Assembly (NCBI GenBank): GCA_963693055.1
Contig: OY843751.1
Span: 736,001-800,000, forward strand
Reading direction: 5' to 3'
Origin: a bacterium
GTDB lineage: Bacteria > Zhuqueibacterota > Zhuqueibacteria > Residuimicrobiales > Krinioviventaceae
Length of the DNA stretch: 64,000 bases
Shown: piece after piece, positions 1 through 64,000 of the stretch
How the letters are laid out: the number at the start of each line of letters is the position of its first letter
Numbering within the stretch: position 1 is the stretch's first letter
Program-made: the position numbers and the translations under genes
The notes under the pieces: model-generated
The model's input: the letters and a program-made list of their open reading frames with translations, nothing else
Database searches by the model: none
What the model was told of the DNA's origin: nothing

Positions 1-1495
1 TGTTATTTTTTAATGTAAGCGTATGCGTGCCAGGAGCAAGACGGGCATAGTCTTGCAATGGCGTCTGGCCAATGTATTTATCATTGATATAAACATCACC
101 CCAGGGATAGAGCTTGCATTGAAAATATCCGCAAAGGGTGTCAAGATCAATAGCAATAGTTCTTTTAATTTGGGGTTCTATTTTAATTATTTGTTCATAA
201 TCCGGGTATTCGGGATGTTTCAGTACAAGTGTATGCTGTCCCGGCAATATGGATATATCATCCTCGAGAGGAGTGGTATCTATATATTTAGAATCTATCC
301 AAACCTGGGCCCAGGGACTGCATTGAATTTCAATACTGCCGGGAAGGTTTGATGTTTCCGTTACTGTCTCTGTTTCATGTGTGTTCTTTGGAGTGCTGGT
401 AGATATGCTTTGGGGTGCAATATCTGCCGGTTGAACGGTTAATGCGTCAGGCGTTTTAGTCAAAGAATCCTGATTTATCTCTGTACTATCCGGATTGATG
501 GTGGTTTGTGGTGTTGTCTGGTTTTGTACCAACTCATTTGTGCTATTGGGACGATTGCTTTTCTGCTGCCACAAAAAGATAAAAGAAGATATGGACACGA
601 TAATCATTATAATAATAACAAGCCGATAACTGTTGCTGATTTTAGGTGGGAGCGGTGCAGCGACCGGCACTGCCTTGACCGGTTCATGGTCCATAGCTTG
701 TAGGACCTCTTGAGCAGAACCCGGTCTGTTTGCGGCAGCTTTGTTTAATAAGCGGACCACATTGTGGCGAAAATCGTCTGCAATATCTGCAACGGGACCC
801 AGCTCAGGAGTACAGGCATTGCTGATAATATTGTTTAGCGTTTCACCGGCGTCTTGACCCAGAAATGGATTTTTGCCGGTAATGAGTTCGTAACCGAGGA
901 TGCCGAGTGAAAACAGATCAGTAGATGGCGTAAGTGACTCGCCGCGTATCTGTTCCGGAGACATGTAACCCGGTGTGCCCACAATGGATTCCTGCTGCGT
1001 GGCGTGAGGTTCATCTTTGACTAATGCCAGACCAAAATCTGCAATCTTGATTTTGCCGGAATCATCTACCAGAACATTTTCCGGTTTTATATCCCGGTGG
1101 ATGATATTTAACCGGTGCGCGGCATCCAAACCGCGTAGGATACCGATAAAGATATTTTCCTTATCTTGCGGTGTCAAATCTCCCTTGCGCAAAACCTTGC
1201 GAAGGTCCTGACTGGGGAAATATTCAAAAGAGATGTAGAACCAGTTTTGGTATGTGCCAAAATCAAAAACGCGGATAATATTGGGATGTTCAAGTCGGGC
1301 AAGCAGACGTGCCTCGCGACGAAATCGATCAAGAATTGCAGGATTTGCCAGATTTTCCTGATTCAGGGTTTTTAGAAATATCTTTTTTCCCAGATAAATA
1401 TGGTCTGCTATATAGATTCCGGTATTGCTGTCTTTTTTGACGCAGGACAATACCTGAAATTTTTCAAACAATATGTCATTCTGTTGATCTGGCAT
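1..1495 (-). CDS. Hanks-type Ser/Thr protein kinase with TM helix and C-terminal PEGA-like domains (3' end runs off the window)
   Basis: Not in the ORF track because there is no stop inside the window. Manual translation from ATG 1495 gives MPDQQNDILFEKF...RFRREARLLARLEHPNII...IIHRDIKPENVLV...KIADFGLA...GTPGYMSPEQ, then a hydrophobic stretch (LVIIIMIIVSISSFIFLW), a Thr/Pro-rich linker and two repeats (PWAQVWIDSKYIDTTP; PWGDVYINDKYIGQTP). Confidence 0.93.
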   Translation of the reverse strand, partial: MPDQQNDILFEKFQVLSCVKKDSNTGIYIADHIYLGKKIFLKTLNQENLANPAILDRFRREARLLARLEHPNIIRVFDFGTYQNWFYISFEYFPSQDLRKVLRKGDLTPQDKENIFIGILRGLDAAHRLNIIHRDIKPENVLVDDSGKIKIADFGLALVKDEPHATQQESIVGTPGYMSPEQIRGESLTPSTDLFSLGILGYELITGKNPFLGQDAGETLNNIISNACTPELGPVADIADDFRHNVVRLLNKAAANRPGSAQEVLQAMDHEPVKAVPVAAPLPPKISNSYRLVIIIMIIVSISSFIFLWQQKSNRPNSTNELVQNQTTPQTTINPDSTEINQDSLTKTPDALTVQPADIAPQSISTSTPKNTHETETVTETSNLPGSIEIQCSPWAQVWIDSKYIDTTPLEDDISILPGQHTLVLKHPEYPDYEQIIKIEPQIKRTIAIDLDTLCGYFQCKLYPWGDVYINDKYIGQTPLQDYARLAPGTHTLTLKNN

Positions 1496-1508
1496 GTGGT
1501 GATTCGTA

Positions 1509-3014
1509 TTATATGTCCTGCTGTTCTTCTATTTCTTTTAATTTCATCTGTACCCACCGTACGGATACTCCCAAAGATTTGGCGGTTTGTGTGCGGTTGT
1601 CGTCATATTCTTGCAAGCGTTTAAGCAGCAAAAGCTTTTCAAAATCTTTAATGCTACCCGAAAAATCGGTGAGTTGGTTATCATCTTCAAAAATGATATG
1701 GTCTGGCTGCAGCTCTGAACCGTCACACATGATGAGCGCGCGCTGTAATATGTTTTCAAGCTGGCGAACATTGCCGGGCCAGTTGTAGCTTTCAAGCTTT
1801 TGCAGCGTTTTAGCAGAGATATGGATTTTTTTGTCCGTATGTTTACTGATCAGATGCGATGCCAATAACGCAATATCTGTTCTGCGCTCACGCAAAGGAG
1901 GTAATACGATTGGAAAAACATTGAGCCGGTAGAACAGGTCTTGTCTGAATTTACCCTGTGATACAAATTGTTTGAGGTCACGGTTGGTTGCGGCAATAAT
2001 GCGCACATCTACTTTTTTAACCTGGGTGTCGCCCACGCGAATGATTTCCTGGTTCTGGATGACTCGCAGCAGCTTGGCCTGTGTAGACATGGAGATGTCT
2101 CCAATCTCGTCCAGAAAGAATGTACCACCGGTTGCGACTTCAAACAGCCCTTTTTTATCGGTAGTTGCTCCAGAGAATGCGCCTTTTTTGTACCCAAATA
2201 GCTCACTTTCCAACAGGGTGTCTGGAATGGAACCACAGAACTGGGCTATATAGGGTTTGTTTTTGCGTTTGCTGAGTGTATGAATGGCCCGCGCTGCCAG
2301 ATCTTTACCGGTGCCGCTTTCACCCATTAACAATACTGTTGCATCGGTAGCTGCAACCCGATGGATGAGATTGGCGGATTTTTGGATCTCTTTACTTTTG
2401 CCAATCATATTGGGTATCTCGGTAAAGGCCTCTACCTGTTTTTTGAGCAGTCGGTTTTCGTCGCTCAGGTTTTCCATTTTTTCAAGTTTTTCCAGCGAGA
2501 GGGAAACCAGGTTGGCAAGAAATTCCAGAAACTGTAAATTTTCTTCGGTAAAGTTTTTCCGGTCTGCCTGACTGTCTGCCACAATTACGCCCCAAAGCGA
2601 ATTATTTAGCATGATGGGGACGCCTATAACAGACTGTATTTTATGAATTTGTATGCTTTCAAACTGGGATATACTGGGGTTGCTTTGCACATCGTGATAT
2701 AAACAGGATTTCTTGCTGTCTAGTACCTTGTTTAAAATTCCGGAAGAAAATTCTGATAGATCATGGATATCCTGCTGGGCAAGGTTACGAGCTGCAATGC
2801 AACGAAAAGATTCTGACGAGTGATCATATTGCGCAATCAGTGCGCGCTCTGCATTCATTACTTTAACAACCAGATCCAGAACATCTGACGTAAGATTTTC
2901 CTGTACTTCGGAACCATTTAATAACTGGCTGATTTGATACAGCGCGTCAAACTGGTCTTTGTGTATTTGTCCTAATTTTCCAAGATCGGGTTGTGTATTC
3001 ATTGTATTTGTCAT
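1509..3014 (-). CDS. GAF-domain sigma54-dependent transcriptional activator (NifA/FhlA-like, Fis HTH)
   Basis: N-terminal GAF-like region, Walker A GESGTGKD, ESELFG..GAFSGA loop, FFLDEIGD, WPGNVRQL and a C-terminal HTH. Start placed at ATG 3014, which overlaps the upstream stop (TAATG). Confidence 0.93.
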   Translation of the reverse strand: MTNTMNTQPDLGKLGQIHKDQFDALYQISQLLNGSEVQENLTSDVLDLVVKVMNAERALIAQYDHSSESFRCIAARNLAQQDIHDLSEFSSGILNKVLDSKKSCLYHDVQSNPSISQFESIQIHKIQSVIGVPIMLNNSLWGVIVADSQADRKNFTEENLQFLEFLANLVSLSLEKLEKMENLSDENRLLKKQVEAFTEIPNMIGKSKEIQKSANLIHRVAATDATVLLMGESGTGKDLAARAIHTLSKRKNKPYIAQFCGSIPDTLLESELFGYKKGAFSGATTDKKGLFEVATGGTFFLDEIGDISMSTQAKLLRVIQNQEIIRVGDTQVKKVDVRIIAATNRDLKQFVSQGKFRQDLFYRLNVFPIVLPPLRERRTDIALLASHLISKHTDKKIHISAKTLQKLESYNWPGNVRQLENILQRALIMCDGSELQPDHIIFEDDNQLTDFSGSIKDFEKLLLLKRLQEYDDNRTQTAKSLGVSVRWVQMKLKEIEEQQDI

Positions 3015-4000
3015 TAGTATACCACCGTAAAAGATGCGGGTTTTGAACGGGACTGGTTTTGAAACGGATCTACACACCAGATCCACCAATAATAGTCACC
3101 TTCAGGTAATGCCTGATCGATCAGTACAGATGTACTGTCTGAAGAGATATTGGATTTTGACCAGACGAGTGTTCTTTCAAAATCGTATTTATAAACTTCT
3201 ATGTTGAGCTGAAAGTCAAAGCCGGGCTCAAAAAGTTCCCATTCTAGCAATGGATTTTTCCCCACCTCTTTGTTTGCGGTTGGACTTGTCATGGTAATCT
3301 GATCCAGAATGGTGCGAATGGCCCTGCCATTACCCAAATGTATAGTATGGTTGTATCTGTCTTTGACATAAACGCCAAAGGTATAGCCAACGATCTGACG
3401 AATAGAGCCTACATTTAAATCAGACGCTATAAATTCGTCTTCAAACAAACGTATAGAGTGATCGTATGTTAATTGTCTTTTTAGCCCCCAATAGTCATTT
3501 TGGATGTAGATGGAATCAATATCATTGTCCTGGTCTGTTATTCCAACGGAAACGATTAAAGACATATCCTGAATTGCCGGGAACGAGTTGACTACCTTTG
3601 TGTAAAAAATAAGGCTGTCAGTTTGCGGAAAGGCGTTTAAATTCACATCAATATCATAGCGACCATCAGCGGACCAGGAGACACTCACCGTATCCGGCAT
3701 GTACCCGTCTTTGGTGAAAACCAGATTGCCCTGGCGAGGCAATATGTTGCAAATGTTGAATTTCCCAAACTTGTTGGTTTTTACCAGTACATTGTCAGTT
3801 GCCCAGTAAACACTTGCATTGTCAAGGGGAGCGGGTGGAACGCTCAGGGTTTTGACAGTACCTGTGATCTCACCCAGGTCATTATCCGGATTTTCGGGAT
3901 CAAAGGGATTTTCGCGTGGAGCATTGCACTGTATGAATAGCAAACATACCAGGATTGCAATCCGTTTGAAAGAGAATTTTTTTGAGATCAATGCTGTCAT
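3014..4000 (-). CDS. Putative lipoprotein with carboxypeptidase-regulatory-like/Ig-like domains
   Basis: Basic N-terminus, hydrophobic stretch and Cys (LLFIQC), followed by RENPFDPEN. Beta-rich body ending in a fibronectin-like YYWWI motif. Confidence 0.65.
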   Translation of the reverse strand: MTALISKKFSFKRIAILVCLLFIQCNAPRENPFDPENPDNDLGEITGTVKTLSVPPAPLDNASVYWATDNVLVKTNKFGKFNICNILPRQGNLVFTKDGYMPDTVSVSWSADGRYDIDVNLNAFPQTDSLIFYTKVVNSFPAIQDMSLIVSVGITDQDNDIDSIYIQNDYWGLKRQLTYDHSIRLFEDEFIASDLNVGSIRQIVGYTFGVYVKDRYNHTIHLGNGRAIRTILDQITMTSPTANKEVGKNPLLEWELFEPGFDFQLNIEVYKYDFERTLVWSKSNISSDSTSVLIDQALPEGDYYWWIWCVDPFQNQSRSKPASFTVVY

Positions 4001-4291
4001 ATTTATCGTTCAATTGTTGGGAATGTCCCAAGATACTGAAAAAAGTAAATTTCTCCTAATGAAATAAAGCCACCCTCTGGTTCAAATTAAAAAAAAATAC
4101 GGGAAAAGTAAAGGATTTTGAGGAGAAAAAGAATGAAATATGAGGTTAAAATTTTTAAAATTTATGCATATGGCTTTTATGAATAATTACCAAACATGGG
4201 AACCTGGGTAAAAAGTTGTACGTTAATATTTTGACCAAACACCATGGGATATTTTAAAAATCCATATTACCTGCATAACAGAGGGGAATTT

Positions 4292-4906
4292 ATGAAAAAG
4301 CAGTCTGGCTTTTATGTGATTATTGTGCTGATTTTATTTTGCACTCATGCAAGATCAATGGAATTGGGAGTGATAGGCGGGGCCAATGCAGAGCGCCATA
4401 CCTTTAAGGACTATGAACCGGAAATGTATTCATACCCAATAAACTATTCTGTTGGATTGTATGGAGAATGGCCGTTTTATAAACAATTGACAGTGCTTTC
4501 CGAGTTAAACTATGCCGAATATGTATCAAAATATGGCTATCCGTGTTCCTGTGAGTGGTGGGTAGATGCAACAAGGAGAAAACGGTTATTGTCTGTTCCG
4601 GTAATGCTGAAATTTACTAAAACCAATGGTATATATATTAATTTGGGAATGTCATTGCGCTATAATTTTGAAAACTATCGAAAAACTGAAATTGGTTATG
4701 ATACCTATGAAAGAATAGTTTATAATAAATTTGATAGTTTTCTCGAATTCGGTCTGGGGAAACAGTTTTATGACAAGCGGCTACCAGTCCGTTTTGAATT
4801 GCGTGCTTCCCGCGGCAGTATGGGACTGTTTGAGACCCGCGGAGACGATTGGGGATACTGGCAATACCAGATATTGCTGGGCGTGGCGTTGTGGGAGAGT
4901 AATTGA
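4292..4906 (+). CDS. Outer-membrane beta-barrel protein (PorT/OMP_b-brl_2-like)
   Basis: Signal peptide from ATG 4292 (RBS GAGGGG), 'LGVIGGAN', 'LSVPVMLKF', alternating aromatic strands. Confidence 0.65.
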   Translation: MKKQSGFYVIIVLILFCTHARSMELGVIGGANAERHTFKDYEPEMYSYPINYSVGLYGEWPFYKQLTVLSELNYAEYVSKYGYPCSCEWWVDATRRKRLLSVPVMLKFTKTNGIYINLGMSLRYNFENYRKTEIGYDTYERIVYNKFDSFLEFGLGKQFYDKRLPVRFELRASRGSMGLFETRGDDWGYWQYQILLGVALWESN

Positions 4907-5307
4907 TTTGAAATTAATTGACACATTTGTTCTGGGATAGTAATTTAAATCGGGCCAATAAAAGGAGTACAGTCCGTTTATGGACTGTGTGTCCACCGTC
5001 AGGTGGGCAATTTTTGGGTGTTTGCATACGAGGCTAAAATCGATATGGTTTTTGTTTTACATCAAATGTATGATCGTGAGCATGTTTATAGTTAGCGTTT
5101 AAAATATCAATGTCCGGGACAGGCGTTCCGTGCTGAGTAAAGATTCATTGAATATTGAACTCGTTCCCCAATAGTCTTTTGGATTTAATCATGCCAACCA
5201 CGGAATTGATATTATTATTTGTAAATTGATTGGATTTTTTTAAATTGACATGGGTGGTCATTGAGGAATTATCCCGCAAATAATATATAAATAGAGGAAC
5301 CCAATAG

Positions 5308-6000
5308 ATGAAATTCAAGCTGTTGATATGCATTTGTGTTTTGTTGGCTGGTCAGATTGGCGCATCTCCCTTTTCCAATATGTATATTTATTTGGGGCAG
5401 AATCTGTCTTCATTTCAGGATGAGGCAAGCAAGAGTTCGTTTAGCAGTTGTATTGGTGTTGGCTATAATTTGAAAACGTTCCAACGGACAAGCCTTGCAG
5501 TTGAATTGTTTTTAACGAATAAGGACGCAAAATTAAAAAGTAAACATATTCAGGGCGCATTTGAATCCACCCGGTATAACACTGTGTATGATATAAATTG
5601 CTCTGTGGGCTCGATTGATATACCTATCATCTTGAAATATAATATACCTTTTACAAAACAGTTACATTTTAATGTTTTGTCTGGCCTCCAATACAGCCAG
5701 AATATTACGGATGGGGCTGATATGAGTATGCCATATTCAGTCGGGCTGCGAGATGAAAATGAGCCTCAAGTATATGATTACACGCTTTATCCTGATCGGG
5801 ACAAGTATTATATTTTTGAAAATAGAGGGTTTGGATTGCTTTTTGGCTTTTCAATGGATGTATTGGTTTTGACGTTCCAGGCCCGTTATGTGTATTCATT
5901 GAATTATACGCTCCATACTGTAAACTATATCGAGATCAATGAAAAAATGAACACGCTTTATTTGACTGTGGGTATCGATTTGGGGAAAATGAAATTTTAA
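5308..6000 (+). CDS. Outer-membrane beta-barrel protein (PorT/OMP_b-brl_2-like)
   Basis: Signal peptide, 'IDIPIILKY' motif, amphipathic strands and a terminal Phe. Confidence 0.65.
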   Translation: MKFKLLICICVLLAGQIGASPFSNMYIYLGQNLSSFQDEASKSSFSSCIGVGYNLKTFQRTSLAVELFLTNKDAKLKSKHIQGAFESTRYNTVYDINCSVGSIDIPIILKYNIPFTKQLHFNVLSGLQYSQNITDGADMSMPYSVGLRDENEPQVYDYTLYPDRDKYYIFENRGFGLLFGFSMDVLVLTFQARYVYSLNYTLHTVNYIEINEKMNTLYLTVGIDLGKMKF

Positions 6001-6143
6001 ATCACGCAATTTTTTATCTGCCTACGAAAGAGCATGAAAAATGCTTTATCGTGTAATGATGATTCCGCGTGACGGATGTCCCATACATATATTCCGAGAT
6101 GCAGGAATCTGCATCTCGATCAATTTATATTGGGGAAAAGTGG

Positions 6144-6701
6144 TTATTTGATGAGTTTTGAAATCTGTTTAAACTCGTCAGTGCCCGAGGTGTAGAGCAG
6201 TTCAAACAATGCCATTTCGGCGGTGGTTACCGTTATTTTCTGCTGGCGCATACGGTCGAGGGCCGTGTCATGATCGAGGGGTTTGCGCGAGGTTACCGCG
6301 TCTGCGCAAACGGCCACCTGCATTCCAAAATATTTCAATTCCAGTGCGGACTGCATAACGCAGACATGTGTTTCTATACCGGCAACAACGATCTGGTGAA
6401 TTCCCTGACTCTCAATGTCACGTACCAGGTCGTGTTGTCCGCAGACAGAAAACGTACTTTTTTCATAGGCTTTTCGGTCACCCATCAGTTTACGCAGGGC
6501 AGGTTCTGTGGGTCCCAAGCCTTTCGGATATTGTTCGGTAAAAAATACAGGCAGATTGAGAATGTCAAAGCCTTGTATCAACAGGGAGGTACGGTCAATT
6601 ACAGCCTGACGCTGTTGCATGACCTGTGCAATGCGCTCCTGAATATCGATAACCAACAGGGCGCTTTGCTTGCGGTCCTGTAAATTGGGGTGCCGGTTCA
6701 T
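6144..6701 (-). CDS. Isochorismatase-family (YcaC/ISOC-like) hydrolase
   Basis: LLVIDIQER, TEQYPKGLGPT, KSTFS and GIETHVCV motifs. Start moved to ATG 6701 to avoid overlap with greA. Confidence 0.92.
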   Translation of the reverse strand: MNRHPNLQDRKQSALLVIDIQERIAQVMQQRQAVIDRTSLLIQGFDILNLPVFFTEQYPKGLGPTEPALRKLMGDRKAYEKSTFSVCGQHDLVRDIESQGIHQIVVAGIETHVCVMQSALELKYFGMQVAVCADAVTSRKPLDHDTALDRMRQQKITVTTAEMALFELLYTSGTDEFKQISKLIK

Positions 6702-6718
6702 TTCGTCAAATCCCCATT

Positions 6719-7192
6719 TCAAAATTCAATATCCACAACTTTGTATTCAATTTTACCGGCGGGTATTTTGATTTCCACTACATCGCCAACCTCTTTACCG
6801 ATGAGTGCTTTGCCTACCGGAGAATCTACGGAAATGGCATCCAGATCAGAGCTGTTAAACTCGGCAGTGGGAACAAGCTGGTATACAATCTCTTCATCTG
6901 TACCGGCTTCAATCAGTTTGACCGTACAGCCAACAAGAACGCGGCTGTTGCTCATCATTTCTTCGGTTAAAACCCGCGCGCGGGACAATGTTTCTTCAAG
7001 ACGAGCAATTTTACCTTCAATCAGGGCCTGTTTTTCTTTGGCGGCCGCGTATTCGGCATTTTCTTTTAAATCTCCATGATCACGTGCGTCAGAAATAGCC
7101 TGAATGACCTCTCTGCGGTCAACACGTTTCATTTGGTCAAGCTCGGCTTTCAATTTATCAAATTGTTCCTGAGATAAATACATAGCCTTCAT
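6719..7192 (-). CDS. greA: Transcription elongation factor GreA
   Basis: ARDHGDLKENAEYAAAKEKQ and ISVDSPVGKALIGK motifs. 157 aa from ATG 7192 with an AAGGA RBS. Confidence 0.96.
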   Translation of the reverse strand: MKAMYLSQEQFDKLKAELDQMKRVDRREVIQAISDARDHGDLKENAEYAAAKEKQALIEGKIARLEETLSRARVLTEEMMSNSRVLVGCTVKLIEAGTDEEIVYQLVPTAEFNSSDLDAISVDSPVGKALIGKEVGDVVEIKIPAGKIEYKVVDIEF

Positions 7193-7254
7193 ATTAGATT
7201 CCTTTTTGTTTACACCCGGTTGTTTATTTTTAAAAAAATCAATTTCGAAAAATA

Positions 7255-7300
7255 TAAAAAAACAAACCGGGTCACAAGAATTCTTGTAAACCCGGTTTGT
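7255..7300 (-). terminator. Intrinsic terminator in the greA 5' leader (putative attenuator)
   Basis: Minus strand reads ACAAACCGGGT-TTACAAGAATTCTTGTG-ACCCGGTTTGT followed by a T-run. It lies between the promoter and the greA start. Confidence 0.75.
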
Positions 7301-7307
7301 CTTGTAT

Positions 7308-7336
7308 AAACTACAAAAAACAGAGCATCTTGTCAA
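7308..7336 (-). promoter_or_regulatory. Sigma70-type promoter for greA
   Basis: TTGACA (7336-7331), 17-bp spacer, TAGTTT (7313-7308). Confidence 0.7.
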
Positions 7337-7425
7337 GGAAAATCGACCAAGTTCATAATTTTTATGAATTTCCTTGTTTATTTTAAGATAAGTCTTAAAT
7401 TGTGCAAAAAACAGGAGTCTAATGA

Positions 7426-7947
7426 ATGAAAGATATTATCGTCATTACAACCGGCGGTACTATAGAAAAAACCTATGATGAGGAAACCGGCATATTGATG
7501 AACCGGCATTCTCAATTGCGTTCCATGATGAAAAAGATCAGGCTGCCCTATACCCGTATCAACCAGCAGGAGCTGTTGTGCAAAGATTCGCTGGAAATGA
7601 CAGACAAGGACCGGCAGGCTATATTAAAATCTGTCGAATCATACCTGTTTCAGGACAGGCCTATAGTGATCTTGCACGGTACGGATACCATGGCGGTAAC
7701 AGCGCAGTATATTTACGACAATATTCGTGAGCTGCATGTACCGGTGGTGTTTACAGGCGCCATGCGTCCATTTGGATTCGAGAATTCCGATGCAATCCAG
7801 AATTTTACCGAAGCGCTTATGGCGTGCTCGCTCTTGAAACCGGGTGTGTATATATCCATGCATAATGAAATCCATATACTTCCGGGTGTAAGAAAGAACC
7901 GGGAGAAACGGACATTCGAAAGTTTTGATATAGAAGGAGAAGAATAG
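7426..7947 (+). CDS. Short-chain L-asparaginase (N-terminal catalytic domain only)
   Basis: TTGGTIEK and HGTDTM catalytic motifs, VVFTGAM; 173 aa. Confidence 0.9.
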   Translation: MKDIIVITTGGTIEKTYDEETGILMNRHSQLRSMMKKIRLPYTRINQQELLCKDSLEMTDKDRQAILKSVESYLFQDRPIVILHGTDTMAVTAQYIYDNIRELHVPVVFTGAMRPFGFENSDAIQNFTEALMACSLLKPGVYISMHNEIHILPGVRKNREKRTFESFDIEGEE

Positions 7948-8826
7948 ATGCAAGTACGATTAACTGTGATTTTGATATTGGCGGCGTTCTGTCAACTGTT
8001 TGCGATTCCACATGGCAAAGTGGTTGAAGGATTAAAGATGAAAAGTGAAATTGTGGGTTACGATGTGAATTTTTCTGTGTATTTACCACCGGATTATGAT
8101 TATTCGAGCCGGGCGTATCCGGTTGTTTATCTGCTGCATGGATACAGCGATAATGAAACCGCCTGGGTGCAGTTTGGTCAAGTGCATATGGCAGCGGATG
8201 AGGCCATTGCCAACCGCGAAATACCAGCCATGATCATTGTTATGCCCGATGCAAAAATAACCTGGTATGCCAATGACATTGCCGGCAAGGATCGTTATGA
8301 AGATATGTTTTTTGAAGAATTGATACCCTACGTAGAATCCATTTATCGTATTCGTGCGAAAAAAGAGTATCGCGGTGTTTGCGGGCTGTCAATGGGTGGA
8401 TTTGGATCGCTATTGTATGCCATGCACCATCCCGATATGTTTGCGGCTTGCGCTCCGTTCAGTGCCGGTGTTTTTACCGATGCAGAAATGGTAGATATGG
8501 AAACCAAAACATATTCTCATTATTTTCAAAACTTGTTTAGTGACAGTCATAACAGCGACAAACGTTTGACTGCGTATTGGAAGGATAACAATCCTTTGGA
8601 ACTTGCTAAAACCCTGCCGGTAGAATCCTTGAAAAGTGTGCGCTATTATGTGGATTGCGGAGATGATGATTTCCTAATACGTGGTAATTGTGAATTGCAT
8701 TTAACACTCAAAGATCGTGAAATTCCGCACGAGTTTAGGGTAAGAGACGGTTCGCACAACTGGACCTATTGGCGCACCGGTATTGCAGATGCGTTAAAAT
8801 TTATCGGCAAGAGCTTTCACAGATAA
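7948..8826 (+). CDS. Secreted alpha/beta-hydrolase esterase (putative esterase/CE1-like)
   Basis: Signal peptide, VYLPPDY...YPVVYLLHG, nucleophile elbow GLSMGG, DGSHNWTYW. Confidence 0.88.
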   Translation: MQVRLTVILILAAFCQLFAIPHGKVVEGLKMKSEIVGYDVNFSVYLPPDYDYSSRAYPVVYLLHGYSDNETAWVQFGQVHMAADEAIANREIPAMIIVMPDAKITWYANDIAGKDRYEDMFFEELIPYVESIYRIRAKKEYRGVCGLSMGGFGSLLYAMHHPDMFAACAPFSAGVFTDAEMVDMETKTYSHYFQNLFSDSHNSDKRLTAYWKDNNPLELAKTLPVESLKSVRYYVDCGDDDFLIRGNCELHLTLKDREIPHEFRVRDGSHNWTYWRTGIADALKFIGKSFHR

Positions 8827-11800
8827 TGAACAAGAGTTTTGACATCCTGGATGATTTTCATCCGGTTGTTGCGGAATGGTTCCGTAAATCGTTTTCGGGA
8901 CCGAGTCCGCCCCAGGTACAGGGTTGGCCTGCCATTGCATCCGGCAATCATACCCTGATTCTGGCCCCAACAGGTTCGGGTAAAACCCTGGCCTCGTTTT
9001 TATGGTGTATAGACAATGTGTTCCGCAAGGGATTAGAGCGTGATCGTTCAGATTTTGCCGCTAATCGGGACGGGGTACACACATTGTATATCTCTCCCTT
9101 GAAAGCGCTGAATAATGATATTCATGCCAATCTTCAGGTCCCCTTGTCCGGCATTCGTGAAACCGCACTTGAAAAGGGACTGGAACCTCCGGATATCCGC
9201 ACAGCGGTTCGTACCGGAGACACACCCTCACATGTACGGCAATCCATGGTCAAGAAACCACCTCACATACTGATTACCACACCGGAATCGCTTTACCTGC
9301 TGCTGACATCTGAACGGGGCAGAGAGATGTTTGGCAACCTTAAATATGTCATCATTGACGAGATACACTCCCTCAGCAATAATAAACGTGGAACACACCT
9401 GAGCTTGTCCCTTGAGCGTTTGGAAGCCTTGTGCAAAACACCGCCGGTGCGAATTGGATTGTCTGCAACACAGCGTCCGTTAGAGCGCATTGCAGCGTTT
9501 TTGGGCGGACAGGTATACAACCCGGGAACGGATTCCTTTGTACCCAGACCCGTAACCATTGTAGATTGCGGCCAGCGCAAAGAACTGGATTTAAAAGTAA
9601 TCTCTCCGGTCAAGGATTTTAACGATTTACCGGATTCTACCATTTGGCCTTCATTAATTGATACGCTATACAATATGATACTGGCGCATGAAACCACCCT
9701 GGTATTTGTCAATATGCGTGCCCAGGCCGAGAAAATAGCCCGGCAGATCAATGAAAAACATGCAGAGAACACGGGAGGGGCAGATGGCCCCATGGCATTA
9801 GCCCATCACGGCAGCATTTCACGCGAGATGCGTTACGAGATTGAAAGCACGTTAAAAAAGGGCGAGATCCCCGCGGTGATTGCAACCTCATCATTGGAAC
9901 TGGGAATTGATATTGGCAGTATTGACCTGGTAGTACAGGTTGAGACCCCCAAGACCGTTGCATCCACGTTACAGCGCGTTGGGCGCAGCGGTCACTTGCT
10001 CTCCGCAACCAGCAAGGGGCGAATTATCCCATTATATCAGTCTGATCTGGATGACGCGGTTGCGTTTATTCGTTTTATGCGTGAAGGCGAGATCGAGGAA
10101 ACCCACATTCCGGAAAACGGTCTGGATGTGCTTGCGCAGCAGATTGTTGCCGAGGTATCCATGCGCGAGTGGCAGCGGATGGATTTATATCGATTGCTGC
10201 GGGGCAGTTACAGCTATCGCAATTTGACTGAAACGGTTTTTAACAATATTGTGGACATGCTTAACGGCAGGTTTGGGCATACAGAGCTACGGGCCTTGCA
10301 GCCGCGTCTGACCTGGGACACGGTCAATGACAGGCTCATCACCCGCAGGGGATCGCGACTGACGGCTGTGATGAACGGTGGGACCATTGCGGACCGTGCT
10401 TATTATGGTGTGTATTTGCAGGACAGCGGCACCCGCATTGGTGAAATGGAAGAAGAATTTGCCTTTGAATCACGTGTGGGCGATGTGTTCTTTTTGGGCA
10501 ATAACGAGTGGCGCATTAACGAGATCACCAAAGACAGGATCATTGTATCTCCATTGGGTTCGCCCACACCGCGTTCTCCATTTTGGAAGAGCGAGCCGCT
10601 TTACAGAGATTTTGAAACCAGTGCCAAAATTGGTTCATGGCGTGAACAGGTATTGAGTTATTTGAAAAAGCCGGACGAACTGGCACATGATTTTGATCTG
10701 GATGCGGAAACTGCTGAAAATGTATTGGATTATCTGAAACGGCAGTTTGAGCAGACCGGTAAGCTGCCCACGGATAAACGTATTGTGGTAGAATATTTCA
10801 GGGACTCTGTAGGTGAGCCGCAAGTGGTGATCCATGGTCCCTATGGCGGTAAAGTGTTGGGTGCCTGGGCAACGGTCCTTTGCGCAGTTCTTGAAAAGCG
10901 TTTTGATGTGCAGGTTCAATATTCCTATGATGACGACAGCATATTGATCCGTTTGCTGGACGTGACAGAACCTCCGGACATGGAGGCACTGTTGAAAATT
11001 ACGGCGGATGAAGCTGAAGAGATTTTAACATCTTATATCCCCACAACACCGCTGTTTGCCATCCGGTTCAGGCACAATGCAACCCGTGCGTTGTTGTTGC
11101 AGCGCTCTCGCACGGATATGCGAATCCCGCTCTGGCTACAGCGCTTGCGGGCATCTGATCTGCTGCAGGTTGTGCAGGAATTTCCGGATTTTCCCATTAT
11201 CATCGAGACTATGCGCGATTGTTTACAGGATGTATTCGATGTGGCAGGCATGAAAAAAGTTGTCAATGCTATACATGATAAAAGTTTAGAGGTCCATACG
11301 GTGCATACATCCTCTCCGTCCCCAATGGCGTCGGGAGTATTGTTCAGGCTATTGGCAGAGTATATGTATGAATATGATCAAACCCGCACAACCGGATTTG
11401 CGGCAGAGATCAGCAGTGATCTGCTGGCAGATGTGCTGCAAAAAGAAGTCATACCTGCTATTGTCAGTCGAGAGATTATTGATGAGACAGAATCCCGTTG
11501 GCAGCATACCGCTGCCGACAGCAAGGCCAAAGATGCGGAAGATTTATTCTCAATTATCCAAAAGCTGGGTCCTTTAACAGATGCGGAACTTGCTGAGCGG
11601 TCTGCAATGGACATTGATGAATGGACTGTGAATTTGCAAAAGCAGGACCGAATACTCCAAATTCATAAGGGTTGGATCACAACCCAGGAAAAGAACTATT
11701 ATGAATATCCACAGGAATCGGAGCATTGTAAATGGATTGTAAATAAAGTGTTTCGGGGACGGGGGCCTGTTTTAATAAATGAGGTGGTTGAGAAAACCGG

Positions 11801-13328
11801 ATTGAACAAAGAATGTGTTATCATTGCAGTTGATGCGTTGGTAAAAGACAAGGCCCTGGTAAGTGGAGCGTTGGTTGAAAATGAAATTGGCACTTTTTAT
11901 TGTGACCGACACAATTTTGCGCAATTGTACCGTCGTGCTATTGTCATCCGCCGCCAGGCTATGCGCCCAGGTGACCGGCAACTGTTTTACCGGTTTCTGT
12001 TAAACTGGCACCGTATCCACAAAGCAGATACCTCTGTGGACGAGATCGTCCGTCAATACAGCGGACTGTATTTGCCAACCGGTGTGTTTGAGCGTGATAT
12101 TCTGCGCAGCAGACTGATCAATGATACGGACCATGTGGACATTCTTGTGGATTTTGTAAATTCGTTTATGAATAGCGGAGATATTCATATTCGGGCGCAG
12201 AAAGAACGCGCGGGGACCCAAACCCGGGTATGTTATACCAGCCGGGGAGAGGGCAGCATTTTAAAAGCCTCTGCGGAAATACGAGAGACAGCAGATGATA
12301 TAAAAGGGGAAGAAGCGCAAACCGTACTTTTGTTTTTACGGGATAACGGTGCCAGCCATTTCAAAGATATTTGTGATGGATCCGGGCTTTCTCAGGTGCA
12401 GACGGAAAATGGATTGTACGAGCTGGCTTTGAGCGGATTGGTGAGTTGCGATCATTATTCCAGTTTCCTAAGGATTATTGGCAGGACAGTTAAAAGCGAA
12501 GAAAAAACAGTGTCATCGGGATGGCATGACGAGATCAAGCCAGCATTTCCTCGCGGCCCAGTTACGCGGCATGGCAGGCGAACACAGCGACCCAGTCGGC
12601 ACGAGATCCGATCCCGTTTACCGCGATACGAAGGCAGATGGACGCTGACCACTGCATTTGCGGTGCATGGCAAAGAGCTTGAGGATGATGCTCGCGCGGA
12701 AAAACAGGCCCGGCTGTTGTTGCAGCGATATGGCGTGCTGGTCAAAGAGTTTTATCGTCGTGAAATTGGTCTGATGCCGTGGTATAGGATATTCCGGACG
12801 TTGAAGCGTATGGAATGGAGTGGAGAGATCAGAAGGGGATATTTTATTGAAGGGTTGTCCGGTGTTCAATTTGCTTTACCCGAAGCGGTACGAAAACTGG
12901 AATCTCTGCAAACCGGAGAGGCAAAAATCAGTACCGGTCCGGCCTTGTTGACAGTTGTGGACCCTGCGTTGCCCTTTGGCGGGACCATTGATTGGGGCTT
13001 GAAAGACAAAGTGGGGAAATCCATTTCAGTCACACGTTTGCCGTCGAACCATTTGTTTTTTGTGGATGATCGTCCCGTTGTGTATTCAGAAAATTACGGT
13101 GCGCGATTATTTTTGTGCAGCGAGTTTAAATCGGAATATACCGATGAACTGGCCCAGGCGCTCAAACTGTTTTTGAAATTGCCGGAAATGTATCGTCCCA
13201 AACGCAAGCTGGAAATTCAAACAATTGATGGCTACCCTGCAGCGACGCATGAACTGGCAGAGATTTTTCTGAACTATGGTTACGAAGCGGATGGAAAATC
13301 ACTGGTTCTGTGGCCGAGCGGGGTGTGA
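8826..13328 (+). CDS. lhr: Lhr-family large ATP-dependent helicase (full-length, with C-terminal winged-helix/HTH_42-like region)
   Basis: APTGSGKT, YISPLKAL, TTPESL, IIDEIH, GLSAT, HHGS, LELGIDIG, QRVGRSGH; C-terminal GEIRRGYFIEGLSGVQFA. Start at ATG 8826, overlapping the esterase stop. Confidence 0.93.
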   Translation: MNKSFDILDDFHPVVAEWFRKSFSGPSPPQVQGWPAIASGNHTLILAPTGSGKTLASFLWCIDNVFRKGLERDRSDFAANRDGVHTLYISPLKALNNDIHANLQVPLSGIRETALEKGLEPPDIRTAVRTGDTPSHVRQSMVKKPPHILITTPESLYLLLTSERGREMFGNLKYVIIDEIHSLSNNKRGTHLSLSLERLEALCKTPPVRIGLSATQRPLERIAAFLGGQVYNPGTDSFVPRPVTIVDCGQRKELDLKVISPVKDFNDLPDSTIWPSLIDTLYNMILAHETTLVFVNMRAQAEKIARQINEKHAENTGGADGPMALAHHGSISREMRYEIESTLKKGEIPAVIATSSLELGIDIGSIDLVVQVETPKTVASTLQRVGRSGHLLSATSKGRIIPLYQSDLDDAVAFIRFMREGEIEETHIPENGLDVLAQQIVAEVSMREWQRMDLYRLLRGSYSYRNLTETVFNNIVDMLNGRFGHTELRALQPRLTWDTVNDRLITRRGSRLTAVMNGGTIADRAYYGVYLQDSGTRIGEMEEEFAFESRVGDVFFLGNNEWRINEITKDRIIVSPLGSPTPRSPFWKSEPLYRDFETSAKIGSWREQVLSYLKKPDELAHDFDLDAETAENVLDYLKRQFEQTGKLPTDKRIVVEYFRDSVGEPQVVIHGPYGGKVLGAWATVLCAVLEKRFDVQVQYSYDDDSILIRLLDVTEPPDMEALLKITADEAEEILTSYIPTTPLFAIRFRHNATRALLLQRSRTDMRIPLWLQRLRASDLLQVVQEFPDFPIIIETMRDCLQDVFDVAGMKKVVNAIHDKSLEVHTVHTSSPSPMASGVLFRLLAEYMYEYDQTRTTGFAAEISSDLLADVLQKEVIPAIVSREIIDETESRWQHTAADSKAKDAEDLFSIIQKLGPLTDAELAERSAMDIDEWTVNLQKQDRILQIHKGWITTQEKNYYEYPQESEHCKWIVNKVFRGRGPVLINEVVEKTGLNKECVIIAVDALVKDKALVSGALVENEIGTFYCDRHNFAQLYRRAIVIRRQAMRPGDRQLFYRFLLNWHRIHKADTSVDEIVRQYSGLYLPTGVFERDILRSRLINDTDHVDILVDFVNSFMNSGDIHIRAQKERAGTQTRVCYTSRGEGSILKASAEIRETADDIKGEEAQTVLLFLRDNGASHFKDICDGSGLSQVQTENGLYELALSGLVSCDHYSSFLRIIGRTVKSEEKTVSSGWHDEIKPAFPRGPVTRHGRRTQRPSRHEIRSRLPRYEGRWTLTTAFAVHGKELEDDARAEKQARLLLQRYGVLVKEFYRREIGLMPWYRIFRTLKRMEWSGEIRRGYFIEGLSGVQFALPEAVRKLESLQTGEAKISTGPALLTVVDPALPFGGTIDWGLKDKVGKSISVTRLPSNHLFFVDDRPVVYSENYGARLFLCSEFKSEYTDELAQALKLFLKLPEMYRPKRKLEIQTIDGYPAATHELAEIFLNYGYEADGKSLVLWPSGV

Positions 13329-13369
13329 TTTCTGATTTAATAAAATAAAGATTATTATTTAAGGATTTT

Positions 13370-14053
13370 TCAATCCTCCTGCAACTTGCCAAAACGGTTG
13401 CGCTGGAAAAATTTTGTGTTCAGTTTTAAAAAGTTTTGAACGGATTGTACAAGCTGGGATTTACGTCCGGTTTTGTAATACAGATATGCTGCCAGGGACA
13501 TAAACATTGCTCCTGAAGAATCCACAATCAAGTCCCACATGGTATCATGCAAACTGCCACGCTGCATATTGCCGTTGAATAGATTGTCTACGGTAAATTC
13601 GAAAATCTCCCACAGAGCCCCGAATGACACTGAAAAAGAGAATGCGAAAATACACATGAATTTACGGTCAAGCACCAGGTCTATTCTGGCATTGTGGTTT
13701 AAAATCCAGACCAGTAAAAGTCCTACAACACCCAAGAGCACCCCGGAAGTTCCATGCAGAAACAGGTCCCACCACCAAAAGCGTTCATAAAAATCAAAGA
13801 TCTCTCCCAGGAACATGGAGGCAAAAATAAACAGGATGGTAACCAGTTCAAATTCTGTCGGCAGGATCAGGTGATAATGCTTGGCAAACAATGTGGGAGT
13901 AATGGACAGCGCCATAATGCTGAGAATTGTCAAAACATTGAACCAGTCCATGCGAAATGCAGAGATGACCAGACCTAATAGTATAATAACTTGAAGAGAC
14001 AGTTTGATAATTCTTTGTACACGTGTTATTGGGGGATGTATGGTATTTTCCAT
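13370..14053 (-). CDS. Integral membrane protein (YjdF/DUF2238-like)
   Basis: About 6 TM helices; WWWDLFLHGTSG, GALWEIFEF and DTMWDLIVD motifs. Confidence 0.7.
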   Translation of the reverse strand: MENTIHPPITRVQRIIKLSLQVIILLGLVISAFRMDWFNVLTILSIMALSITPTLFAKHYHLILPTEFELVTILFIFASMFLGEIFDFYERFWWWDLFLHGTSGVLLGVVGLLLVWILNHNARIDLVLDRKFMCIFAFSFSVSFGALWEIFEFTVDNLFNGNMQRGSLHDTMWDLIVDSSGAMFMSLAAYLYYKTGRKSQLVQSVQNFLKLNTKFFQRNRFGKLQED

Positions 14054-14130
14054 TGCTGGTTTCCTATTTTATTATCTTTAAAATAAAAATCAGCAATGAA
14101 AAATTCAACAACTATCATTAAAATTTGAGA

Positions 14131-14164
14131 GAAAAATATCCGCAAGGAATCACCTTGCGGATAT
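14131..14164 (-). terminator. Intrinsic terminator
   Basis: ATATCCGCAAGG / CCTTGCGGATAT perfect inverted repeat with a T-run on the minus strand, just after the 14172 stop. Confidence 0.8.
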
Positions 14165-14171
14165 AGCAGGC

Positions 14172-14729
14172 TTATAAATTTTCAGCCATTTGTTTGTCAA
14201 ACATTTTATCCATTTCTAAATGGAGAAACGTGAAAACATCGCCTTCCATTAGCATGTCTTCATTGAGTTTTATTGATGAAGATAATAAAGAGTCATTTAG
14301 GTATATTTCGGCCAGCTTTGCATCTACCTGGAGGTGATATAAGGGATCATTGGTGATCATTTTATCTAGTGGCTTGTTGAATTTGCTCATGTCAAGCTGT
14401 GGACAATCAGATTTTAGTAATACCAATATATGCAAGGTGCTGTGGCGAATCCATGCGGATTCATGTGATAAATTTTTGATCCAGAGATCAGTTGTCTCTT
14501 TCATTGCTTTTGAATTGATAAAATTATCAAATTCTTTCATCTTTTTTTGAGGATAAGAGGTTTTATAGGTATTCAATTTTGAAAGCGCTTCAAGTTGAGC
14601 TTCTCTGTTGGAGGATGATAAAGCTTTGAGATATTTGGAGATTTCCTTTTCAATCTCATCTGGTAAATTTTCTGAAAAACAAATACCCGTGAATGTCAGG
14701 AATACTGCAAAAATGAGTAATTTTTTCAT
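14172..14729 (-). CDS. Secreted hypothetical protein, helical (HEAT-like)
   Basis: MKKLLIFAVFLTF signal peptide with AAGGAG RBS; helical repeats such as 'LSHESAWIRHSTLHIL'. Confidence 0.6.
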   Translation of the reverse strand: MKKLLIFAVFLTFTGICFSENLPDEIEKEISKYLKALSSSNREAQLEALSKLNTYKTSYPQKKMKEFDNFINSKAMKETTDLWIKNLSHESAWIRHSTLHILVLLKSDCPQLDMSKFNKPLDKMITNDPLYHLQVDAKLAEIYLNDSLLSSSIKLNEDMLMEGDVFTFLHLEMDKMFDKQMAENL

Positions 14730-15156
14730 TTCTTTCTCCTTGATAAAATGATGTATGTCAAATAGCTGGTTAGACCGGACCCTTGAATGAATCATATTCA
14801 TTTCAGGCCGGAAGATTATAACAGATTGTGAACGTATTGTATTCCGAATGAGAAAATTAAATCACAATTATTGTCAATTCGGATTGTTAATTTTTTTCCT
14901 AGATATATTCAGCGGGTGTGTTGTATTTTTGTTATTGGTATAATGGGGATTTATGAAAATGTCTATTGCCGCAGCTTCAACAGAGATGATATTTGTCGGA
15001 TGCAGGCAAAGCAAGGGGTACCAAAGCAATCTGTTAAAATTGGTTTAATGTTGAGCGCTGTTTAAAGTTTGTGACGTTTTAAGCGTTACCCCGGCAGTAT
15101 CCATGTAATCTTGAATAGTATAATATTAATTATTTAAGCAAAAAGACTGTTGAAAT

Positions 15157-15185
15157 AAAAAACCGGGAGTAAATGCTCCCGGTTT
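15157..15185 (-). terminator. Intrinsic terminator after the fucosidase gene
   Basis: AAACCGGGAG / CTCCCGGTTT stem with a T-run on the minus strand. Confidence 0.8.
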
Positions 15186-15190
15186 AATTT

Positions 15191-16489
15191 TTATTCTTTA
15201 ATATTTGTTATCTTGAAAACAACAGGGTTGGGCCAGGTGCGGTCATTATAAAGACGTTGTGCCCGTGTAGCTGTTATTTGCAAGCCTTCTGTCATTTGTT
15301 GCCAGGTAGTTTTGGGGATGCGTTCGGTATTGTACTCAAGAACTTTGTCATTTTGTCCCAGTATAGATACGGTAGTATTGTTACTGATTTTAATTCCCGG
15401 CAGTAACAATGTTTTTTCTTGTCCCCATTTCCAGGGGGCACCGGTAACAAACGCATAAACGGTATTTTCTGTTTTATGCCGGGTAAACCAGAGACTGTCT
15501 GATTTTGCTGTTTTCCAGGGTAACACATTATATACGGCTTCTCCATTGACAAACATCCACAGGCCCACCTCTCTTAATATATTTTGCTGTTCCATGGGGA
15601 TCTCTCCCTCCGGGTCGGGACCAATATTCATCAACATATTGCCGCCCTTGGCGCGGGTTTCAATAAGATTTTTTATCACCTCATTCGCGCTCATGTATTT
15701 CTCATTGGTGGGTTTGTATTGCCAGGAGGTGCCCAGGGTGAAGCATGCTTCCCAAGGCTCTATATCCGTCATGTTCGGGAGTTTTGCACTAGTTGATGGC
15801 GCAATTTCAGGTGTATTCATTGCTCCGCGGGTAATTACTGCATCCGGCTGCAGCTCCCATGTCAGATCTACCAGACCATTTTCCTGTCCGTCAAAAAAGA
15901 CTATGTCGATGGGGCCATATTGTGTCATTAATTCTTTGACCTGGGCTTTATTGGTTTGCATTAATTCCGGATTATTCAGGGGCAGCACCTCGGGTCTGCG
16001 ACGGCTGATCAGCGTGCCTTGCTGATGCAGAACGTAAAAATCATCCGGAGAAAAATAAAATCCTACCTGAATGCCCGCATCCCGAAAGGCCTTGACAATC
16101 TCTGCGGTTATATCTTTACCATATGGGGTATGCATGATGTTGAAATTATTTGTTTTGCTGTCAAACATGCAAAAACCGGAATGGTGCTTGGTTGTGAAAA
16201 CCACATATTTAAATCCTGCGGTTTTAGCGAGCCTTGCCCATGCTTGTGGATTGAAATTTTGCGGATTAAAATTGGCCGGGAGATCATTAATAAACTTTTG
16301 TACATACTCATCCGAGGCACCAACCATAGAGTGGCTGATTACAGTTCCGATCTGACTGTCAACACCCCAGTGTATAAACATACCAAAGCCCAGATCGCGG
16401 AACCATTCCAAACGTTCCGGTTTGTTTTCAGCAAACAGGAATTGGGGAAGGATAAGGAATATTAAAATAATGTAATATTTCAGTTTCAT
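15191..16489 (-). CDS. Alpha-L-fucosidase, GH29
   Basis: Signal peptide, WFRDLGFGMFIHWG, VFTTKHHSGFCMF, FFDG nucleophile region, GGNMLMNIGP. Confidence 0.9.
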   Translation of the reverse strand: MKLKYYIILIFLILPQFLFAENKPERLEWFRDLGFGMFIHWGVDSQIGTVISHSMVGASDEYVQKFINDLPANFNPQNFNPQAWARLAKTAGFKYVVFTTKHHSGFCMFDSKTNNFNIMHTPYGKDITAEIVKAFRDAGIQVGFYFSPDDFYVLHQQGTLISRRRPEVLPLNNPELMQTNKAQVKELMTQYGPIDIVFFDGQENGLVDLTWELQPDAVITRGAMNTPEIAPSTSAKLPNMTDIEPWEACFTLGTSWQYKPTNEKYMSANEVIKNLIETRAKGGNMLMNIGPDPEGEIPMEQQNILREVGLWMFVNGEAVYNVLPWKTAKSDSLWFTRHKTENTVYAFVTGAPWKWGQEKTLLLPGIKISNNTTVSILGQNDKVLEYNTERIPKTTWQQMTEGLQITATRAQRLYNDRTWPNPVVFKITNIKE

Positions 16490-16506
16490 GCTGCCTCCCA
16501 TATTTA

Positions 16507-17148
16507 TTAAAAAACAATCCATAGTTTTATGGCAAAGCCTGCCTGGTAATCCCAAAAAGTATGGTGATTGCTGGATTGAAAAACCAACCCCACATCCGGT
16601 TTGAGATAGTTGGTGATATAAAACTTTGTTCCAAAACGTATACGGTTTATGTTAACGTAATGGTCTGTTGCGTTGTAAAAGATTTCATCATTTAAATAGA
16701 ATGAAAACTCTTTGCCTCTAATATAATAATCCGTTGCTACCTGGGTACGATTTTTATAGACGCGAATATTGTAATTGTCTTTGCGATCTCTGTATTCAAA
16801 TTTGTGCTGATTTGATATTTCCCAGGGACCACGTTCATATTTAAAATTCAATCTCAATACCGGTTTCTGTTCCGGGACCCATTCCGCACCTTTAATGGAA
16901 CCTCTTTGGTAGGTCACACCAATATCCAGCCAGGATTTGAATGCATATGACAGTTCCAGGCTAACTTTTTTAAAATTTTGTTCTGACGCGTCATTGCGGA
17001 AACGATTTTCTCCATCGCTTTGTAATTTCCAGGAATCATTGAAATCATGTTGAAATCCATAGCCAGCCCAGAATTGGTGGTCCATGTCCAGTGCGTGGGA
17101 AAATGTAGTAATGAAGAATATGCTGAGGGGAATGAATACTTTGTACAA
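16507..17148 (-). CDS. Outer-membrane beta-barrel protein (DUF2490-like)
   Basis: TTG start, signal peptide, 'YLNDEIFYN...NRIRFG' pattern and a terminal Phe. Confidence 0.65.
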   Translation of the reverse strand: MYKVFIPLSIFFITTFSHALDMDHQFWAGYGFQHDFNDSWKLQSDGENRFRNDASEQNFKKVSLELSYAFKSWLDIGVTYQRGSIKGAEWVPEQKPVLRLNFKYERGPWEISNQHKFEYRDRKDNYNIRVYKNRTQVATDYYIRGKEFSFYLNDEIFYNATDHYVNINRIRFGTKFYITNYLKPDVGLVFQSSNHHTFWDYQAGFAIKLWIVF

Positions 17149-17308
17149 CTCTACTCTCTTTATAAAACATGAAAAATAAATATAATCAATATATTATAAT
17201 AATTAAATATGAAAAATACGTAATGTTGAAAAAAATACATTTTTTTACAAAACTTTATCGTTTCATACGCATCTAATTAAAGTTGTCACTTAATTTAAGG
17301 ATGTTGAA

Positions 17309-17956
17309 ATGAATAACGAACATGTGGAAATATTGAAAAAGGGAACGGAAATTTGGAATAACTGGCGGCACGAGAATCCTGCAATTGTACCGGACTTGCA
17401 GGATGCGGATCTGTCTGGTATGGATCTGCAATTTGCAAATTTGCAAAGCGCAAATTTATTTATGGCAAACTTGCGGGGAAGCAATCTTGGTAAAGCCAAT
17501 TTAGAAACTGCGAATCTGGAAGGTGCGGACCTGGAAGGTGCAGCACTGTGGGAGGCCAATGCGTTTTCTGCCAATTTTCAATATGCCAATTTAGAAAATA
17601 CAGTGCTTGAAAAAGCAAACCTGAAAAAAGCTGCTTTAAATGGTGCGTCTCTGAACGGTGCGGTGTTGAATGACGCAGTGCTTTCGCAAGCCAATTTGCA
17701 AAAAGCAGTATTATATAATGCAATTATGATCACTACCAATCTGGATAAAGCCGATTTGTCTGATGCTAACTTGACAGGGGCAACCATTGCCTGTTGTCAT
17801 GTGGGTGACTGGCGAATTAACGGTACCCGCTGTGACCATTTTTATTCAGACCGCGTGCGGCGCAAACGCCATCCGGCAAATGGTAATTTTCAGGCCGGAG
17901 AGTTTGAAATGCTGTGGGGTCAGGGCCTCAAACAGAGCTGTGTGATTGGGGAATAG
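17309..17956 (+). CDS. Pentapeptide-repeat protein
   Basis: N-terminal 'GTEIWNNWR...PDL' followed by many A(D/N)LxX repeats. Confidence 0.92.
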   Translation: MNNEHVEILKKGTEIWNNWRHENPAIVPDLQDADLSGMDLQFANLQSANLFMANLRGSNLGKANLETANLEGADLEGAALWEANAFSANFQYANLENTVLEKANLKKAALNGASLNGAVLNDAVLSQANLQKAVLYNAIMITTNLDKADLSDANLTGATIACCHVGDWRINGTRCDHFYSDRVRRKRHPANGNFQAGEFEMLWGQGLKQSCVIGE

Positions 17957-17968
17957 AGACCTCCCCCA

Positions 17969-19369
17969 TCAATGCACCAGGGTCATTTTCCTGATTTGAG
18001 ATTGATTGCCAGAAACCAGTTTGTAGAAATATACTCCTGACGGAACACGGTTGCCGCTTGCATCTGCGCTGTTCCAGGGGATTGTATAAATACCGGCTGT
18101 TTGCTGTTTGTCAACCAGGGTAATGATCTCTCTTCCCAAAATATCATAAATAGTCAATTTTGTATGCGCGTCTTTTTCTACCCGGTATTGAATAGTGGTT
18201 TGGGGATTAAAGGGGTTGGGATAGTTTTGTAAAATACGATCTGGTATGTTTGTGCCAGAATTGACACCCCAATCACATGTACACCAAAGTCTACCCATTA
18301 ACAGTATCGTATCAATCTCCCAGGAAGCGGATTGAAAGGTATCCATTGACTTGAACCACCTAAAACGGAGTTGTATATCATTTTTATCTTTTACAAGCGA
18401 GTCAATGTCTAATGTGTAGTATTTATCGTGATCAATATTGTTTTCGTTACATGGTGCTTTCTTGGTAAAAGAGCGTATTGTATTCCAGGTTTTTCCACTA
18501 TCCGTTGTAATTTCAACATTTGCATTAAATGGATAGTCGTGCCCGCCAGTCCCTGTTATTTTAGAGTGGAAAAACAAATAGATATCTCTACCTCCATCAC
18601 GAATAGGTTCTAAATCATAAATTGGGCTTAAAAGTGTTTCGTTTTGATGTTGTACAAGGGGGTTTTGACTTTTTGAATAGTCATTAATATCTACAAGGGT
18701 TCTATCAATTACAAATTTTATTGGATTATAGTCATAACTTTTTTCAACATGCCAGGCATTAATATGATTTTGTCCTGATTTATATGTGCTGTCTATTGCA
18801 ACCCAGTTTTTTGCCTGATTGTCTATAAAAAAACTGTCAGTTGATGTATAGACTGGTAAACCACTAATTGAGTTGTCTTGATGTGTGAAACATTCAATGA
18901 CATCATCATCATCCGGAAGTGATAAAAAACTTTTTTCAATTTTATTGTTATATGGATTTTGGTCATCCCCATATAGTGATTCTATAGAAATTATGAATTT
19001 TTCAAGATCAGTTATTACTTTCCAATTGAAACTTAAAACTCTGCTTGAATCACCAGACAACAAGGGCGGAGATTGATCATTTTTGATATATAATGTATCT
19101 GTTTGTCCATTTCTGGAAGGAAAAGTAATACATAGTACAAGCGGTACAGGACCTATAGCACTTGTACCGTTATTTTTTATTCTACATGATATGGTTAATT
19201 CATCATATTGATACACCATTTGACCCGGTTCAAGACCCAGATCGAGAGAAATAGGCATAGCATCTATTTCATACTCTGAAACAGAATCCGGTTGAGTGAT
19301 ACCCGTACTTGCAAGCAATGACAACGAAGACATAAACAGGACAAAAAACAGGCAATTGTAAACTTTCAT
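17969..19369 (-). CDS. Secreted protein with CARDB/Ig-like domain and C-terminal T9SS type-A/FlgD-like sorting domain
   Basis: Signal peptide from ATG 19369; 'IKNNGT...DQNPYNN' CARDB-like segment; C-terminal LQNYPNPFNPQTTIQY...SGVYFYKL. Confidence 0.8.
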   Translation of the reverse strand: MKVYNCLFFVLFMSSLSLLASTGITQPDSVSEYEIDAMPISLDLGLEPGQMVYQYDELTISCRIKNNGTSAIGPVPLVLCITFPSRNGQTDTLYIKNDQSPPLLSGDSSRVLSFNWKVITDLEKFIISIESLYGDDQNPYNNKIEKSFLSLPDDDDVIECFTHQDNSISGLPVYTSTDSFFIDNQAKNWVAIDSTYKSGQNHINAWHVEKSYDYNPIKFVIDRTLVDINDYSKSQNPLVQHQNETLLSPIYDLEPIRDGGRDIYLFFHSKITGTGGHDYPFNANVEITTDSGKTWNTIRSFTKKAPCNENNIDHDKYYTLDIDSLVKDKNDIQLRFRWFKSMDTFQSASWEIDTILLMGRLWCTCDWGVNSGTNIPDRILQNYPNPFNPQTTIQYRVEKDAHTKLTIYDILGREIITLVDKQQTAGIYTIPWNSADASGNRVPSGVYFYKLVSGNQSQIRKMTLVH

Positions 19370-19471
19370 GGAATGTCCCCACAGAATGATTGGTGATTTG
19401 TTGAAATAAAATATATGAAAAATGAAAGTGTGGTACAAGAAGAAAAAAATCGGGCCCCCCGTCTCAACCCT

Positions 19472-19555
19472 TACCCCTAAAGGTGTCTTACAAGCCCGAT
19501 ACAGTAAGAGTATACAAATGTAATTCAAATATATCAATACTCCCTAGGGAGTATT
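19472..19555. promoter_or_regulatory. Two NarL/LuxR-type 7-2-7 inverted-repeat boxes
   Basis: Perfect 20-bp palindrome AATACTCCCTAGGGAGTATT (19536-19555) and imperfect TACCCCT-AA-AGGTGTC (19472-19487), between the LuxR gene and its downstream secreted-protein gene. Confidence 0.55.
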
Positions 19556-19557
19556 TT

Positions 19558-20262
19558 TTAAATTAAATCAAACGCCTGTGCATATTGAATAATATCAACC
19601 AATCGGGTAATATCCAGTTTTTTCATTATGTTTTGACGGTGTGTTTTTACAGTCAATTTGGAGATATAGAGCCTGTCTGATATATCGTGGCTGGTATACC
19701 CCAACGCGATCAGTTTTAGAATCTCTTTTTCGCGTTTGGTGAGCTGGCTGAATTGTTGAAAATGTTTTTGAACAAAAATATCTTCTTCTATTACCCGGGC
19801 AATTTTTTTGCTCAAATGTCCAAATGAAGAAATGGGGTTGGTTATGGAGAGAATTAGACCGTCAGATTTTCTGATCTTTGAAGTGCTGAAATACCATTCA
19901 TATGAGGACTGTGCATCTCTGCGAAATCCCTGGAAAAAGCTAAATACTTCGCTGAAATCATTTCTCTGCAGGAAGGACTGTAAATGGGGGATAACAATTT
20001 CTGTGGAACCGGGATGCACATATGTTGCCTGAAAATTTAATCCCAGGTCCTGAATGTCTTTGACCGTCAATTCAAAATGGTTTGCCATTGTATTGTTGGC
20101 ATTCACTATAGAGATATCGGTATAAGAATTGAGATGTATGAATCCCGGAATCAGATCCATAGACTCGTCCATGGTCAGCTTTTTCTGATTGATCTGCTTG
20201 TCCAGACAGAAAATCTGAGCTTTGATCCTTTCAATGGTTTCCATTTCCCCAATAGATGCCAT
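19558..20262 (-). CDS. LuxR-family HTH regulator with N-terminal PAS-like domain
   Basis: C-terminal LTKREKEILKLIALGYTSHDISDRLYISKLTVKTHRQNIMKKL; upstream 'YVHP...YEWY' PAS-like region; no receiver domain. Confidence 0.88.
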   Translation of the reverse strand: MASIGEMETIERIKAQIFCLDKQINQKKLTMDESMDLIPGFIHLNSYTDISIVNANNTMANHFELTVKDIQDLGLNFQATYVHPGSTEIVIPHLQSFLQRNDFSEVFSFFQGFRRDAQSSYEWYFSTSKIRKSDGLILSITNPISSFGHLSKKIARVIEEDIFVQKHFQQFSQLTKREKEILKLIALGYTSHDISDRLYISKLTVKTHRQNIMKKLDITRLVDIIQYAQAFDLI

Positions 20263-20596
20263 AATTGCCCCAATTATGTTTCTTTATGAATGGTTATTCA
20301 ATAAATTAACATGTATCCGTAAAAAAACAAGTAAAATTAATGTATGGAGATACAAGCTTGTCTGTTTTTTTTCTAATTAGATTCACTGACAAATAAAATA
20401 TTAAATGTTATGCCATACATAATTAATGATAAGTCGTTGTTTTTTATAGATTTGAGGGACTATTCTGTCAAGTGAAAAAAGAGAAAAGTGCAATATTTGC
20501 ATTGGATTGATGGAAAATGAAGCAAGTTTTACAACAATCCCAATTTAGCAGAATTATATTGGTGTGCAAATTTTTAAAAGATATAATTGAAATAGC

Positions 20597-20625
20597 TTGA
20601 CAATGATGAATTAATTTGGTATAAT
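20597..20625 (+). promoter_or_regulatory. Consensus sigma70 promoter for the MerR operon
   Basis: TTGACA, 17-bp spacer, TATAAT, with an extended -10 TG. Confidence 0.85.
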
Positions 20626-20679
20626 CGTATGCGTTCACTGGTAGTTATTTTTACTTAAAAGTATACGTGAAGGTGCACT

Positions 20680-21402
20680 ATGGAGCCAAAAGCATATTTA
20701 TTGAAAGAGTTTATCGAGATCACCGGGGCAGGGCAGGATGATCTTGAGCTATGGGAGAAATTGAAATTAATAAAACCCATTGGATATACCGAAGAAAAGG
20801 TTGCATTTTACTCACATGAAACATTAAAACAGGTCAAAGACATTCAAAAGCTCATTGATTTGGGTTATCAACCGGAAGATATTCAAAAGATCATCAAAAA
20901 GATCGGGTTACCCAATAAGGATAAAAAGCCAAATAACAAGCTCAAAAAAGGCCAGTTTTTGACGGTTGGGCAACTGGCTGAAAAAGTGGATGTAAGTCCG
21001 CGCACTTTGAAGCATTGGGAAGACAAGGGAATTCTTATTGCTGATATGCGAAGTGAAGGTGGTTTCCGCATGTATGCGGAATATTATGTCTATATCTGTA
21101 AATTGATTTTGGATCTGCAATTGTTTGGATATTCTCTGGACGAGATCAAGACTATATCCGATCATTTCAGAGATTTTATTATCATACAGGAAGAGATTAC
21201 AACTTTTCCGAAAAGTGATACTGCTGAAAAACTAAAAGTAATGGATGATGAAATTGTCCGATTGCTGGATAAAACAGGTTTACTGAAACAGGGTATACAG
21301 CGCTGGGAAGATTTAGTTAAGAAAAAGAAAAAAGAGTTGTCAGCGTTAAAAAACCAAAATTTAAAACGAGAGGAACCTGAAGTGGGGGCAGACAATGCCT
21401 AA
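20680..21402 (+). CDS. MerR-family regulator with two tandem MerR HTH domains
   Basis: Second domain LTVGQLAEKVDVSPRTLKHWEDKGIL...RSEGGFRMY; a degenerate copy at the N-terminus (LELWEKLKLIKP...FYS...LGYQPEDI). Confidence 0.85.
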   Translation: MEPKAYLLKEFIEITGAGQDDLELWEKLKLIKPIGYTEEKVAFYSHETLKQVKDIQKLIDLGYQPEDIQKIIKKIGLPNKDKKPNNKLKKGQFLTVGQLAEKVDVSPRTLKHWEDKGILIADMRSEGGFRMYAEYYVYICKLILDLQLFGYSLDEIKTISDHFRDFIIIQEEITTFPKSDTAEKLKVMDDEIVRLLDKTGLLKQGIQRWEDLVKKKKKELSALKNQNLKREEPEVGADNA

Positions 21403-22849
21403 GATCACTTTTATTGAACCCAAGGCACCCAATTTACACATTTTTTCAATGTTTAAACTGCCCCGGTTAGGCAGTTTAATTTTGGGGGCCATGATGAAAG
21501 ATAGAGGATGGCAGGTTGATGTAATTGTTGAAGAAAAACGGGAAATTGATTTTGAATTATTAAAAGAGTCAGAGCTGGTAGCCATTTCTACCATTACCTC
21601 AACAGCGCCACGGGCATATGCTATTGCAGACCGTGTACGTGATGAGGGCGGTACGGTTTTGATGGGTGGCCCGCATGTTACTTTTTTAACCGATGAAGCG
21701 CTTGATCATGCTGATTTTGTTATTAGAGGAGAGGGAGAACAGGCCTTGATGGAGTTTGTTGATGCCTGGGAAAGCGATATGGATTTTTCACAGGTTTCCA
21801 ACCTGTCATATCATTCACCATATGGAACTGCTCACAATCCGTTCGCTTGTCATGTGGCAAATCTGGATGTCATTCCTTTTGCGGATCTGTCTTTGATTAA
21901 AAAACAGATGAACCGGGTGGCGGGAAAAATGATTATCCCAATGCAGTTGTCTCGTGGCTGTCCGTTTGATTGTTCATTCTGCTCAGTAACCGGAATGTTT
22001 GGAAAGAAATACCGCTATCGTTCAAATGAATCTATTCTGGACCAGTTGGCCAGGTATGATAGCCGTAAAAATTTTATATTTTTCTACGATGATAACTTTG
22101 CGGCGAATCCCAAACGCACTAAAGAATTGTTACGGGAAATGATCTCTCGTGGATTTAAATTCAAATGGTCAACTCAGGTGCGAGTAGATATTGCCAGAGA
22201 CCTGGACCTGGTTCGATTGATGAAACAAGCTGGTTGTCATACCCTGTTTATAGGATTTGAATCTGTAAATCCTGATAGTCTGGAAGAGATGAAGAAAAAG
22301 CAAACCGTAAGTGATATGCTAAAAGCAGTCAAGGTGTTGCGCAAGCAAAAGATCAATGTACATGGGATGTTTGTTTATGGCTTTGATCATGATACTGTTA
22401 AAAGCGCCCGGGATACAGTAAAATTTGCAAAACAGGCAAAACTCATGTCCGCTCAATTTTTGATTCTAACTCCGTTACCCGGATCAGAGTTTTATAATAC
22501 GCTGGACGCTGAAAGACGGATATTGTTCAAAGACTGGTCACTTTATGACGCGCACCATGCAGTTTTTAAACCCAAAAATATGACACTGTCAGAATTGCAG
22601 CAAATGCAAATTTACAGTCATCGCGCATTTTATTCACCTTTGCAGACATTGTTCAAGTTTTTTCATGCAAAATGGGAGGATGTGGGGTTGGCGCATTATG
22701 CCCGCAGATTAAATATCTTGTGGCAAAAACGGAATTTAAAATTTGTTAAAGTAATTGATCTGCTTACACCAAATGCAGATGCAGATATTAAAGTGGAATA
22801 TAAAACGATTATACAATTGGATAAAAAGAAAACGATTTTTAATACCTAA
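21395..22849 (+). CDS. B12-binding radical SAM protein
   Basis: N-terminal cobalamin-binding region (MGGPHVT, GEGE), SRGCPFDCSFC cluster motif, YDDNF, IGFES, LTPLPGS. Confidence 0.92.
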   Translation: MPKITFIEPKAPNLHIFSMFKLPRLGSLILGAMMKDRGWQVDVIVEEKREIDFELLKESELVAISTITSTAPRAYAIADRVRDEGGTVLMGGPHVTFLTDEALDHADFVIRGEGEQALMEFVDAWESDMDFSQVSNLSYHSPYGTAHNPFACHVANLDVIPFADLSLIKKQMNRVAGKMIIPMQLSRGCPFDCSFCSVTGMFGKKYRYRSNESILDQLARYDSRKNFIFFYDDNFAANPKRTKELLREMISRGFKFKWSTQVRVDIARDLDLVRLMKQAGCHTLFIGFESVNPDSLEEMKKKQTVSDMLKAVKVLRKQKINVHGMFVYGFDHDTVKSARDTVKFAKQAKLMSAQFLILTPLPGSEFYNTLDAERRILFKDWSLYDAHHAVFKPKNMTLSELQQMQIYSHRAFYSPLQTLFKFFHAKWEDVGLAHYARRLNILWQKRNLKFVKVIDLLTPNADADIKVEYKTIIQLDKKKTIFNT

Positions 22850-22859
22850 GGAGATGATT

Positions 22860-23510
22860 ATGGCAAAACCTGTTCGCGAATTATATATTGGTTTGACTCA
22901 TGTTGTGGGTGCAGCATTGTCTATTGCTGGTTTAGTATTACTTGTAGTACGCGCAAGTTTGCAGGGAACGGCGTGGCATGTGGTATCTTTTACTATTTTT
23001 GGTACCGGACTGGTGCTGCTTTATACATTCAGTTCATTGTATCACTGGTTAAATTTATCAGAAAAGGGCATCAAGTTCTGGCGGATTATGGACCATGTAA
23101 TGATATATTTTTTAATTGCCGCAACCTATACACCCATTTGTCTTGTACCGTTACGCGGCGGTTGGGGCTGGAGTCTGTTCGGAATTGTTTGGGGATTGGC
23201 CATTGTTGGAATCCTTTTTTCAATTTTCTGGATACATGCCCCACGAAAATTCTATACGGCATTATATATTCTGTTAGGCTGGATGGTTGTTATTGGTTTG
23301 GTGCCTTTGAATAAAGCAATGCCTGTGGGGGGGATGTTGTGGCTTTTTGTTGGTGGTTTGTTGTATAGTATTGGTGGTGTGATCTATGGATACAAAAAGC
23401 CAAATCCTTTTCCTGTAAAATTTGGTTTTCATGGGATCTTTCATATATTTGTACTATTGGGGAGTATGGCCCACTTTATAGTTATTTACAAGTATATAAT
23501 TCAATTATAA
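22860..23510 (+). CDS. Hemolysin III / PAQR-family membrane protein
   Basis: LTH, SSLYH, DHVMIYFLIAATYTP and HGIFHIFV motifs; 7 TM; AAGGAG RBS before ATG 22860. Confidence 0.92.
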   Translation: MAKPVRELYIGLTHVVGAALSIAGLVLLVVRASLQGTAWHVVSFTIFGTGLVLLYTFSSLYHWLNLSEKGIKFWRIMDHVMIYFLIAATYTPICLVPLRGGWGWSLFGIVWGLAIVGILFSIFWIHAPRKFYTALYILLGWMVVIGLVPLNKAMPVGGMLWLFVGGLLYSIGGVIYGYKKPNPFPVKFGFHGIFHIFVLLGSMAHFIVIYKYIIQL

Positions 23511-23536
23511 GCAACTCTGGGGGAGTTGCTTTTTTT
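23509..23536 (+). terminator. Intrinsic terminator between convergent genes
   Basis: AAGCAACTC / GAGTTGCTT stem plus T-run. Confidence 0.75.
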
Positions 23537-26381
23537 ATGTTGTGGTTTTATTCTGCCGGTCTTTGAATGTTATGGCCCACTTTAATCCGGAATTGAGTTT
23601 TGTTAACTCTGCCTTTCCTTTTAACTGTTTTTCAGCAATTGCATATATAAGCTGTATTCCCAACGATTTTTTACCCAACTGTTCAAGATCGCCAATAAGC
23701 CCTACTCCGTTATCTGATATGACAAGATCTAATGTATTATTCTTGTTCCGAAAGAATTCAATTGTTATAGTACCTGACATGTTGTCAGGAAAAGCGTGTT
23801 TAAATGCATTGGAGATTATCTCATTTACCAGCAGTCCGCAAGGGATCGCTATATCCAAAATTACCGGTATAGGTTGCAGTTTAAATTCGGTATGAACATT
23901 GGGTGTGTAAATAGAATAGCTGTTGATTAACACATGTGTTAATTCACTGATATAGTCTGCCATATTTATACTGGCAAGGTTTTCTGATTGATATAATTTC
24001 TGGTGTACCAATGCCATTGAATAAATTCGGTTTTCTGTCTCCGTGAAAATTGTTTTTAAAGATTTGTCGGTTATAGATGCCGATTGTAAAGCCAGCATAG
24101 ATATAATGACCTGCATATTGTTTTTCGTCCGGTGATATAGCTCTTTTAACAAAGCTTCTTTTTCAGTTAAAGAGTCTTTTACCTTTTGTTCAGCCTCGAC
24201 CCTTGCAGTAACATCATTCATGATCCATATCTCGTATGGATCATGACGATAGCCAATGAACTCGATCTGTTTAACGGTTTTGTCTTTGCAATTTATTGGA
24301 ACTGTACAGGGTCTGTTAAAATTTTTATTTCGATCTTGCATGTAGAGTTTGTAATGTTTTCCATGATCCTGGGGGTGTACTTTGATAAACCAGTCTGTTT
24401 TTGTGGATATTTCTTCATTTGTGTAACCTATAAGATCTTTTGCTTTGGGATTTAAATAAAACATTTGTTCTTCAATAAAGACAGCTCCTGATGGCAGGTT
24501 TTCTACCATAAATTTTAACCGCAGCTCACTTTCTTTCAAGGTTTTTTCAAAAGCAAATCTGGCTATGGTGTCTCCAATTTGAGCTGTGAGTATTTCTATA
24601 ACTTGCTGCGTGAAATCTGATAGGTTCTCATATTGATGCGATGCAAGATGTATGCTGCCAAGAGTTTGACCTTTGTGTTTGATTGGAATTACACTGAAGG
24701 ATTTTATACCTTCATTCTTGAGCACAGTTTTAAAGGGCTCTTGCATAGTATTTACATGTGAAAATAATGCATTCCCATTATTGAGCATGTTATGAAGGGG
24801 AGAGTCAGATTCTAGTAAACTCACTTTATCCTGAAATTCTTTTCCAACACCTATATTGTTAAACAAATTTAGATTACCGGTTTCAAAATCGAATAAATAT
24901 ATACCCCCTGAATCCATATCTGATAGTTGAATTATAGATTTTAAGAATAATTCAAGTCCAGAGTCAATGTCTGTTATTCCACTTAGTTTCATGACGAGCT
25001 CACGACTGGCATAAATAATTTTTTGCAATTGTTTATGCTCTGTCAGGTCCTGAATAGTACAAATCATCCCGTTAAAGGTATTGTTGGTTAGTAAAGGTAT
25101 AAGCCAGCCCGATTGAAAAGAACTCTTGTTCGAAAGTGTAACGAGCTCAATGTCATAAAATACCGGCTTTTGGGTGTTTTTTGCTTCAAGATAATGTTTT
25201 TTAAATTCCCTATTTGTCTTGTCTTCAAAATCTTTAAGAATATTTTGGCCAGTAATTTGATCTATGGAAACTCCTGCTATTTTAGCCATACCTGTATTCG
25301 AATAAATGATATAGTCATTTGCATCAGATACCCAGATTCCTTCATGAACGGTTTCGAGAATTTTTTCATAAAAATCTTTTTGATAATTTAGCTCATTTTG
25401 CATTGCATGTAATTCAGTAACATCAAGCCCAACTGCCCAAGTATGCCAACCTGAGATTGGGAAAACGTCTGATTGGTTCGACCATGAAATGAGGCGTTTT
25501 TTGCCATCTTTACAGGTTATCTCTAGTTTCCAGTTTCGGTAATTAAAGATATTGAATTCGAGACCATCCATGAGCTGTTTTCTGTATTCATCATCCGGAT
25601 AAAGTAACTCGAAAGCGTTGGCATTATTAATGATCTCATTTGCTTTATAACCTGATATCTGTTCACATTCACGATTCCAGGCAATAAAGTTATGGTCTTC
25701 ATCAAGTGCATTCAACATTACAGGCATGTTTTGAATTATATGTGAGAGTTTTTGCTCATTTTTTTCAAACTCTGTATGCATACGTTCAAAAAAGAGGATG
25801 AGGAATCCCATTGCTGCCAGAACCGCCAATATTGCTCCAACCAGGAAACCCCAGGGAGCAAACCATTCTGCGTTACGGAGAAAAGGGTAATCAAGTTTAT
25901 GAAAACCCCAGATTATAAAGATGTAAACAATAAGTTGTTTTAAACCCCCTGAAATAAGTTTAGATTTGTAGATATAAAAAGCTGTAATGAAATATATAAC
26001 CGCTACAAATAAAAAAATCGGTACGGTGAGTTTAGTAAAAGAGATCCCCAATAGAGTAGCTGAAATGATCCAAAGGATTAATAACATCCACAAATAAAAC
26101 CAGGATTTGTGTATATTTTTGTTCAGGAATTCCATTGTGCCCCATAACAGGAAAAAGCTGCTTGTGAGGATAATGGCCTGGATTACAGGTGTAACTATGG
26201 GTAACATGCTGTAAAAGGAGACAATTACGAAAATGAACCGGGTTGAGTAGATGGCCCAGCTGATGGTCCAGATTCCAAGGAAAGAGTATTTGTATTTATA
26301 ATAGAGATAGAAAAATACAAGGGTTAAAATGAGTGAACCAGAAAGCGTTGCAATAACAGAGGGTAACATCCACATAATCAT
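23535..26381 (-). CDS. Membrane PAS/GAF sensor histidine kinase (HisKA_2 type)
   Basis: About 7 N-terminal TM helices, PAS x3 and GAF, LLKELYHRTKNNMQVI H-box, NEIISNAFKHAF, DNGVG. Confidence 0.9.
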   Translation of the reverse strand: MIMWMLPSVIATLSGSLILTLVFFYLYYKYKYSFLGIWTISWAIYSTRFIFVIVSFYSMLPIVTPVIQAIILTSSFFLLWGTMEFLNKNIHKSWFYLWMLLILWIISATLLGISFTKLTVPIFLFVAVIYFITAFYIYKSKLISGGLKQLIVYIFIIWGFHKLDYPFLRNAEWFAPWGFLVGAILAVLAAMGFLILFFERMHTEFEKNEQKLSHIIQNMPVMLNALDEDHNFIAWNRECEQISGYKANEIINNANAFELLYPDDEYRKQLMDGLEFNIFNYRNWKLEITCKDGKKRLISWSNQSDVFPISGWHTWAVGLDVTELHAMQNELNYQKDFYEKILETVHEGIWVSDANDYIIYSNTGMAKIAGVSIDQITGQNILKDFEDKTNREFKKHYLEAKNTQKPVFYDIELVTLSNKSSFQSGWLIPLLTNNTFNGMICTIQDLTEHKQLQKIIYASRELVMKLSGITDIDSGLELFLKSIIQLSDMDSGGIYLFDFETGNLNLFNNIGVGKEFQDKVSLLESDSPLHNMLNNGNALFSHVNTMQEPFKTVLKNEGIKSFSVIPIKHKGQTLGSIHLASHQYENLSDFTQQVIEILTAQIGDTIARFAFEKTLKESELRLKFMVENLPSGAVFIEEQMFYLNPKAKDLIGYTNEEISTKTDWFIKVHPQDHGKHYKLYMQDRNKNFNRPCTVPINCKDKTVKQIEFIGYRHDPYEIWIMNDVTARVEAEQKVKDSLTEKEALLKELYHRTKNNMQVIISMLALQSASITDKSLKTIFTETENRIYSMALVHQKLYQSENLASINMADYISELTHVLINSYSIYTPNVHTEFKLQPIPVILDIAIPCGLLVNEIISNAFKHAFPDNMSGTITIEFFRNKNNTLDLVISDNGVGLIGDLEQLGKKSLGIQLIYAIAEKQLKGKAELTKLNSGLKWAITFKDRQNKTTT

Positions 26382-26466
26382 TACTCTTGATTTAATACAA
26401 ATTGAATATTATTTCGTATTACCAATTTTGTAATTAAAAAATAATTTGTTAATAAAACAAGAGATT

Positions 26467-29307
26467 TCAGGATTCTTTACATCTGTTTCTTTCCATTTCT
26501 TTTTTCAAATACTGACCGGTAAATGATTTTGAATTTTCTGCAACAGCTTCGGGTGAACCCGTTGCAATAATCTGTCCGCCCTCATCTCCACCTTCCGGAC
26601 CCAGATCAATTATATGGTCAGCTGTTTTTATTACATCCATTTGATGTTCAATAACAATGACTGTATTGCCTCTGTCAACAAGCCGATTTAAAACTTTTAA
26701 CAGCATATTGATGTCTTCAAAGTGAAGTCCGGTTGTGGGTTCGTCCAGAATATAAATCGTTTTACCGGTGCTTCTTTTTGACAATTCTGTCGCAAGCTTT
26801 ACGCGTTGGGCTTCACCACCAGAGAGAGTAGTGGCTTGCTGGCCTAATTTAATATAACCCAAACCCACGTCATAAAGGGTTTGCAATTTATTACGAATTG
26901 GGGGGATTTTGTCGAAAAAATTGAGAGCCTGTGAAACAGTCATTTCCAAAATGTCTGCAATGGATTTACCTTTATATTTGATTTCCAAAGTTTCACGATT
27001 GTATCTATGGCCCTTACAGACTTCACAGGTTACATATACATCCGGCAAAAAGTGCATTTCAATTTTTAAAATACCATCACCTTCACAGGCTTCACACCTG
27101 CCGCCTTTAACATTAAAGCTGAATCGACCGGGCTTGTAGCCATGTATTTTTGATTCGGGTAATTGAGTAAAGAGCTCCCGGATATGGGTGAAAACACCTG
27201 TATAAGTAGCAGGATTTGAGCGCGGAGTTCTGCCAATGGGTGATTGATCAATGTCTATTACCTTGTCTACATGTTCCAGACCGGTAATGCTTTTGAATGG
27301 CAGGGGATTGGTTTTGCTGCCGTAAAAATGTTTCTGTAAAACGCGATAAAGCGTCTCATTTATAAGTGAAGATTTACCACTTCCCGATACACCGGTAATT
27401 GCTATGAATATACCTAAGGGAATCTCGAGTTCTACACTTTTTAAATTATTTCCCGTTGCTCCCTGCAATTTGATAGAATGGCCATTGCTTTTACGACGTT
27501 CCTCAGGTACAGGAATGCATTTGCGGCCGGACAGATATTGACCTGTTATCGAATTGGGATCATTGGTTACCTGTTCCGGGGTTCCCATGGCAACTATTTC
27601 ACCACCATGTTCACCCGCACCGGGACCCAGATCAACCAGAAAATCTGCACATTCAATGGTTTCCTGATCATGTTCTACGACAATTACTGTATTTCCCAGA
27701 TCGCGTAGTTTTGTCAACGTATCTATCAGTTTTGCATTGTCTCGCTGGTGAAGACCTATGCTGGGTTCGTCCAGGATATAAAGTACACCTACAAGCTGAG
27801 AGCCGATCTGTGTTGCCAGGCGGATACGCTGGGCTTCGCCGCCGGAAAGCGTTCCTGAGGCTCTGTCAAGTGTGAGATAATTGAGTCCCACGTTTTTTAA
27901 AAATCCCAGTCGTTCACGGATCTCTTTGAGTATCTGGTGAGCTATTTGTTTTTCACGTTCATTCAGTTTTACATTGTTGAAAAACGCGTCAGACTCTTTG
28001 ATGGACATGGAGGTGACATCCTGAATAGAGATCTCGCCTATGCGGACAGAGCGTGCCTCTTTGCGCAAGCGGGCACCACCACATTCGGGGCAGGGCACAA
28101 CGTTCATAAATTTTTCAATCCATTCTCGCACACCCTGAGAGTCAGTCTGGTGATAACGGCGTTCAAGGTTGTGGATAACACCTTCATACTTGTGGCGAAA
28201 GACACCTTCATGATTTCCGGAACGGGATTTATAGTCAAAAGAGATTTGTTCATCGGTACCATGTAGTAATTCATGCTGGCATTGTTCCGGCAAATCTTGA
28301 AAGGGTGTGCTGATTTTTTGTCCATGTTTTTCCAGTACACCTTTAGCGAGTGTAATGTACCAACCGTCTTTGAGTTGGCCCCATGGGACCAGTGCCCCAT
28401 CACTCAATGTTTTTGATTTGTCAGGTACAACCAGATCCGGATCAATCTCCATACGAGTACCCAGGCCGTTACAGGATGGGCACGCACCATAGGGAGAGTT
28501 GAATGAAAACATGCGGGGTGCAAGTTCTTCGTACGAGATACCGCAGTCAATACACGCATAGTTTTCACTAAACAGGTGCTCATCTCCGTCAATTTCACTT
28601 ATAAGTAAAATTCCGTTACCCAATTTTAATGCGGTTTCAACAGAGTCTGTCAGACGTTTTTGAATTTCCGGTTTTATGATCAATCGGTCAACAACAATTT
28701 CAATATTGTGCTTTTTATTTTTATCAAGTTTGATCTCTGATTCAAGCTCAAGATTTTCACTGTCAACACGAACACGTACAAAGCCATCCCTTTTGGCTTC
28801 TTCAAATACGTCTTTGTATTCGCCTTTGCGTCCGCGTACTATGGGTGCCAAAACCTGAATTTTGGTTCCCTGAGGTAATGATAATATTCGGTCAACCATC
28901 TGTTGAACCGTTTGGCGTTCAATTTTTTTACCGCAATTGTAGCAATAGGGGACACCAACCCGGCTGAATAGTAAACGGAGATAGTCATATATTTCTGTTA
29001 CCGTACCTACGGTTGAACGTGGATTTTTACCAGTTGTTTTTTGTTCAATGGAAATTGCGGGGGATAAGCCTTCTATATAGTCTACATCCGGTTTTTCCAT
29101 GAGACCCAGGAACTGACGAGCGTATGCAGACAAGGATTCAACATAACGTCGTTGTCCTTCAGCGTAAATAGTGTCAAACGCCAGAGATGATTTGCCGGAT
29201 CCAGACAGACCGGTAATAACAACAAGTTGATTCCTGGGTAATTCAATATTGAGGTTTTTTAAATTGTGCTCTCGGGCACCTTTTATAATTAATTTATCTT
29301 TTTCCAC
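26467..29307 (-). CDS. uvrA: Excinuclease ABC subunit A
   Basis: GAREHNLKN, two Walker A motifs ([18 protein letters not shown]), LSGGEAQR signatures and zinc fingers; GTG start. Confidence 0.98.
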
Positions 29308-29410
29308 GATGCTACCATTTTTTTATTCAGGTGAATAATAACAATCTGTTAATATAATTATTCCCCTGTTCAATATAAAGTAAATTGTATGGAAAAAAAT
29401 GAAAATTTAT

Positions 29411-29439
29411 TTGACATTTTGCAAAAAAACGAGTAGTAT
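29411..29439 (+). promoter_or_regulatory. Sigma70-type promoter for the TPR gene
   Basis: TTGACA, 17-bp spacer, TAGTAT. Confidence 0.65.
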
Positions 29440-29473
29440 ACTGAAACTCATTCATGTTAATAAGGAGCAAGGC

Positions 29474-30235
29474 ATGAAATATCTGATTTTGGCAGTACTG
29501 TTTATCTCAGTTAGTTTGGCAGCACAGGACCTTTCAGTTCAGGATTTATTGAAACAAGGTGATGACGCTTTTGATGCGTTTGATAATGAACGCGCAATGG
29601 TTTCTTATTTGAAAGCGTATGAAGCAGACAATTCCAATTGTGAAGCATTGTGGAAAATAACCCGGGCGTATGTTGATCTGGGTGAAGAGCTTGAAGGTGA
29701 TGAGCAAAAAGAGCATTATAAAAAAGCGGATGAATATGCGGACTTGGCAATTACAACGTGTCCCGATGATGCTGATGCGCATTTATTCAAGTCCGTTGCA
29801 TTAGGCCGTGTTGCCCTGGTCTCCGGTAAAAAGGAACAAGTGCAATTGTCTGCTACGGTTAAAGAGGAAGCTATGAAAGCGCTTGAACTTGATCCCAATA
29901 AAGATGTTGCGCATCATGTACTTGCCCGTTGGCATCGCAAAGTTGCAAATTTAGGTAGAATTCAAAGAGGATTTGCCAAAGTGTTATATGGCGGTTTACC
30001 AGACGCCAGTAATGAAAAGGCCATTGAGCATTTTAAAAAGGCAATAGAGTTGAATCCTTCATTTTTAAATCATTACCTGGAATTGGGTTTAACTTATGAA
30101 GAGACTGAAGAATGGCAAAAAGCCAAAGAGCAATATGATAAGGTTTTAGAATTACCGGCAACATCTTCAGATGATGAGGAGCACAAGAAAGCTGCCCGGG
30201 AACGGTTGGAAAAAATAAGTAAAAAGCTGGATTGA
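29474..30235 (+). CDS. Secreted tetratricopeptide-repeat protein
   Basis: AAGGAG RBS, signal peptide MKYLILAVLF, TPR motifs (AIEHFKKAIELNP; KALELDP). Confidence 0.85.
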   Translation: MKYLILAVLFISVSLAAQDLSVQDLLKQGDDAFDAFDNERAMVSYLKAYEADNSNCEALWKITRAYVDLGEELEGDEQKEHYKKADEYADLAITTCPDDADAHLFKSVALGRVALVSGKKEQVQLSATVKEEAMKALELDPNKDVAHHVLARWHRKVANLGRIQRGFAKVLYGGLPDASNEKAIEHFKKAIELNPSFLNHYLELGLTYEETEEWQKAKEQYDKVLELPATSSDDEEHKKAARERLEKISKKLD

Positions 30236-30272
30236 AAAATTTTTGCATTATTGTAAATGTAGAAAAAAGTTA

Positions 30273-30301
30273 TTGAATTTAATACTTTTTTTAATTATAA
30301 T
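30273..30301 (+). promoter_or_regulatory. Sigma70-type promoter upstream of gltB
   Basis: TTGAAT, 17-bp spacer, TATAAT. Confidence 0.55.
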
Positions 30302-30354
30302 AAGATCAGGATGTACTGAAAGAACAGTGGTGCAGTGTATCCTGATCTTTTTTT
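30302..30354 (+). terminator. Long hairpin with T-tract (terminator of the TPR gene or leader terminator of gltBD)
   Basis: AAGATCAGGATGTACTG pairs with CAGTGTATCCTGATCTT (two G-U pairs), followed by a T-run. Confidence 0.75.
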
Positions 30355-30622
30355 GATCTATCGATGAACGGATTTGACACAGAATTTCAATCCGCTATTG
30401 AGAAGAAATGAAAACATATATGATTCGATTCAAATTGAAACGTATCCGCTCAATTTGATGCACTCCTTTTCATCACATTCCAAGTGACATGACATAAAGG
30501 CTGTATCAGGTTGGTGCGGTCTATAAAAAATGAAATTGGGTTGATCTCCCTTTGAGGAACACCTATCTTTAACCCGGATTTTTTTAGCATGAAAAAGCCA
30601 GTAAAAGAACTTGAGGTTTAGC

Positions 30623-33600
30623 ATGAAAAATAACAGTCACACATTACCCCTGAATGCCGCAGGACATCCACTACATCCACAGGGATTGTATGACCCCGCA
30701 TTTGAACATGATGCATGTGGTGTAGGATTTATTGCCAGGTTAAATGGAATTCCCGATCACTCGCTGGTTCTCGATTCCATTAAAATTTTGGTTAATTTGG
30801 AGCATCGTGGTGCTATAGGTGGTGACGCAGGTACTGGTGACGGAGCCGGTTTATTGCTGCAATTGCCTGATGCTTTTTTTCAATCATCTGACAGTGGTAT
30901 CAATTTCAAGCTTCCGAAAGCAGGCGAGTACGCGGTTGCCATGATCTTTTTGCCCACCGATACTGATATTCGAAAGCGATGTGTGAAAACATGCGAATCA
31001 ATTGTTGAAAAAGAAGGCTGTAAGGTACTGGGATGGAGAACCGTACCTGTACATAACGATCATCTTGGTGTTTTAGCCAAGTCCACACAACCCGAAATTG
31101 TACAGTTGTTTGTACATGGCTGTAAATTAACTGGTGAAGCATTTGAAAGAAAAATGTATGTTATGCGCCGGGTTATGGAAAAAGAAGTGCTTGGCTGGAC
31201 CGATGTTGACGCCAGTCAGTTTTATGTTGCAAGCTTTTCAGCAAAAACTATAGTATATAAAGGTTTGCTGACCGGAACACAACTGTCTACATTTTACCCG
31301 GATTTGAGCAGCAAGAATTTTCTGAGTGCATTCTCTATTGTTCACCAGCGTTACAGTACCAATACCTTGCCAACATGGAAACTGGCCCAGCCTTTCCGTA
31401 CACTTGCGCACAATGGAGAAATTAATACGCTGCGTGGTAATATTAACCGAATGCGTTCCCGTGAAGCAAAAATACAATCCGAGTTTTTTGGCAAAGATAT
31501 TAATAAACTCAAACCCATTCTGATTGAAGACGGTAGTGATTCCGCTATTTTTGATAACGGCCTTGAATTGCTGATTATGGCGGGACGTTCATTACCACAT
31601 GCTGCCATGATGATGGTTCCTGAGGCTTTTGGTCCTAAAATAAAAATGAGTGAAGATAAACGTGCTTTTTATGAATATCATTCCGCACTCATGGAGCCCT
31701 GGGACGGCCCGGCAGCTTTGGCCTTTACGGATGGTCGTTATATTGGGGCAACCCTTGACAGAAACGGACTGCGCCCTGCGCGTTATACCGTTACCAAAAA
31801 TGGACTTGTTATTATGGCATCTGAAACCGGTGTTTTGGATTTAGAGCCTGAAAATATATTACAGCGCGGCCGTTTACAGCCGGGCAAGATGTTCCTTGTT
31901 GATTTGGTACAGAATAGAATTGTACCGGATAATGAAATTAAAGCCAAGATATCCCGTCAAAAACCATATCGTCGTTGGGTGCGCGAAAATCACTTGCAGC
32001 TCCGTGGATTGTTTAAACCGTCACAGATCCCGGAATCTGATGCTGAAGTTGTGCGCAGAAGGCAACATGCATTCGGCTATACGGATGAAGAATTAAAGAT
32101 GATCATTAGTCCCATGGCTTCTCGTGGTCAGGAAGCAATTGGTTCTATGGGTAATGATGCTCCGCTGGCAGTGCTGTCTGATAGACCCCAACTGTTATTT
32201 AATTATTTTAAACAATTGTTTGCTCAGGTGACGAATCCGCCGATTGATCCCTTGCGTGAAGAACTGGTTATGTCTCTTGAAAGTTTTGTGGGTCGTGAAA
32301 AGAACTTTTTGGAAGAAACACCAGAGCATTACCGTGGTCTAAAACTGAGCCACCCCATTCTTACTCCTGAAGATATGGCGCTGATCCGTGAATCTGATCA
32401 TCCTGATATTGATGCTAGAAACATTGATATTCTATTTTCTATCAAGGGTGGCGGCAAAGCTCTGGAAAAAGCTCTGAATCAGGTTTTTGAAACAGCCAAA
32501 AAACATATTGAAGATGGTGCCACCTTGTTGGTATTGACAGACAAGAATATGGATGCGGACCATGCACCTATTCCTGTTCTGCTTGCGGCTTCAGGTTTAC
32601 ATCATTTTCTTATTAATAATGGAATACGTAACAGTGCGGGTATTATTGTAGAGACCGGTGAAGTTCGTGAAGTTATGCACTATTGTTTGCAGGTTGCTTT
32701 TGGTACAGATGCAATTTGTCCTTACCTGGCTTTTCATACGGTTCGCGAATTGTCCGAATCTAATTTGCTGGAACAGAATGTAACCTCTGAAGAGGCTATG
32801 GATAATTACATACAGGCTATTAAGAAAGGTTTCTTGAAAACCCTGAGCCGTATGGGACTGTCAACCTTGCATAGCTTTTTTGGCTCACAAATATTCGAAG
32901 CTATTGGTATTCATAAAGATGTGGTTGATAATTATTTCTGTAATACCGCATCGCGAATTGGCGGTGTGAGGTTGGAAGAGATTGCGCTGGAAGTTTATGC
33001 ACGTCATGCCAAGGCTTTTCCACAACACAGAAATCCGGAATCTTTACTTGAACCGGGTGGCAGTTATCATATCCGTATCAATGGCGAAAAACACATGTGG
33101 TCAACTGAAGCTATTTACAAGCTGCAAATGGCTACCCGAAATAATGATTATTCAATTTTTAAAGAATATACAGCCTTGCTGGATGATGCATCCAAGAACC
33201 GCGCTACATTGAGAAGTTTGTTTTCATTTAAAAAAGGCACCCCCATACCAATAGATGAGGTGGAACCGGTAGAAGAAATTACAAAGCGTTTTGTTGGCGC
33301 GGCAATGTCTTTTGGTTCTATCAGTCGTGAAGCACATGAAGCTATTGCAATTGGTATGAATCGTTTGGGCGCAAGAAGCAATTCCGGAGAAGGTGGTGAA
33401 GATCCGGCACGCTATATTCCACTTCCCAATGGAGATTCTAAAAAGTCACGTATTAAACAGTTTGCGTCAGGTCGTTTTGGCGTAACCACTGAATATGCGA
33501 TAAACGCTGACGAACTTCAGATCAAGATTGCCCAGGGCGCAAAGCCGGGTGAAGGTGGTCAGTTACCGGGTCATAAAGTTAGTAAAGATATCGCGCGCGT

Positions 33601-35212
33601 GCGTCATACAACTCCCGGCGTAACTTTGATTTCACCGCCGCCGCATCATGATATTTATTCTATTGAAGATATTGCACAATTGATTTATGATATGAAATCA
33701 GTAAATCCCAAGGCACGTGTATCGGTCAAGCTGGTTTCCGAAGTGGGTGTTGGTACCATTGCTTCGGGTGTAGCCAAAGCAAAATCCGATACTGTGTTGA
33801 TATCCGGACATGACGGAGGTACAGGTGCTTCTCCGTTAACATCGATCAAACATGCCGGTCTGCCATGGGAACTTGGACTCGCAGAAACACAGCAGTCCCT
33901 GATATTTAATAAACTTCGTGATCGTATCCGTGTTCAGACTGACGGACAATTAAAAACCGGACGTGATCTTGCAATTGCAGCGTTACTGGGTGCGGAAGAA
34001 TATGGCTTTGGTACCTCAATGCTGATCACCCTGGGTTGTATTATGATGCGTAAATGTCATCTCAATACATGCCCTGTTGGTGTTGCTACCCAAAATGATA
34101 CCCTGCGTTCACGATTTACCGGCAAACCGGATTATGTTGAGCGTTTTCTGCGGTTTATTGCCCAGGAATTGCGTGAACATATGGCCGAGTTGGGTTTCCG
34201 TACCATTGATGAGATGGTAGGACGTGTAGATATGCTCGACTTTCAACCGGCTATTGATCACTGGAAAGCAAAAAATGTTGACCTGACCCCGTTATTACAA
34301 CAGTTTAATACAGATGGACAAAATGTAGCATTGCGTTGCATTCGTCCCCAGGATCCGGATGAAAATGAAGTACTGGATCTGAAACTGATTGAACTGGCAA
34401 AACCGGCTATTGACGATATGAAGCCGGTGGACATTCACCTGCCCGTCCGCAATATTCACCGTACTGTTGGTGCACGTTTGAGCGGTCTGGTTACTGAAAA
34501 GCATGGCGCTAAAGGATTACCCGAAAATACCATCAATATTAAACTGGAAGGTTCGGTTGGCCAGAGCTTTGGTGCATTTTTGGCACCGGGTGTAACCATT
34601 CGTGTTGAAGGTGATGCGAATGATTACCTGGGTAAATCCATGTCTGGCGGTCGTATTGAATTGGTGCCACCAGCCAAAGCAACATTTCAACCTCATAATA
34701 ATGTGATTGTAGGAAATGTGGTTCTTTATGGCGCAACCGGAGGCGAAATTTATATAAATGGTATGGCCGGAGAGCGTTTTGCTGTTAGAAATAGCGGCGC
34801 TCAAGCCGTGGTTGAAGGTGTTGGTGACCATGGTTGTGAATACATGACTGGCGGAACCGTGGTTGTAATTGGTTCAACCGGACACAACTTTGCAGCCGGT
34901 ATGAGCGGTGGTATCGCTTATGTTTATGATGAAAACGAACTCTTTGACACCAAATGTAATCTGGATATGGTTGATCTGGAAAGCGTTTGGCACAAGGAAG
35001 ATAAAAAAGTATTAAAGAGCATGCTTGAAGCTCATTACAAATATACAAACAGTCCACGGGCAAAAGCTTTACTTGATGACTGGGATACCCATTTACCCCT
35101 GTTTGTTAAAGTTATGCCTATTGATTATCGCAAGGTGTTGGAACGTATGAAACTTGAAGAAGATACAGCCCGAGACACCGTATCTGCTACTGAGGAGGTT
35201 TTCGATGGCTAA
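30623..35212 (+). CDS. gltB: Glutamate synthase large subunit
   Basis: EHDACGVGF, HNGEINT, EPWDGPA, NSGEGGE, QGAKPGEGGQLPG, CIMMRKCHLNTCPVGVATQ and a GXGXG C-terminal domain. Confidence 0.98.
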   Translation: MKNNSHTLPLNAAGHPLHPQGLYDPAFEHDACGVGFIARLNGIPDHSLVLDSIKILVNLEHRGAIGGDAGTGDGAGLLLQLPDAFFQSSDSGINFKLPKAGEYAVAMIFLPTDTDIRKRCVKTCESIVEKEGCKVLGWRTVPVHNDHLGVLAKSTQPEIVQLFVHGCKLTGEAFERKMYVMRRVMEKEVLGWTDVDASQFYVASFSAKTIVYKGLLTGTQLSTFYPDLSSKNFLSAFSIVHQRYSTNTLPTWKLAQPFRTLAHNGEINTLRGNINRMRSREAKIQSEFFGKDINKLKPILIEDGSDSAIFDNGLELLIMAGRSLPHAAMMMVPEAFGPKIKMSEDKRAFYEYHSALMEPWDGPAALAFTDGRYIGATLDRNGLRPARYTVTKNGLVIMASETGVLDLEPENILQRGRLQPGKMFLVDLVQNRIVPDNEIKAKISRQKPYRRWVRENHLQLRGLFKPSQIPESDAEVVRRRQHAFGYTDEELKMIISPMASRGQEAIGSMGNDAPLAVLSDRPQLLFNYFKQLFAQVTNPPIDPLREELVMSLESFVGREKNFLEETPEHYRGLKLSHPILTPEDMALIRESDHPDIDARNIDILFSIKGGGKALEKALNQVFETAKKHIEDGATLLVLTDKNMDADHAPIPVLLAASGLHHFLINNGIRNSAGIIVETGEVREVMHYCLQVAFGTDAICPYLAFHTVRELSESNLLEQNVTSEEAMDNYIQAIKKGFLKTLSRMGLSTLHSFFGSQIFEAIGIHKDVVDNYFCNTASRIGGVRLEEIALEVYARHAKAFPQHRNPESLLEPGGSYHIRINGEKHMWSTEAIYKLQMATRNNDYSIFKEYTALLDDASKNRATLRSLFSFKKGTPIPIDEVEPVEEITKRFVGAAMSFGSISREAHEAIAIGMNRLGARSNSGEGGEDPARYIPLPNGDSKKSRIKQFASGRFGVTTEYAINADELQIKIAQGAKPGEGGQLPGHKVSKDIARVRHTTPGVTLISPPPHHDIYSIEDIAQLIYDMKSVNPKARVSVKLVSEVGVGTIASGVAKAKSDTVLISGHDGGTGASPLTSIKHAGLPWELGLAETQQSLIFNKLRDRIRVQTDGQLKTGRDLAIAALLGAEEYGFGTSMLITLGCIMMRKCHLNTCPVGVATQNDTLRSRFTGKPDYVERFLRFIAQELREHMAELGFRTIDEMVGRVDMLDFQPAIDHWKAKNVDLTPLLQQFNTDGQNVALRCIRPQDPDENEVLDLKLIELAKPAIDDMKPVDIHLPVRNIHRTVGARLSGLVTEKHGAKGLPENTINIKLEGSVGQSFGAFLAPGVTIRVEGDANDYLGKSMSGGRIELVPPAKATFQPHNNVIVGNVVLYGATGGEIYINGMAGERFAVRNSGAQAVVEGVGDHGCEYMTGGTVVVIGSTGHNFAAGMSGGIAYVYDENELFDTKCNLDMVDLESVWHKEDKKVLKSMLEAHYKYTNSPRAKALLDDWDTHLPLFVKVMPIDYRKVLERMKLEEDTARDTVSATEEVFDG

Positions 35213-36632
35213 GCCTACAGGGTTTTTAGAATATACACGAGAGGATGCACCCAAAAGATTGGTGCATGAGCGTGTTAAAGATTATCGTGAATTTGAAACC
35301 ATGCTGCCACCGGAAGGCATTCATAATCAGGCGGCACGTTGTATGGATTGTGGTGTACCTTCGTGTCATGCGTTTGGATGTCCTACTCAAAACCGTATAC
35401 CGGATTGGAATGATTTGGTATACCGTGAACAGTGGCAACGGGCATTGGATGTGTTGCATTCTACTGATAATTTTCCGGAATTTACAGGGCGTGTTTGTCC
35501 TGCTCCCTGTGAAGCAGCATGTACGTTGAGTATCAATCAGCCAGCGGTAACCATCCGCCAGATTGAATTGCAGATTATTGAAAGAGGCTGGAAAGAAGGA
35601 TGGGTCATTCCGCAGCCTTCTGAATATAAATCCGGTAAAAAAGTGGCGATTGTAGGTTCTGGTCCTGCCGGTATGGCAGCAGCACAACAGATTGCCCGTA
35701 TGGGACACGAAGCCATTCTTTTTGAAAAATCAGATCGAATTGGTGGGTTGCTGCGTTATGGAATTCCGGATTTCAAGCTTGATAAAGGTATAATTGACCG
35801 TCGTTTAAAGCAACTTGAAGCAGAAGGTGTTATCTTTGAAACCGGCGTTGATGTGGGTGTAGATATTTCCGTACGCTATCTGCAGCGTACTTTTGATGCG
35901 GTTGTGATCACTGCAGGTTCTACTGTTCCTCGTAATCTTGAAGTTACGGGAAGAGACCTGGATGGTGTTTACTATGCAATGCAGTTTTTGACACAACAAA
36001 ATAAATTAAACGCCGGTGATGAAATTCCCGCTGACCAGTTGATCTCTGCCAAAGACAAACATGTACTGGTTATTGGTGGTGGTGATACAGGTTCGGATTG
36101 TATTGGTACCAGTATTCGTCAGGGTGCGCGCCATGTAACCCAGATTGAAATTATGCCCAAACCACCGGTAGAACGCACGGCTGATAATCCCTGGCCGTTG
36201 TGGCCCAACATTCAGCGCACATCCTCTTCTCAGGAAGAAGGCTGTGACAGGGACTGGTCTGTTATGACCAAGGAATTTGTTGGTAAAGATAAAGTGGAAA
36301 AAGTCAAAGCCGTCAAGCTGGAATGGTCAGAACCGGATGCGAATGGCCGACGTAACTTTACTGAAATTGCGGGTTCCGAGTACGAGATCAAGGCTGATCT
36401 GGTATTGCTGGCAATGGGATTTATACATGTTGAGCACGGTCCGTTGGTTACTGATTATGAGCTCAAATGTGATGAACGTAATAATATTATTGTAGACAAG
36501 AACTTTATGACTAATGTACCGGGTGTTTTTGCCGCTGGTGACAGTGTTTTAGGCGCTTCACTGGTAGTACGTGCTCTTCATCAAGGGCGTAAAGCTGCTG
36601 AAGGTGTAGACAAGTATTTGCAAACACTCTAG
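35205..36632 (+). CDS. gltD: Glutamate synthase small subunit
   Basis: MAKPTGFLEY start overlapping the gltB stop; RCMDCGVPSC, GRVCPAPCE, GSGPAG, GGGDTGSDC. Confidence 0.97.
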   Translation: MAKPTGFLEYTREDAPKRLVHERVKDYREFETMLPPEGIHNQAARCMDCGVPSCHAFGCPTQNRIPDWNDLVYREQWQRALDVLHSTDNFPEFTGRVCPAPCEAACTLSINQPAVTIRQIELQIIERGWKEGWVIPQPSEYKSGKKVAIVGSGPAGMAAAQQIARMGHEAILFEKSDRIGGLLRYGIPDFKLDKGIIDRRLKQLEAEGVIFETGVDVGVDISVRYLQRTFDAVVITAGSTVPRNLEVTGRDLDGVYYAMQFLTQQNKLNAGDEIPADQLISAKDKHVLVIGGGDTGSDCIGTSIRQGARHVTQIEIMPKPPVERTADNPWPLWPNIQRTSSSQEEGCDRDWSVMTKEFVGKDKVEKVKAVKLEWSEPDANGRRNFTEIAGSEYEIKADLVLLAMGFIHVEHGPLVTDYELKCDERNNIIVDKNFMTNVPGVFAAGDSVLGASLVVRALHQGRKAAEGVDKYLQTL

Positions 36633-36653
36633 TCGTTAAAATATACATCAAAC

Positions 36654-36691
36654 AGGGCCCCTTTTACATCATGAAAAAGGGGCCTTTTTTT
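36654..36691 (+). terminator. Intrinsic terminator of gltBD
   Basis: GGCCCCTTTT / AAAAGGGGCC stem plus T-run. Confidence 0.85.
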
Positions 36692-36806
36692 ATGTGAAAA
36701 TTTAATATTGCATAATATTGAAAAAAATGTAAATTAATATAAATCCGGGTGGTTTATCGGGGACTGGTAATATATTATATCTCTATCTATTTTTAAGGGG
36801 AAAATA

Positions 36807-37748
36807 ATGAAGGAAAAAATATTTTATTTGTATTTGCTGACAATTGTTTTTTTATTAAATGTCTCGGCTAATTACGCGCAGAATAATTACATGGCAGGCT
36901 ATGTGAATAATGCGCGTTCCATTGCAATGGGGCATACTGCTTCAGCCTCATTTTCTGATGCTTTTTCAGGGTATTTGAATCCTGCATCTCTTTCGCAAGC
37001 CCAAGCTATAACATCATCACTGTTTTATACCTCATTTAAAGATGATGAAAGTTTCAAAGGGGCAGGAATCGCCATTCCTGTGCCGGATTTTGGTACATTG
37101 GGGATCAGCTATATTGACAACACCGCACAACTCAATGTAACGTTTGCTGATAATGCCGGATTTGTTTTGGAAGAATATAAAGAACAGCAATTTTTATTGT
37201 CTTATGCCAGATTATTGGGATACAATCTCGCAATCGGTATGAACGTTAAATATATTGCCTGTGATTATCAAAATTATTATGAAAGCAATATGGACTATTC
37301 CGGGATTGATATCAGCCTGCAATATCAACCGGTTATAAGAAATGTTGTGTTTAGAAATACTGCAATTGGTCTTGCTGTAAATAACGCTCTGGAAATTTCG
37401 GCCCCAACTGGGCAAAGTTTATTGAAACATTACAATATTATTGTAGACAAGAAAATGTCATTAGTAAACAATGTTTTATCTTTGATAGCGAATGTTGTTT
37501 TCCATGAGCAATATGTCCATGAAAATCAATATAGCATAGAAATGGTGAAAGAAGTGAGCAAACCCCGGTTTTTCTGGGGTGCCGAGTACAGAATGTCTCA
37601 TTTCTATTTTCGGGCGGGACATGCAATCAGTTCAATAGCAGGAGGGATTGGAATCATGTATAAATCCATAAGATTGGAATATTCTCATGGTCCACTTGCT
37701 ATTGATTCTTTTACGGCGAACAGTTTTTCTGTCAGTTATGGATTTTAG
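36807..37748 (+). CDS. PorV/FadL-like outer-membrane beta-barrel protein
   Basis: Signal peptide, NARSIAMG...DAFSGYLNPASL N-terminal motif, C-terminal SVSYGF. Confidence 0.75.
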   Translation: MKEKIFYLYLLTIVFLLNVSANYAQNNYMAGYVNNARSIAMGHTASASFSDAFSGYLNPASLSQAQAITSSLFYTSFKDDESFKGAGIAIPVPDFGTLGISYIDNTAQLNVTFADNAGFVLEEYKEQQFLLSYARLLGYNLAIGMNVKYIACDYQNYYESNMDYSGIDISLQYQPVIRNVVFRNTAIGLAVNNALEISAPTGQSLLKHYNIIVDKKMSLVNNVLSLIANVVFHEQYVHENQYSIEMVKEVSKPRFFWGAEYRMSHFYFRAGHAISSIAGGIGIMYKSIRLEYSHGPLAIDSFTANSFSVSYGF

Positions 37749-37759
37749 TTTATAATTAT

Positions 37760-38827
37760 TTATTCTCCAAATCGTTTGCGTACCGGGGTGCGTTTGTAAT
37801 CTGTGCGGTTTAAATTGACATCCGTACGGGGATCATACGATTCATTGTCCGTATAGATCACATCTCCATTGGGGTTCGTCCAGCGATAGTGCCACTGGTT
37901 CGATCCGGTTTCCACATTGTTTGTAAAGGGATTGACATATTCTTCCTGATCTGTCAGTGTGAGGAACATATCGTTATGGATTTCCGCATTCATTTTCTGT
38001 CGGTGGTCTACAATAGCCTGTTCAATTTTCTGCGTTTCCCGTAAAACCTCTATCATGGTGGCACTGCGCTGTGATTGTCCACGTATTTCACCTTTTAACC
38101 ATTTCGCGTTGAGCTGTACTGAATTTTGTATCAAGCTGAGCAGGGGCTGCCATTGATTGAATTCATCTTCCGGTGCCCTGATTAGCAAGGTTTCCTTGTT
38201 GCCCCACAGACCGGCACCCAGTTGACCCCAGTTTTCGATAATGGTTATGATTTTTTCTCTATATTGGGTACCATTTTCGGTATAGGTCAAAGTTGCCAGG
38301 CATGCATTATAGCTCATGGTGAGTTGCGGCTTGTAGGTTTGCACGTGTTTCAGAAAAGCCTGTTCGAGATCTGGCAGCGGTTTTTGCTCTGTGATATTGT
38401 AATTTGATAATCCGGGATGCGCATAAGGGATTACCTGGTTTTGTATGAATTGCTCGGCAGTCATTACCGGGTAAACACTCATGCCGTTATAATTACTGCC
38501 ATTGGGGAACAATCCCATTTGCCCTGCTGGAGAATAGCGCATGTCGAAATAGAGCATGTCCGGCAGCCAACGGATAATGACCGTGCCTTGATTGTTCTTG
38601 ACAGTGAAATCCACTTTGGCGGCTATGGCGTTACCGGCCCCGCCAATCTGGTTGGGATCGAGTCTAAAGATACCTCCATCCGTTTGCCAGCCCTGTGGTA
38701 CCAGCAAGGTAAAGGCTTTTTCGTTTGGTTCTGTTTTTTGTTGTAACAACAGTGTGTTGTTTGTGGAAGAGAACAAAAGCGTAGGCAGCAGAATCACACT
38801 CGTCAGGAATAGTGAAAAAAAATTCAT
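37760..38827 (-). CDS. Secreted hypothetical protein
   Basis: Long ORF with a signal peptide from ATG 38827 (GAGGT RBS); no family recognised. Confidence 0.7.
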   Translation of the reverse strand: MNFFSLFLTSVILLPTLLFSSTNNTLLLQQKTEPNEKAFTLLVPQGWQTDGGIFRLDPNQIGGAGNAIAAKVDFTVKNNQGTVIIRWLPDMLYFDMRYSPAGQMGLFPNGSNYNGMSVYPVMTAEQFIQNQVIPYAHPGLSNYNITEQKPLPDLEQAFLKHVQTYKPQLTMSYNACLATLTYTENGTQYREKIITIIENWGQLGAGLWGNKETLLIRAPEDEFNQWQPLLSLIQNSVQLNAKWLKGEIRGQSQRSATMIEVLRETQKIEQAIVDHRQKMNAEIHNDMFLTLTDQEEYVNPFTNNVETGSNQWHYRWTNPNGDVIYTDNESYDPRTDVNLNRTDYKRTPVRKRFGE

Positions 38828-38835
38828 AATACACC

Positions 38836-40344
38836 TCAATTGTTGAGAGGTAATTCAATTTTAAAAGTGCTTCCTTTGTTTAATTCTGATGAAACCGTAA
38901 GGTTCCCCTTGTGCTCCTGTATGATCTGGTAACAGATTGACAGGCCTAACCCCACACCTACCCCAACGCTCCAGTTTGTGAATCCCGGTTCAAAAATATG
39001 AGCTAAATCTTTTTCTTCTATCCCTTTTCCCGTATCTGCTATTTCTATGGTTATATATGAATCATGAACGGCTGTTTTAATTTGTATTTCTCCATTCCCA
39101 TTCATTGCTTTTTTAGCATTATCAAAAAGCTGCCAATAGACCTGGTTCAACTTGGCGGGGTAACAGGCAATTAGTGGGAGGTCTGCATAATCTTTGGTAA
39201 ATTCAAATTGATTGTCTGACCTGGCTGAAAACAATTCTATGGTAGTATCAATACCTTCGTGGATATCAATGCGCTGGCGTTCACCTTCATCAAGCTGGAT
39301 AAAGGATTTCATCTTTTGCACCATATCTCCAACCCTTTTTGCGCCTTCACCGTTTACTCTTACAAGATCGTTCATTACGTTTAATAATTTTTGCAGTTGG
39401 GTAGTTTTTGAATCCGAGTCCGGCTCTGTTAATGTATCTTTGAGTTTATTAATACTGGATGACAGCGTTGAATTTGTACTTTGTACCGCTCCTATGGGAT
39501 TGTTAATTTCGTGCGCGAATCCCGCAATTAAGCGACCCATTGATGCCATTTTTTCGCTTTGAACAAGTTGGGCCTGAGCTTCGTGCAGGTGTCTGGTACG
39601 TTCTTCAACCTTGTGCTCAAGACTGACATTCAGATCGGTAATGGTACTGTATTGATATTGGTTGATTGACAAGTAAAAGATAACAGCGGCAACAACGATT
39701 GATACATCTACAAGGGGCCCGCTTTCAAATCCTGTTAATGGCAAAAGAATACCTAGTACAGGTCCGGACAATAGAATGATAAAAAGTCCGATGGATATTG
39801 ATTTTAAAAACGCTTTATAATGACCATTTGGAGCTTTGATATATGATTTGTATAACAGTAGAATAACAATAAAGACGAAAAACAGGGCTATACTCTCGAT
39901 TGGAAACATCCAGGGAGAGTATTGCATTTCAATAATACCCTCAGGATTTTTATATATTCGGGTTACAAACAAATCAGAAAATCCCAGAATCAGTATACCA
40001 ATTGCAAGTATGGGGGCCAATGATTTAAAGTAAAAACCGAGAGATAGACCTGCAATTTTTTCATCCATGCGATCTATATACCCGGTTAGAACAAAAATAA
40101 AGTATACAATCATAAAGAATTCTAAACTATTCAACAGGATAGCAAATCTTAACCATACCCGATACGTATCAATATTGGTGAGTTGCTGCATGAAAAAGTT
40201 GTTTAAACTTGCGGCAGAAAGCGAAAGCATGAGCAAGCCCAGCGCGGTTTGCATGCGTTTTTGATAATGACGATTGAGCCAGGCCATCAAGGCCAGTATA
40301 AATGTCATAAAGGAGGCAATTACAGATGTATATTCAAGCTGCAT
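38836..40344 (-). CDS. 7TM sensor histidine kinase (NtrB-like)
   Basis: About 7 TM helices, LVQSEKMASMGRLIAGFAHEINNP H-box, DTGKGI, GVGLGLSI. Confidence 0.9.
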   Translation of the reverse strand: MQLEYTSVIASFMTFILALMAWLNRHYQKRMQTALGLLMLSLSAASLNNFFMQQLTNIDTYRVWLRFAILLNSLEFFMIVYFIFVLTGYIDRMDEKIAGLSLGFYFKSLAPILAIGILILGFSDLFVTRIYKNPEGIIEMQYSPWMFPIESIALFFVFIVILLLYKSYIKAPNGHYKAFLKSISIGLFIILLSGPVLGILLPLTGFESGPLVDVSIVVAAVIFYLSINQYQYSTITDLNVSLEHKVEERTRHLHEAQAQLVQSEKMASMGRLIAGFAHEINNPIGAVQSTNSTLSSSINKLKDTLTEPDSDSKTTQLQKLLNVMNDLVRVNGEGAKRVGDMVQKMKSFIQLDEGERQRIDIHEGIDTTIELFSARSDNQFEFTKDYADLPLIACYPAKLNQVYWQLFDNAKKAMNGNGEIQIKTAVHDSYITIEIADTGKGIEEKDLAHIFEPGFTNWSVGVGVGLGLSICYQIIQEHKGNLTVSSELNKGSTFKIELPLNN

Positions 40345-40442
40345 AACGACCCGAGTTTAGTTATTAGTAAAATTAGCGTTTTTTTAGGTTTGATGCAATG
40401 GGGAATTTGAATAGAGGGGATTTATATTGAAGATGATATTGT

Positions 40443-40910
40443 TTATTCCTTTTTTAAAGATTTTAAACCGAAACCACTTCCTAAGCCACCAACAAAGGCT
40501 ATGAAAATTTTAATAATGTCTAGTAATAATTCATTGTTTCTTGGCAATAAAAAAATTATAAGAAATAAAAATACAGAGATCCCCAATATCGTATAAACTA
40601 ATACAAACCAACGATTTGAACTTTTTAACTTGTAATCATTTTCGTCATCTCTTTGGGTGTAATCTAAGAATTTATCAATATGTTCTTTCGTAAATTTTTC
40701 AAAAAGAGGGTGCCCTATTCCACTTCCTCTCAAAGATGTTTGCATTAATGACATGCTTATAGAATTCTTTTTATCTTGTGGCATGTCCTCAAATATTTCA
40801 GATAAAACGTCTGGGAAATCTTGGGTTTCTTTTTCTTTAGTCACCTCTGTTGGGTGTTCAGAAGTAGTATTTTTTTGTTTCTTGTCTTTACTATCTAGAT
40901 CATCAGTCAT
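40443..40910 (-). CDS. Hypothetical two-TM membrane protein (DUF2335-like architecture)
   Basis: Acidic disordered N-terminus and two C-terminal TM helices; AT-rich coding sequence. Confidence 0.65.
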   Translation of the reverse strand: MTDDLDSKDKKQKNTTSEHPTEVTKEKETQDFPDVLSEIFEDMPQDKKNSISMSLMQTSLRGSGIGHPLFEKFTKEHIDKFLDYTQRDDENDYKLKSSNRWFVLVYTILGISVFLFLIIFLLPRNNELLLDIIKIFIAFVGGLGSGFGLKSLKKE

Positions 40911-40923
40911 ATTGTATCCTGAA

Positions 40924-41166
40924 TTATTTGTTTAAATTTGATTCGATTTTTTTATCAAATCGTTCAAGTTTTCTTATATACTTTATATTTATTTGTTGTT
41001 CAAATGATGAGATAATAAAAAGTTTAATGAACTGATTAAATGTTTTATCTGAAATAGCATCTTGATGATACAAGTTGAGTAATTTATTTGTAAAATCATG
41101 AGTATTAATGTTATATGATGCCTCTGAATTTAATAATTGATTTATTAACAACGAATAATTGTTCAT
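40924..41166 (-). CDS. Small hypothetical protein
   Basis: 80-aa ORF in very AT-rich DNA, 13 bp upstream of and co-oriented with the membrane protein gene. Confidence 0.45.
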   Translation of the reverse strand: MNNYSLLINQLLNSEASYNINTHDFTNKLLNLYHQDAISDKTFNQFIKLFIISSFEQQINIKYIRKLERFDKKIESNLNK

Positions 41167-41371
41167 CTTTATACTCTTAGTTTATATTATGATTATATTA
41201 AGGTTCAAAAAAAATATATGAAAATCAAGCAATTTTTTATTGATAAATAAAAACCATAATTGTTAATTTTATTAAATAATTAATTGGTTTATAACATATT
41301 TTTTCTAATAAATTTTACAAAAGTTCCCGTTTTAGCAAAATATTTCATCTTATTTCCCAAGTTATTATCAA

Positions 41372-41542
41372 TTATTTTAAAACCACCCACAATCCATGGA
41401 TAATGCCCGGAATAAAGAACAAGAGACAGAGCAGGATATTGATAACCAGATCTTTACCCACTCCTTTTTTCATAAATACACCTACAGGTAGAAGGATTAG
41501 TACCAGGATGATCTGTAAGATTTTTTCGGTTTTTTTAGTCAT
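41372..41542 (-). CDS. YqaE/Pmp3-family small membrane protein
   Basis: ILLPVGVFMKKG...INILLCLLFFIPGIIHGLWVV; AGAGGA RBS before ATG 41542. Confidence 0.9.
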   Translation of the reverse strand: MTKKTEKILQIILVLILLPVGVFMKKGVGKDLVINILLCLLFFIPGIIHGLWVVLK

Positions 41543-41592
41543 TATATATCCTCTGTTTTTTTTATTGTTCTGCAGTTTTGTGTTGTTACAGT

Positions 41593-43059
41593 TTATAGTG
41601 GTTGTTCCAGGGCTGGTTTGACGGTCCATAATTGCATTTTGGTCATTTCTGCCAAATTGGTCATGTCCAGATCGGGACGGTGAACAATCCAGTGTTTAAA
41701 ATCCATAACTTCTTTAATGATTGCTTTTTCGTTTTCTACGGGATACGGATCAAAAGCAACAACCGGATATACCTGTTTGGGATTGTTTGTTAAAACATCG
41801 AGATACACTGTGCTGAACAATTGTAATAATGAACCTGTACCAATTATGCTGTTATCTGCTGTTAATGCTGCGGGCAAGGCGTTATATTCGTTAATATAAG
41901 CTGAAGCCTGACCGGCAAGCAATAATGCCTGCTCTAGAGAAATGTTCTCTATTGCCGGAGCTTCGATGGGCATCTGCAAGGGGCCAAAAACATCCTGACG
42001 CTGCATTGTCAGTGCGAGAGAATTGTTGATTTTGTACAAGCTGAGAGATTGGGCAAGCGCGGTAAATATTTCTGCTGGAGTAAAATAATCATTAATCACC
42101 ACCTCTTGTTTTGCCAATATCTCTTTGGCAATAGCGCTCAACTCGTCTTGAGTGATTTCCTGTTTTTGCCAGGAAAATTTTTGAATCAAATCCCGATAGG
42201 TGGCAAATTCTACGTAATCATGACTTTTTACATATTGCATTAACCGGCGAAAGTTTTCTTGCGCAGTTTTCATGGTTTCCCTGGGGCGTAGTTCCGGTGC
42301 TTTCCATTCACTGGCAGGGGGATTAGCACCTTCATAGAAATTAAAATCCCAGAATTGTTCACTGCGAACTTTGCAGGGATGGCAGGCAAAAAACGAAACA
42401 ACATCTTTGTTTTGAATGTCGTTATCAAAACGCTCTTTCAGGCTTGCCAATGCGGGTTCGAACAGTTCATCATTGTAATATGTGTTGTCAAACCCACCAT
42501 ACTCGCCGTGAAAATTGAGGGTATTACAGAACCAGGTTGCGTTTTTGTTTTCGAGATGAATAGGGGAATAGATATACGCTTTACCCATTTCACCCAACGC
42601 GCGAACCAATTGGGGGCCATAACTCCCTCCGTGGCGGGCCAATGCACTTACCGGAACGTTAAAGATCCGTTCAAGTTCATTAAACCCTATAGATTCGTTT
42701 TTGAGCATAGCCTCGTAACCGGTTTGCCAGTCAGCGTTTTCTAATATTTCTGTCACTGTTGGATGTATGGAACCCATATTGGTGTGGCTGCCAATATCGT
42801 GACTGGCCATAGCGGCAATTACGTCAGTGCGACCTCGTTTTTCAAATGATCTTGCTTTTTCACCAATTACAAAAAAAGTACCGGTTACACCTTCTTCTGT
42901 CATAATTTCTGCAAGCCATTTGGGGATATTGTCAATACCCTCGGATTCAGGGGTAATATAATCTTCAACATCAAATACAACAACGACATAGGTTTTGTCT
43001 TTGGCAAAAAGCAAAGTTGTTGTAAGGATTAAAAGGGCGATCAGGGATTGGATTTTCAT
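41593..43059 (-). CDS. Secreted polysaccharide-deacetylase-like (NodB fold) protein
   Basis: Signal peptide, FDVEDY, TGTFFVIG and HDIGSHT motifs. Confidence 0.7.
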   Translation of the reverse strand: MKIQSLIALLILTTTLLFAKDKTYVVVVFDVEDYITPESEGIDNIPKWLAEIMTEEGVTGTFFVIGEKARSFEKRGRTDVIAAMASHDIGSHTNMGSIHPTVTEILENADWQTGYEAMLKNESIGFNELERIFNVPVSALARHGGSYGPQLVRALGEMGKAYIYSPIHLENKNATWFCNTLNFHGEYGGFDNTYYNDELFEPALASLKERFDNDIQNKDVVSFFACHPCKVRSEQFWDFNFYEGANPPASEWKAPELRPRETMKTAQENFRRLMQYVKSHDYVEFATYRDLIQKFSWQKQEITQDELSAIAKEILAKQEVVINDYFTPAEIFTALAQSLSLYKINNSLALTMQRQDVFGPLQMPIEAPAIENISLEQALLLAGQASAYINEYNALPAALTADNSIIGTGSLLQLFSTVYLDVLTNNPKQVYPVVAFDPYPVENEKAIIKEVMDFKHWIVHRPDLDMTNLAEMTKMQLWTVKPALEQPL

Positions 43060-43168
43060 GATTCTCTCCATATTGATCCATGTATTTATGGAAATTTTAC
43101 ATTGTCCAAATTTTGATTAAAGAAAAATAATTGCTTTTCAGTATAAAAGCAATTATTTTTTCTAGCGG

Positions 43169-43885
43169 TTAATGCTCAGTGGAGAAAAGGTACCCGGCGC
43201 TTCTTACGCTTTTGAATATTTGGGGAGATTTGGGATTGATTTCAAAATATTTTCGAAGGCGTGCCATGAAAATATCAACCGTTCGGGTTTCAACCGGTTT
43301 GTCAATCTGCCAGACATTTTCAAGCAATTCCTGCCTCGAGACTACGGTGTCTTTGTGCTCAATCATGTATTTTAACAACATGGCTTCGTGAGGAGTTAGC
43401 CGAAATTCATTCCTGGAAGATACACAAAGTAAATTGTTAAAATTGACTGTGTAATTACCAATGACAAGGGTTGGATTTTCATTGGCTGTGGATTTGTACC
43501 ATGCTTTGCGCCGCAGCATGCCTTTTACCCTGAGCAGCAATTCATCAAGATGAAAGGGCTTGGCAATGTAATCGTCAGCGCCGGTTTCAAGCCCTTTAAT
43601 CCGGTCTTTGATACCCGTACGGGCCGTAAGCATAAGGATAGGGATTTGTGGATCAGTTTGACGCATGTGTTCAGCTACTTCATAACCATTCAAATAGGGC
43701 AGCATAATGTCGAGTATTACCAGATCAAACGGTTCTTTATCAAATTTATCAATAGCTTGCCTGCCATCCGGTGCAATAGATACCTGATATCCCTCTTCGT
43801 TTAGATTAAACTCTAATCCTACAGCGAGGGACTCTTCATCCTCAACAATCAAGATGCGACTGCCATGAAAATCATGATCATTCAT
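43169..43885 (-). CDS. OmpR-family response regulator
   Basis: ILIVEDE, DIMLP, MLTAR, GADDYIAKPF, winged helix TRTVDIFMARLRK...SVRSAGY. Confidence 0.95.
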   Translation of the reverse strand: MNDHDFHGSRILIVEDEESLAVGLEFNLNEEGYQVSIAPDGRQAIDKFDKEPFDLVILDIMLPYLNGYEVAEHMRQTDPQIPILMLTARTGIKDRIKGLETGADDYIAKPFHLDELLLRVKGMLRRKAWYKSTANENPTLVIGNYTVNFNNLLCVSSRNEFRLTPHEAMLLKYMIEHKDTVVSRQELLENVWQIDKPVETRTVDIFMARLRKYFEINPKSPQIFKSVRSAGYLFSTEH

Positions 43886-44900
43886 TGATTTCTTCCTGTC
43901 TTTTTTTGCGTTTTTGGGCAAGCTTTAACAAGTTGTTGATATAACGTTGTTTTACTGCCTGGTATATAGGCAATTCTATTCGAAAAGTTGTTCCTTTTCC
44001 TATACCTTCACTTTGAACGGTTACTCTGCCGCCATGTGTTTTAATAATTTCTTTGACAAAATACAGTCCTAATCCGGTTCCCTTGACATTGGGTACTGAA
44101 CGGTTATAAACACGGTGGAATTTCTTGAAAATGTGTTTTTGTTCTTCCTGATCTATACCAATTCCATTATCAGTAAACTTTACAATAACGTGGTTTCTGA
44201 CAATTGACAGATCCATTGTTATTTGAGGGGAGGATTTGGAATATTTGATTGCATTGTCTACTAAATTGTCAATAACCATTCGCATAGTATTGGGATCAAT
44301 TACACAGGAATAAGGTGCGCTGCCTGTAATTGATACAGATTCTGCACCCAGTTTAAGTTGACTGGTGCTTTCTCTAAACAAGCGCTGAAGGGTTTCACCG
44401 GCATCTACCAATTGGTAATCAAAGGGGATCTTTTTTAATTCCATACCTGAAATTGAAAGAATGGATTCGATCAGGTTTTTTAAGCGTGCAGCGTCTCTGA
44501 TCATTATATTTACAAACTCTTTTTGTTTTTCAGGAGAAACGCTTCTGGTATTTAGCGTCTCCAGATAGAGTTGTATGGATGATAAAGGAGATTTAAGTTC
44601 GTGGGTCACATTGGCGATAAAATTGTCATACATGATGGTTATTTTTAACTGGCTGGTAAGATTTCTGAAAATTAATGCCATGGCAACGGACACAGTAATC
44701 ATGAGTACCAATCCACCTACCAATGCAACGACATTGGCACTTTTGGAAATAATCTGTATGGAATAATGTTCACCCACATATTCAGAAATCATATTGCTGG
44801 TTATATACCTATAAATCCACAAACCCACCATCACAAACCAGGCGACCTGGGCCAAAACAAAAATAAATATGGGGTAAAACAGGGTACGGCTTTTTTTCAT
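43878..44900 (-). CDS. Two-TM sensor histidine kinase
   Basis: FIANVTHELKSPL, NLVDNAIKYS, DNGIGI, GTGLGL; only a short loop between the two TMs. Confidence 0.95.
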   Translation of the reverse strand: MKKSRTLFYPIFIFVLAQVAWFVMVGLWIYRYITSNMISEYVGEHYSIQIISKSANVVALVGGLVLMITVSVAMALIFRNLTSQLKITIMYDNFIANVTHELKSPLSSIQLYLETLNTRSVSPEKQKEFVNIMIRDAARLKNLIESILSISGMELKKIPFDYQLVDAGETLQRLFRESTSQLKLGAESVSITGSAPYSCVIDPNTMRMVIDNLVDNAIKYSKSSPQITMDLSIVRNHVIVKFTDNGIGIDQEEQKHIFKKFHRVYNRSVPNVKGTGLGLYFVKEIIKTHGGRVTVQSEGIGKGTTFRIELPIYQAVKQRYINNLLKLAQKRKKRQEEINE

Positions 44901-44963
44901 GCGTTGAATCCGTTTTTTGTGTGCTATTTCAAAGTAAAGTTTTTTTATAAATTATAAAAGAGG

Positions 44964-44985
44964 TTTTACACTACTTTTACAGTAC
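44964..44985. promoter_or_regulatory. Tandem 11-bp direct repeat, putative OmpR-family binding site
   Basis: TTTTACACTAC TTTTACAGTAC in the gap between the two-component genes and the divergent radical SAM operon. Confidence 0.55.
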
Positions 44986-45035
44986 TCTTTTATTTTAATG
45001 TTTATATTGAAATGAATCAAGTGAAAGGGTATGGT

Positions 45036-46514
45036 ATGAAAATATTATTTGTTTATCCTGAGACACCCACAACTTTTTGGAGTTTCAGGCATGCCCTGCG
45101 GTTCATTTCTAAAAAATCAAGTGAACCGCCTTTGGGTTTGGTTACGGTTGCGTCATTGCTCCCAAAAGATTGGGAGAAAAAACTGATTGATATGAATGTG
45201 ACAGTCCTGAAAGATAAACATTTGCTTTGGGCAGATTATGTGTTTCTGACGGGGATGAATGTTCATCTGGAATCATTTAAAAAAGTGGTTAATCGATGCA
45301 ATATTTTAGGTGTTAAAGTTGTAGCCGGCGGTCCCATGTGCACAACGGATTATGAACAATTTCAGGGTATTGATCATTTTATTTTAAATGAAGCAGAAAT
45401 TACTTTGCCCATGTTTCTCAACGATCTTGAGCAGGGCACTCCCCAGGCAGTATATAAATCGGACGAGTTTCCGGATTTGAGTAAAACCCCGGTCCCTGAC
45501 TGGAGTTTGCTGGATATGAAAAAATATGCTTCGATGAGTGTGCAGTACTCTCGTGGCTGTCCATTTAACTGTGAATTTTGCAGTGTTACCATGTTAAATG
45601 GCCATAAACCTCGTACAAAATCAGTTTCTCAATTTATTGGCGAGCTTGATTCTTTGTATTCAGCAGGATGGCGGGGCGGTATTTTTATTGTTGATGATAA
45701 CTTTATTGGAAACAAGCACCGGGTAAAAACAGAATTGCTTCCTGCATTGATTGATTGGCAGGAAATACATAGTCAACCTTATGAGTTTTTGACCGAAGTC
45801 TCTATCAACCTTGCGGATGATGAGGAACTTGTAACATTACTGGTTAAAGCTGGTTTACGAACCGTTTTTATTGGTATTGAGACCCCCAATGAAGCCAGTT
45901 TGAACGAGTGTGGTAAAGGCCAAAATCTTAAACGAGACATTGTAGAATCGGTTAAAACCCTGCAGAGGCTTGGACTGGTTGTGCATGGCGGATTTATAGT
46001 CGGTTTTGATAATGACCCTCAAACTATCTTTGAAGATCAGATCAAATTTATACAGAATAGTGGTATTGCCACTGCAATGGTTGGGCTGTTAACAGCATTA
46101 TCTGGTACCAAATTATTCAAACGTTTAAAATCAGAAAATCGATTGTTAAACCTCTCTTCCGGCAATAATATGGATGGGTCCTTGAATTTTGTTCCGGCAA
46201 TGAATTATACTAAACTAGTCAAAGGGTATAAATCGCTTTTAGATACAATATATTCTCAAAAGGCATATTACGAACGGGTAAAAATTTTTTTAAATGAATA
46301 TCATTTGCCGGAGCGGCAAAAAATGAGAATCACTTTTTATGATATCCGTGCATTTTTCAGATCCATGATTGTATTGGGTATTTTGGAAAAGGGGAGAAGT
46401 TATTATTGGAGATTGCTTTTTTACACTATAGTAAAATATCCCCGAAAGTTATATTTAGCTGTAACTCTGTCAATATATGGTTTTCATTTTCGGAGAATTG
46501 TTAAAACGGTCTAG
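45036..46514 (+). CDS. B12-binding radical SAM protein (DUF4070/HpnP-like architecture)
   Basis: MKILFVYPETPTTFWSF, PPLGLVTVA, SRGCPFNCEFC, VDDNFIGNK, GFIVGFDND. Confidence 0.92.
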   Translation: MKILFVYPETPTTFWSFRHALRFISKKSSEPPLGLVTVASLLPKDWEKKLIDMNVTVLKDKHLLWADYVFLTGMNVHLESFKKVVNRCNILGVKVVAGGPMCTTDYEQFQGIDHFILNEAEITLPMFLNDLEQGTPQAVYKSDEFPDLSKTPVPDWSLLDMKKYASMSVQYSRGCPFNCEFCSVTMLNGHKPRTKSVSQFIGELDSLYSAGWRGGIFIVDDNFIGNKHRVKTELLPALIDWQEIHSQPYEFLTEVSINLADDEELVTLLVKAGLRTVFIGIETPNEASLNECGKGQNLKRDIVESVKTLQRLGLVVHGGFIVGFDNDPQTIFEDQIKFIQNSGIATAMVGLLTALSGTKLFKRLKSENRLLNLSSGNNMDGSLNFVPAMNYTKLVKGYKSLLDTIYSQKAYYERVKIFLNEYHLPERQKMRITFYDIRAFFRSMIVLGILEKGRSYYWRLLFYTIVKYPRKLYLAVTLSIYGFHFRRIVKTV

Positions 46515-46550
46515 TTTGACAGGTGAATAAGGAAAAGAAAGTAGGAAATT

Positions 46551-47693
46551 ATGATAATGAACCATTTCCCAGAAATGCAAATTGGCAATTTAAAATTAGA
46601 AACTCCAATAATTCAGGGTGGAATGGGAGTTGGTGTGTCGCTGGCGGGTTTAGCTGCAGCGGTTGCAAATGAAGGGGGAATAGGCGTAATAGCAACACCC
46701 GGTATTGGTTTGTTTGAAGCAGATTTGAGAAAAAATTATAAAAATGCCAATGCCCGTGCTTTAAAAAAAGAGATTTTAAAAGCCAAGAGCATGACACCCG
46801 GCGCAATTGGTGTTAATATAATGATTGCGTTAACAGATCATGAGACTTTGCTGCATGCGGCTCTTGATGCCGGTGCGGACGTGGTTTTTATGGGAGCGGG
46901 ATTGCCGTTAAAAGTCCCGCAGATGATAACACCTGAACGTTTACAGCTTGAATCTACCCGCATTGTTCCCATTATTTCTTCAGGGAGAGCGGCCCAGGCT
47001 ATATGTAAAGCATGGTCAAAACATGATTGTGTGCCTGATGCCTTTGTTGTAGAAGGGCCTATGGCTGGCGGACACCTGGGATTCAAGAAGGAACAACTTG
47101 ATGATCCGGATTTTCAACTTGAAAAGCTGGTTACAGAAACGCTTGACGCATTGAAACCCTTTGAAGAAAAAGCTGGTAAAAAAATACCGGTTATTGCTGC
47201 CGGAGGAGTTTTTACCGGTGCAGATATTAAACGTTTTCTCGATCTGGGCGCTGCCGGTGTGCAGATGGCAACACGATTTGTTGCTACACATGAATGCGAT
47301 GTAGATGACAGCTTTAAACAGGCTTATGTCAATGCTGGTAAAGAAGATGTGATGATTATTGACAGTCCGGTAGGCTTACCGGGCCGGGCAATTCGTAATC
47401 CGTTTTTAACCAAGGTTGAGGCAGGAGAGCATCCTTCATTCAAATGCCCCTGGAAATGTCTGCGGACCTGTGATTTTAGAACAGCGCCCTATTGCATTGC
47501 AGAAGCGTTAACCAATGCGAAAATGGGCAAGCTTGAAGACGGTTTTGCATTTGCCGGTGCAAATGCCTGGCGGGTTAACGAGATTGTTTCTGTTAAGGAA
47601 TTGGTTGAAACACTGGCAAAAGAGTATGTTGCGGCTTGTGATAAACAAACTCCCCAATCCGGTTTAAATTCAATCAGCGCAGATGCGGCTTGA
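46551..47693 (+). CDS. Nitronate monooxygenase/FabK-superfamily flavoprotein with C-terminal 4-Cys motif (FabX/UfaA-like)
   Basis: PIIQGGMGVGVS, VEGPMAGGHLG, VIAAGG, GVQMATRF, SPVGLPGRA and CPWKCLRTC...YC. Confidence 0.88.
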   Translation: MIMNHFPEMQIGNLKLETPIIQGGMGVGVSLAGLAAAVANEGGIGVIATPGIGLFEADLRKNYKNANARALKKEILKAKSMTPGAIGVNIMIALTDHETLLHAALDAGADVVFMGAGLPLKVPQMITPERLQLESTRIVPIISSGRAAQAICKAWSKHDCVPDAFVVEGPMAGGHLGFKKEQLDDPDFQLEKLVTETLDALKPFEEKAGKKIPVIAAGGVFTGADIKRFLDLGAAGVQMATRFVATHECDVDDSFKQAYVNAGKEDVMIIDSPVGLPGRAIRNPFLTKVEAGEHPSFKCPWKCLRTCDFRTAPYCIAEALTNAKMGKLEDGFAFAGANAWRVNEIVSVKELVETLAKEYVAACDKQTPQSGLNSISADAA

Positions 47694-47706
47694 TGTATAT
47701 ATTAAT

Positions 47707-47731
47707 ACCCGGAATGTGTTAATTCCGGGTT
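47707..47731. terminator. Hairpin between convergent genes
   Basis: ACCCGGAAT / ATTCCGGGT inverted repeat in an A/T-rich context. Confidence 0.65.
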
Positions 47732-50238
47732 TATTTTCCTTTGCTCATGGCTTCCTGAATTGCAGTGAGCAGACCTGACTGGTCAAAGGGCTTTCTTACC
47801 AGCCGGTAACCTTCTTCGGGAAGGTGACCGGTATCTAACATGTCATGACTGTAGCCACTGGCAAAGACAATGGGGAGGTGGGGGTGATTTATTCGAATAT
47901 GATCATGCACCATGCGTCCGCTTTTTTTCGGCATAACAACATCCAAAAGGACAAGATCTATAGCCTTTACATGTTTTTCAAATTTCTCAATTGCGTTTTC
48001 GCCGTCAATAGCAGTAATAATATTGTATCCTGCTTGTTCTAAAATGAGTTCGGCGAGTTCACGTACCTGCTCGTCATCTTCTGCTAATAGTATTGTTTCA
48101 CCGGTACCTTTTAATTCTTTGTATTGTTTTTGTTTTTCTGCTTCAATGGTACTGGTTTGATCTGAATTGGCCGGCAGATAGATTTTAAAAACAGTACCCA
48201 TACCTTCTTCGCTATAAAGATTAATAAATCCACCATGTCGTTTGGTTATTGCATACACGGTTGACAAGCCCAGCCCGGTACCTTCGCCAACCGCTTTGGT
48301 AGTAAAAAAGGGCTCAAAAATACGGTCTTTAATTTCTTTGGGAATGCCTTTACCGGTATCGCTCACATTTATTGCTACATAGTTCCCTTCCTGTGCTTCC
48401 GCATGGATTTGACAGTATTCTTTTGAAAGCAGAATGTTTTCAGTCTCTATAGTAAGCTTGCCTCCATCGGGCATTGCGTCTCTGGCATTTACACAAAGAT
48501 TGAGTATAATTTGCTCTACCTGTCCGGGATCAGCTTGTAATATTTGTAGATCAGCACCGGGATGAAAACTCAGATCTATATGTTCACCAATAATCCTGCG
48601 AATCATTTTTAACAGCCCGCTGGTAAGATCGTTCAGGTCGATTTGTTTCAACTGCAAGGTTTCACGTCTGCTAAAGGCTAGTAATTGGCGCACGAGTGCT
48701 GTTGCCCGTTCTGATGCTTTGGCTACATGGTCAAGGGTTTTTCTGGCAGGGTTATCTTCTCCCAAGATATCCTGGGTCATCTCTGTGTATCCGGCAATGA
48801 CCTGAAGCATATTGTTAAAATCATGCGCTACACCTCCGGCAAGTTGACCAATGGCTTCCATCTTTTGGGACTGGCGGATTTGCCCCTCTAGTTCCAATTC
48901 ACGAGTAATATCATGATTTACGCTGACAAAGTTGGTAATATTTCCATCTTCATCGCGAATTGGAGATATCTCTACCTCTTCTGTGTACAGTGTTCCGTCC
49001 TTTTTCTTGTTTATGACCTGAGATTTCCAGATTTTACCGGATAAAATTGTCTTCCATAATGCCTTGTAATATTCAGGATCATGTTCGCCACTTTTTAATA
49101 TTCTTGGGTTTTCGCCAATTGCCTCTTTGCGACTGTATCCGCTCAACCTTTCAAAAGCCGGATTTACATACTGCATGGTACCTTCAATATCCGTAATAAT
49201 TACAACTTCTGATGCTTGCTCAATCGCTCTGGCAAGACGAGTGTTCTCTTCAAGGGCTTTTTTCTGTGCTGATATGTCAACCAAGATTCCATCAACATAG
49301 TTCATTGTTGGGCCTTTAACCAGTGTAGCCCAGATTTTGCAATAAAGGGGAGTACCATCTTTTTTCTTTAATGCCAGGTCAAAATTGTCAACTTTGCTGT
49401 TCTCGAGTAATAATTTGTTAAATTCTTTAAACTTGAACGCGTCCAGATAAAAATTTGATAAAGGGTTTTTTGAAAATTCTTCAAAGGAACTAAAGCCAAA
49501 CATTTTAAAAGCAGCAGGATTAGCAAGTATCATTTTCCCATTTTCCTGATAGTGTCTACGATAAATGCCAACAGGAAGCTGGTTCAATAATGTGCGGTAT
49601 TTGTTTTCGCTTTCGATTAATGCCTTTTCTGAATTTTTTGTTTCTGTTATATCCCTTATAACACTGTGAATCTGATCAAGTTCTCCTAAATTGTTAGTGC
49701 TGGGTCTGCTTTCCAGTTCAATTATTAGAATATTACTATTATTGCTACGAATTTCCAGTTCTGTTGTAATATTATCAATATTGTTTTTCAGATTTTGGAT
49801 ATGTTGCTCAAGCAGTTTAATGGATCTTGAAGTGAGAAGGTCTGAAAAATGTCGTCCGATAACATCGTAACGGGTATATTCAAAACTATCAAGCCATGTT
49901 TGATTTATATCAATCAGCACTCCCGTGGAATCCATGCTTTGATAGGCAATAGGTGCTTTTTCAAAAAGATCCTGAAATCTTAATTCGCTGTATACAAGTT
50001 TTTGAGCATAGATATTAAGGCGTTTAAGCAATAACCCGGTAATTAATCCAATGATACCACCAACTGTTATTGGTATTAAATACCATTTGGGTTCTATGGG
50101 GATACTAAAAATTGTTCGTTGTATTGTGGCAACTGTTGCAAGTGTTGTCGAACCTATTAAAAAGGAAAATATACCCCGTTTTATCCAGGGGAGTAGTGGA
50201 TGTGATGATTTCGGGCTTTTGAGTGCATGTTGGTTCAT
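47731..50238 (-). CDS. Hybrid PAS sensor histidine kinase with receiver domain (CckA-like architecture)
   Basis: Two TM, PAS x3, GQLAGGVAHDFNN, NARDAMPDGG, GTGLGLS, receiver ILLAEDD...DVVMP; AAGGAG RBS before ATG 50238. Confidence 0.93.
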   Translation of the reverse strand: MNQHALKSPKSSHPLLPWIKRGIFSFLIGSTTLATVATIQRTIFSIPIEPKWYLIPITVGGIIGLITGLLLKRLNIYAQKLVYSELRFQDLFEKAPIAYQSMDSTGVLIDINQTWLDSFEYTRYDVIGRHFSDLLTSRSIKLLEQHIQNLKNNIDNITTELEIRSNNSNILIIELESRPSTNNLGELDQIHSVIRDITETKNSEKALIESENKYRTLLNQLPVGIYRRHYQENGKMILANPAAFKMFGFSSFEEFSKNPLSNFYLDAFKFKEFNKLLLENSKVDNFDLALKKKDGTPLYCKIWATLVKGPTMNYVDGILVDISAQKKALEENTRLARAIEQASEVVIITDIEGTMQYVNPAFERLSGYSRKEAIGENPRILKSGEHDPEYYKALWKTILSGKIWKSQVINKKKDGTLYTEEVEISPIRDEDGNITNFVSVNHDITRELELEGQIRQSQKMEAIGQLAGGVAHDFNNMLQVIAGYTEMTQDILGEDNPARKTLDHVAKASERATALVRQLLAFSRRETLQLKQIDLNDLTSGLLKMIRRIIGEHIDLSFHPGADLQILQADPGQVEQIILNLCVNARDAMPDGGKLTIETENILLSKEYCQIHAEAQEGNYVAINVSDTGKGIPKEIKDRIFEPFFTTKAVGEGTGLGLSTVYAITKRHGGFINLYSEEGMGTVFKIYLPANSDQTSTIEAEKQKQYKELKGTGETILLAEDDEQVRELAELILEQAGYNIITAIDGENAIEKFEKHVKAIDLVLLDVVMPKKSGRMVHDHIRINHPHLPIVFASGYSHDMLDTGHLPEEGYRLVRKPFDQSGLLTAIQEAMSKGK

Positions 50239-50462
50239 TGACTGTCTCCTTTTACAATAGAAATCTATTATGTCCATTTGGAGGCCAATAAATTATATAT
50301 AAGCAATTCCTAATATTGCAGGTAAGGACAAACCCTGATATTTTTTCCCATGGCCTTGTTATGTAATTATATGATTTTCTTTGATTGTGTGCAAGTTAAA
50401 TATTTGTTTTTTATAAAATATGCAACCATGTCCGGCAATGAGAACCGAACATGGTTTGCAAT

Positions 50463-50774
50463 TCAGGACGAAAATGCCTGATGTGCATCAATGCAACCGA
50501 GTTCAACTGCTTCCTGTAAAATATCAACATGTCCCAATCGTTTAAAATAGAGGGACGCATAATTGCGTTGTACCAGGCTGCCTTGAAATAAATAGTAGCG
50601 AATTCTTGCACGGCCTTCCTGCGAGTCAACCAGTCCCAGCGCGTAATCAAGAATTTTATAGCTGCCAATACCTTTGGCGTCGTTCAGATACTGCATCAAA
50701 ATGTCAATATTTTCTGCAGTGCCTGCTTTTGCTATTTGGCTGAGTTTGTCCATGGTTAACAGGTGGGTCGTCAT
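50463..50774 (-). CDS. Hypothetical 103-aa helical protein downstream of the tandem attenuators
   Basis: Strong RBS (GGGAGGTGG) before ATG 50774; no family recognised. Confidence 0.75.
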   Translation of the reverse strand: MTTHLLTMDKLSQIAKAGTAENIDILMQYLNDAKGIGSYKILDYALGLVDSQEGRARIRYYLFQGSLVQRNYASLYFKRLGHVDILQEAVELGCIDAHQAFSS

Positions 50775-50808
50775 TTTACCACCTCCCTTTCTTGAGTTAG
50801 TTTATATC

Positions 50809-50845
50809 AAAAAAAAAGCCCCGTTCTTTGCGTGAACGGGGCTTT
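50809..50845 (-). terminator. Attenuator terminator 2
   Basis: Minus strand AAAGCCCCGTTC-ACGCAAA-GAACGGGGC followed by T9. Confidence 0.9.
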
Positions 50846-50867
50846 AATGAAAAGATAAAAGTGCCTT

Positions 50868-51032
50868 TTATGGCCCCGTTTTATTTAAAATATCGTCAGT
50901 GCAATCACAATCATCATTCATGGTATCTACAGCATCAAATACATTCGAGCAAACCGCGCGAGTTCCAATGCAGATGGATTTGTACATGTTGTCTATGATG
51001 TTTATGAAAATAGTTGATTTGTTGAATTGCAT
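50868..51032 (-). CDS. Asp-rich leader peptide 2 (54 aa)
   Basis: AAGGA RBS; manual translation MQFNKSTIFINIIDNMYKSICIGTRAVCSNVFDAVDTMNDDCDCTDDILNKTGP*. Its 3' end (AACGGGGC) is complementary to the 5' arm of terminator 2. Confidence 0.75.
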   Translation of the reverse strand: MQFNKSTIFINIIDNMYKSICIGTRAVCSNVFDAVDTMNDDCDCTDDILNKTGP

Positions 51033-51054
51033 GATTTTTCCTTGTATATAAATG

Positions 51055-51090
51055 AAAAAAGCCCCGCTCCTGATTGGGAACGAGGCTTTT
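51055..51090 (-). terminator. Attenuator terminator 1
   Basis: Minus strand AAAAGCCTCGTTCC-CAATCA-GGAGCGGGGC followed by T6 (two G-U pairs in the stem). Confidence 0.85.
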
Positions 51091-51111
51091 AAAAATTTAT
51101 TTGTAAATTTT

Positions 51112-51225
51112 TTATTGCCTCAATCCCAGCGGTGCATTATCATCAATATCAAAATCAACAACATCAAAGCAGACTGGTGCCCATGCATTGATAATAATGT
51201 TGAGATATGTTGTTGTTGTTTTCAT
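51112..51225 (-). CDS. Asp-rich leader peptide 1 (37 aa)
   Basis: Manual translation MKTTTTYLNIIINAWAPVCFDVVDFDIDDNAPLGLRQ*. Its 3' end (TGGGATTGAGGC) is complementary to the 5' arm of terminator 1. The AAGGA RBS is rather far upstream (about 15 nt). Confidence 0.7.
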   Translation of the reverse strand: MKTTTTYLNIIINAWAPVCFDVVDFDIDDNAPLGLRQ

Positions 51226-51265
51226 ATTGATTGTTTTATTTCCTTAAAAATTTTAATGAGCAATA

Positions 51266-51293
51266 AATATAGCAAATTTTTAGATTAATGCAA
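51266..51293 (-). promoter_or_regulatory. Sigma70-type promoter for the attenuated transcript
   Basis: TTGCAT, 16-bp spacer, TATATT, with an extended -10 TG; about 40 nt upstream of leader 1. Confidence 0.55.
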
Positions 51294-51305
51294 CATTTTT
51301 TTGTA

Positions 51306-54128
51306 TTATTTTAATAAAACCATCCTCTGAATAGATGTGTATGGATCTGCTTTTAGTTTTAACCAATAAATACCGGAACTGACGGGTAAATTTGATTGAT
51401 TGGTCCCGTTCCAGAAAAGTTGATGACTTCCCAAAGACATATTCCTGTTAATTAATTCTTTAACAACTCTGCCATAAACATCATAAATTGTTAGTTTTAC
51501 TTTTGCAGGTTTTGGCAGGTCAAAGCGGATGCTGGTTCCTGCATTAAATGGATTGGGGAAATTGGGATAGAGTTGAAATTCAATCGGCAGTTTTTCATTG
51601 TTATCATCAATTCCTGTGCCTTTTTGAATAGAGAAATTAAAGGCTTGCTCGCATTCAGTTAAATGATCGTCCAGGTCAATTGCGGTAACGCTCCACTGGT
51701 AGCTGTCACCTGCTAAAAGATTTGTGTTGATCTGAAAGGAATTGCCTACAACATATTGGTCAATAATTATCGTTTCAATTCCTGTCATTTGTTTTACAAC
51801 AAGATGATAAGTAATGTTATCACCGAGATCATTATCGTCCGCCTTTTCCCATCTTAATTCCGGAGTTAATGTGGAAAGTGTACTTTGGTCTTCCGGAGTC
51901 ATGAGCCGAAATCCATCAGGGGCCTTATTGTCAATAAACATTGCACCCAGATCCCAATTGCCGAATGTCTGGCGGTCGCGACCATAATAATCTGTTAAGA
52001 ACCAGTCAAGTGCCGGTCCATTTTGGCGGGCAGGAGAAAGTGTCAGCAGGTAAACATCTGATACCATGTTGGGCATATTGTTACCATACACAAGTAAAGG
52101 ATCACCATCGAGTGAACCTAAAGTATTAATGGTGTTATTTTTATTTCTCCAGTATTCCTGGAACAGTTCTATGGTTGAGAAATTTCGTTCATAGGTAGGC
52201 AGTTCTTCATCGCGGTAATGAATAATTGCATTATTAACCGATAATGGGCCCGTACCATATAAATTATGGTGCATAATATGCGAGTGTCCGGCAACATCTG
52301 CAATGCTGAGCTGGAATTCGGCATTGTTGTAAATAATATTGCCAATAATCGTTTCAGCTTCAATCTGCCGTGACCCGGATATTGTGGTTACTAAAGCCAG
52401 TCCTGCTTTGTAACCTGCATGCTCGCTTATTCCATTTGCCACAATGGTATTGTAAAGAACTTGGCAATATTTACTGGCAGTTATAGCGATACCTGCTCCT
52501 TCATTTCCGAAACAGATATTATTATAAATCCAGGTGCTGTCTGCGCCCTGATCTGCAATAATGCCATTGCCGTCGCTCCACCAGTCGGCACCCACAGTGC
52601 CGGCAGTACCCTGGTTATTATTGCTGCTAACATTACGTTTGACAATATTTCCTATACTTGTTCCATGAATGTTAATTCCGCTGCAACCGCCATGCATCCA
52701 GCCATTGTTCCAGACCGAGTTATGTTCAACAATATTGTGTGAGCCATTGACACTGATACCCCATGCGCCATTGTTCAGGCTTTGATTATGAGAAACACTG
52801 CCATTATTTGAATTGGATAACGATAATCCCGAGGCACCGCAATCCTGGACCACATTGTTTTCAATAACAATACCGGAAAGGGGAGAATCTTCCGAATATA
52901 CATAAATACCATGACCGGCCCGACCACCGTCTTTGGGATATTTGATCCATGAACTGTCGTATTCGGTTTTATCGATAGTAGCGGGGTAGCTGATTTTACT
53001 GATAGTATTTTCATTAATTGTTATATCGTTTGTGTTTTGAACATGTATTGCAGAAAAACTGTTCACAATTTCAAAGCCCGAGTTATCGGGATCTCCGGAG
53101 ATATTATTCAAGATGATCTGGTTTCCTGGACCGGCATTGGTAACCGCAATATGTGAAGAATGTTGTTCCACAGGAGAGCCATTCTCCCAAAATGTGCATG
53201 ACTGAACAAGATTATCTGTCGAATTACTGCCAATAATGGAAAGGGCAGATTCTCCCATATTGTTGGAAAAGTTGCATATGTTGACTCTTGTTGTATTTGC
53301 ATGACTTAGCAGGCAGCAAATCCCTGAATTGTTGTTAAAGCGATTGTCAAAAACACTATTTTCAATGGGGATAGAGTTTGACTCTTTGAACTCATCCGGC
53401 TCTATTCCAATAGATAATGCAATGCCTGAAAGATTGGAAAATTCATTATAGGAGATATCGGTAAATGAGGTGTGGGAACACCATACACCGCGCTCGGTTA
53501 TGGTATCTGATTGTGTAAATGTATTTTTCAGAATGCGGTTATAATCTCCCGCAGAATCAAGGTATATATGTGCATCCCATACTCTTTCTACATTTCCTGT
53601 ATTGGTAAAGGTACATTCAGAGATTTCATTGTATGATGATGTATTAAAAACATGGATTGCGGCAGAACCCTGGTTATTTGTAAATGAACAATTGCTGATT
53701 TTATTGTAATGTGAATTGTCGAGCAAGATGGGTTTACGATTTTTCAAACAGTTTGCGAATATAAAATTTTGAATATGTATAAATGAGGCGTCTGTCAAAT
53801 CAAGTGCATACGTACCGTCCCATGAATCAGCTGTCAGCGTTGGGATTTCGTTTTCGTAAGCCATGATCACAATGGGATTCAGAGCGGTACCAGATGCATT
53901 AACCTCTATTTTTTCAGAATAGGTACCGTAACGAACAAAAAGTGTATCACCCTGAACAAGGTAGGGTACTGCATGAGATATTGTTTTGAACGGACCGTGA
54001 TTATCGGTTACAATCGGTGCAAGGCCATCAAATGCATCGTTACCGCCGCTTTGAGCGACATACCAGGTTTCGGAATAGAGTGTGGCTGTTGAGAATAGTA
54101 GTATAATGAGCAAGAATCGTTTAATCAT
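51306..54128 (-). CDS. Secreted parallel beta-helix (pectin-lyase-fold) protein with Fn3-like domain and T9SS type-A/FlgD-like CTD
   Basis: Signal peptide; WYVAQSGGND...GPFKTISHA...GDTLFVRYGTYSE N-cap; many Asn-rich beta-helix repeats; WDLGA; C-terminal PNFPNPFNAGTSIRF...SSGIYWLKL. Confidence 0.85.
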   Translation of the reverse strand: MIKRFLLIILLFSTATLYSETWYVAQSGGNDAFDGLAPIVTDNHGPFKTISHAVPYLVQGDTLFVRYGTYSEKIEVNASGTALNPIVIMAYENEIPTLTADSWDGTYALDLTDASFIHIQNFIFANCLKNRKPILLDNSHYNKISNCSFTNNQGSAAIHVFNTSSYNEISECTFTNTGNVERVWDAHIYLDSAGDYNRILKNTFTQSDTITERGVWCSHTSFTDISYNEFSNLSGIALSIGIEPDEFKESNSIPIENSVFDNRFNNNSGICCLLSHANTTRVNICNFSNNMGESALSIIGSNSTDNLVQSCTFWENGSPVEQHSSHIAVTNAGPGNQIILNNISGDPDNSGFEIVNSFSAIHVQNTNDITINENTISKISYPATIDKTEYDSSWIKYPKDGGRAGHGIYVYSEDSPLSGIVIENNVVQDCGASGLSLSNSNNGSVSHNQSLNNGAWGISVNGSHNIVEHNSVWNNGWMHGGCSGINIHGTSIGNIVKRNVSSNNNQGTAGTVGADWWSDGNGIIADQGADSTWIYNNICFGNEGAGIAITASKYCQVLYNTIVANGISEHAGYKAGLALVTTISGSRQIEAETIIGNIIYNNAEFQLSIADVAGHSHIMHHNLYGTGPLSVNNAIIHYRDEELPTYERNFSTIELFQEYWRNKNNTINTLGSLDGDPLLVYGNNMPNMVSDVYLLTLSPARQNGPALDWFLTDYYGRDRQTFGNWDLGAMFIDNKAPDGFRLMTPEDQSTLSTLTPELRWEKADDNDLGDNITYHLVVKQMTGIETIIIDQYVVGNSFQINTNLLAGDSYQWSVTAIDLDDHLTECEQAFNFSIQKGTGIDDNNEKLPIEFQLYPNFPNPFNAGTSIRFDLPKPAKVKLTIYDVYGRVVKELINRNMSLGSHQLFWNGTNQSNLPVSSGIYWLKLKADPYTSIQRMVLLK

Positions 54129-54162
54129 GGTTCCTTTCCGGTATTGGTAAATGCTGATAGTA

Positions 54163-54178
54163 TACAAATTGTGTGCCA
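54163..54178 (-). promoter_or_regulatory. Candidate sigma54 (-24/-12) promoter
   Basis: Minus strand TGGCAC-ACAAT-TTGTA, about 35 nt before ATG 54128; one mismatch to TGGCAC-N5-TTGC. Confidence 0.45.
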
Positions 54179-54197
54179 AATTCCAAATGAAAAAGCG

Positions 54198-54253
54198 TTG
54201 TGAAATTGAAACATTTTCATTATACTGACGTATAGTTGCTGACTGTTAGTCAG
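54198..54253 (+). promoter_or_regulatory. Sigma70 promoter plus TetR-type operator
   Basis: TTGTGA, 17-bp spacer, TATACT (54198-54226), followed by the palindrome CTGACT-GTT-AGTCAG (54239-54253). Confidence 0.65.
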
Positions 54254-54288
54254 TTGTTGTGTGATCGTTTAATTGATTTGAGGTATTC

Positions 54289-54945
54289 ATGGGAGTGCAA
54301 GAACGCAGAGAACGTGAAAAAGAACAGCGTAAAAATGATATTCTGGATGCCGCTGAACAGGTTTTCTTTGAAAAAGGTTTATCCTTGTCTACAATGGATG
54401 ATGTTGCAGATGCGGCTGAATTGAGTAAAGGAACATTGTATCTGTATTTCAAAAGCAAGCAGGAGCTATATCTGGGAATCCATCAACGTGGATTTGTAAA
54501 AATGCATGAAATGTTTGCAGCCGCCGCGGCATTGCATAATCTGGGCGTAGACAAGATCCGGGCTATTGGTCACGCGTATTACGAGTTTGCCAAACAATAT
54601 CCGGATTATTACAAAGCGATTATGTATTTTGAAGGTTCTGTGCTGGATTTTACTTCTGACAGCGAAATGATAGAGATTTACCACCAGGATGGCCATCAAG
54701 TCATGGAGTTTGTGCAAAAGGTTTTACATAAAGGTATAGATGACGGTTCAATTGTAACAGATTTTCAAGTAGATAGACTGGCCTTTATATTGTGGGGACA
54801 AATTTCAGGTGTTATACAAATTATTTCCAAAATATCACAACATCCGGAAAAATCAATAAAATTTAATCCATACGAGTTGTTTGATGACTATATGCAGCTT
54901 ATGGGTAAATTGCTCGTTAATCCTGACAAGGAGGATAAATCTTGA
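54289..54945 (+). CDS. TetR/AcrR-family regulator
   Basis: ILDAAEQVFFEKG...TMDDVADAAELSKGTLYLYFKSK. Confidence 0.95.
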   Translation: MGVQERREREKEQRKNDILDAAEQVFFEKGLSLSTMDDVADAAELSKGTLYLYFKSKQELYLGIHQRGFVKMHEMFAAAAALHNLGVDKIRAIGHAYYEFAKQYPDYYKAIMYFEGSVLDFTSDSEMIEIYHQDGHQVMEFVQKVLHKGIDDGSIVTDFQVDRLAFILWGQISGVIQIISKISQHPEKSIKFNPYELFDDYMQLMGKLLVNPDKEDKS

Positions 54946-56006
54946 GAATGCGATTTGTTTTTTTACATATACTCGTCTTGATGATAATATTGGTTTTTAT
55001 GTCAAGCTGCAACCGGCAGCAGGAAATTATCAAAGAGGATTTAACGGTACCGGTAAAAGCAACAGAGATAGAAATGCAAGATGTGCAGGAGGCATTGCAT
55101 GCGTCTGGCACATTACAGTCAGGACAAATCAGCAAGCTATCTTTCAAGATAGGTGGTATTATAAAGAAGATTTATATAGATGAAGCAGACGCAGTAAAGA
55201 CAGGGCAGATCCTGGCAGAACTGTATCCTGACGAGATTGATGCGCAATTGAAAAGCGCGCAGACCCAATTTGATAAAGCCAAACGTGATTTTGAACGGGC
55301 CAAAAATCTGATCAAAGACAATGCAATATCTGTTCAACAACGTCAGGATGCGGAATCGGCTTTTGATGCAGCAAAAGCAACTTTGCAGATTGCCGAATTT
55401 AATTCGAAACATGCCAGAATAATTGCCCCTTCTTCCGGTAAGGTATTGAAAATTATTGCGGAAGAAAATGAGATGACTGGTGCGGGAACTCCGGTGTTGG
55501 TATTTGCATCTACCGGCAGTGCCTGGTTGGTTAAAATTAATATGCCGGATAAAGATTTGGTCAAGCTTTCGATTGGGGATCCCGCGGATATTCAATTTGA
55601 TGCATTTCCCGGAAAGATTTTTAGAGCACATATCAGTGAAATATCAGAATCTGCAGATAGTATGACAGGTTTGTACGCGGTTGAATTACAGCTGGATGAC
55701 AAATTGGAGCGAAATATCAATGGGCTTGTTGCTTCAGTAGACATTAAACCGCAGAAAAAGACACACTGTTTCCTTTTGCCAACCCGTGCTTTAGTCAGTG
55801 CGGTTGGTCAGTCTGGGTATGTTTACAAATTAGATGGATCCAATAACGCTGTCAAAGTATCCATAAATATATTGGGGTTTTACAATGATCAGTTGATGGT
55901 TACCGGAGATTTATCGGATGGGGACAAGATCATCACAACCGGTGCCGCATACCTAAAGGAAGACAGCAAAATATTGGTTACTTCCAATGCGGAGGTTGGT
56001 AAATGA
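54942..56006 (+). CDS. RND efflux periplasmic adaptor (MFP) subunit, lipoprotein
   Basis: MSSC lipobox-like sequence, LSFKIGGII...VKTGQILA, IIAPSSG; start is TTG 54942 or ATG 54948. Confidence 0.92.
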   Translation: MRMRFVFLHILVLMIILVFMSSCNRQQEIIKEDLTVPVKATEIEMQDVQEALHASGTLQSGQISKLSFKIGGIIKKIYIDEADAVKTGQILAELYPDEIDAQLKSAQTQFDKAKRDFERAKNLIKDNAISVQQRQDAESAFDAAKATLQIAEFNSKHARIIAPSSGKVLKIIAEENEMTGAGTPVLVFASTGSAWLVKINMPDKDLVKLSIGDPADIQFDAFPGKIFRAHISEISESADSMTGLYAVELQLDDKLERNINGLVASVDIKPQKKTHCFLLPTRALVSAVGQSGYVYKLDGSNNAVKVSINILGFYNDQLMVTGDLSDGDKIITTGAAYLKEDSKILVTSNAEVGK

Positions 56007-59000
56007 ACATTTCCCGGTTTTCCATAGAGAACCATCATTTTACACTCATGGTGGTTTTGTTACTGATGCTGTATGGTATATTTGCGGTTGTTGATATGCC
56101 AAAATCCGAGAATCCTGCAATTGAACCTCCGGGTGCATCCATCATCGCACTTTATCCCGGTGCAACACCCCGGGATATGGAAGAACAAGTGACTTCTATA
56201 ATTGAAGAAGAGGTGAATAGCATATCAGATGTTGCAGAAATATATTCCATTAGCGGTAACAGCTATTGCAACATTACGGTCGAATTTGATTTTGGTGTGG
56301 ATATCGATGAAAAGTATTCGCTGCTAGTAGAAAAGGTTAATCGGGCTAAGAGTGATTTGCCGGATGATATCAGCAGCCTGGATGTAGTTAAATGGGATAT
56401 TAATGCGGTTAATATTTTAGAGTTGGCTGTGGTATCGGAAACTGCAGAATTTGTGGATATGGAGACCGAACTCGAAAAGTTAAAAGATGTTATTGAAAAA
56501 ATTGATGGAATTCGTGGAGCAGAGATTGTCGCATACCCTGAACAGCAGGTACGTGTTTCTTTGAATCTGGAAAAGATGGCACAAATGCATATACCTGTTG
56601 ATCGGGTGATAGGCGTAATTCAATCGGCAAATGCCAATATACCTGGCGGAAAGATAGATATTGGCGGTAAGAATTTTAATATCAATACAAGCGGATCTTA
56701 TGAAACATTGGATGATATCCGGAATACTACCCTTCCCATGGGAAACGGATCGATTATTTATTTAAAAGATATTGCAACAGTACAATATGATTATCAAGAT
56801 CTGGAGCACTATGCCCGGTTTAACGGAAAACGAGCTGTTTTACTTGCGGCCAATCAGAAAAATGGTACCAATCTATTTCAAATTATTGATGAAATTAAAG
56901 CGGCTGTTGCTGATTTTAATAAAGATCTGCCGGACAATATGCATGTTGACTTTGTTTATAATCAGGCTGAAAGTGTGGGGGATTTTGTTGTAGAGTTTTT
57001 GATCAACCTGCTTGAAGGGATTTTACTGGTAGGTATTGTGGCCTGGCTGGGGATTGGAACACGTCCTGCTTTGTTGGTAATCTTTACAATACCTGCATCC
57101 ATTGCCATTGCGTTGGGATTTTTAAAGCTGAGCGATTATGGTATACAGCAGATGACTATTGCCGGTTTGGTTATTGTATTGGGTATTCTTGTAGATAATG
57201 CTATTGTTGTTACAGAAAATGTCAACCGCTTTTTACGTATGGGCAAAGACCTGAAAGAAGCATCAGTGCGAGGAGCAACGCAGATTTCCGGTTCAATAAC
57301 CAGTGGTACCATAACAACCTGCCTGGCATTCATGCCCATCTTGTTGATGAATGATGTAGCCGGTCAATACGTGCGCAGTATGCCGCTAACGGTGATCTTT
57401 ACTTTGCTGGCGTCTCTGTTTCTTGCCCTCACTTTTACTCCCTATTTGACCAGTCGGTATCTGTCTGCCAAATCAGCCTCAAATACTAGTTTGATGCAAA
57501 AAACATTGCAGAATTTTATAGAAACCCACTACCGCAGGGTTTTGAAATTCGCATTGAAACGTCCCAAAACCGTGCTCTTGCTCAGTATTCTGATATTTTT
57601 AATCAGTGTAGGACTTGTGCCTTTTGTGGGGGTTAGCATGTTTCCCAAATCGAACAAGCCCATGTTTTATATCAATGTATCTACACCCGAGGGAACCAAC
57701 CTAAAGGTTACGGACCATGTTGTAACCCAGGTAGAAGATTTGCTTGAGGGAAAAGTGTTTGTTAGGCATTTTGTTGCCAATATTGGCGGTGATAATCCAC
57801 GTATATATTATAATGTCATTCCAAAGCAGAACCATGCCAATATTGGGCAGGTATTTGTTGAAGTGTATCCCGATTATTCGCGGCAGGTTGGCGAGATTGT
57901 GAGTGGAATGCGGGAAGAGTTGAAAGAAATTCCCGGTGCTAAATTTGAGGTCAAGCAGTTGGAACAAGGTTACCCCAATGACGCGCCTATTGCAATCAAG
58001 GTTGTTGGTAAAGATATGGATATAATTAAAGACTTGTCAGCCCAGGTGGAATCTGTATTTCGTAACACAGCGGGTGTAATAGAGATTGATGATCCCTTGG
58101 GTAATGAGAAAACAGATTTAAAAATAGATATCAATCGGGAAAAGTGCTCAATGCTTGGATTGACCCTGGCAGAGGTGGACAGAGCCATACGCATCGCATT
58201 GTCCGGTTATGATGTGTCTACATTCAGGAACCGGGATGGCGACCAGTTTGATATTGTTGTACGGTTACCCGTGCATGAATCTCCGAGGGTCTCTGATTTT
58301 GAACGCATCTATTTAACAACACCGGCGGGCTCGCAGGTCCCCTTGAAACAGGTGGCGGGCATTGGTTTTGAATCCAGTCCGCTAAATATTTATCGATATC
58401 AACTCGAGCGGAGCAATACCGTAACCGGTGATGCTGCTCCCGGTTATTCTGTGGACCAACTGACTGGCGAGATTATTGAGAAACTGGAGCAAATGGACTG
58501 GCCGGCCGGATATGGTTATCATGTCAGTGGTGAAAAAGAAAGCCAGGGCAAAGCGTTTGGCGGATTAGGTAATAATTTTATCATTGCAATTATCGGGATC
58601 TTTTCCGTGCTAGTGTTCCAGTTTCGTTCATTTCGCCAGCCGTTTATTATCTTTTCATCCATACCGTTGGCCATCATTGGATCCATACTCGCGCTATTGA
58701 TTACAGGCAATACTTTTTCTTTTACGGCCATGATTGGTTTAACGAGTCTGGCAGGTATAGTGATTAATAACGCAATCATATTGGTGGATTATGCCAATGA
58801 GTTGCGTAATGAAGGAAAAGATTTGGATACTGCAGTTAGTATTTCAGGAGAGACCCGGTTTACTCCCATAATATTAACTGTTGCGACTACTGTTGGGGGG
58901 TTGTTGCCATTGACCTTGTTTGGTGGATTGATGTGGGCGCCTATGGGATGGGCCATTATCGGTGGACTGATGACATCTACCTTTTTAACGCTTGTGGTTG

Positions 59001-59050
59001 TACCGGTTTTGTACAAGGTGTTTACGCCAGCTATACCTGTTATTGAATAA
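56003..59050 (+). CDS. RND efflux permease (AcrB/CzcA/MdtB superfamily)
   Basis: 1015 aa; YPGATP, GILVDNAIVVTEN, GIVINNAIILVD, RFTPIILT. Confidence 0.95.
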   Translation: MNISRFSIENHHFTLMVVLLLMLYGIFAVVDMPKSENPAIEPPGASIIALYPGATPRDMEEQVTSIIEEEVNSISDVAEIYSISGNSYCNITVEFDFGVDIDEKYSLLVEKVNRAKSDLPDDISSLDVVKWDINAVNILELAVVSETAEFVDMETELEKLKDVIEKIDGIRGAEIVAYPEQQVRVSLNLEKMAQMHIPVDRVIGVIQSANANIPGGKIDIGGKNFNINTSGSYETLDDIRNTTLPMGNGSIIYLKDIATVQYDYQDLEHYARFNGKRAVLLAANQKNGTNLFQIIDEIKAAVADFNKDLPDNMHVDFVYNQAESVGDFVVEFLINLLEGILLVGIVAWLGIGTRPALLVIFTIPASIAIALGFLKLSDYGIQQMTIAGLVIVLGILVDNAIVVTENVNRFLRMGKDLKEASVRGATQISGSITSGTITTCLAFMPILLMNDVAGQYVRSMPLTVIFTLLASLFLALTFTPYLTSRYLSAKSASNTSLMQKTLQNFIETHYRRVLKFALKRPKTVLLLSILIFLISVGLVPFVGVSMFPKSNKPMFYINVSTPEGTNLKVTDHVVTQVEDLLEGKVFVRHFVANIGGDNPRIYYNVIPKQNHANIGQVFVEVYPDYSRQVGEIVSGMREELKEIPGAKFEVKQLEQGYPNDAPIAIKVVGKDMDIIKDLSAQVESVFRNTAGVIEIDDPLGNEKTDLKIDINREKCSMLGLTLAEVDRAIRIALSGYDVSTFRNRDGDQFDIVVRLPVHESPRVSDFERIYLTTPAGSQVPLKQVAGIGFESSPLNIYRYQLERSNTVTGDAAPGYSVDQLTGEIIEKLEQMDWPAGYGYHVSGEKESQGKAFGGLGNNFIIAIIGIFSVLVFQFRSFRQPFIIFSSIPLAIIGSILALLITGNTFSFTAMIGLTSLAGIVINNAIILVDYANELRNEGKDLDTAVSISGETRFTPIILTVATTVGGLLPLTLFGGLMWAPMGWAIIGGLMTSTFLTLVVVPVLYKVFTPAIPVIE

Positions 59051-59051
59051 T

Positions 59052-59089
59052 AAAAAAAGCATGCGGTATTTAACTGCATGCTTTTTTTT
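59052..59089. terminator. Bidirectional intrinsic terminator
   Basis: A7-GCATGCGGT / ACTGCATGC-T8 between convergent genes. Confidence 0.88.
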
Positions 59090-59123
59090 ATATAAATTCC
59101 AATTGTATTGAATTGTTCAAGCA

Positions 59124-59735
59124 TTACTTGATTTGTGCGGCCAGGTTTTTGATAAGGACAAATCGTGTTAGATAGTATTGGCAGACTACAAGCCCCACTG
59201 TACCAAAAATGATTGTAATAAGCACGGTTGTATTCGAGAGTTTAAAATCCAGTTGCAGCATGCTCCCCAATTCTTCTCCAATATTTTCATGCAAGAGTGC
59301 AATTACCGCAGTCATCACGCAAAACAAGAGTGTAACCAGGGCTGTAAAGGCTGAAATTTTAATAATCATAAACGCATATTTTTGTAAAGAAACCTTGTTA
59401 ACGCGCATACGTCTACTGTAATAGTAGCCTGCAAGCACACCCATTAACAGGTTAACAATGGGCAAGCCCATAAAAAAACCATAGATATTGATACTGTAAA
59501 ACATGTAAAATGCTACAAGCAGCCAGATGGGTAAAGTGTATATTTTTCGGATCAACTTTTTTAGTAACAGCAGATTGAGTATTATGCCCAATATAATGCC
59601 GGTTACCAGGTAATAGATTACAATGGATTCGTTACGATTGGTATAAAACCAGATCAGGAATGAACCCATAGCCAATACTAATGGAAAACTGCTTCCCATT
59701 ATAAAACCAAAAATAATTTTGTCGAACCGCTTCAT
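59124..59735 (-). CDS. Hypothetical integral membrane protein
   Basis: About 5-6 TM helices, GFFMGLP motif; no family recognised. Confidence 0.7.
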   Translation of the reverse strand: MKRFDKIIFGFIMGSSFPLVLAMGSFLIWFYTNRNESIVIYYLVTGIILGIILNLLLLKKLIRKIYTLPIWLLVAFYMFYSINIYGFFMGLPIVNLLMGVLAGYYYSRRMRVNKVSLQKYAFMIIKISAFTALVTLLFCVMTAVIALLHENIGEELGSMLQLDFKLSNTTVLITIIFGTVGLVVCQYYLTRFVLIKNLAAQIK

Positions 59736-59973
59736 AATTTTACTGCTAATTTAGATGTGATATTTTAATGCTTTATTCAAAGATCCATTTATCTGTGATT
59801 TTTAATAATCCTTGCTAAATAGATCTTTGGTGGTAACAACCCCGATTGTTATACGACAAAAGAAAACATCTAAACATCTGGGATTTTAATATAAAGATTC
59901 AACTAAACTATTGCAATAAAAATTATTTGGGGTGAGGGGAGAGGCGATGCACTCCGGTTGGGGAATAATTTTT

Positions 59974-61659
59974 CTATTTCCTCCCCACCAACGGATTCAG
60001 GATTACCGCTATGCCTACCAATACAACACATCCAATAACGTTGAACCACAGATAGGGGATCTCGGTGAACTGGTAGCTTGCCAGCACAACACCTTCCGCA
60101 ATGATTGCAGCGATAAATGTTGCCGTAGACCCGATACGTTTGAAATAAAACGCTACCAGGAAAATGCCCAGTATGGTTCCGTAAAAGAGCGAACCGAGAA
60201 TGTTCACCGCCTCGATCAATGAGCCCAACCGATTTGCAAAGAGTGCAAAAATGATGGCATAGATGCCCCAGAACAGGGTGGCAACTTTGGATGCAATGAG
60301 ATAATGTTTTTCAGATGCCTGCTTTTTAAACATGCGTTTGTAAATATCTATAACCGATGTTGAGGCAAGGGCGTTCAACTCTGCCGATGTGGAAGACATG
60401 GAGGCCGACAAAATAGCCGCCAGGATCAGGCCTACCAGGCCGACAGGCAGGAAATTGATCACAAAGCTTAAAAAGATATAGTTGGTATCGTTTGTGTCTG
60501 CGTCCGGGTTGGCCTGTGCGATAACGGATTTTGCATTTTCGCGGATTCCAAGTTCAGACTGACGCATTTTCATCAGCTCTTGTCTGCTCGATTGCAGTTG
60601 CGCGGGATTGTCGCCATGCAGTGCATCGAGCATGTTGCGGATTCCCTGTTGTTTTTCAGTATGGACTGTCTGGAAGTCCTGCTCTAGCTGACGATATTGT
60701 TCCGCGTAGAGACTGCTTTTAACTTCCTCGGTAACAACCGGATTAAATACCAGGGGTGGCATGGTAAACTGGTAAAAGACAAAAATCATGGCGCCTATGA
60801 ATAGAATAGAGAACTGCATGGGGATCTTGACCACACCGTTTGCCAGTAAACCCATGCGGCTGGAAGCAACGGATTTCCCGGAGAGGTAGCGCTGTACCTG
60901 GGACTGGTCCGTACCAAAGTACGAGAGCGCCAAAAAGGTACCACCAATCAATCCGGACCATATGTTGTACCGGTCCCGCCAGTCAAAGTCGAATGTTATG
61001 GCATTGAGCTTACCCATTTTGCCTGCTACGTGCGCGGCATCCAGAAAAGAAATGTCCGGGGGCAGCAGGCGAAAGATCATAATAAACGCGGAAAGCATGC
61101 CCGCGGTAATTATGAGCATTTGCAGCAGATGGGTCTTGTTGACAGCGTCTGTCCCACCTGATGTGGTATAGAGGATAACCACTCCGCCAATCATATATAT
61201 AGTCAGACGAATGTCCCAACCCAGCAATACGGAAAGGATCAGCGCCGGTGCAAAAATAGTAAATCCTGCTGCCAGTCCGCGTTGGATGAGAAACAGTATG
61301 GCGCCTAATGCCCGGATTTTGAGATCAAAGCGCTGTTCAAGATATTCATAGGCTGTATATACATTGAGTCTGTGAAAAATCGGCACGGCTGTAACGGATA
61401 AAATAATCATGGCAATGGGAAGGCCCAGATAAAACTGCACAAATCGCATTCCGTCAACAAATGCTTGTCCCGGTGTTGAAAGAAACGTGATAGCACTGGC
61501 CTGGGTTGCCATAATAGAGAGGGTAACCGTATACCAGGGCGTAGAACGGTTTGCCAGCAAATATTCTTGAATATTTTTTTTACCGCGTGTTTTCCAGATT
61601 CCATAACCGGCAACAAATGCTAAAAATGAAAAAAGGACGATCCAGTCTATTTGGGTCAT
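59974..61659 (-). CDS. Sodium:solute symporter (SSS family)
   Basis: SIMATQASAITFLSTPG, TAYEYLEQRF, YFGTDQSQVQRYL, AAILSASMSS. Confidence 0.95.
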   Translation of the reverse strand: MTQIDWIVLFSFLAFVAGYGIWKTRGKKNIQEYLLANRSTPWYTVTLSIMATQASAITFLSTPGQAFVDGMRFVQFYLGLPIAMIILSVTAVPIFHRLNVYTAYEYLEQRFDLKIRALGAILFLIQRGLAAGFTIFAPALILSVLLGWDIRLTIYMIGGVVILYTTSGGTDAVNKTHLLQMLIITAGMLSAFIMIFRLLPPDISFLDAAHVAGKMGKLNAITFDFDWRDRYNIWSGLIGGTFLALSYFGTDQSQVQRYLSGKSVASSRMGLLANGVVKIPMQFSILFIGAMIFVFYQFTMPPLVFNPVVTEEVKSSLYAEQYRQLEQDFQTVHTEKQQGIRNMLDALHGDNPAQLQSSRQELMKMRQSELGIRENAKSVIAQANPDADTNDTNYIFLSFVINFLPVGLVGLILAAILSASMSSTSAELNALASTSVIDIYKRMFKKQASEKHYLIASKVATLFWGIYAIIFALFANRLGSLIEAVNILGSLFYGTILGIFLVAFYFKRIGSTATFIAAIIAEGVVLASYQFTEIPYLWFNVIGCVVLVGIAVILNPLVGRK

Positions 61660-61668
61660 AGTTTAACC

Positions 61669-61794
61669 TTAATTGAAATAAATTGTAAACAGGTAATATA
61701 AAATGATCAATGCCACCAGGTGCAGAAACACAAATGCATAGAGCTGGTTCCAGGATTTTAAAACCGGTGGTTTCTCTTGCTCGTTATTTTTCAT
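61669..61794 (-). CDS. Small single-TM protein (41 aa) upstream of the SSS transporter
   Basis: Manual translation MKNNEQEKPPVLKSWNQLYAFVFLHLVALIILYYLFTIYFN*; GGAG RBS; overlaps the upstream stop and ends 9 nt before the SSS start. Confidence 0.75.
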   Translation of the reverse strand: MKNNEQEKPPVLKSWNQLYAFVFLHLVALIILYYLFTIYFN

Positions 61795-64000
61795 GAGATG
61801 CTCCTGCGGATAACAGGTTCACAAACAGACGGTACGCGCCGGGTACTCCTGCGGGTAACTGCCGGAACCATGAATAGCCTGTGTAAATGAAAACTCCCTT
61901 GCCGTAGCGGGTATATAGTAATCCGCCATTTCTTTCCGGTTCACCCGGATCGTGACTGGATAGCACCGCTTGATAGCGATCATCCCATTCCGAGCAGAAA
62001 TAGAGTCCCCGTTCCTGTACCCAATTCTCAAAATCCTTTTGCGTGATCTTGTTGGGATTGTTCAACAGAGGATGGTTGGGATCAAGCAGTGTAATAGCTG
62101 CGGTTTCATCACTGACGCGGTCACGGCTGATGGTTAAGGGATACGGACCAATCTCTTCTGTCTGCAATCCCCGGTTGACATTATATTGCACCACAAGTGT
62201 GCCTCCATCTTGTACATATTGCATCAGTTTGGGTTGGATATATTTTAAACGTTCTTCAGTGTTCCAGGCCCGTACACCGGTAATTATGGCATCATATTCG
62301 GCAAGAGAGCCATTTTCCAGAGCACCGTTGCTCAGTACCTCAATGGAATACCCCAGTTGAGTCAACGCCTCGGGGATCTCGTCACCAGAACCCATTATAT
62401 AGCCAATGCGCTCACCGGTTTTTTGGATATCAAGATTCACAACCTTGACCGTACTCTCGGGAAACAATACCAACTCGTCGATATGGGGATAAGAGATTTC
62501 GACAAGGGAGTTGGAATAGTTTTGCCCATCAATTTCAGCTATAGCGGTCAGCGTTGCTTCATCAGCGTCAGTAGGGGAAGTGATTTCGAACAAGATTGTT
62601 TTTTCATCATGCTTGTTAACAAGCGTAAAGTGTACCTCTGCGGGAGTAACCTTCCAATTTTCAGGACCGCTGATACGGAGTATGCCGGACTGGTTGTCTG
62701 CACTGCTTTTCAGTTTGACCGGTATGGTTTTGGCCCCATCAGAGAACATGAGCACTTGGGTGTCAAAATTTACTGTTACCGGCGGTCGGATTTCTAAAGG
62801 ACGATACAGTTCGCCAATGGCGCGGTCGGTCCAGCGATAGAGAACCGGCAGTGAGTAAACCAGTTCCTGTCCGTTTGCTTTCAGTGTTACAGAGACAGTC
62901 AGCGCAGGTGGATTTTCCGCAAGGCCAATCTCTTGCTGGTCTGTAACGACAAATGACCCGAATTCGGCTGGTTCTCTCAGCCAGTAGGGTTGAGAGAGGG
63001 GGAAATCCTTTGGGAATTGAACGGACAGGGTCTGACTCTCAATATGATTATTTTTTAATGCTACAAAAAGTGGTTTTTTATAGCTGACAGCGGGAATGCT
63101 TATATTCTCGAGCGTAAAAGGGAAATCGCATCGGTTGACCAGTGTTGTTTGCAGGGACAAGGGACTGCCCGGAGCGGCATCATAATCCTGTGCAATGGCT
63201 TCCATCCAGAGTCCGGCGCAGCCTTGAATAACGGATTTCAGTTCCTTTATTTTAAGACTCGTCCAGTCACTCTGAGGCAGCGAATTCATTTCGGCATAAA
63301 GGTTGATCAGCGCCGGCAGGGATTTATCCGGTTGCCGGGGATCGAAAGCTGCATTGATCTCTTTGAGCATGGCACCAATCTTTTTACCACCCGGGATCCG
63401 GTCCCATGAGGTGTCAATGTTTTCCATAATATCTGTTGCTGCGGGTTCACCAGCCAGCAGGTCAAAATATTCAAAACTCTCGCCACGTCTGCCCGCGGCA
63501 CCAAAGCCCTGGCTTTTGTGCATGGACCGGCTTTCTGCGGCAATTTCTGTGTATGATTTTCCCAACAAGGGATTAAATACGCCAATATCGATTCCCAACA
63601 GGTTTTGTGCCTGCTGTTGATTGGGGCGCCAACTGTTCCAGAACATTCGTTTGGGCTGCCAGGTATCCACATATTTCAACTGTTCCGGAAAACGACTGGC
63701 ATCACCGGCAGCTTTGAACGCATCCATAGCCAGTAACGCGGAAGCGGTGTGATGACCGTGACCACTGTAGCCATCCGGGGTAAAACGGGTAATAATGACA
63801 TCGGGTTTGAATTTACGGATCACCCAAACCACATCCGCTAAAATTTTTTCACGCCCCCAAAACTTAAAAGTCTCTTCCGCGGTTTTAGAGTACCCAAAAT
63901 CCACTGCACGGGTAAAGTACTGTTCAGCACCGTCAATTTGCCGGGCTTCTAACAGCTCGTGGGTACGGATGAGCCCAATCTCGCTGCCTTTTTCAGGACC
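61784..64000 (-). CDS. PIG-L/LmbE-family deacetylase with Ig-like and class I GATase-like C-terminal domains (5' end runs off the window)
   Basis: The frame stays open to 64000 (GPEKGSEIGLIRTHELLEARQIDGAEQYFTRAVDFGYSK); GHGHHTASA, SRSMHKSQGFG and WVQERGLYF motifs. Confidence 0.9.
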   Translation of the reverse strand, partial: GPEKGSEIGLIRTHELLEARQIDGAEQYFTRAVDFGYSKTAEETFKFWGREKILADVVWVIRKFKPDVIITRFTPDGYSGHGHHTASALLAMDAFKAAGDASRFPEQLKYVDTWQPKRMFWNSWRPNQQQAQNLLGIDIGVFNPLLGKSYTEIAAESRSMHKSQGFGAAGRRGESFEYFDLLAGEPAATDIMENIDTSWDRIPGGKKIGAMLKEINAAFDPRQPDKSLPALINLYAEMNSLPQSDWTSLKIKELKSVIQGCAGLWMEAIAQDYDAAPGSPLSLQTTLVNRCDFPFTLENISIPAVSYKKPLFVALKNNHIESQTLSVQFPKDFPLSQPYWLREPAEFGSFVVTDQQEIGLAENPPALTVSVTLKANGQELVYSLPVLYRWTDRAIGELYRPLEIRPPVTVNFDTQVLMFSDGAKTIPVKLKSSADNQSGILRISGPENWKVTPAEVHFTLVNKHDEKTILFEITSPTDADEATLTAIAEIDGQNYSNSLVEISYPHIDELVLFPESTVKVVNLDIQKTGERIGYIMGSGDEIPEALTQLGYSIEVLSNGALENGSLAEYDAIITGVRAWNTEERLKYIQPKLMQYVQDGGTLVVQYNVNRGLQTEEIGPYPLTISRDRVSDETAAITLLDPNHPLLNNPNKITQKDFENWVQERGLYFCSEWDDRYQAVLSSHDPGEPERNGGLLYTRYGKGVFIYTGYSWFRQLPAGVPGAYRLFVNLLSAGASHEK

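Follow-up and report, generated by a model that had tools for sequence, protein, structure and literature searches.

In a 64,000-nucleotide stretch of bacterial DNA (hereafter, the window), the gene for an unnamed 103-aa protein is preceded on the minus strand by two short leader ORFs in series, each followed by an intrinsic terminator. On balance, we consider it probable that the best explanation of this arrangement is a ribosome-stalling attenuator with translation inhibition or general ribosome stress as its signal. The switch is likely of a known, whiB7-type kind, while its tandem form is unusual.

Two leader-terminator units precede the gene for the 103-aa protein

The order on the minus strand is a gene for a 957-aa beta-helix protein, a candidate promoter, leader 1, terminator 1, leader 2, terminator 2, the 103-aa gene, a hairpin and a gene for a PAS histidine kinase. 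The relevant parts are:

51266..51293, minus strand: candidate promoter read from the sequence; TTGCAT (51293-51288), 16 nt, TG-n-TATATT (51271-51266)
51112..51225, minus strand: leader ORF 1; 37 aa, five Asp in codons 21-29, one Cys
51117..51130, minus strand: antiterminator arm 1; formed by the final codons of leader 1, predicted partner the 5' arm of terminator 1
51055..51090, minus strand: intrinsic terminator 1; its 3' arm (51071-51060) is able to pair with the 5' arm of terminator 2
51039..51043, minus strand: ribosome-binding site AAGGA of leader 2; 6-nt spacer, kept in the same-genus genome G001
50868..51032, minus strand: leader ORF 2; 54 aa, eight Asp, four Cys
50892..50936, minus strand: Asp/Cys cluster; codons 33-47 of leader 2, predicted stall zone
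50873..50880, minus strand: antiterminator arm 2; AACGGGGC, the same sequence as terminator 2's 3' arm
50809..50845, minus strand: intrinsic terminator 2; 12-bp stem, 7-nt loop, 9 U, -20.6 kcal/mol
50781..50786, minus strand: ribosome-binding site GGAGGT of the regulated gene; strong, 6-nt spacer
50463..50774, minus strand: regulated gene for the 103-aa protein; unnamed cross-phylum family, predicted HEAT-like helical repeat
50424..50456, minus strand: 13-bp hairpin directly after the 103-aa gene

The candidate promoter (51293-51266) falls under the threshold of a consensus scan, which returned zero promoter-like sites on the minus strand from 51750 to 50629 and also misses the likely upstream promoter. 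Its TTGCA is invariant in the alignment of G000, G001, G005 and G014, and similar -35/-10-like pairs lie upstream of leader 1 in these genomes. The AAGGA of leader 1 is ~15 nt from the ATG, a weak spacing. The hairpin at 50424..50456 is likely the end of a one-gene transcript, and the downstream kinase gene has its own promoter-like site at 50393-50366. The 957-aa protein (window 51306-54179, minus strand) has a FlgD/secretion-type C-terminal domain; no terminator lies between its gene and the leader promoter, so that read-through into the leader is possible. Rfam gave no match at the gathering score (0/46; best 32 bits vs. 43 required), and a plasmid search gave no match.

The arm copy and composition of leader 2 exceed chance

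An earlier note on this DNA had described leader 2 as rich in Asp and Cys and its final codons as a copy of one terminator arm. Both descriptions hold. Residues 33-47 contain seven Asp, the 54-aa peptide contains four Cys, and AACGGGGC is present at 50880-50873 (codons 51-54) as well as at 50825-50818 (3' arm) and nowhere else on the minus strand of the window; GCCCCGTT, at 50842-50835, forms the 5' arm of terminator 2. The AAGGA, said to be well spaced and to follow terminator 1 directly, is indeed located 6 nt before the ATG and 11 nt past the U run of terminator 1.

With 77 copies of AACGGGGC on both strands of the 6.5-Mb genome (13 Mb), ~0.0004 copies are expected per 60 nt. Among 200,000 random 54-aa segments drawn from long ORFs of the genome, 0.05% had seven Asp in 15 residues, 1.0% had four Cys, and none had both. 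Compared with 200 dinucleotide shuffles, pairing between leader and arm was stronger than expected in unit 2 (p = 0.03) and in unit 1 (p = 0.005), which has the same build with a longer arm copy (-20.4 kcal/mol for the duplex of antiterminator arm 1 vs. -15.9 kcal/mol in unit 2). In total, we conclude that the arm copy and the composition of leader 2 are real and beyond chance. Because the peptides of leaders 1 and 2 align locally (p = 0.0005), leader 2 is likely a paralogue of leader 1, and the pair would have arisen by duplication.

We compared both leaders and the regulated gene with their counterparts in G001. Leader 1 has 34/37 identical residues (dN/dS 0.25). In leader 2, 42/53 aligned residues are identical, all indels are in-frame, and dN is 0.11 and dS 0.57 (dN/dS 0.19; Fisher p = 0.0003). 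The 103-aa gene has a dN of 0.008 and a dN/dS of 0.02, and the dN of leader 2 is higher (p = 0.00004). As judged from these substitutions, the leader 2 peptide is under purifying selection that is far less strict than that on the 103-aa protein.

Folding predicts a kinetic switch set by the position of the leader ribosome

We folded the RNA with a ribosome at successive positions in the leader at the stage at which the 5' arm is out and the 3' arm is still unmade, assuming a footprint that extends 12 nt past the P-site codon. In unit 2, P(antiterminator) was 0.86-0.97 with the P-site at codons 5-47 or with no ribosome; over codons 50-55 it was 0 (at codons 50, 53 and the stop). Without a ribosome, the predicted values were 0.96 for unit 2 and 0.85 for unit 1, and the switch point of unit 1 lay between codons 29 and 32. 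The last ribosome position that permits antitermination coincides with the end of the Asp run in both units; in leader 2, the Asp/Cys cluster ends at the last position tested that leaves the antiterminator free. In the completed transcript, terminator 2 wins at equilibrium at all ribosome positions tested; therefore, antitermination in unit 2 would have to be kinetic, and the switch would require co-transcriptional trapping of an 8-bp helix.

These predictions suggest how the switch would operate. A ribosome at codon 50 or later would cover AACGGGGC, terminator 2 would form, and the gene would be off; with the ribosome held at or before codon 47, or absent, AACGGGGC would be free to capture the emerging 5' arm, and the gene would be on. 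With no anti-antiterminator predicted, induction would follow from a stall at any point as far as the Asp/Cys cluster, like that described for whiB7. RNA polymerase would pass only when leader translation is held up, and the most likely cause of the hold-up would be a translation inhibitor or a similar ribosome stress. The leader peptide would serve for sensing and not as a product, and the serial arrangement of the two units would lower the leak. In the weakest step of this scheme, the 103-aa protein might bind a small molecule or protect translation. The antiterminator proposed in the earlier note is supported by the folding, by the absence of promoter-like sites between 51750 and 50629 and by the conservation of the layout in relatives with different arm sequences. 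We consider it very probable that unit 2 acts by stalling-dependent attenuation and, if it does, reasonably probable that the signal is an inhibitor or general translation stress.

The two units may also interact. With antiterminator 1 kept in place, the folding leaves the 3' arm of terminator 1 free and predicts that it anneals to the 5' arm of terminator 2 (51071-51060 with 50842-50835; 12 bp, -22.4 kcal/mol vs. -15.9 kcal/mol for unit 2's own antiterminator), even with a ribosome at the stop codon of leader 2. Because this freed arm can also block terminator 2, the two gates may, according to the folding model, be coupled rather than independent; the cross-pairing would have to bridge ~225 nt of translated RNA and might form too slowly to have an effect. 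The earlier note had suggested that unit 2 is controlled by unit 1, which is plausible because terminator 1 precedes unit 2.

The genome carries classic Trp and Phe/Tyr leaders and, therefore, the organism uses leader attenuation. By pairing energy, the two window units rank first and third among the 11 matches listed in the genome. Classic-looking amino-acid leaders are at G000:C1 1871486 (-), 2710218 (+), 4335593 (+) and 3747367 (-), comprising two Trp-rich leaders, a Phe/Tyr-rich one and a Lys/Thr/Met-rich one; by eye, the genes behind them look like trpE, chorismate mutase, trpB and asd.

The layout is conserved while the arm sequences change

The 103-aa gene is present in 6/167 genomes of the same phylum. 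A leader and a terminator lie ahead of it in 6/6 and two hairpins in 5/6; the second hairpin in G099 has no leader by the positional rule. Altogether, 86 loci were examined, i.e. the 6 genomes and the best 80 of 85 metagenome matches. Leaving out 7 loci with <250 nt upstream and 3 duplicates gave 76 non-redundant loci, of which 45 have a strong upstream terminator (51 hairpins; two units at 6 loci). These loci are not independent, 27/45 belonging to one clade in a quick tree (102 columns) that shows clustering only.

By the positional rule, a short ORF ends just upstream of 50/51 hairpins, and 49 of these leaders are unambiguous; genome-wide, a similar rule places a short ORF ahead of 142/733 terminators. 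The rule takes the shortest start that gives at least 26 aa, so that some leaders, including that of window unit 2, are trimmed, and at least two rule-picked leaders (L014 and L016 unit 1) look like the wrong frame. The spacing from ORF to hairpin is nearly fixed at 16-36 nt. Pairing between the leader and the 5' arm beat shuffles (p <= 0.05) in 27/51 hairpins; the 24/51 that failed to do so are mostly GC-rich, and the ribosome scan gave no clear off zone in many GC-rich leaders. Moreover, arm and arm copy differ together between lineages.

These data bear on the possibility that there is no conditional switch, the terminators being plain terminators after small genes and the 103-aa gene being expressed by leak or from an unseen promoter. 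That terminator 2 always wins at equilibrium would fit this possibility, as would the result of a same-arm pattern search in the 167 genomes of the phylum: besides 8 known units it returned 6 other sites, of which 5/5 inspected are ordinary gene-end terminators, while the sixth follows an apparent tRNA end. However, the copy of the arm at the ORF end persists across lineages that differ in arm sequence, and the spacing is near-fixed; moreover, just 34 nt separate the U run of terminator 2 from the start codon of the 103-aa gene, and the consensus scan found no promoter-like site there. We therefore regard plain terminators as improbable. The same search, with 5 of the 6 other sites inspected, found no second gene under same-arm control.

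The remaining non-redundant loci have a PadR-type gene (14), a TetR gene (2) or a hydrolase gene (1) ahead, are fusions (8; 7 by rule and L080 by inspection) or are of other kinds (6). Thus, among the 31 loci without a terminator, the gene lies behind PadR in 14/31 and behind TetR in 2/31. PadR, TetR and MarR proteins are small-molecule sensors. As an alternative form of control, they fit with chemical stress.

Several individual loci have additional features. Upstream of the gene, L060 and L070 have Asp-containing short ORFs (two in L070) with similar GC-rich ends and no intrinsic terminator, which are possibly a translation-level version of the same control. L069 and L071 have a common palindrome upstream of the gene, in L071 before an apparent PadR remnant; it is possibly a PadR operator. 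In L003 and L004 (G005 and G014), a rho-like gene precedes the unit and a co-oriented MFS transporter gene follows it. A TTGAC element in the interval from terminator 1 to leader 2 might serve there as an internal promoter; by eye, the cross-pairing arms match in these two genomes, too. In L087 and L088, the gene is preceded by a TetR gene and by an ORF that contains an EF-Ts-like domain.

Leader composition and the nature of the signal

Among the 49 rule-picked leaders of the family, Asp is present in 49/49 and Cys in 48/49, the Cys-free leader being L024. Most leaders have one or two Asp and one Cys without a run; at least four Asp are found in 6/49 and at least three Cys in 4/49. Asp and Cys are adjacent in 33/49 leaders (shuffled mean 5.3, maximum 13), and three leaders that lose the usual Cys carry Asp-Cys two codons later. 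The last Asp is 3-10 codons ahead of the antiterminator in 41/49. Across 24 GC-rich leaders, the ATG never varies and any indels ahead of Asp-Cys have lengths divisible by three, while those after it are of 1, 4 or 14 nt and shift the frame. Taken from the alignment, this indel pattern is as would be expected of a stall zone at Asp-Cys, not of a secreted or metal-binding product.

The earlier note had also raised the possibility that the 54-aa peptide binds metal as a product in its own right. As a free product or, like CruR, within the ribosome tunnel, such a peptide would account for the four Cys and for the Cys-x-Cys amid Asp, and CruR provides a precedent for metal sensing by a nascent peptide (PMC9426467, accessible text). 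Purifying selection would fit as well, and a stalling peptide would show it too. However, the Cys-x-Cys is absent from leader 2 in G001, indels are tolerated, and dN is 0.11 vs. 0.008 for the 103-aa gene. Across the family, D/C richness is rare, with only the 4/49 leaders noted above reaching three Cys, and the frame shifts freely after Asp-Cys in the 24-member clade. The peptide has neither a CXXC nor a C-terminal RAPP, and no metal-homeostasis genes were found among the 77 neighbours scanned. The claim is thus poorly supported, and we consider a metal-binding peptide highly improbable.

A second possibility retains the switch and replaces the signal, i.e. a shortage of charged tRNA-Cys or tRNA-Asp, caused by starvation, by thiol depletion through oxidants or metals, or by tRNA cleavage, would be read at the Asp/Cys codons. 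The near-universal presence of both residues, which suits amino-acid sensing no less than an inhibitor signal, the excess of adjacent Asp-Cys, its reappearance two codons later in the three leaders without Cys at the usual place and the position of the last Asp ahead of the antiterminator would all follow from this possibility. In addition, Asp-Cys is written GAT-TGT in 29/33 leaders, including 23/26 in hosts whose gene prefers GAC (165:46), i.e. against the host codon bias in the GC-rich clade, and the accessible text on whiB7 describes a response to the lack of any leader-encoded amino acid (10.1101/2023.06.02.543512). On the other hand, the downstream gene does not encode a Cys or Asp enzyme or transporter, nor does any conserved neighbour, and L024 has no Cys. 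A single Cys, with no run, is typical of the leaders; mycobacterial Cys attenuators, by comparison, were selected on the basis of at least two consecutive Cys, according to the accessible part of that report (10.1101/834739). Finally, GAT-TGT in GC-rich hosts belongs to one clade, and its final bases are there often paired with the ORF end; we looked for a conserved or consensus helix that accounts for GAT-TGT and found none, and GAT-TGT may stem from RNA structure rather than codon-level selection. We consider tRNA shortage unlikely as the signal, although it is the leading alternative to a translation inhibitor.

A third possibility is that the acidic run itself destabilizes or stalls the ribosome, in which case the leader would report Mg2+, the supply of ABCF factors or ribosome quality. 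At least three of the six residues just before the arm copy are acidic in both window leaders, and acidic runs cause premature termination in E. coli, by which mgtL senses Mg2+ (PMC11162784, accessible text); without an anti-antiterminator, ribosomes that drop off should leave the gene turned on. By contrast, most family leaders, with their one or two Asp, are not acidic, and neither Mg2+ transporter nor ABCF genes are conserved among the 77 neighbours scanned. We judge intrinsic destabilization to be rather improbable.

For translation inhibition as the signal, we counted the residues that precede Asp. Ser, Ala or Thr does so in 33/49 leaders (shuffled mean 18, maximum 27), and at the penultimate position these residues favour chloramphenicol-type arrest, according to the accessible text of 10.1101/2021.06.17.448903; because it matches this rule, the excess was counted toward an inhibitor signal. 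A single clade of 27 loci contributes most of the Ser-Asp-Cys signal; in the window, leader 2 has Thr-Asp-Asp at codons 45-47 and leader 1 has no Ser/Ala/Thr-Asp. The GC-rich leaders have a hydrophobic run that ends at codon 9 and that, presumably, resembles residues of ErmCL. Codon 9 is the stall position in ErmCL (PMC12121999, accessible part). None of the 77 neighbours scanned is a known resistance or ribosome-rescue gene conserved beside the 103-aa gene. A link of the 103-aa gene to rtcB/prfH repair operons was not supported, as no such neighbour is among the 77 and the rtcB of the genome lies behind an ordinary gene, not behind a leader.

The 103-aa protein belongs to an unnamed domain family

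The 103-aa protein has no family above the cut-off in Pfam, NCBIfam, PHROGs or PADLOC. Its relatives number 383 at 90% clustering and form 149 clusters at 50% identity, and residues 62-79 are nearly invariant in the family. The predicted structure is a seven-helix repeat (pLDDT 91). In a fold search, the best Z was 7.0, with none >=8, and AlkD-like entries had a Z of 5.8-6.0; Foldseek gave no match for the model at E <= 0.001, and the best hit in a PDB sequence search was to designed repeat proteins, at E 0.1. In the ESM Atlas, the nearest clusters are hypothetical proteins at 0.98, recognition being below the reliable level.

In 50/51 longer proteins, the domain ends at most 2 residues from the C-terminus. 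It is fused behind TIR, SEFIR, KAP NTPase, kinase, caspase, acetyltransferase (GNAT), hydrolase or TPR domains (P0121-P0171; L046, L049, L080, L089), and a scan of 39 further long proteins found MarR in 4 and TetR in 2. From these architectures, the simplest reading would be that the domain is a binding or sensing module, and it may be an undescribed sensor domain. The TIR, KAP, kinase and caspase fusions point to defence signalling and cut against a pure drug-resistance role. In the accessible sources on the drug-sequestering domains TipAS and AlbAS, a small domain occurs alone or on a transcription regulator, like the 103-aa domain with MarR and TetR; this likeness is an analogy of architecture, and we found no match in sequence or fold.

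Comparison with known attenuators

The following comparisons rest on the accessible portions of the cited texts. The uORF attenuator of whiB7 in mycobacteria has a leader ORF, a terminator that forms on efficient translation and an antiterminator that forms on stalling, as proposed here; loss of the start codon raises whiB7 expression, and the same is predicted for the window units (10.1101/2023.06.02.543512). The whiB7 attenuator responds broadly to inhibitors and to amino-acid shortage. It is described with one unit, compared with two here, and regulates a transcription factor (10.1101/2023.06.02.543512); we found no relation between that protein and the 103-aa protein. At ermK, mef/mel and bmrCD, a drug-stalled leader ribosome favours an antiterminator over an intrinsic terminator, like in the proposed switch; these leaders control known resistance genes, whereas the gene regulated here is uncharacterized and its response to drugs is only proposed (PMC5418344). 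Unit 2 shares with the whiB7/ermK type a short ORF with a ribosome-binding site, an intrinsic terminator and a mutually exclusive antiterminator, the last as computed and, for unit 2, only kinetically.

The vmlR leader of Bacillus subtilis likewise combines a uORF, an antiterminator and an intrinsic terminator that responds to stalling; however, it has an anti-antiterminator and a stall at the start codon, neither of which is predicted for the window leaders of 37 and 54 codons (PMC9226507). For the toiL uORF of E. coli topAI-yjhQ, too, induction can result from stalls at many positions, as predicted here, but toiL acts by unmasking of a ribosome-binding site and Rho, not through an intrinsic terminator (PMC12121999).

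In the trp, phe and polycysteine attenuators, one or two kinds of residue are clustered immediately ahead of the arm copy, as in the window units (10.1101/834739), and the genome's own Trp leader has the same geometry. The codon cluster before the antiterminator is thus shared with amino-acid attenuators, but a matching biosynthesis or import gene is not: the downstream gene makes no amino acid, the 103-aa protein is in no such family and the neighbours vary. Polycysteine attenuators, moreover, act on translation and have consecutive Cys, while neither window leader has Cys-Cys (10.1101/834739). CruR has a conserved CXXC and a C-terminal RAPP, which the leader 2 peptide lacks (PMC9426467). Altogether, the biosynthetic, polycysteine, CruR and vmlR-type classes were rejected for the window units, which lack at least one defining feature of each, for vmlR as predicted by folding.

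Discussion

While the type of switch is already known, its tandem form is unusual, and it stands in front of an unnamed family. In the open-access literature, we found no description of tandem leader-terminator units in series or of such attenuators in Chloroflexi. Nor did we find, in open-access text, a description of the fused 103-aa domain, which the large domain tables of PMC7159879 might list.

Stalling-sensitive leaders usually precede genes that fix the cause of the stall. Therefore, the leader marks the unnamed family as one that likely acts in translation stress or drug response, and it makes the 103-aa gene a candidate for a new translation-stress or antibiotic-response factor. There is precedent, in the accessible text of PMC12218461, for an attenuator that flags an uncharacterized antibiotic-induced gene. 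More tentatively, as a possibility that we rate below even odds, a two-stage attenuator with cross-pairing terminators might guard a new cross-phylum stress family whose HEAT-like domain binds a compound that stalls the ribosome or a damaged component of the translation apparatus. On its own, the domain would be a sink or protector; in the MarR, TetR, TIR, kinase, caspase and KAP fusions, it would be the sensor that fires them. If this were true, the Asp-Cys leader motif would be a new arrest motif that names the signal. The leader is a ready reporter for finding the inducer of the family and, once found, this inducer might show what the TIR, kinase, caspase, KAP, MarR and TetR fusions sense.

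What the first reader, a model, noticed from the sequence alone, without database searches (positions are those of the whole stretch)
51055..51225. Attenuator unit 1: five Asp codons in nine, a 12-nt antiterminator and an N-terminal Thr4/Ile3 stretch
Seen: the peptide is MKTTTTYLNIIINAWAPVCFDVVDFDIDDNAPLGLRQ and all five Asp codons are GAT. TGGGATTGAGGC (51128-51117) can pair with GCCTCGTTCCCA (51086-51075) through 10 Watson-Crick pairs, one G-U and one mismatch, which would sequester the terminator's 5' arm. The last Asp codon ends 10 nt before this segment. Established: Thr and Ile are the control residues of thr-operon leaders and both derive from aspartate. Inference: the unit could read out the wider aspartate family, but the Thr/Ile codons lie far from the switch and may be incidental.
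Basis: partly seen in the sequence, partly recalled or inferred. Interest (0 to 1): 0.7.

Follow-up and report, generated by a model that had tools for sequence, protein, structure and literature searches.

The report
Asp-marked ribosome switch before helical protein
A 37-codon mini-gene with five aspartate codons ends on an RNA segment that matches the transcription stop behind it, so a ribosome slowed before that segment would likely switch on a small helical-repeat gene of unknown job, and the same aspartate-marked design recurs in distant bacteria without any aspartate-pathway gene behind it.

Summary
Observation confirmed: peptide, five GAT codons (21-29), 12-nt duplex (10 WC, 1 G-U, 1 mismatch), 10-nt gap. 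It is the first of two tandem leader-ORF/antiterminator/terminator units before a 103-aa HEAT-like gene (50774-50463). The design precedes homologs in 45 of 84 loci, with antiterminators that change along with their terminators. Asp, and less so Cys, is enriched just upstream of the switch in 11 other lineages; Glu, Asn, Thr and Ile are not.

The Thr/Ile 'aspartate family' reading fails. The ACA Thr codons and the AUG pair with the Asp block in a 20-bp helix, all-GAT is ordinary here (p=0.22), and this genome's Lys/Thr/Met leader sits before asd.

Best reading: a ribosome-mediated attenuator most sensitive to slow Asp decoding, predicted to open also on any early translation block. The inducing signal and the target's job are untested; antibiotic arrest is the main rival. 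The scan noted this system before in other genomes (e1-9546175, e1-6401326). New variant of a known kind.

The parts
51266..51293 (-). Promoter-like TTGCAT-16-TATATT with TG before the -10; likely start of the leader transcript
   Evidence: Read by eye; not listed by the consensus scan; both hexamers kept in G001; similar boxes precede the leaders in G005, G014, G022. Inferred.
51241..51245 (-). SD-like AAGGA, 15 nt before the ATG (off the genome mode of 6-7 nt)
   Evidence: 14 nt in G001
51112..51225 (-). Leader ORF 1 (37 aa)
   Evidence: same length in G001, 3 synonymous and 3 non-synonymous codon changes, no indel, while flanks carry 1-2 nt indels
51211..51231 (-). 5' arm of helix A: start codon, its 6 upstream bases and the ACA codons of Thr3-5
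   Evidence: 20 Watson-Crick pairs with 51163-51142; -22.0 kcal/mol vs synonymous mean -8.9, 0 of 300 variants as strong
51139..51165 (-). Asp block (codons 21-29, five GAT); also 3' arm of helix A (51163-51142)
   Evidence: G001 adds a sixth Asp (N30D)
51117..51128 (-). Antiterminator 1 (codons 33-37)
51055..51086 (-). Intrinsic terminator 1 (stem 51086-51061, U6)
   Evidence: -17.1 kcal/mol
50868..51032 (-). Leader ORF 2 (54 aa, 8 Asp, 4 Cys in its last 35 codons region)
   Evidence: G001 indels inside it are 3 and 9 nt, in frame
50873..50880 (-). Antiterminator 2 (8 perfect pairs with 50842-50835)
50809..50842 (-). Intrinsic terminator 2 (stem 50842-50818, U9)
50463..50774 (-). Gated gene: 103-aa all-helical HEAT-like protein, no named family
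   Evidence: 20 synonymous vs 2 non-synonymous changes against G001
50424..50456 (-). 13-pair hairpin after the gated gene, followed by a promoter-like site (50393-50366) for the next gene; suggests a monocistronic target here
   Evidence: inferred

Best explanation
The 37-codon ORF, the 12-nt duplex and the terminator form the first of two tandem switches that likely act as ribosome-mediated transcription attenuators, predicted to let RNA polymerase through to a small HEAT-like gene when the ribosome is slowed, most likely while decoding Asp codons. Shown: the parts, their complementarity, their conservation with the same target gene and the Asp enrichment. Predicted by folding: a ribosome with its P-site at or before codon ~28-31 leaves the antiterminator free; from codon 32 on it covers it and the terminator forms; with no ribosome the antiterminator also forms, so the unit is fail-open, and helix A would shut the AUG once the Asp block is free, leaving only the pioneer ribosome to decide. 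Inferred: the variable leader peptides keep Asp (not Glu or Asn) because low or damaged Asp-tRNA(Asp) is the stress read best, in the way the whiB7 uORF keeps Ala and mgtP keeps Pro before non-biosynthetic genes; two units in series would multiply, sharpening the response; the target is a stress-protective binding module. Odds: attenuator architecture about 0.9; Asp decoding as main trigger about 0.5.
For: Duplex and geometry; switch point in ribosome-footprint folding; the same scan recovers His-, Trp-, Phe/Tyr- and Lys-rich leaders in this genome, so the organism uses this mechanism (DAHP synthase and asd confirmed, hisG/trpB/trpE recognised by eye). Leader+terminator before 45 of 84 homolog loci. 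Own antiterminator/terminator pairs average -14.1 vs -9.6 kcal/mol for swapped pairs, 0 of 100000 permutations (14 representatives). Terminator stem 100% paired, 3 of 8 pairs with two-sided changes in 25 GC-rich leaders. Asp within codons -13..-4 of the antiterminator in 44 of 48 units; in 11 lineage representatives, leaving out the window's two units and one frame I chose after seeing its Asp, Asp 17 of 99 (p=1.5e-4), Glu 7, Asn 3. KSB1-type leaders carry several Asp in no fixed peptide context, as tRNA-sensing leaders do. In GC-rich loci these Asp are GAT:GAC 35:5 against 57:187 in the gated genes (mostly one lineage), not explained by pairing to the start (5 of 41 leaders) or by a consensus structure. 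Three loci lacking an intrinsic terminator still have Asp-rich uORFs before C-rich tracts. Precedents: PMC10274678 (abstract, section 7), PMC3641672 (abstract).
Against: No expression, toeprint or Ribo-seq data. The SD-like motif is 15 nt from the ATG; only 16 AGGA sites lie at that spacing among 3907 long ORFs, near background. No Asp-metabolism gene follows the target in the loci I could view (output partly cut). Most GC-rich leaders have one Asp only, in a hydrophobic-x-Asp-Cys context at codon 9-12, which looks like an arrest peptide. Cys is enriched as strongly (7 of 99, p=3.5e-5), unexplained. Four of 48 units lack Asp in the window. In this unit part of the Asp block's letters is demanded by helix A. 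The lineages share ancestry, so p-values overstate. Own antiterminator beat shuffles at 5% in 10 of 14 representatives only. At full-length equilibrium unit 2 always folds as terminator; its switch needs co-transcriptional kinetics.
Confidence: 0.5

Rival explanations
1. Same switch, but the trigger is drug- or stress-dependent ribosome arrest on the nascent peptide (erm/bmrB/vmlR/toiL type); Asp is conserved as part of a hydrophobic-x-Asp(-Cys) arrest motif, and the HEAT-like protein is a resistance or stress factor.
For: In GC-rich loci a -10-like box lies about 6-12 nt before the leader ATG and Asp falls at codon 9-12 after a hydrophobic run, like ErmBL, which stalls with Asp10 GAU in the P-site (PMC6238534, passage). 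The unit is fail-open in folding, so any early block would induce. 15 of 84 homolog loci sit instead behind a PadR-like gene (PF03551 hit on 8 of the 12 of these scanned). An MFS efflux gene follows in G005/G014 and an ABC transporter in L022. Precedent: PMC13689557 (passages), PMC12121999 (abstract).
Against: In this unit Asp starts at codon 21 and recurs five times; no fixed residue precedes it (F, V, F, I, D), and the Ala/Ser/Thr penultimate context recalled for phenicols is absent. Synonymous GAT bias is not predicted by peptide arrest. Downstream genes are mostly unlinked. No plasmid match.
Confidence: 0.33
2. The unit reads the aspartate family through Asp plus the N-terminal Thr4/Ile3 codons, like a thr-operon leader.
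For: Thr4 and Ile3 are present and kept in G001; stalls at Thr3-6 would leave the antiterminator free in folding; G005/G014 leaders have Thr runs too.
Against: Thr/Ile not enriched near the switch; Thr codons are explained by helix A; Rfam Thr_leader 21.8 bits vs cut-off 55, covering 51118-51053 only; target is not an enzyme of the pathway; asd has its own Lys/Thr/Met leader.
Confidence: 0.05
3. The leaders sense queuosine or another tRNA(Asp) anticodon modification through GAU decoding.
For: GAT bias in GC-rich leaders; tgt present over cut-off in 5 of 5 genomes tested.
Against: Other Q-read codons (Asn, Tyr, His) are not enriched; G005 unit 1, both unit-2 windows of G005/G014, L040 and L045 use only GAC near the switch; here the GAT letters serve helix A.
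Confidence: 0.06
4. The ORF is not translated; terminator 1 ends the upstream secreted-protein gene and the complementarity is fixed RNA structure or a protein-binding leader.
For: No hairpin between the upstream stop (51306) and the ORF; poor SD spacing; helix A buries the AUG; uORF1 changes against G001 are 3 synonymous to 3 non-synonymous.
Against: Upstream genes differ between genomes while ORF, antiterminator, terminator and target stay together; indels keep frame inside ORFs only; Asp is kept in frame as GAT or GAC in different sequence contexts; stops lie 21-36 nt before the terminator in most units.
Confidence: 0.06

Closest known systems
Classical leader-peptide attenuators (trpL, hisL, pheL, thrL, leuL; mechanism as described in PMC2659441, passages)
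   Same: Short ORF with clustered codons of one amino acid, antiterminator under its last codons, intrinsic terminator 25 nt after the stop; the genome's own His, Trp, Phe/Tyr and Lys leaders score alike.
   Different: Control residue Asp; target is not a biosynthetic gene or synthetase; two units in series; predicted read-through, not super-attenuation, when untranslated.
whiB7 uORF of mycobacteria (PMC10274678: abstract and section 7 read)
   Same: Leader variable in length and sequence but enriched in one amino acid, gating a non-enzymatic stress gene by antitermination; responds to tRNA shortage and translation stalling.
   Different: Ala rather than Asp; target is a transcription factor with a shown loop to aspC; here target function is unknown and no homology was sought or seen.
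Salmonella mgtCBR leader, mgtM + mgtP (PMC3641672: abstract read)
   Same: Tandem attenuators; a tRNA-sensing codon cluster (Pro) controlling a non-biosynthetic operon.
   Different: There the two units read different signals; here both are Asp-rich with near-identical terminators.
Antibiotic-induced attenuators bmrCD, vmlR, tlrB (PMC13689557, passages), ErmBL (PMC6238534, passage), toiL (PMC12121999, abstract)
   Same: uORF stall frees an antiterminator; ErmBL stalls at Asp10 after hydrophobic residues, as positioned in the GC-rich relatives.
   Different: No known resistance family downstream; Asp repeated and late in this unit; no drug tested.

Membership tests
Ribosome-mediated transcription attenuator (general) | Short ORF ending just before an intrinsic terminator | tested here: met
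   stop 25 nt before the stem
Ribosome-mediated transcription attenuator (general) | Antiterminator in the ORF's 3' end, exclusive with the terminator | tested here: met
Ribosome-mediated transcription attenuator (general) | Ribosome position decides the fold | tested here: met
   In silico only: switch at P-site codon 28-32
Ribosome-mediated transcription attenuator (general) | Antiterminator co-varies with terminator in relatives | tested here: met
   10 of 14 representatives individually beat shuffles at 5%
Ribosome-mediated transcription attenuator (general) | Leader is translated and read-through is inducible | not testable with these tools
   no RNA run listed; indirect frame conservation only
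thr-operon leader (Rfam RF00506) | Model score over gathering cut-off | tested here: not met
   21.8 vs 55 bits
thr-operon leader (Rfam RF00506) | Thr/Ile control codons next to the switch, conserved | tested here: not met
thr-operon leader (Rfam RF00506) | Aspartate-family biosynthesis genes downstream | tested here: not met
Amino-acid-starvation leader with cognate operon | Clustered cognate codons within stalling distance | tested here: met
   Asp
Amino-acid-starvation leader with cognate operon | Downstream gene makes, imports or charges that amino acid | tested here: not met
   HEAT-like protein with no enzyme family; an indirect role is not excluded
Antibiotic-sensing arrest leader (erm/vmlR type) | Conserved arrest motif at fixed distance from the start | tested here: inconclusive
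   Asp at codon 9-12 in GC-rich group, 21-29 here
Antibiotic-sensing arrest leader (erm/vmlR type) | Resistance gene downstream | tested here: inconclusive
   target unnamed; efflux genes follow in G005/G014 and L022 only
Antibiotic-sensing arrest leader (erm/vmlR type) | Drug-induced stall | not testable with these tools
   needs toeprinting
HEAT-repeat proteins (target) | Stacked helical hairpins; profile match | tested here: inconclusive
   seven-helix model pLDDT 92; best Z 7.3 to alphaRep; HEAT_2 in 2 of 119 members; Atlas look-alikes HEAT_2

The most novel reading that the evidence does not exclude
A cross-phylum surveillance switch for attack on Asp-tRNA supply (AspRS poisons of the microcin C kind, or tRNA(Asp)-cutting toxins) rather than for hunger: Asp-codon leaders turn on a free-standing HEAT-like module that binds or neutralises the agent, and the same module serves as the C-terminal sensor of TIR, SEFIR, caspase, kinase, KAP-NTPase, MarR and acetyltransferase proteins in other bacteria.
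Probability: 0.12. Interest if true: 0.8.

Novelty: new variant of a known kind. Interest (0 to 1): 0.45.

Why it matters
The paper searches found no Asp-codon leader-peptide attenuator (open-access library only). If Asp decoding is the signal, this adds an amino acid to the attenuation repertoire and uses it to control a non-metabolic gene, giving a direct handle on the function of a widespread unnamed helical domain that is also fused to immune-type effectors. If a drug is the signal, the leader points to an unknown resistance or stress factor. Either way a 0.45-kb reporter fusion decides it. The mechanism class itself is textbook.

Tried and rejected
Rfam: 47 matches up to E 10, none near its cut-off. 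NCBIfam/Pfam name neither leader nor target; PADLOC 0 for the target; PDB by sequence only a designed alphaRep at E 0.016; Foldseek none at E<=0.001; wide structure search best Z 7.3. No second copy of either leader or of the target in G000. Single-protein searches found 2 proteins and 1 locus; the alignment was needed. Antiterminator-terminator pattern over 167 genomes: 16 matches, 8 are the tandem units of G000/G001/G005/G014, the other 8 have no terminator or leader, so no second regulon member was found with this pattern. No match in plasmids or viral contigs. No RNA holder listed; contigs of X5/X6 repeat the G001-like differences, X4 has short identical pieces. Complex of target with this genome's AspRS: no answer. 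The representative-protein search was queued and never returned. One search aligned opposite strands and was discarded. General start/Asp-block pairing as cause of GAT: only 5 of 41 leaders. Acidic-residue sensing: Glu not enriched. Tree: quick method only, 30 of 72 branches open. PMC13410324 has no 'Asp' passage. Paper searches with no hit; with only unrelated or precedent hits: 57, 69, 77, 91, 92, 102. Supplements were not read; closed-access comparative studies of attenuation could hold an Asp leader.

Full report
Check of the observation. On the minus strand ORF 51225-51112 encodes the stated peptide. Asp codons 21, 24, 26, 28 and 29 are GAT, the last ending 10 nt before 51128; the 12-mer pairs with the terminator's 5' arm by 10 Watson-Crick pairs, one G-U and one mismatch; AAGGA ends 15 nt before the ATG. 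The terminator is 51086-51061 plus six U. The Asp cluster is unusual (p=0.002, post hoc) but the all-GAT pattern is not (GAT is 74% of Asp codons; p=0.22). The duplex ranks 2nd of 329 strong terminators of the genome for upstream complementarity.

Anatomy. The unit is the first of two. Directly behind it lie ORF 51032-50868 (54 aa, eight Asp), antiterminator 50880-50873 and terminator 50842-50809, then a 103-aa gene at 50774-50463. A promoter-like site at 51293-51266 was read by eye. Folding with a ribosome footprint gives a switch: before the 3' arm is made, the antiterminator forms with no ribosome and with the P-site up to codon 31, and is lost from codon 32; unit 2 behaves alike around codons 47-49. 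At full-length equilibrium unit 1 flips at codons 27-29, whereas unit 2 always ends as terminator, so it depends on folding order. The third-position U of four of the five Asp codons pairs in it. This accounts for the Thr run and for the codon choice in this unit. It is not general: 5 of 41 leaders pass the same test at 10%, two of them this unit and its G001 copy.

The genome as control. A scan of G000 for uORF + terminator + antiterminator gave 81 candidates; units 1 and 2 head the list, followed by His-, Phe/Tyr-, Trp- (two) and Lys/Thr/Met-rich leaders. DAHP synthase and asd behind two of these were confirmed; hisG, trpB and trpE are recognised by eye. The asd leader peptide is identical in G001 and a Lys/Thr/Ile leader precedes asd in G014; none was seen in G022 or G079. 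No such leader was seen before the three aspartokinases or aspS. So the aspartate family has its own attenuator elsewhere.

Relatives. The target occurs in 6 of 167 genomes of the phylum (a same-order homolog is labelled candidate division KSB1) and 78 metagenome loci; 382 proteins match the profile. Of 84 loci, 45 have leader + terminator (43 analysed plus two duplicates), 15 follow a PadR-like gene, 9 have under 200 nt upstream, 15 are other. G001, G005, G014 and L023 have two units; G079 has two terminators with one clear ORF. Against G001, uORF1 has no indel, uORF2 has 3- and 9-nt indels, and 1-2-nt indels fall outside the ORFs. Antiterminators change with their terminators: own pairs -14.1, swapped -9.6 kcal/mol, 0 of 100000 permutations; 10 of 14 beat shuffles individually. 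Three loci have Asp-rich uORFs followed by C-rich, G-poor tracts without an intrinsic terminator, possibly a Rho-dependent form (inferred). A quick tree places leaders on both sides of the midpoint and most PadR loci in one weakly supported group, so the leader is probably inherited, not reinvented, and counts across loci are not independent.

What is conserved in the leaders. Peptides are unalignable across groups, but Asp lies 4-13 codons before the antiterminator in 44 of 48 units (ORFs picked by hand, antiterminator position corrected by hand in six). With one representative per lineage and without the window's units and L023 unit 1, Asp is 17 of 99 residues (background 6.3%), Cys 7 of 99 (0.9%); Glu 7, Asn 3, Thr 3, Ile 3 are at or under background. 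In loci of 55% GC or more these Asp are GAT:GAC 35:5 against 57:187 in the gated genes, largely one lineage; in 25 aligned leaders GAT is the only nearly invariant codon and is unpaired in the consensus. G005/G014, L040 and L045 use GAC, which argues against queuosine sensing. In the GC-rich group a -10-like box lies about 6-12 nt before the ATG, suggesting near-leaderless translation, and Asp falls at codon 9-12 after hydrophobic residues.

The target. It folds as seven helices (pLDDT 92), resembles HEAT solenoids without a specific match and has no family name. In 56 of 56 longer homologs it is the C-terminal domain, behind TIR, SEFIR, KAP NTPase, kinase, caspase, MarR, RimJ/RimL acetyltransferase, hydrolase or TPR domains, which suggests a binding module (inference).

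Mechanism. Attenuation is well supported but not shown experimentally. For the signal I commit to slowed Asp decoding (0.5): Asp-specific, Glu-blind, repeated in free context here, with a synonymous bias elsewhere, and with precedents for one-residue-enriched leaders before non-biosynthetic genes (whiB7, PMC10274678 abstract and section 7; mgtP, PMC3641672 abstract). Drug-dependent arrest is the main rival (0.33): single Asp at ErmBL-like position (PMC6238534 passage), fail-open folding, PadR as alternative regulator, efflux neighbours (PMC13689557 passages, PMC12121999 abstract). The two are not exclusive, as whiB7 shows. The Cys enrichment and the weak SD remain unexplained. Microcin C as an AspRS poison and the phenicol context rule are recalled, not from a call.

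Comparison and verdict. It works like a classical leader-peptide attenuator; it is not a thr leader (and above) and fails the cognate-operon feature of starvation leaders. The searches named under Tried and rejected found no Asp-codon attenuator in the open library. Two earlier notes of this scan describe the same system in other genomes; my reading was recorded before seeing them and agrees on architecture; helix A, the asd control and the Glu/Asn contrast come from my calls. New variant of a known kind, interest 0.45.

Noticed in passing
G000:C1:3747454 (-), locus L100; G001 L135; G014 L136: 20-codon leader with 7 Lys, 3 Thr, 3 Met plus terminator before asd; peptide identical in G001, Lys/Thr/Ile leader in G014: a candidate Lys-sensing classical attenuator.
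   Followed up: partly
G000:C1:2919258 (-), 4335485 (+), 1871583 (-), 2710122 (+): His-, Trp- (two) and Phe/Tyr-rich leaders with terminators before genes that look like hisG, trpB, trpE and confirmed DAHP synthase.
   Followed up: partly
L064, L074, L047 upstream of the homolog: Asp-rich uORF, small hairpin at the stop, then C-rich G-poor tract and no intrinsic terminator: possible Rho-dependent version of the switch.
   Followed up: partly
L073, L075 about 100-170 nt before the homolog: Shared tandem palindromes instead of a leader, likely a repressor box.
   Followed up: no
L055: PadR gene, then Asp-Cys leader with terminator, then the homolog: both regulatory modes at one locus.
   Followed up: partly
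P0121-P0176; L084: The unnamed helical domain is always C-terminal in fusions to TIR, SEFIR, caspase, kinase, KAP NTPase, MarR and acetyltransferase domains; L084 is a TIR-like fusion next to an ATPase gene; an effector-associated domain gene (EAD7) follows the homolog in L048.
   Followed up: partly
G000:C1:2073566 (+): 35-codon ORF with terminator and -10.4 kcal/mol upstream duplex before a 390-aa membrane-looking gene; no amino-acid bias.
   Followed up: no
G000:C1:4754467 (+): 54-aa ORF ending in a Pro/Asp-rich run followed by a terminator before a 1096-aa secreted protein.
   Followed up: no
window 47731-50277 vs G001 L102:939-4739: The PAS histidine kinase behind the target is 848 aa here and 1267 aa in G001.
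   Followed up: no
window 51306-54179 (-): Secreted beta-helix protein with FlgD/T9SS-like C-terminal domain; no terminator hairpin between it and the leader.
   Followed up: partly
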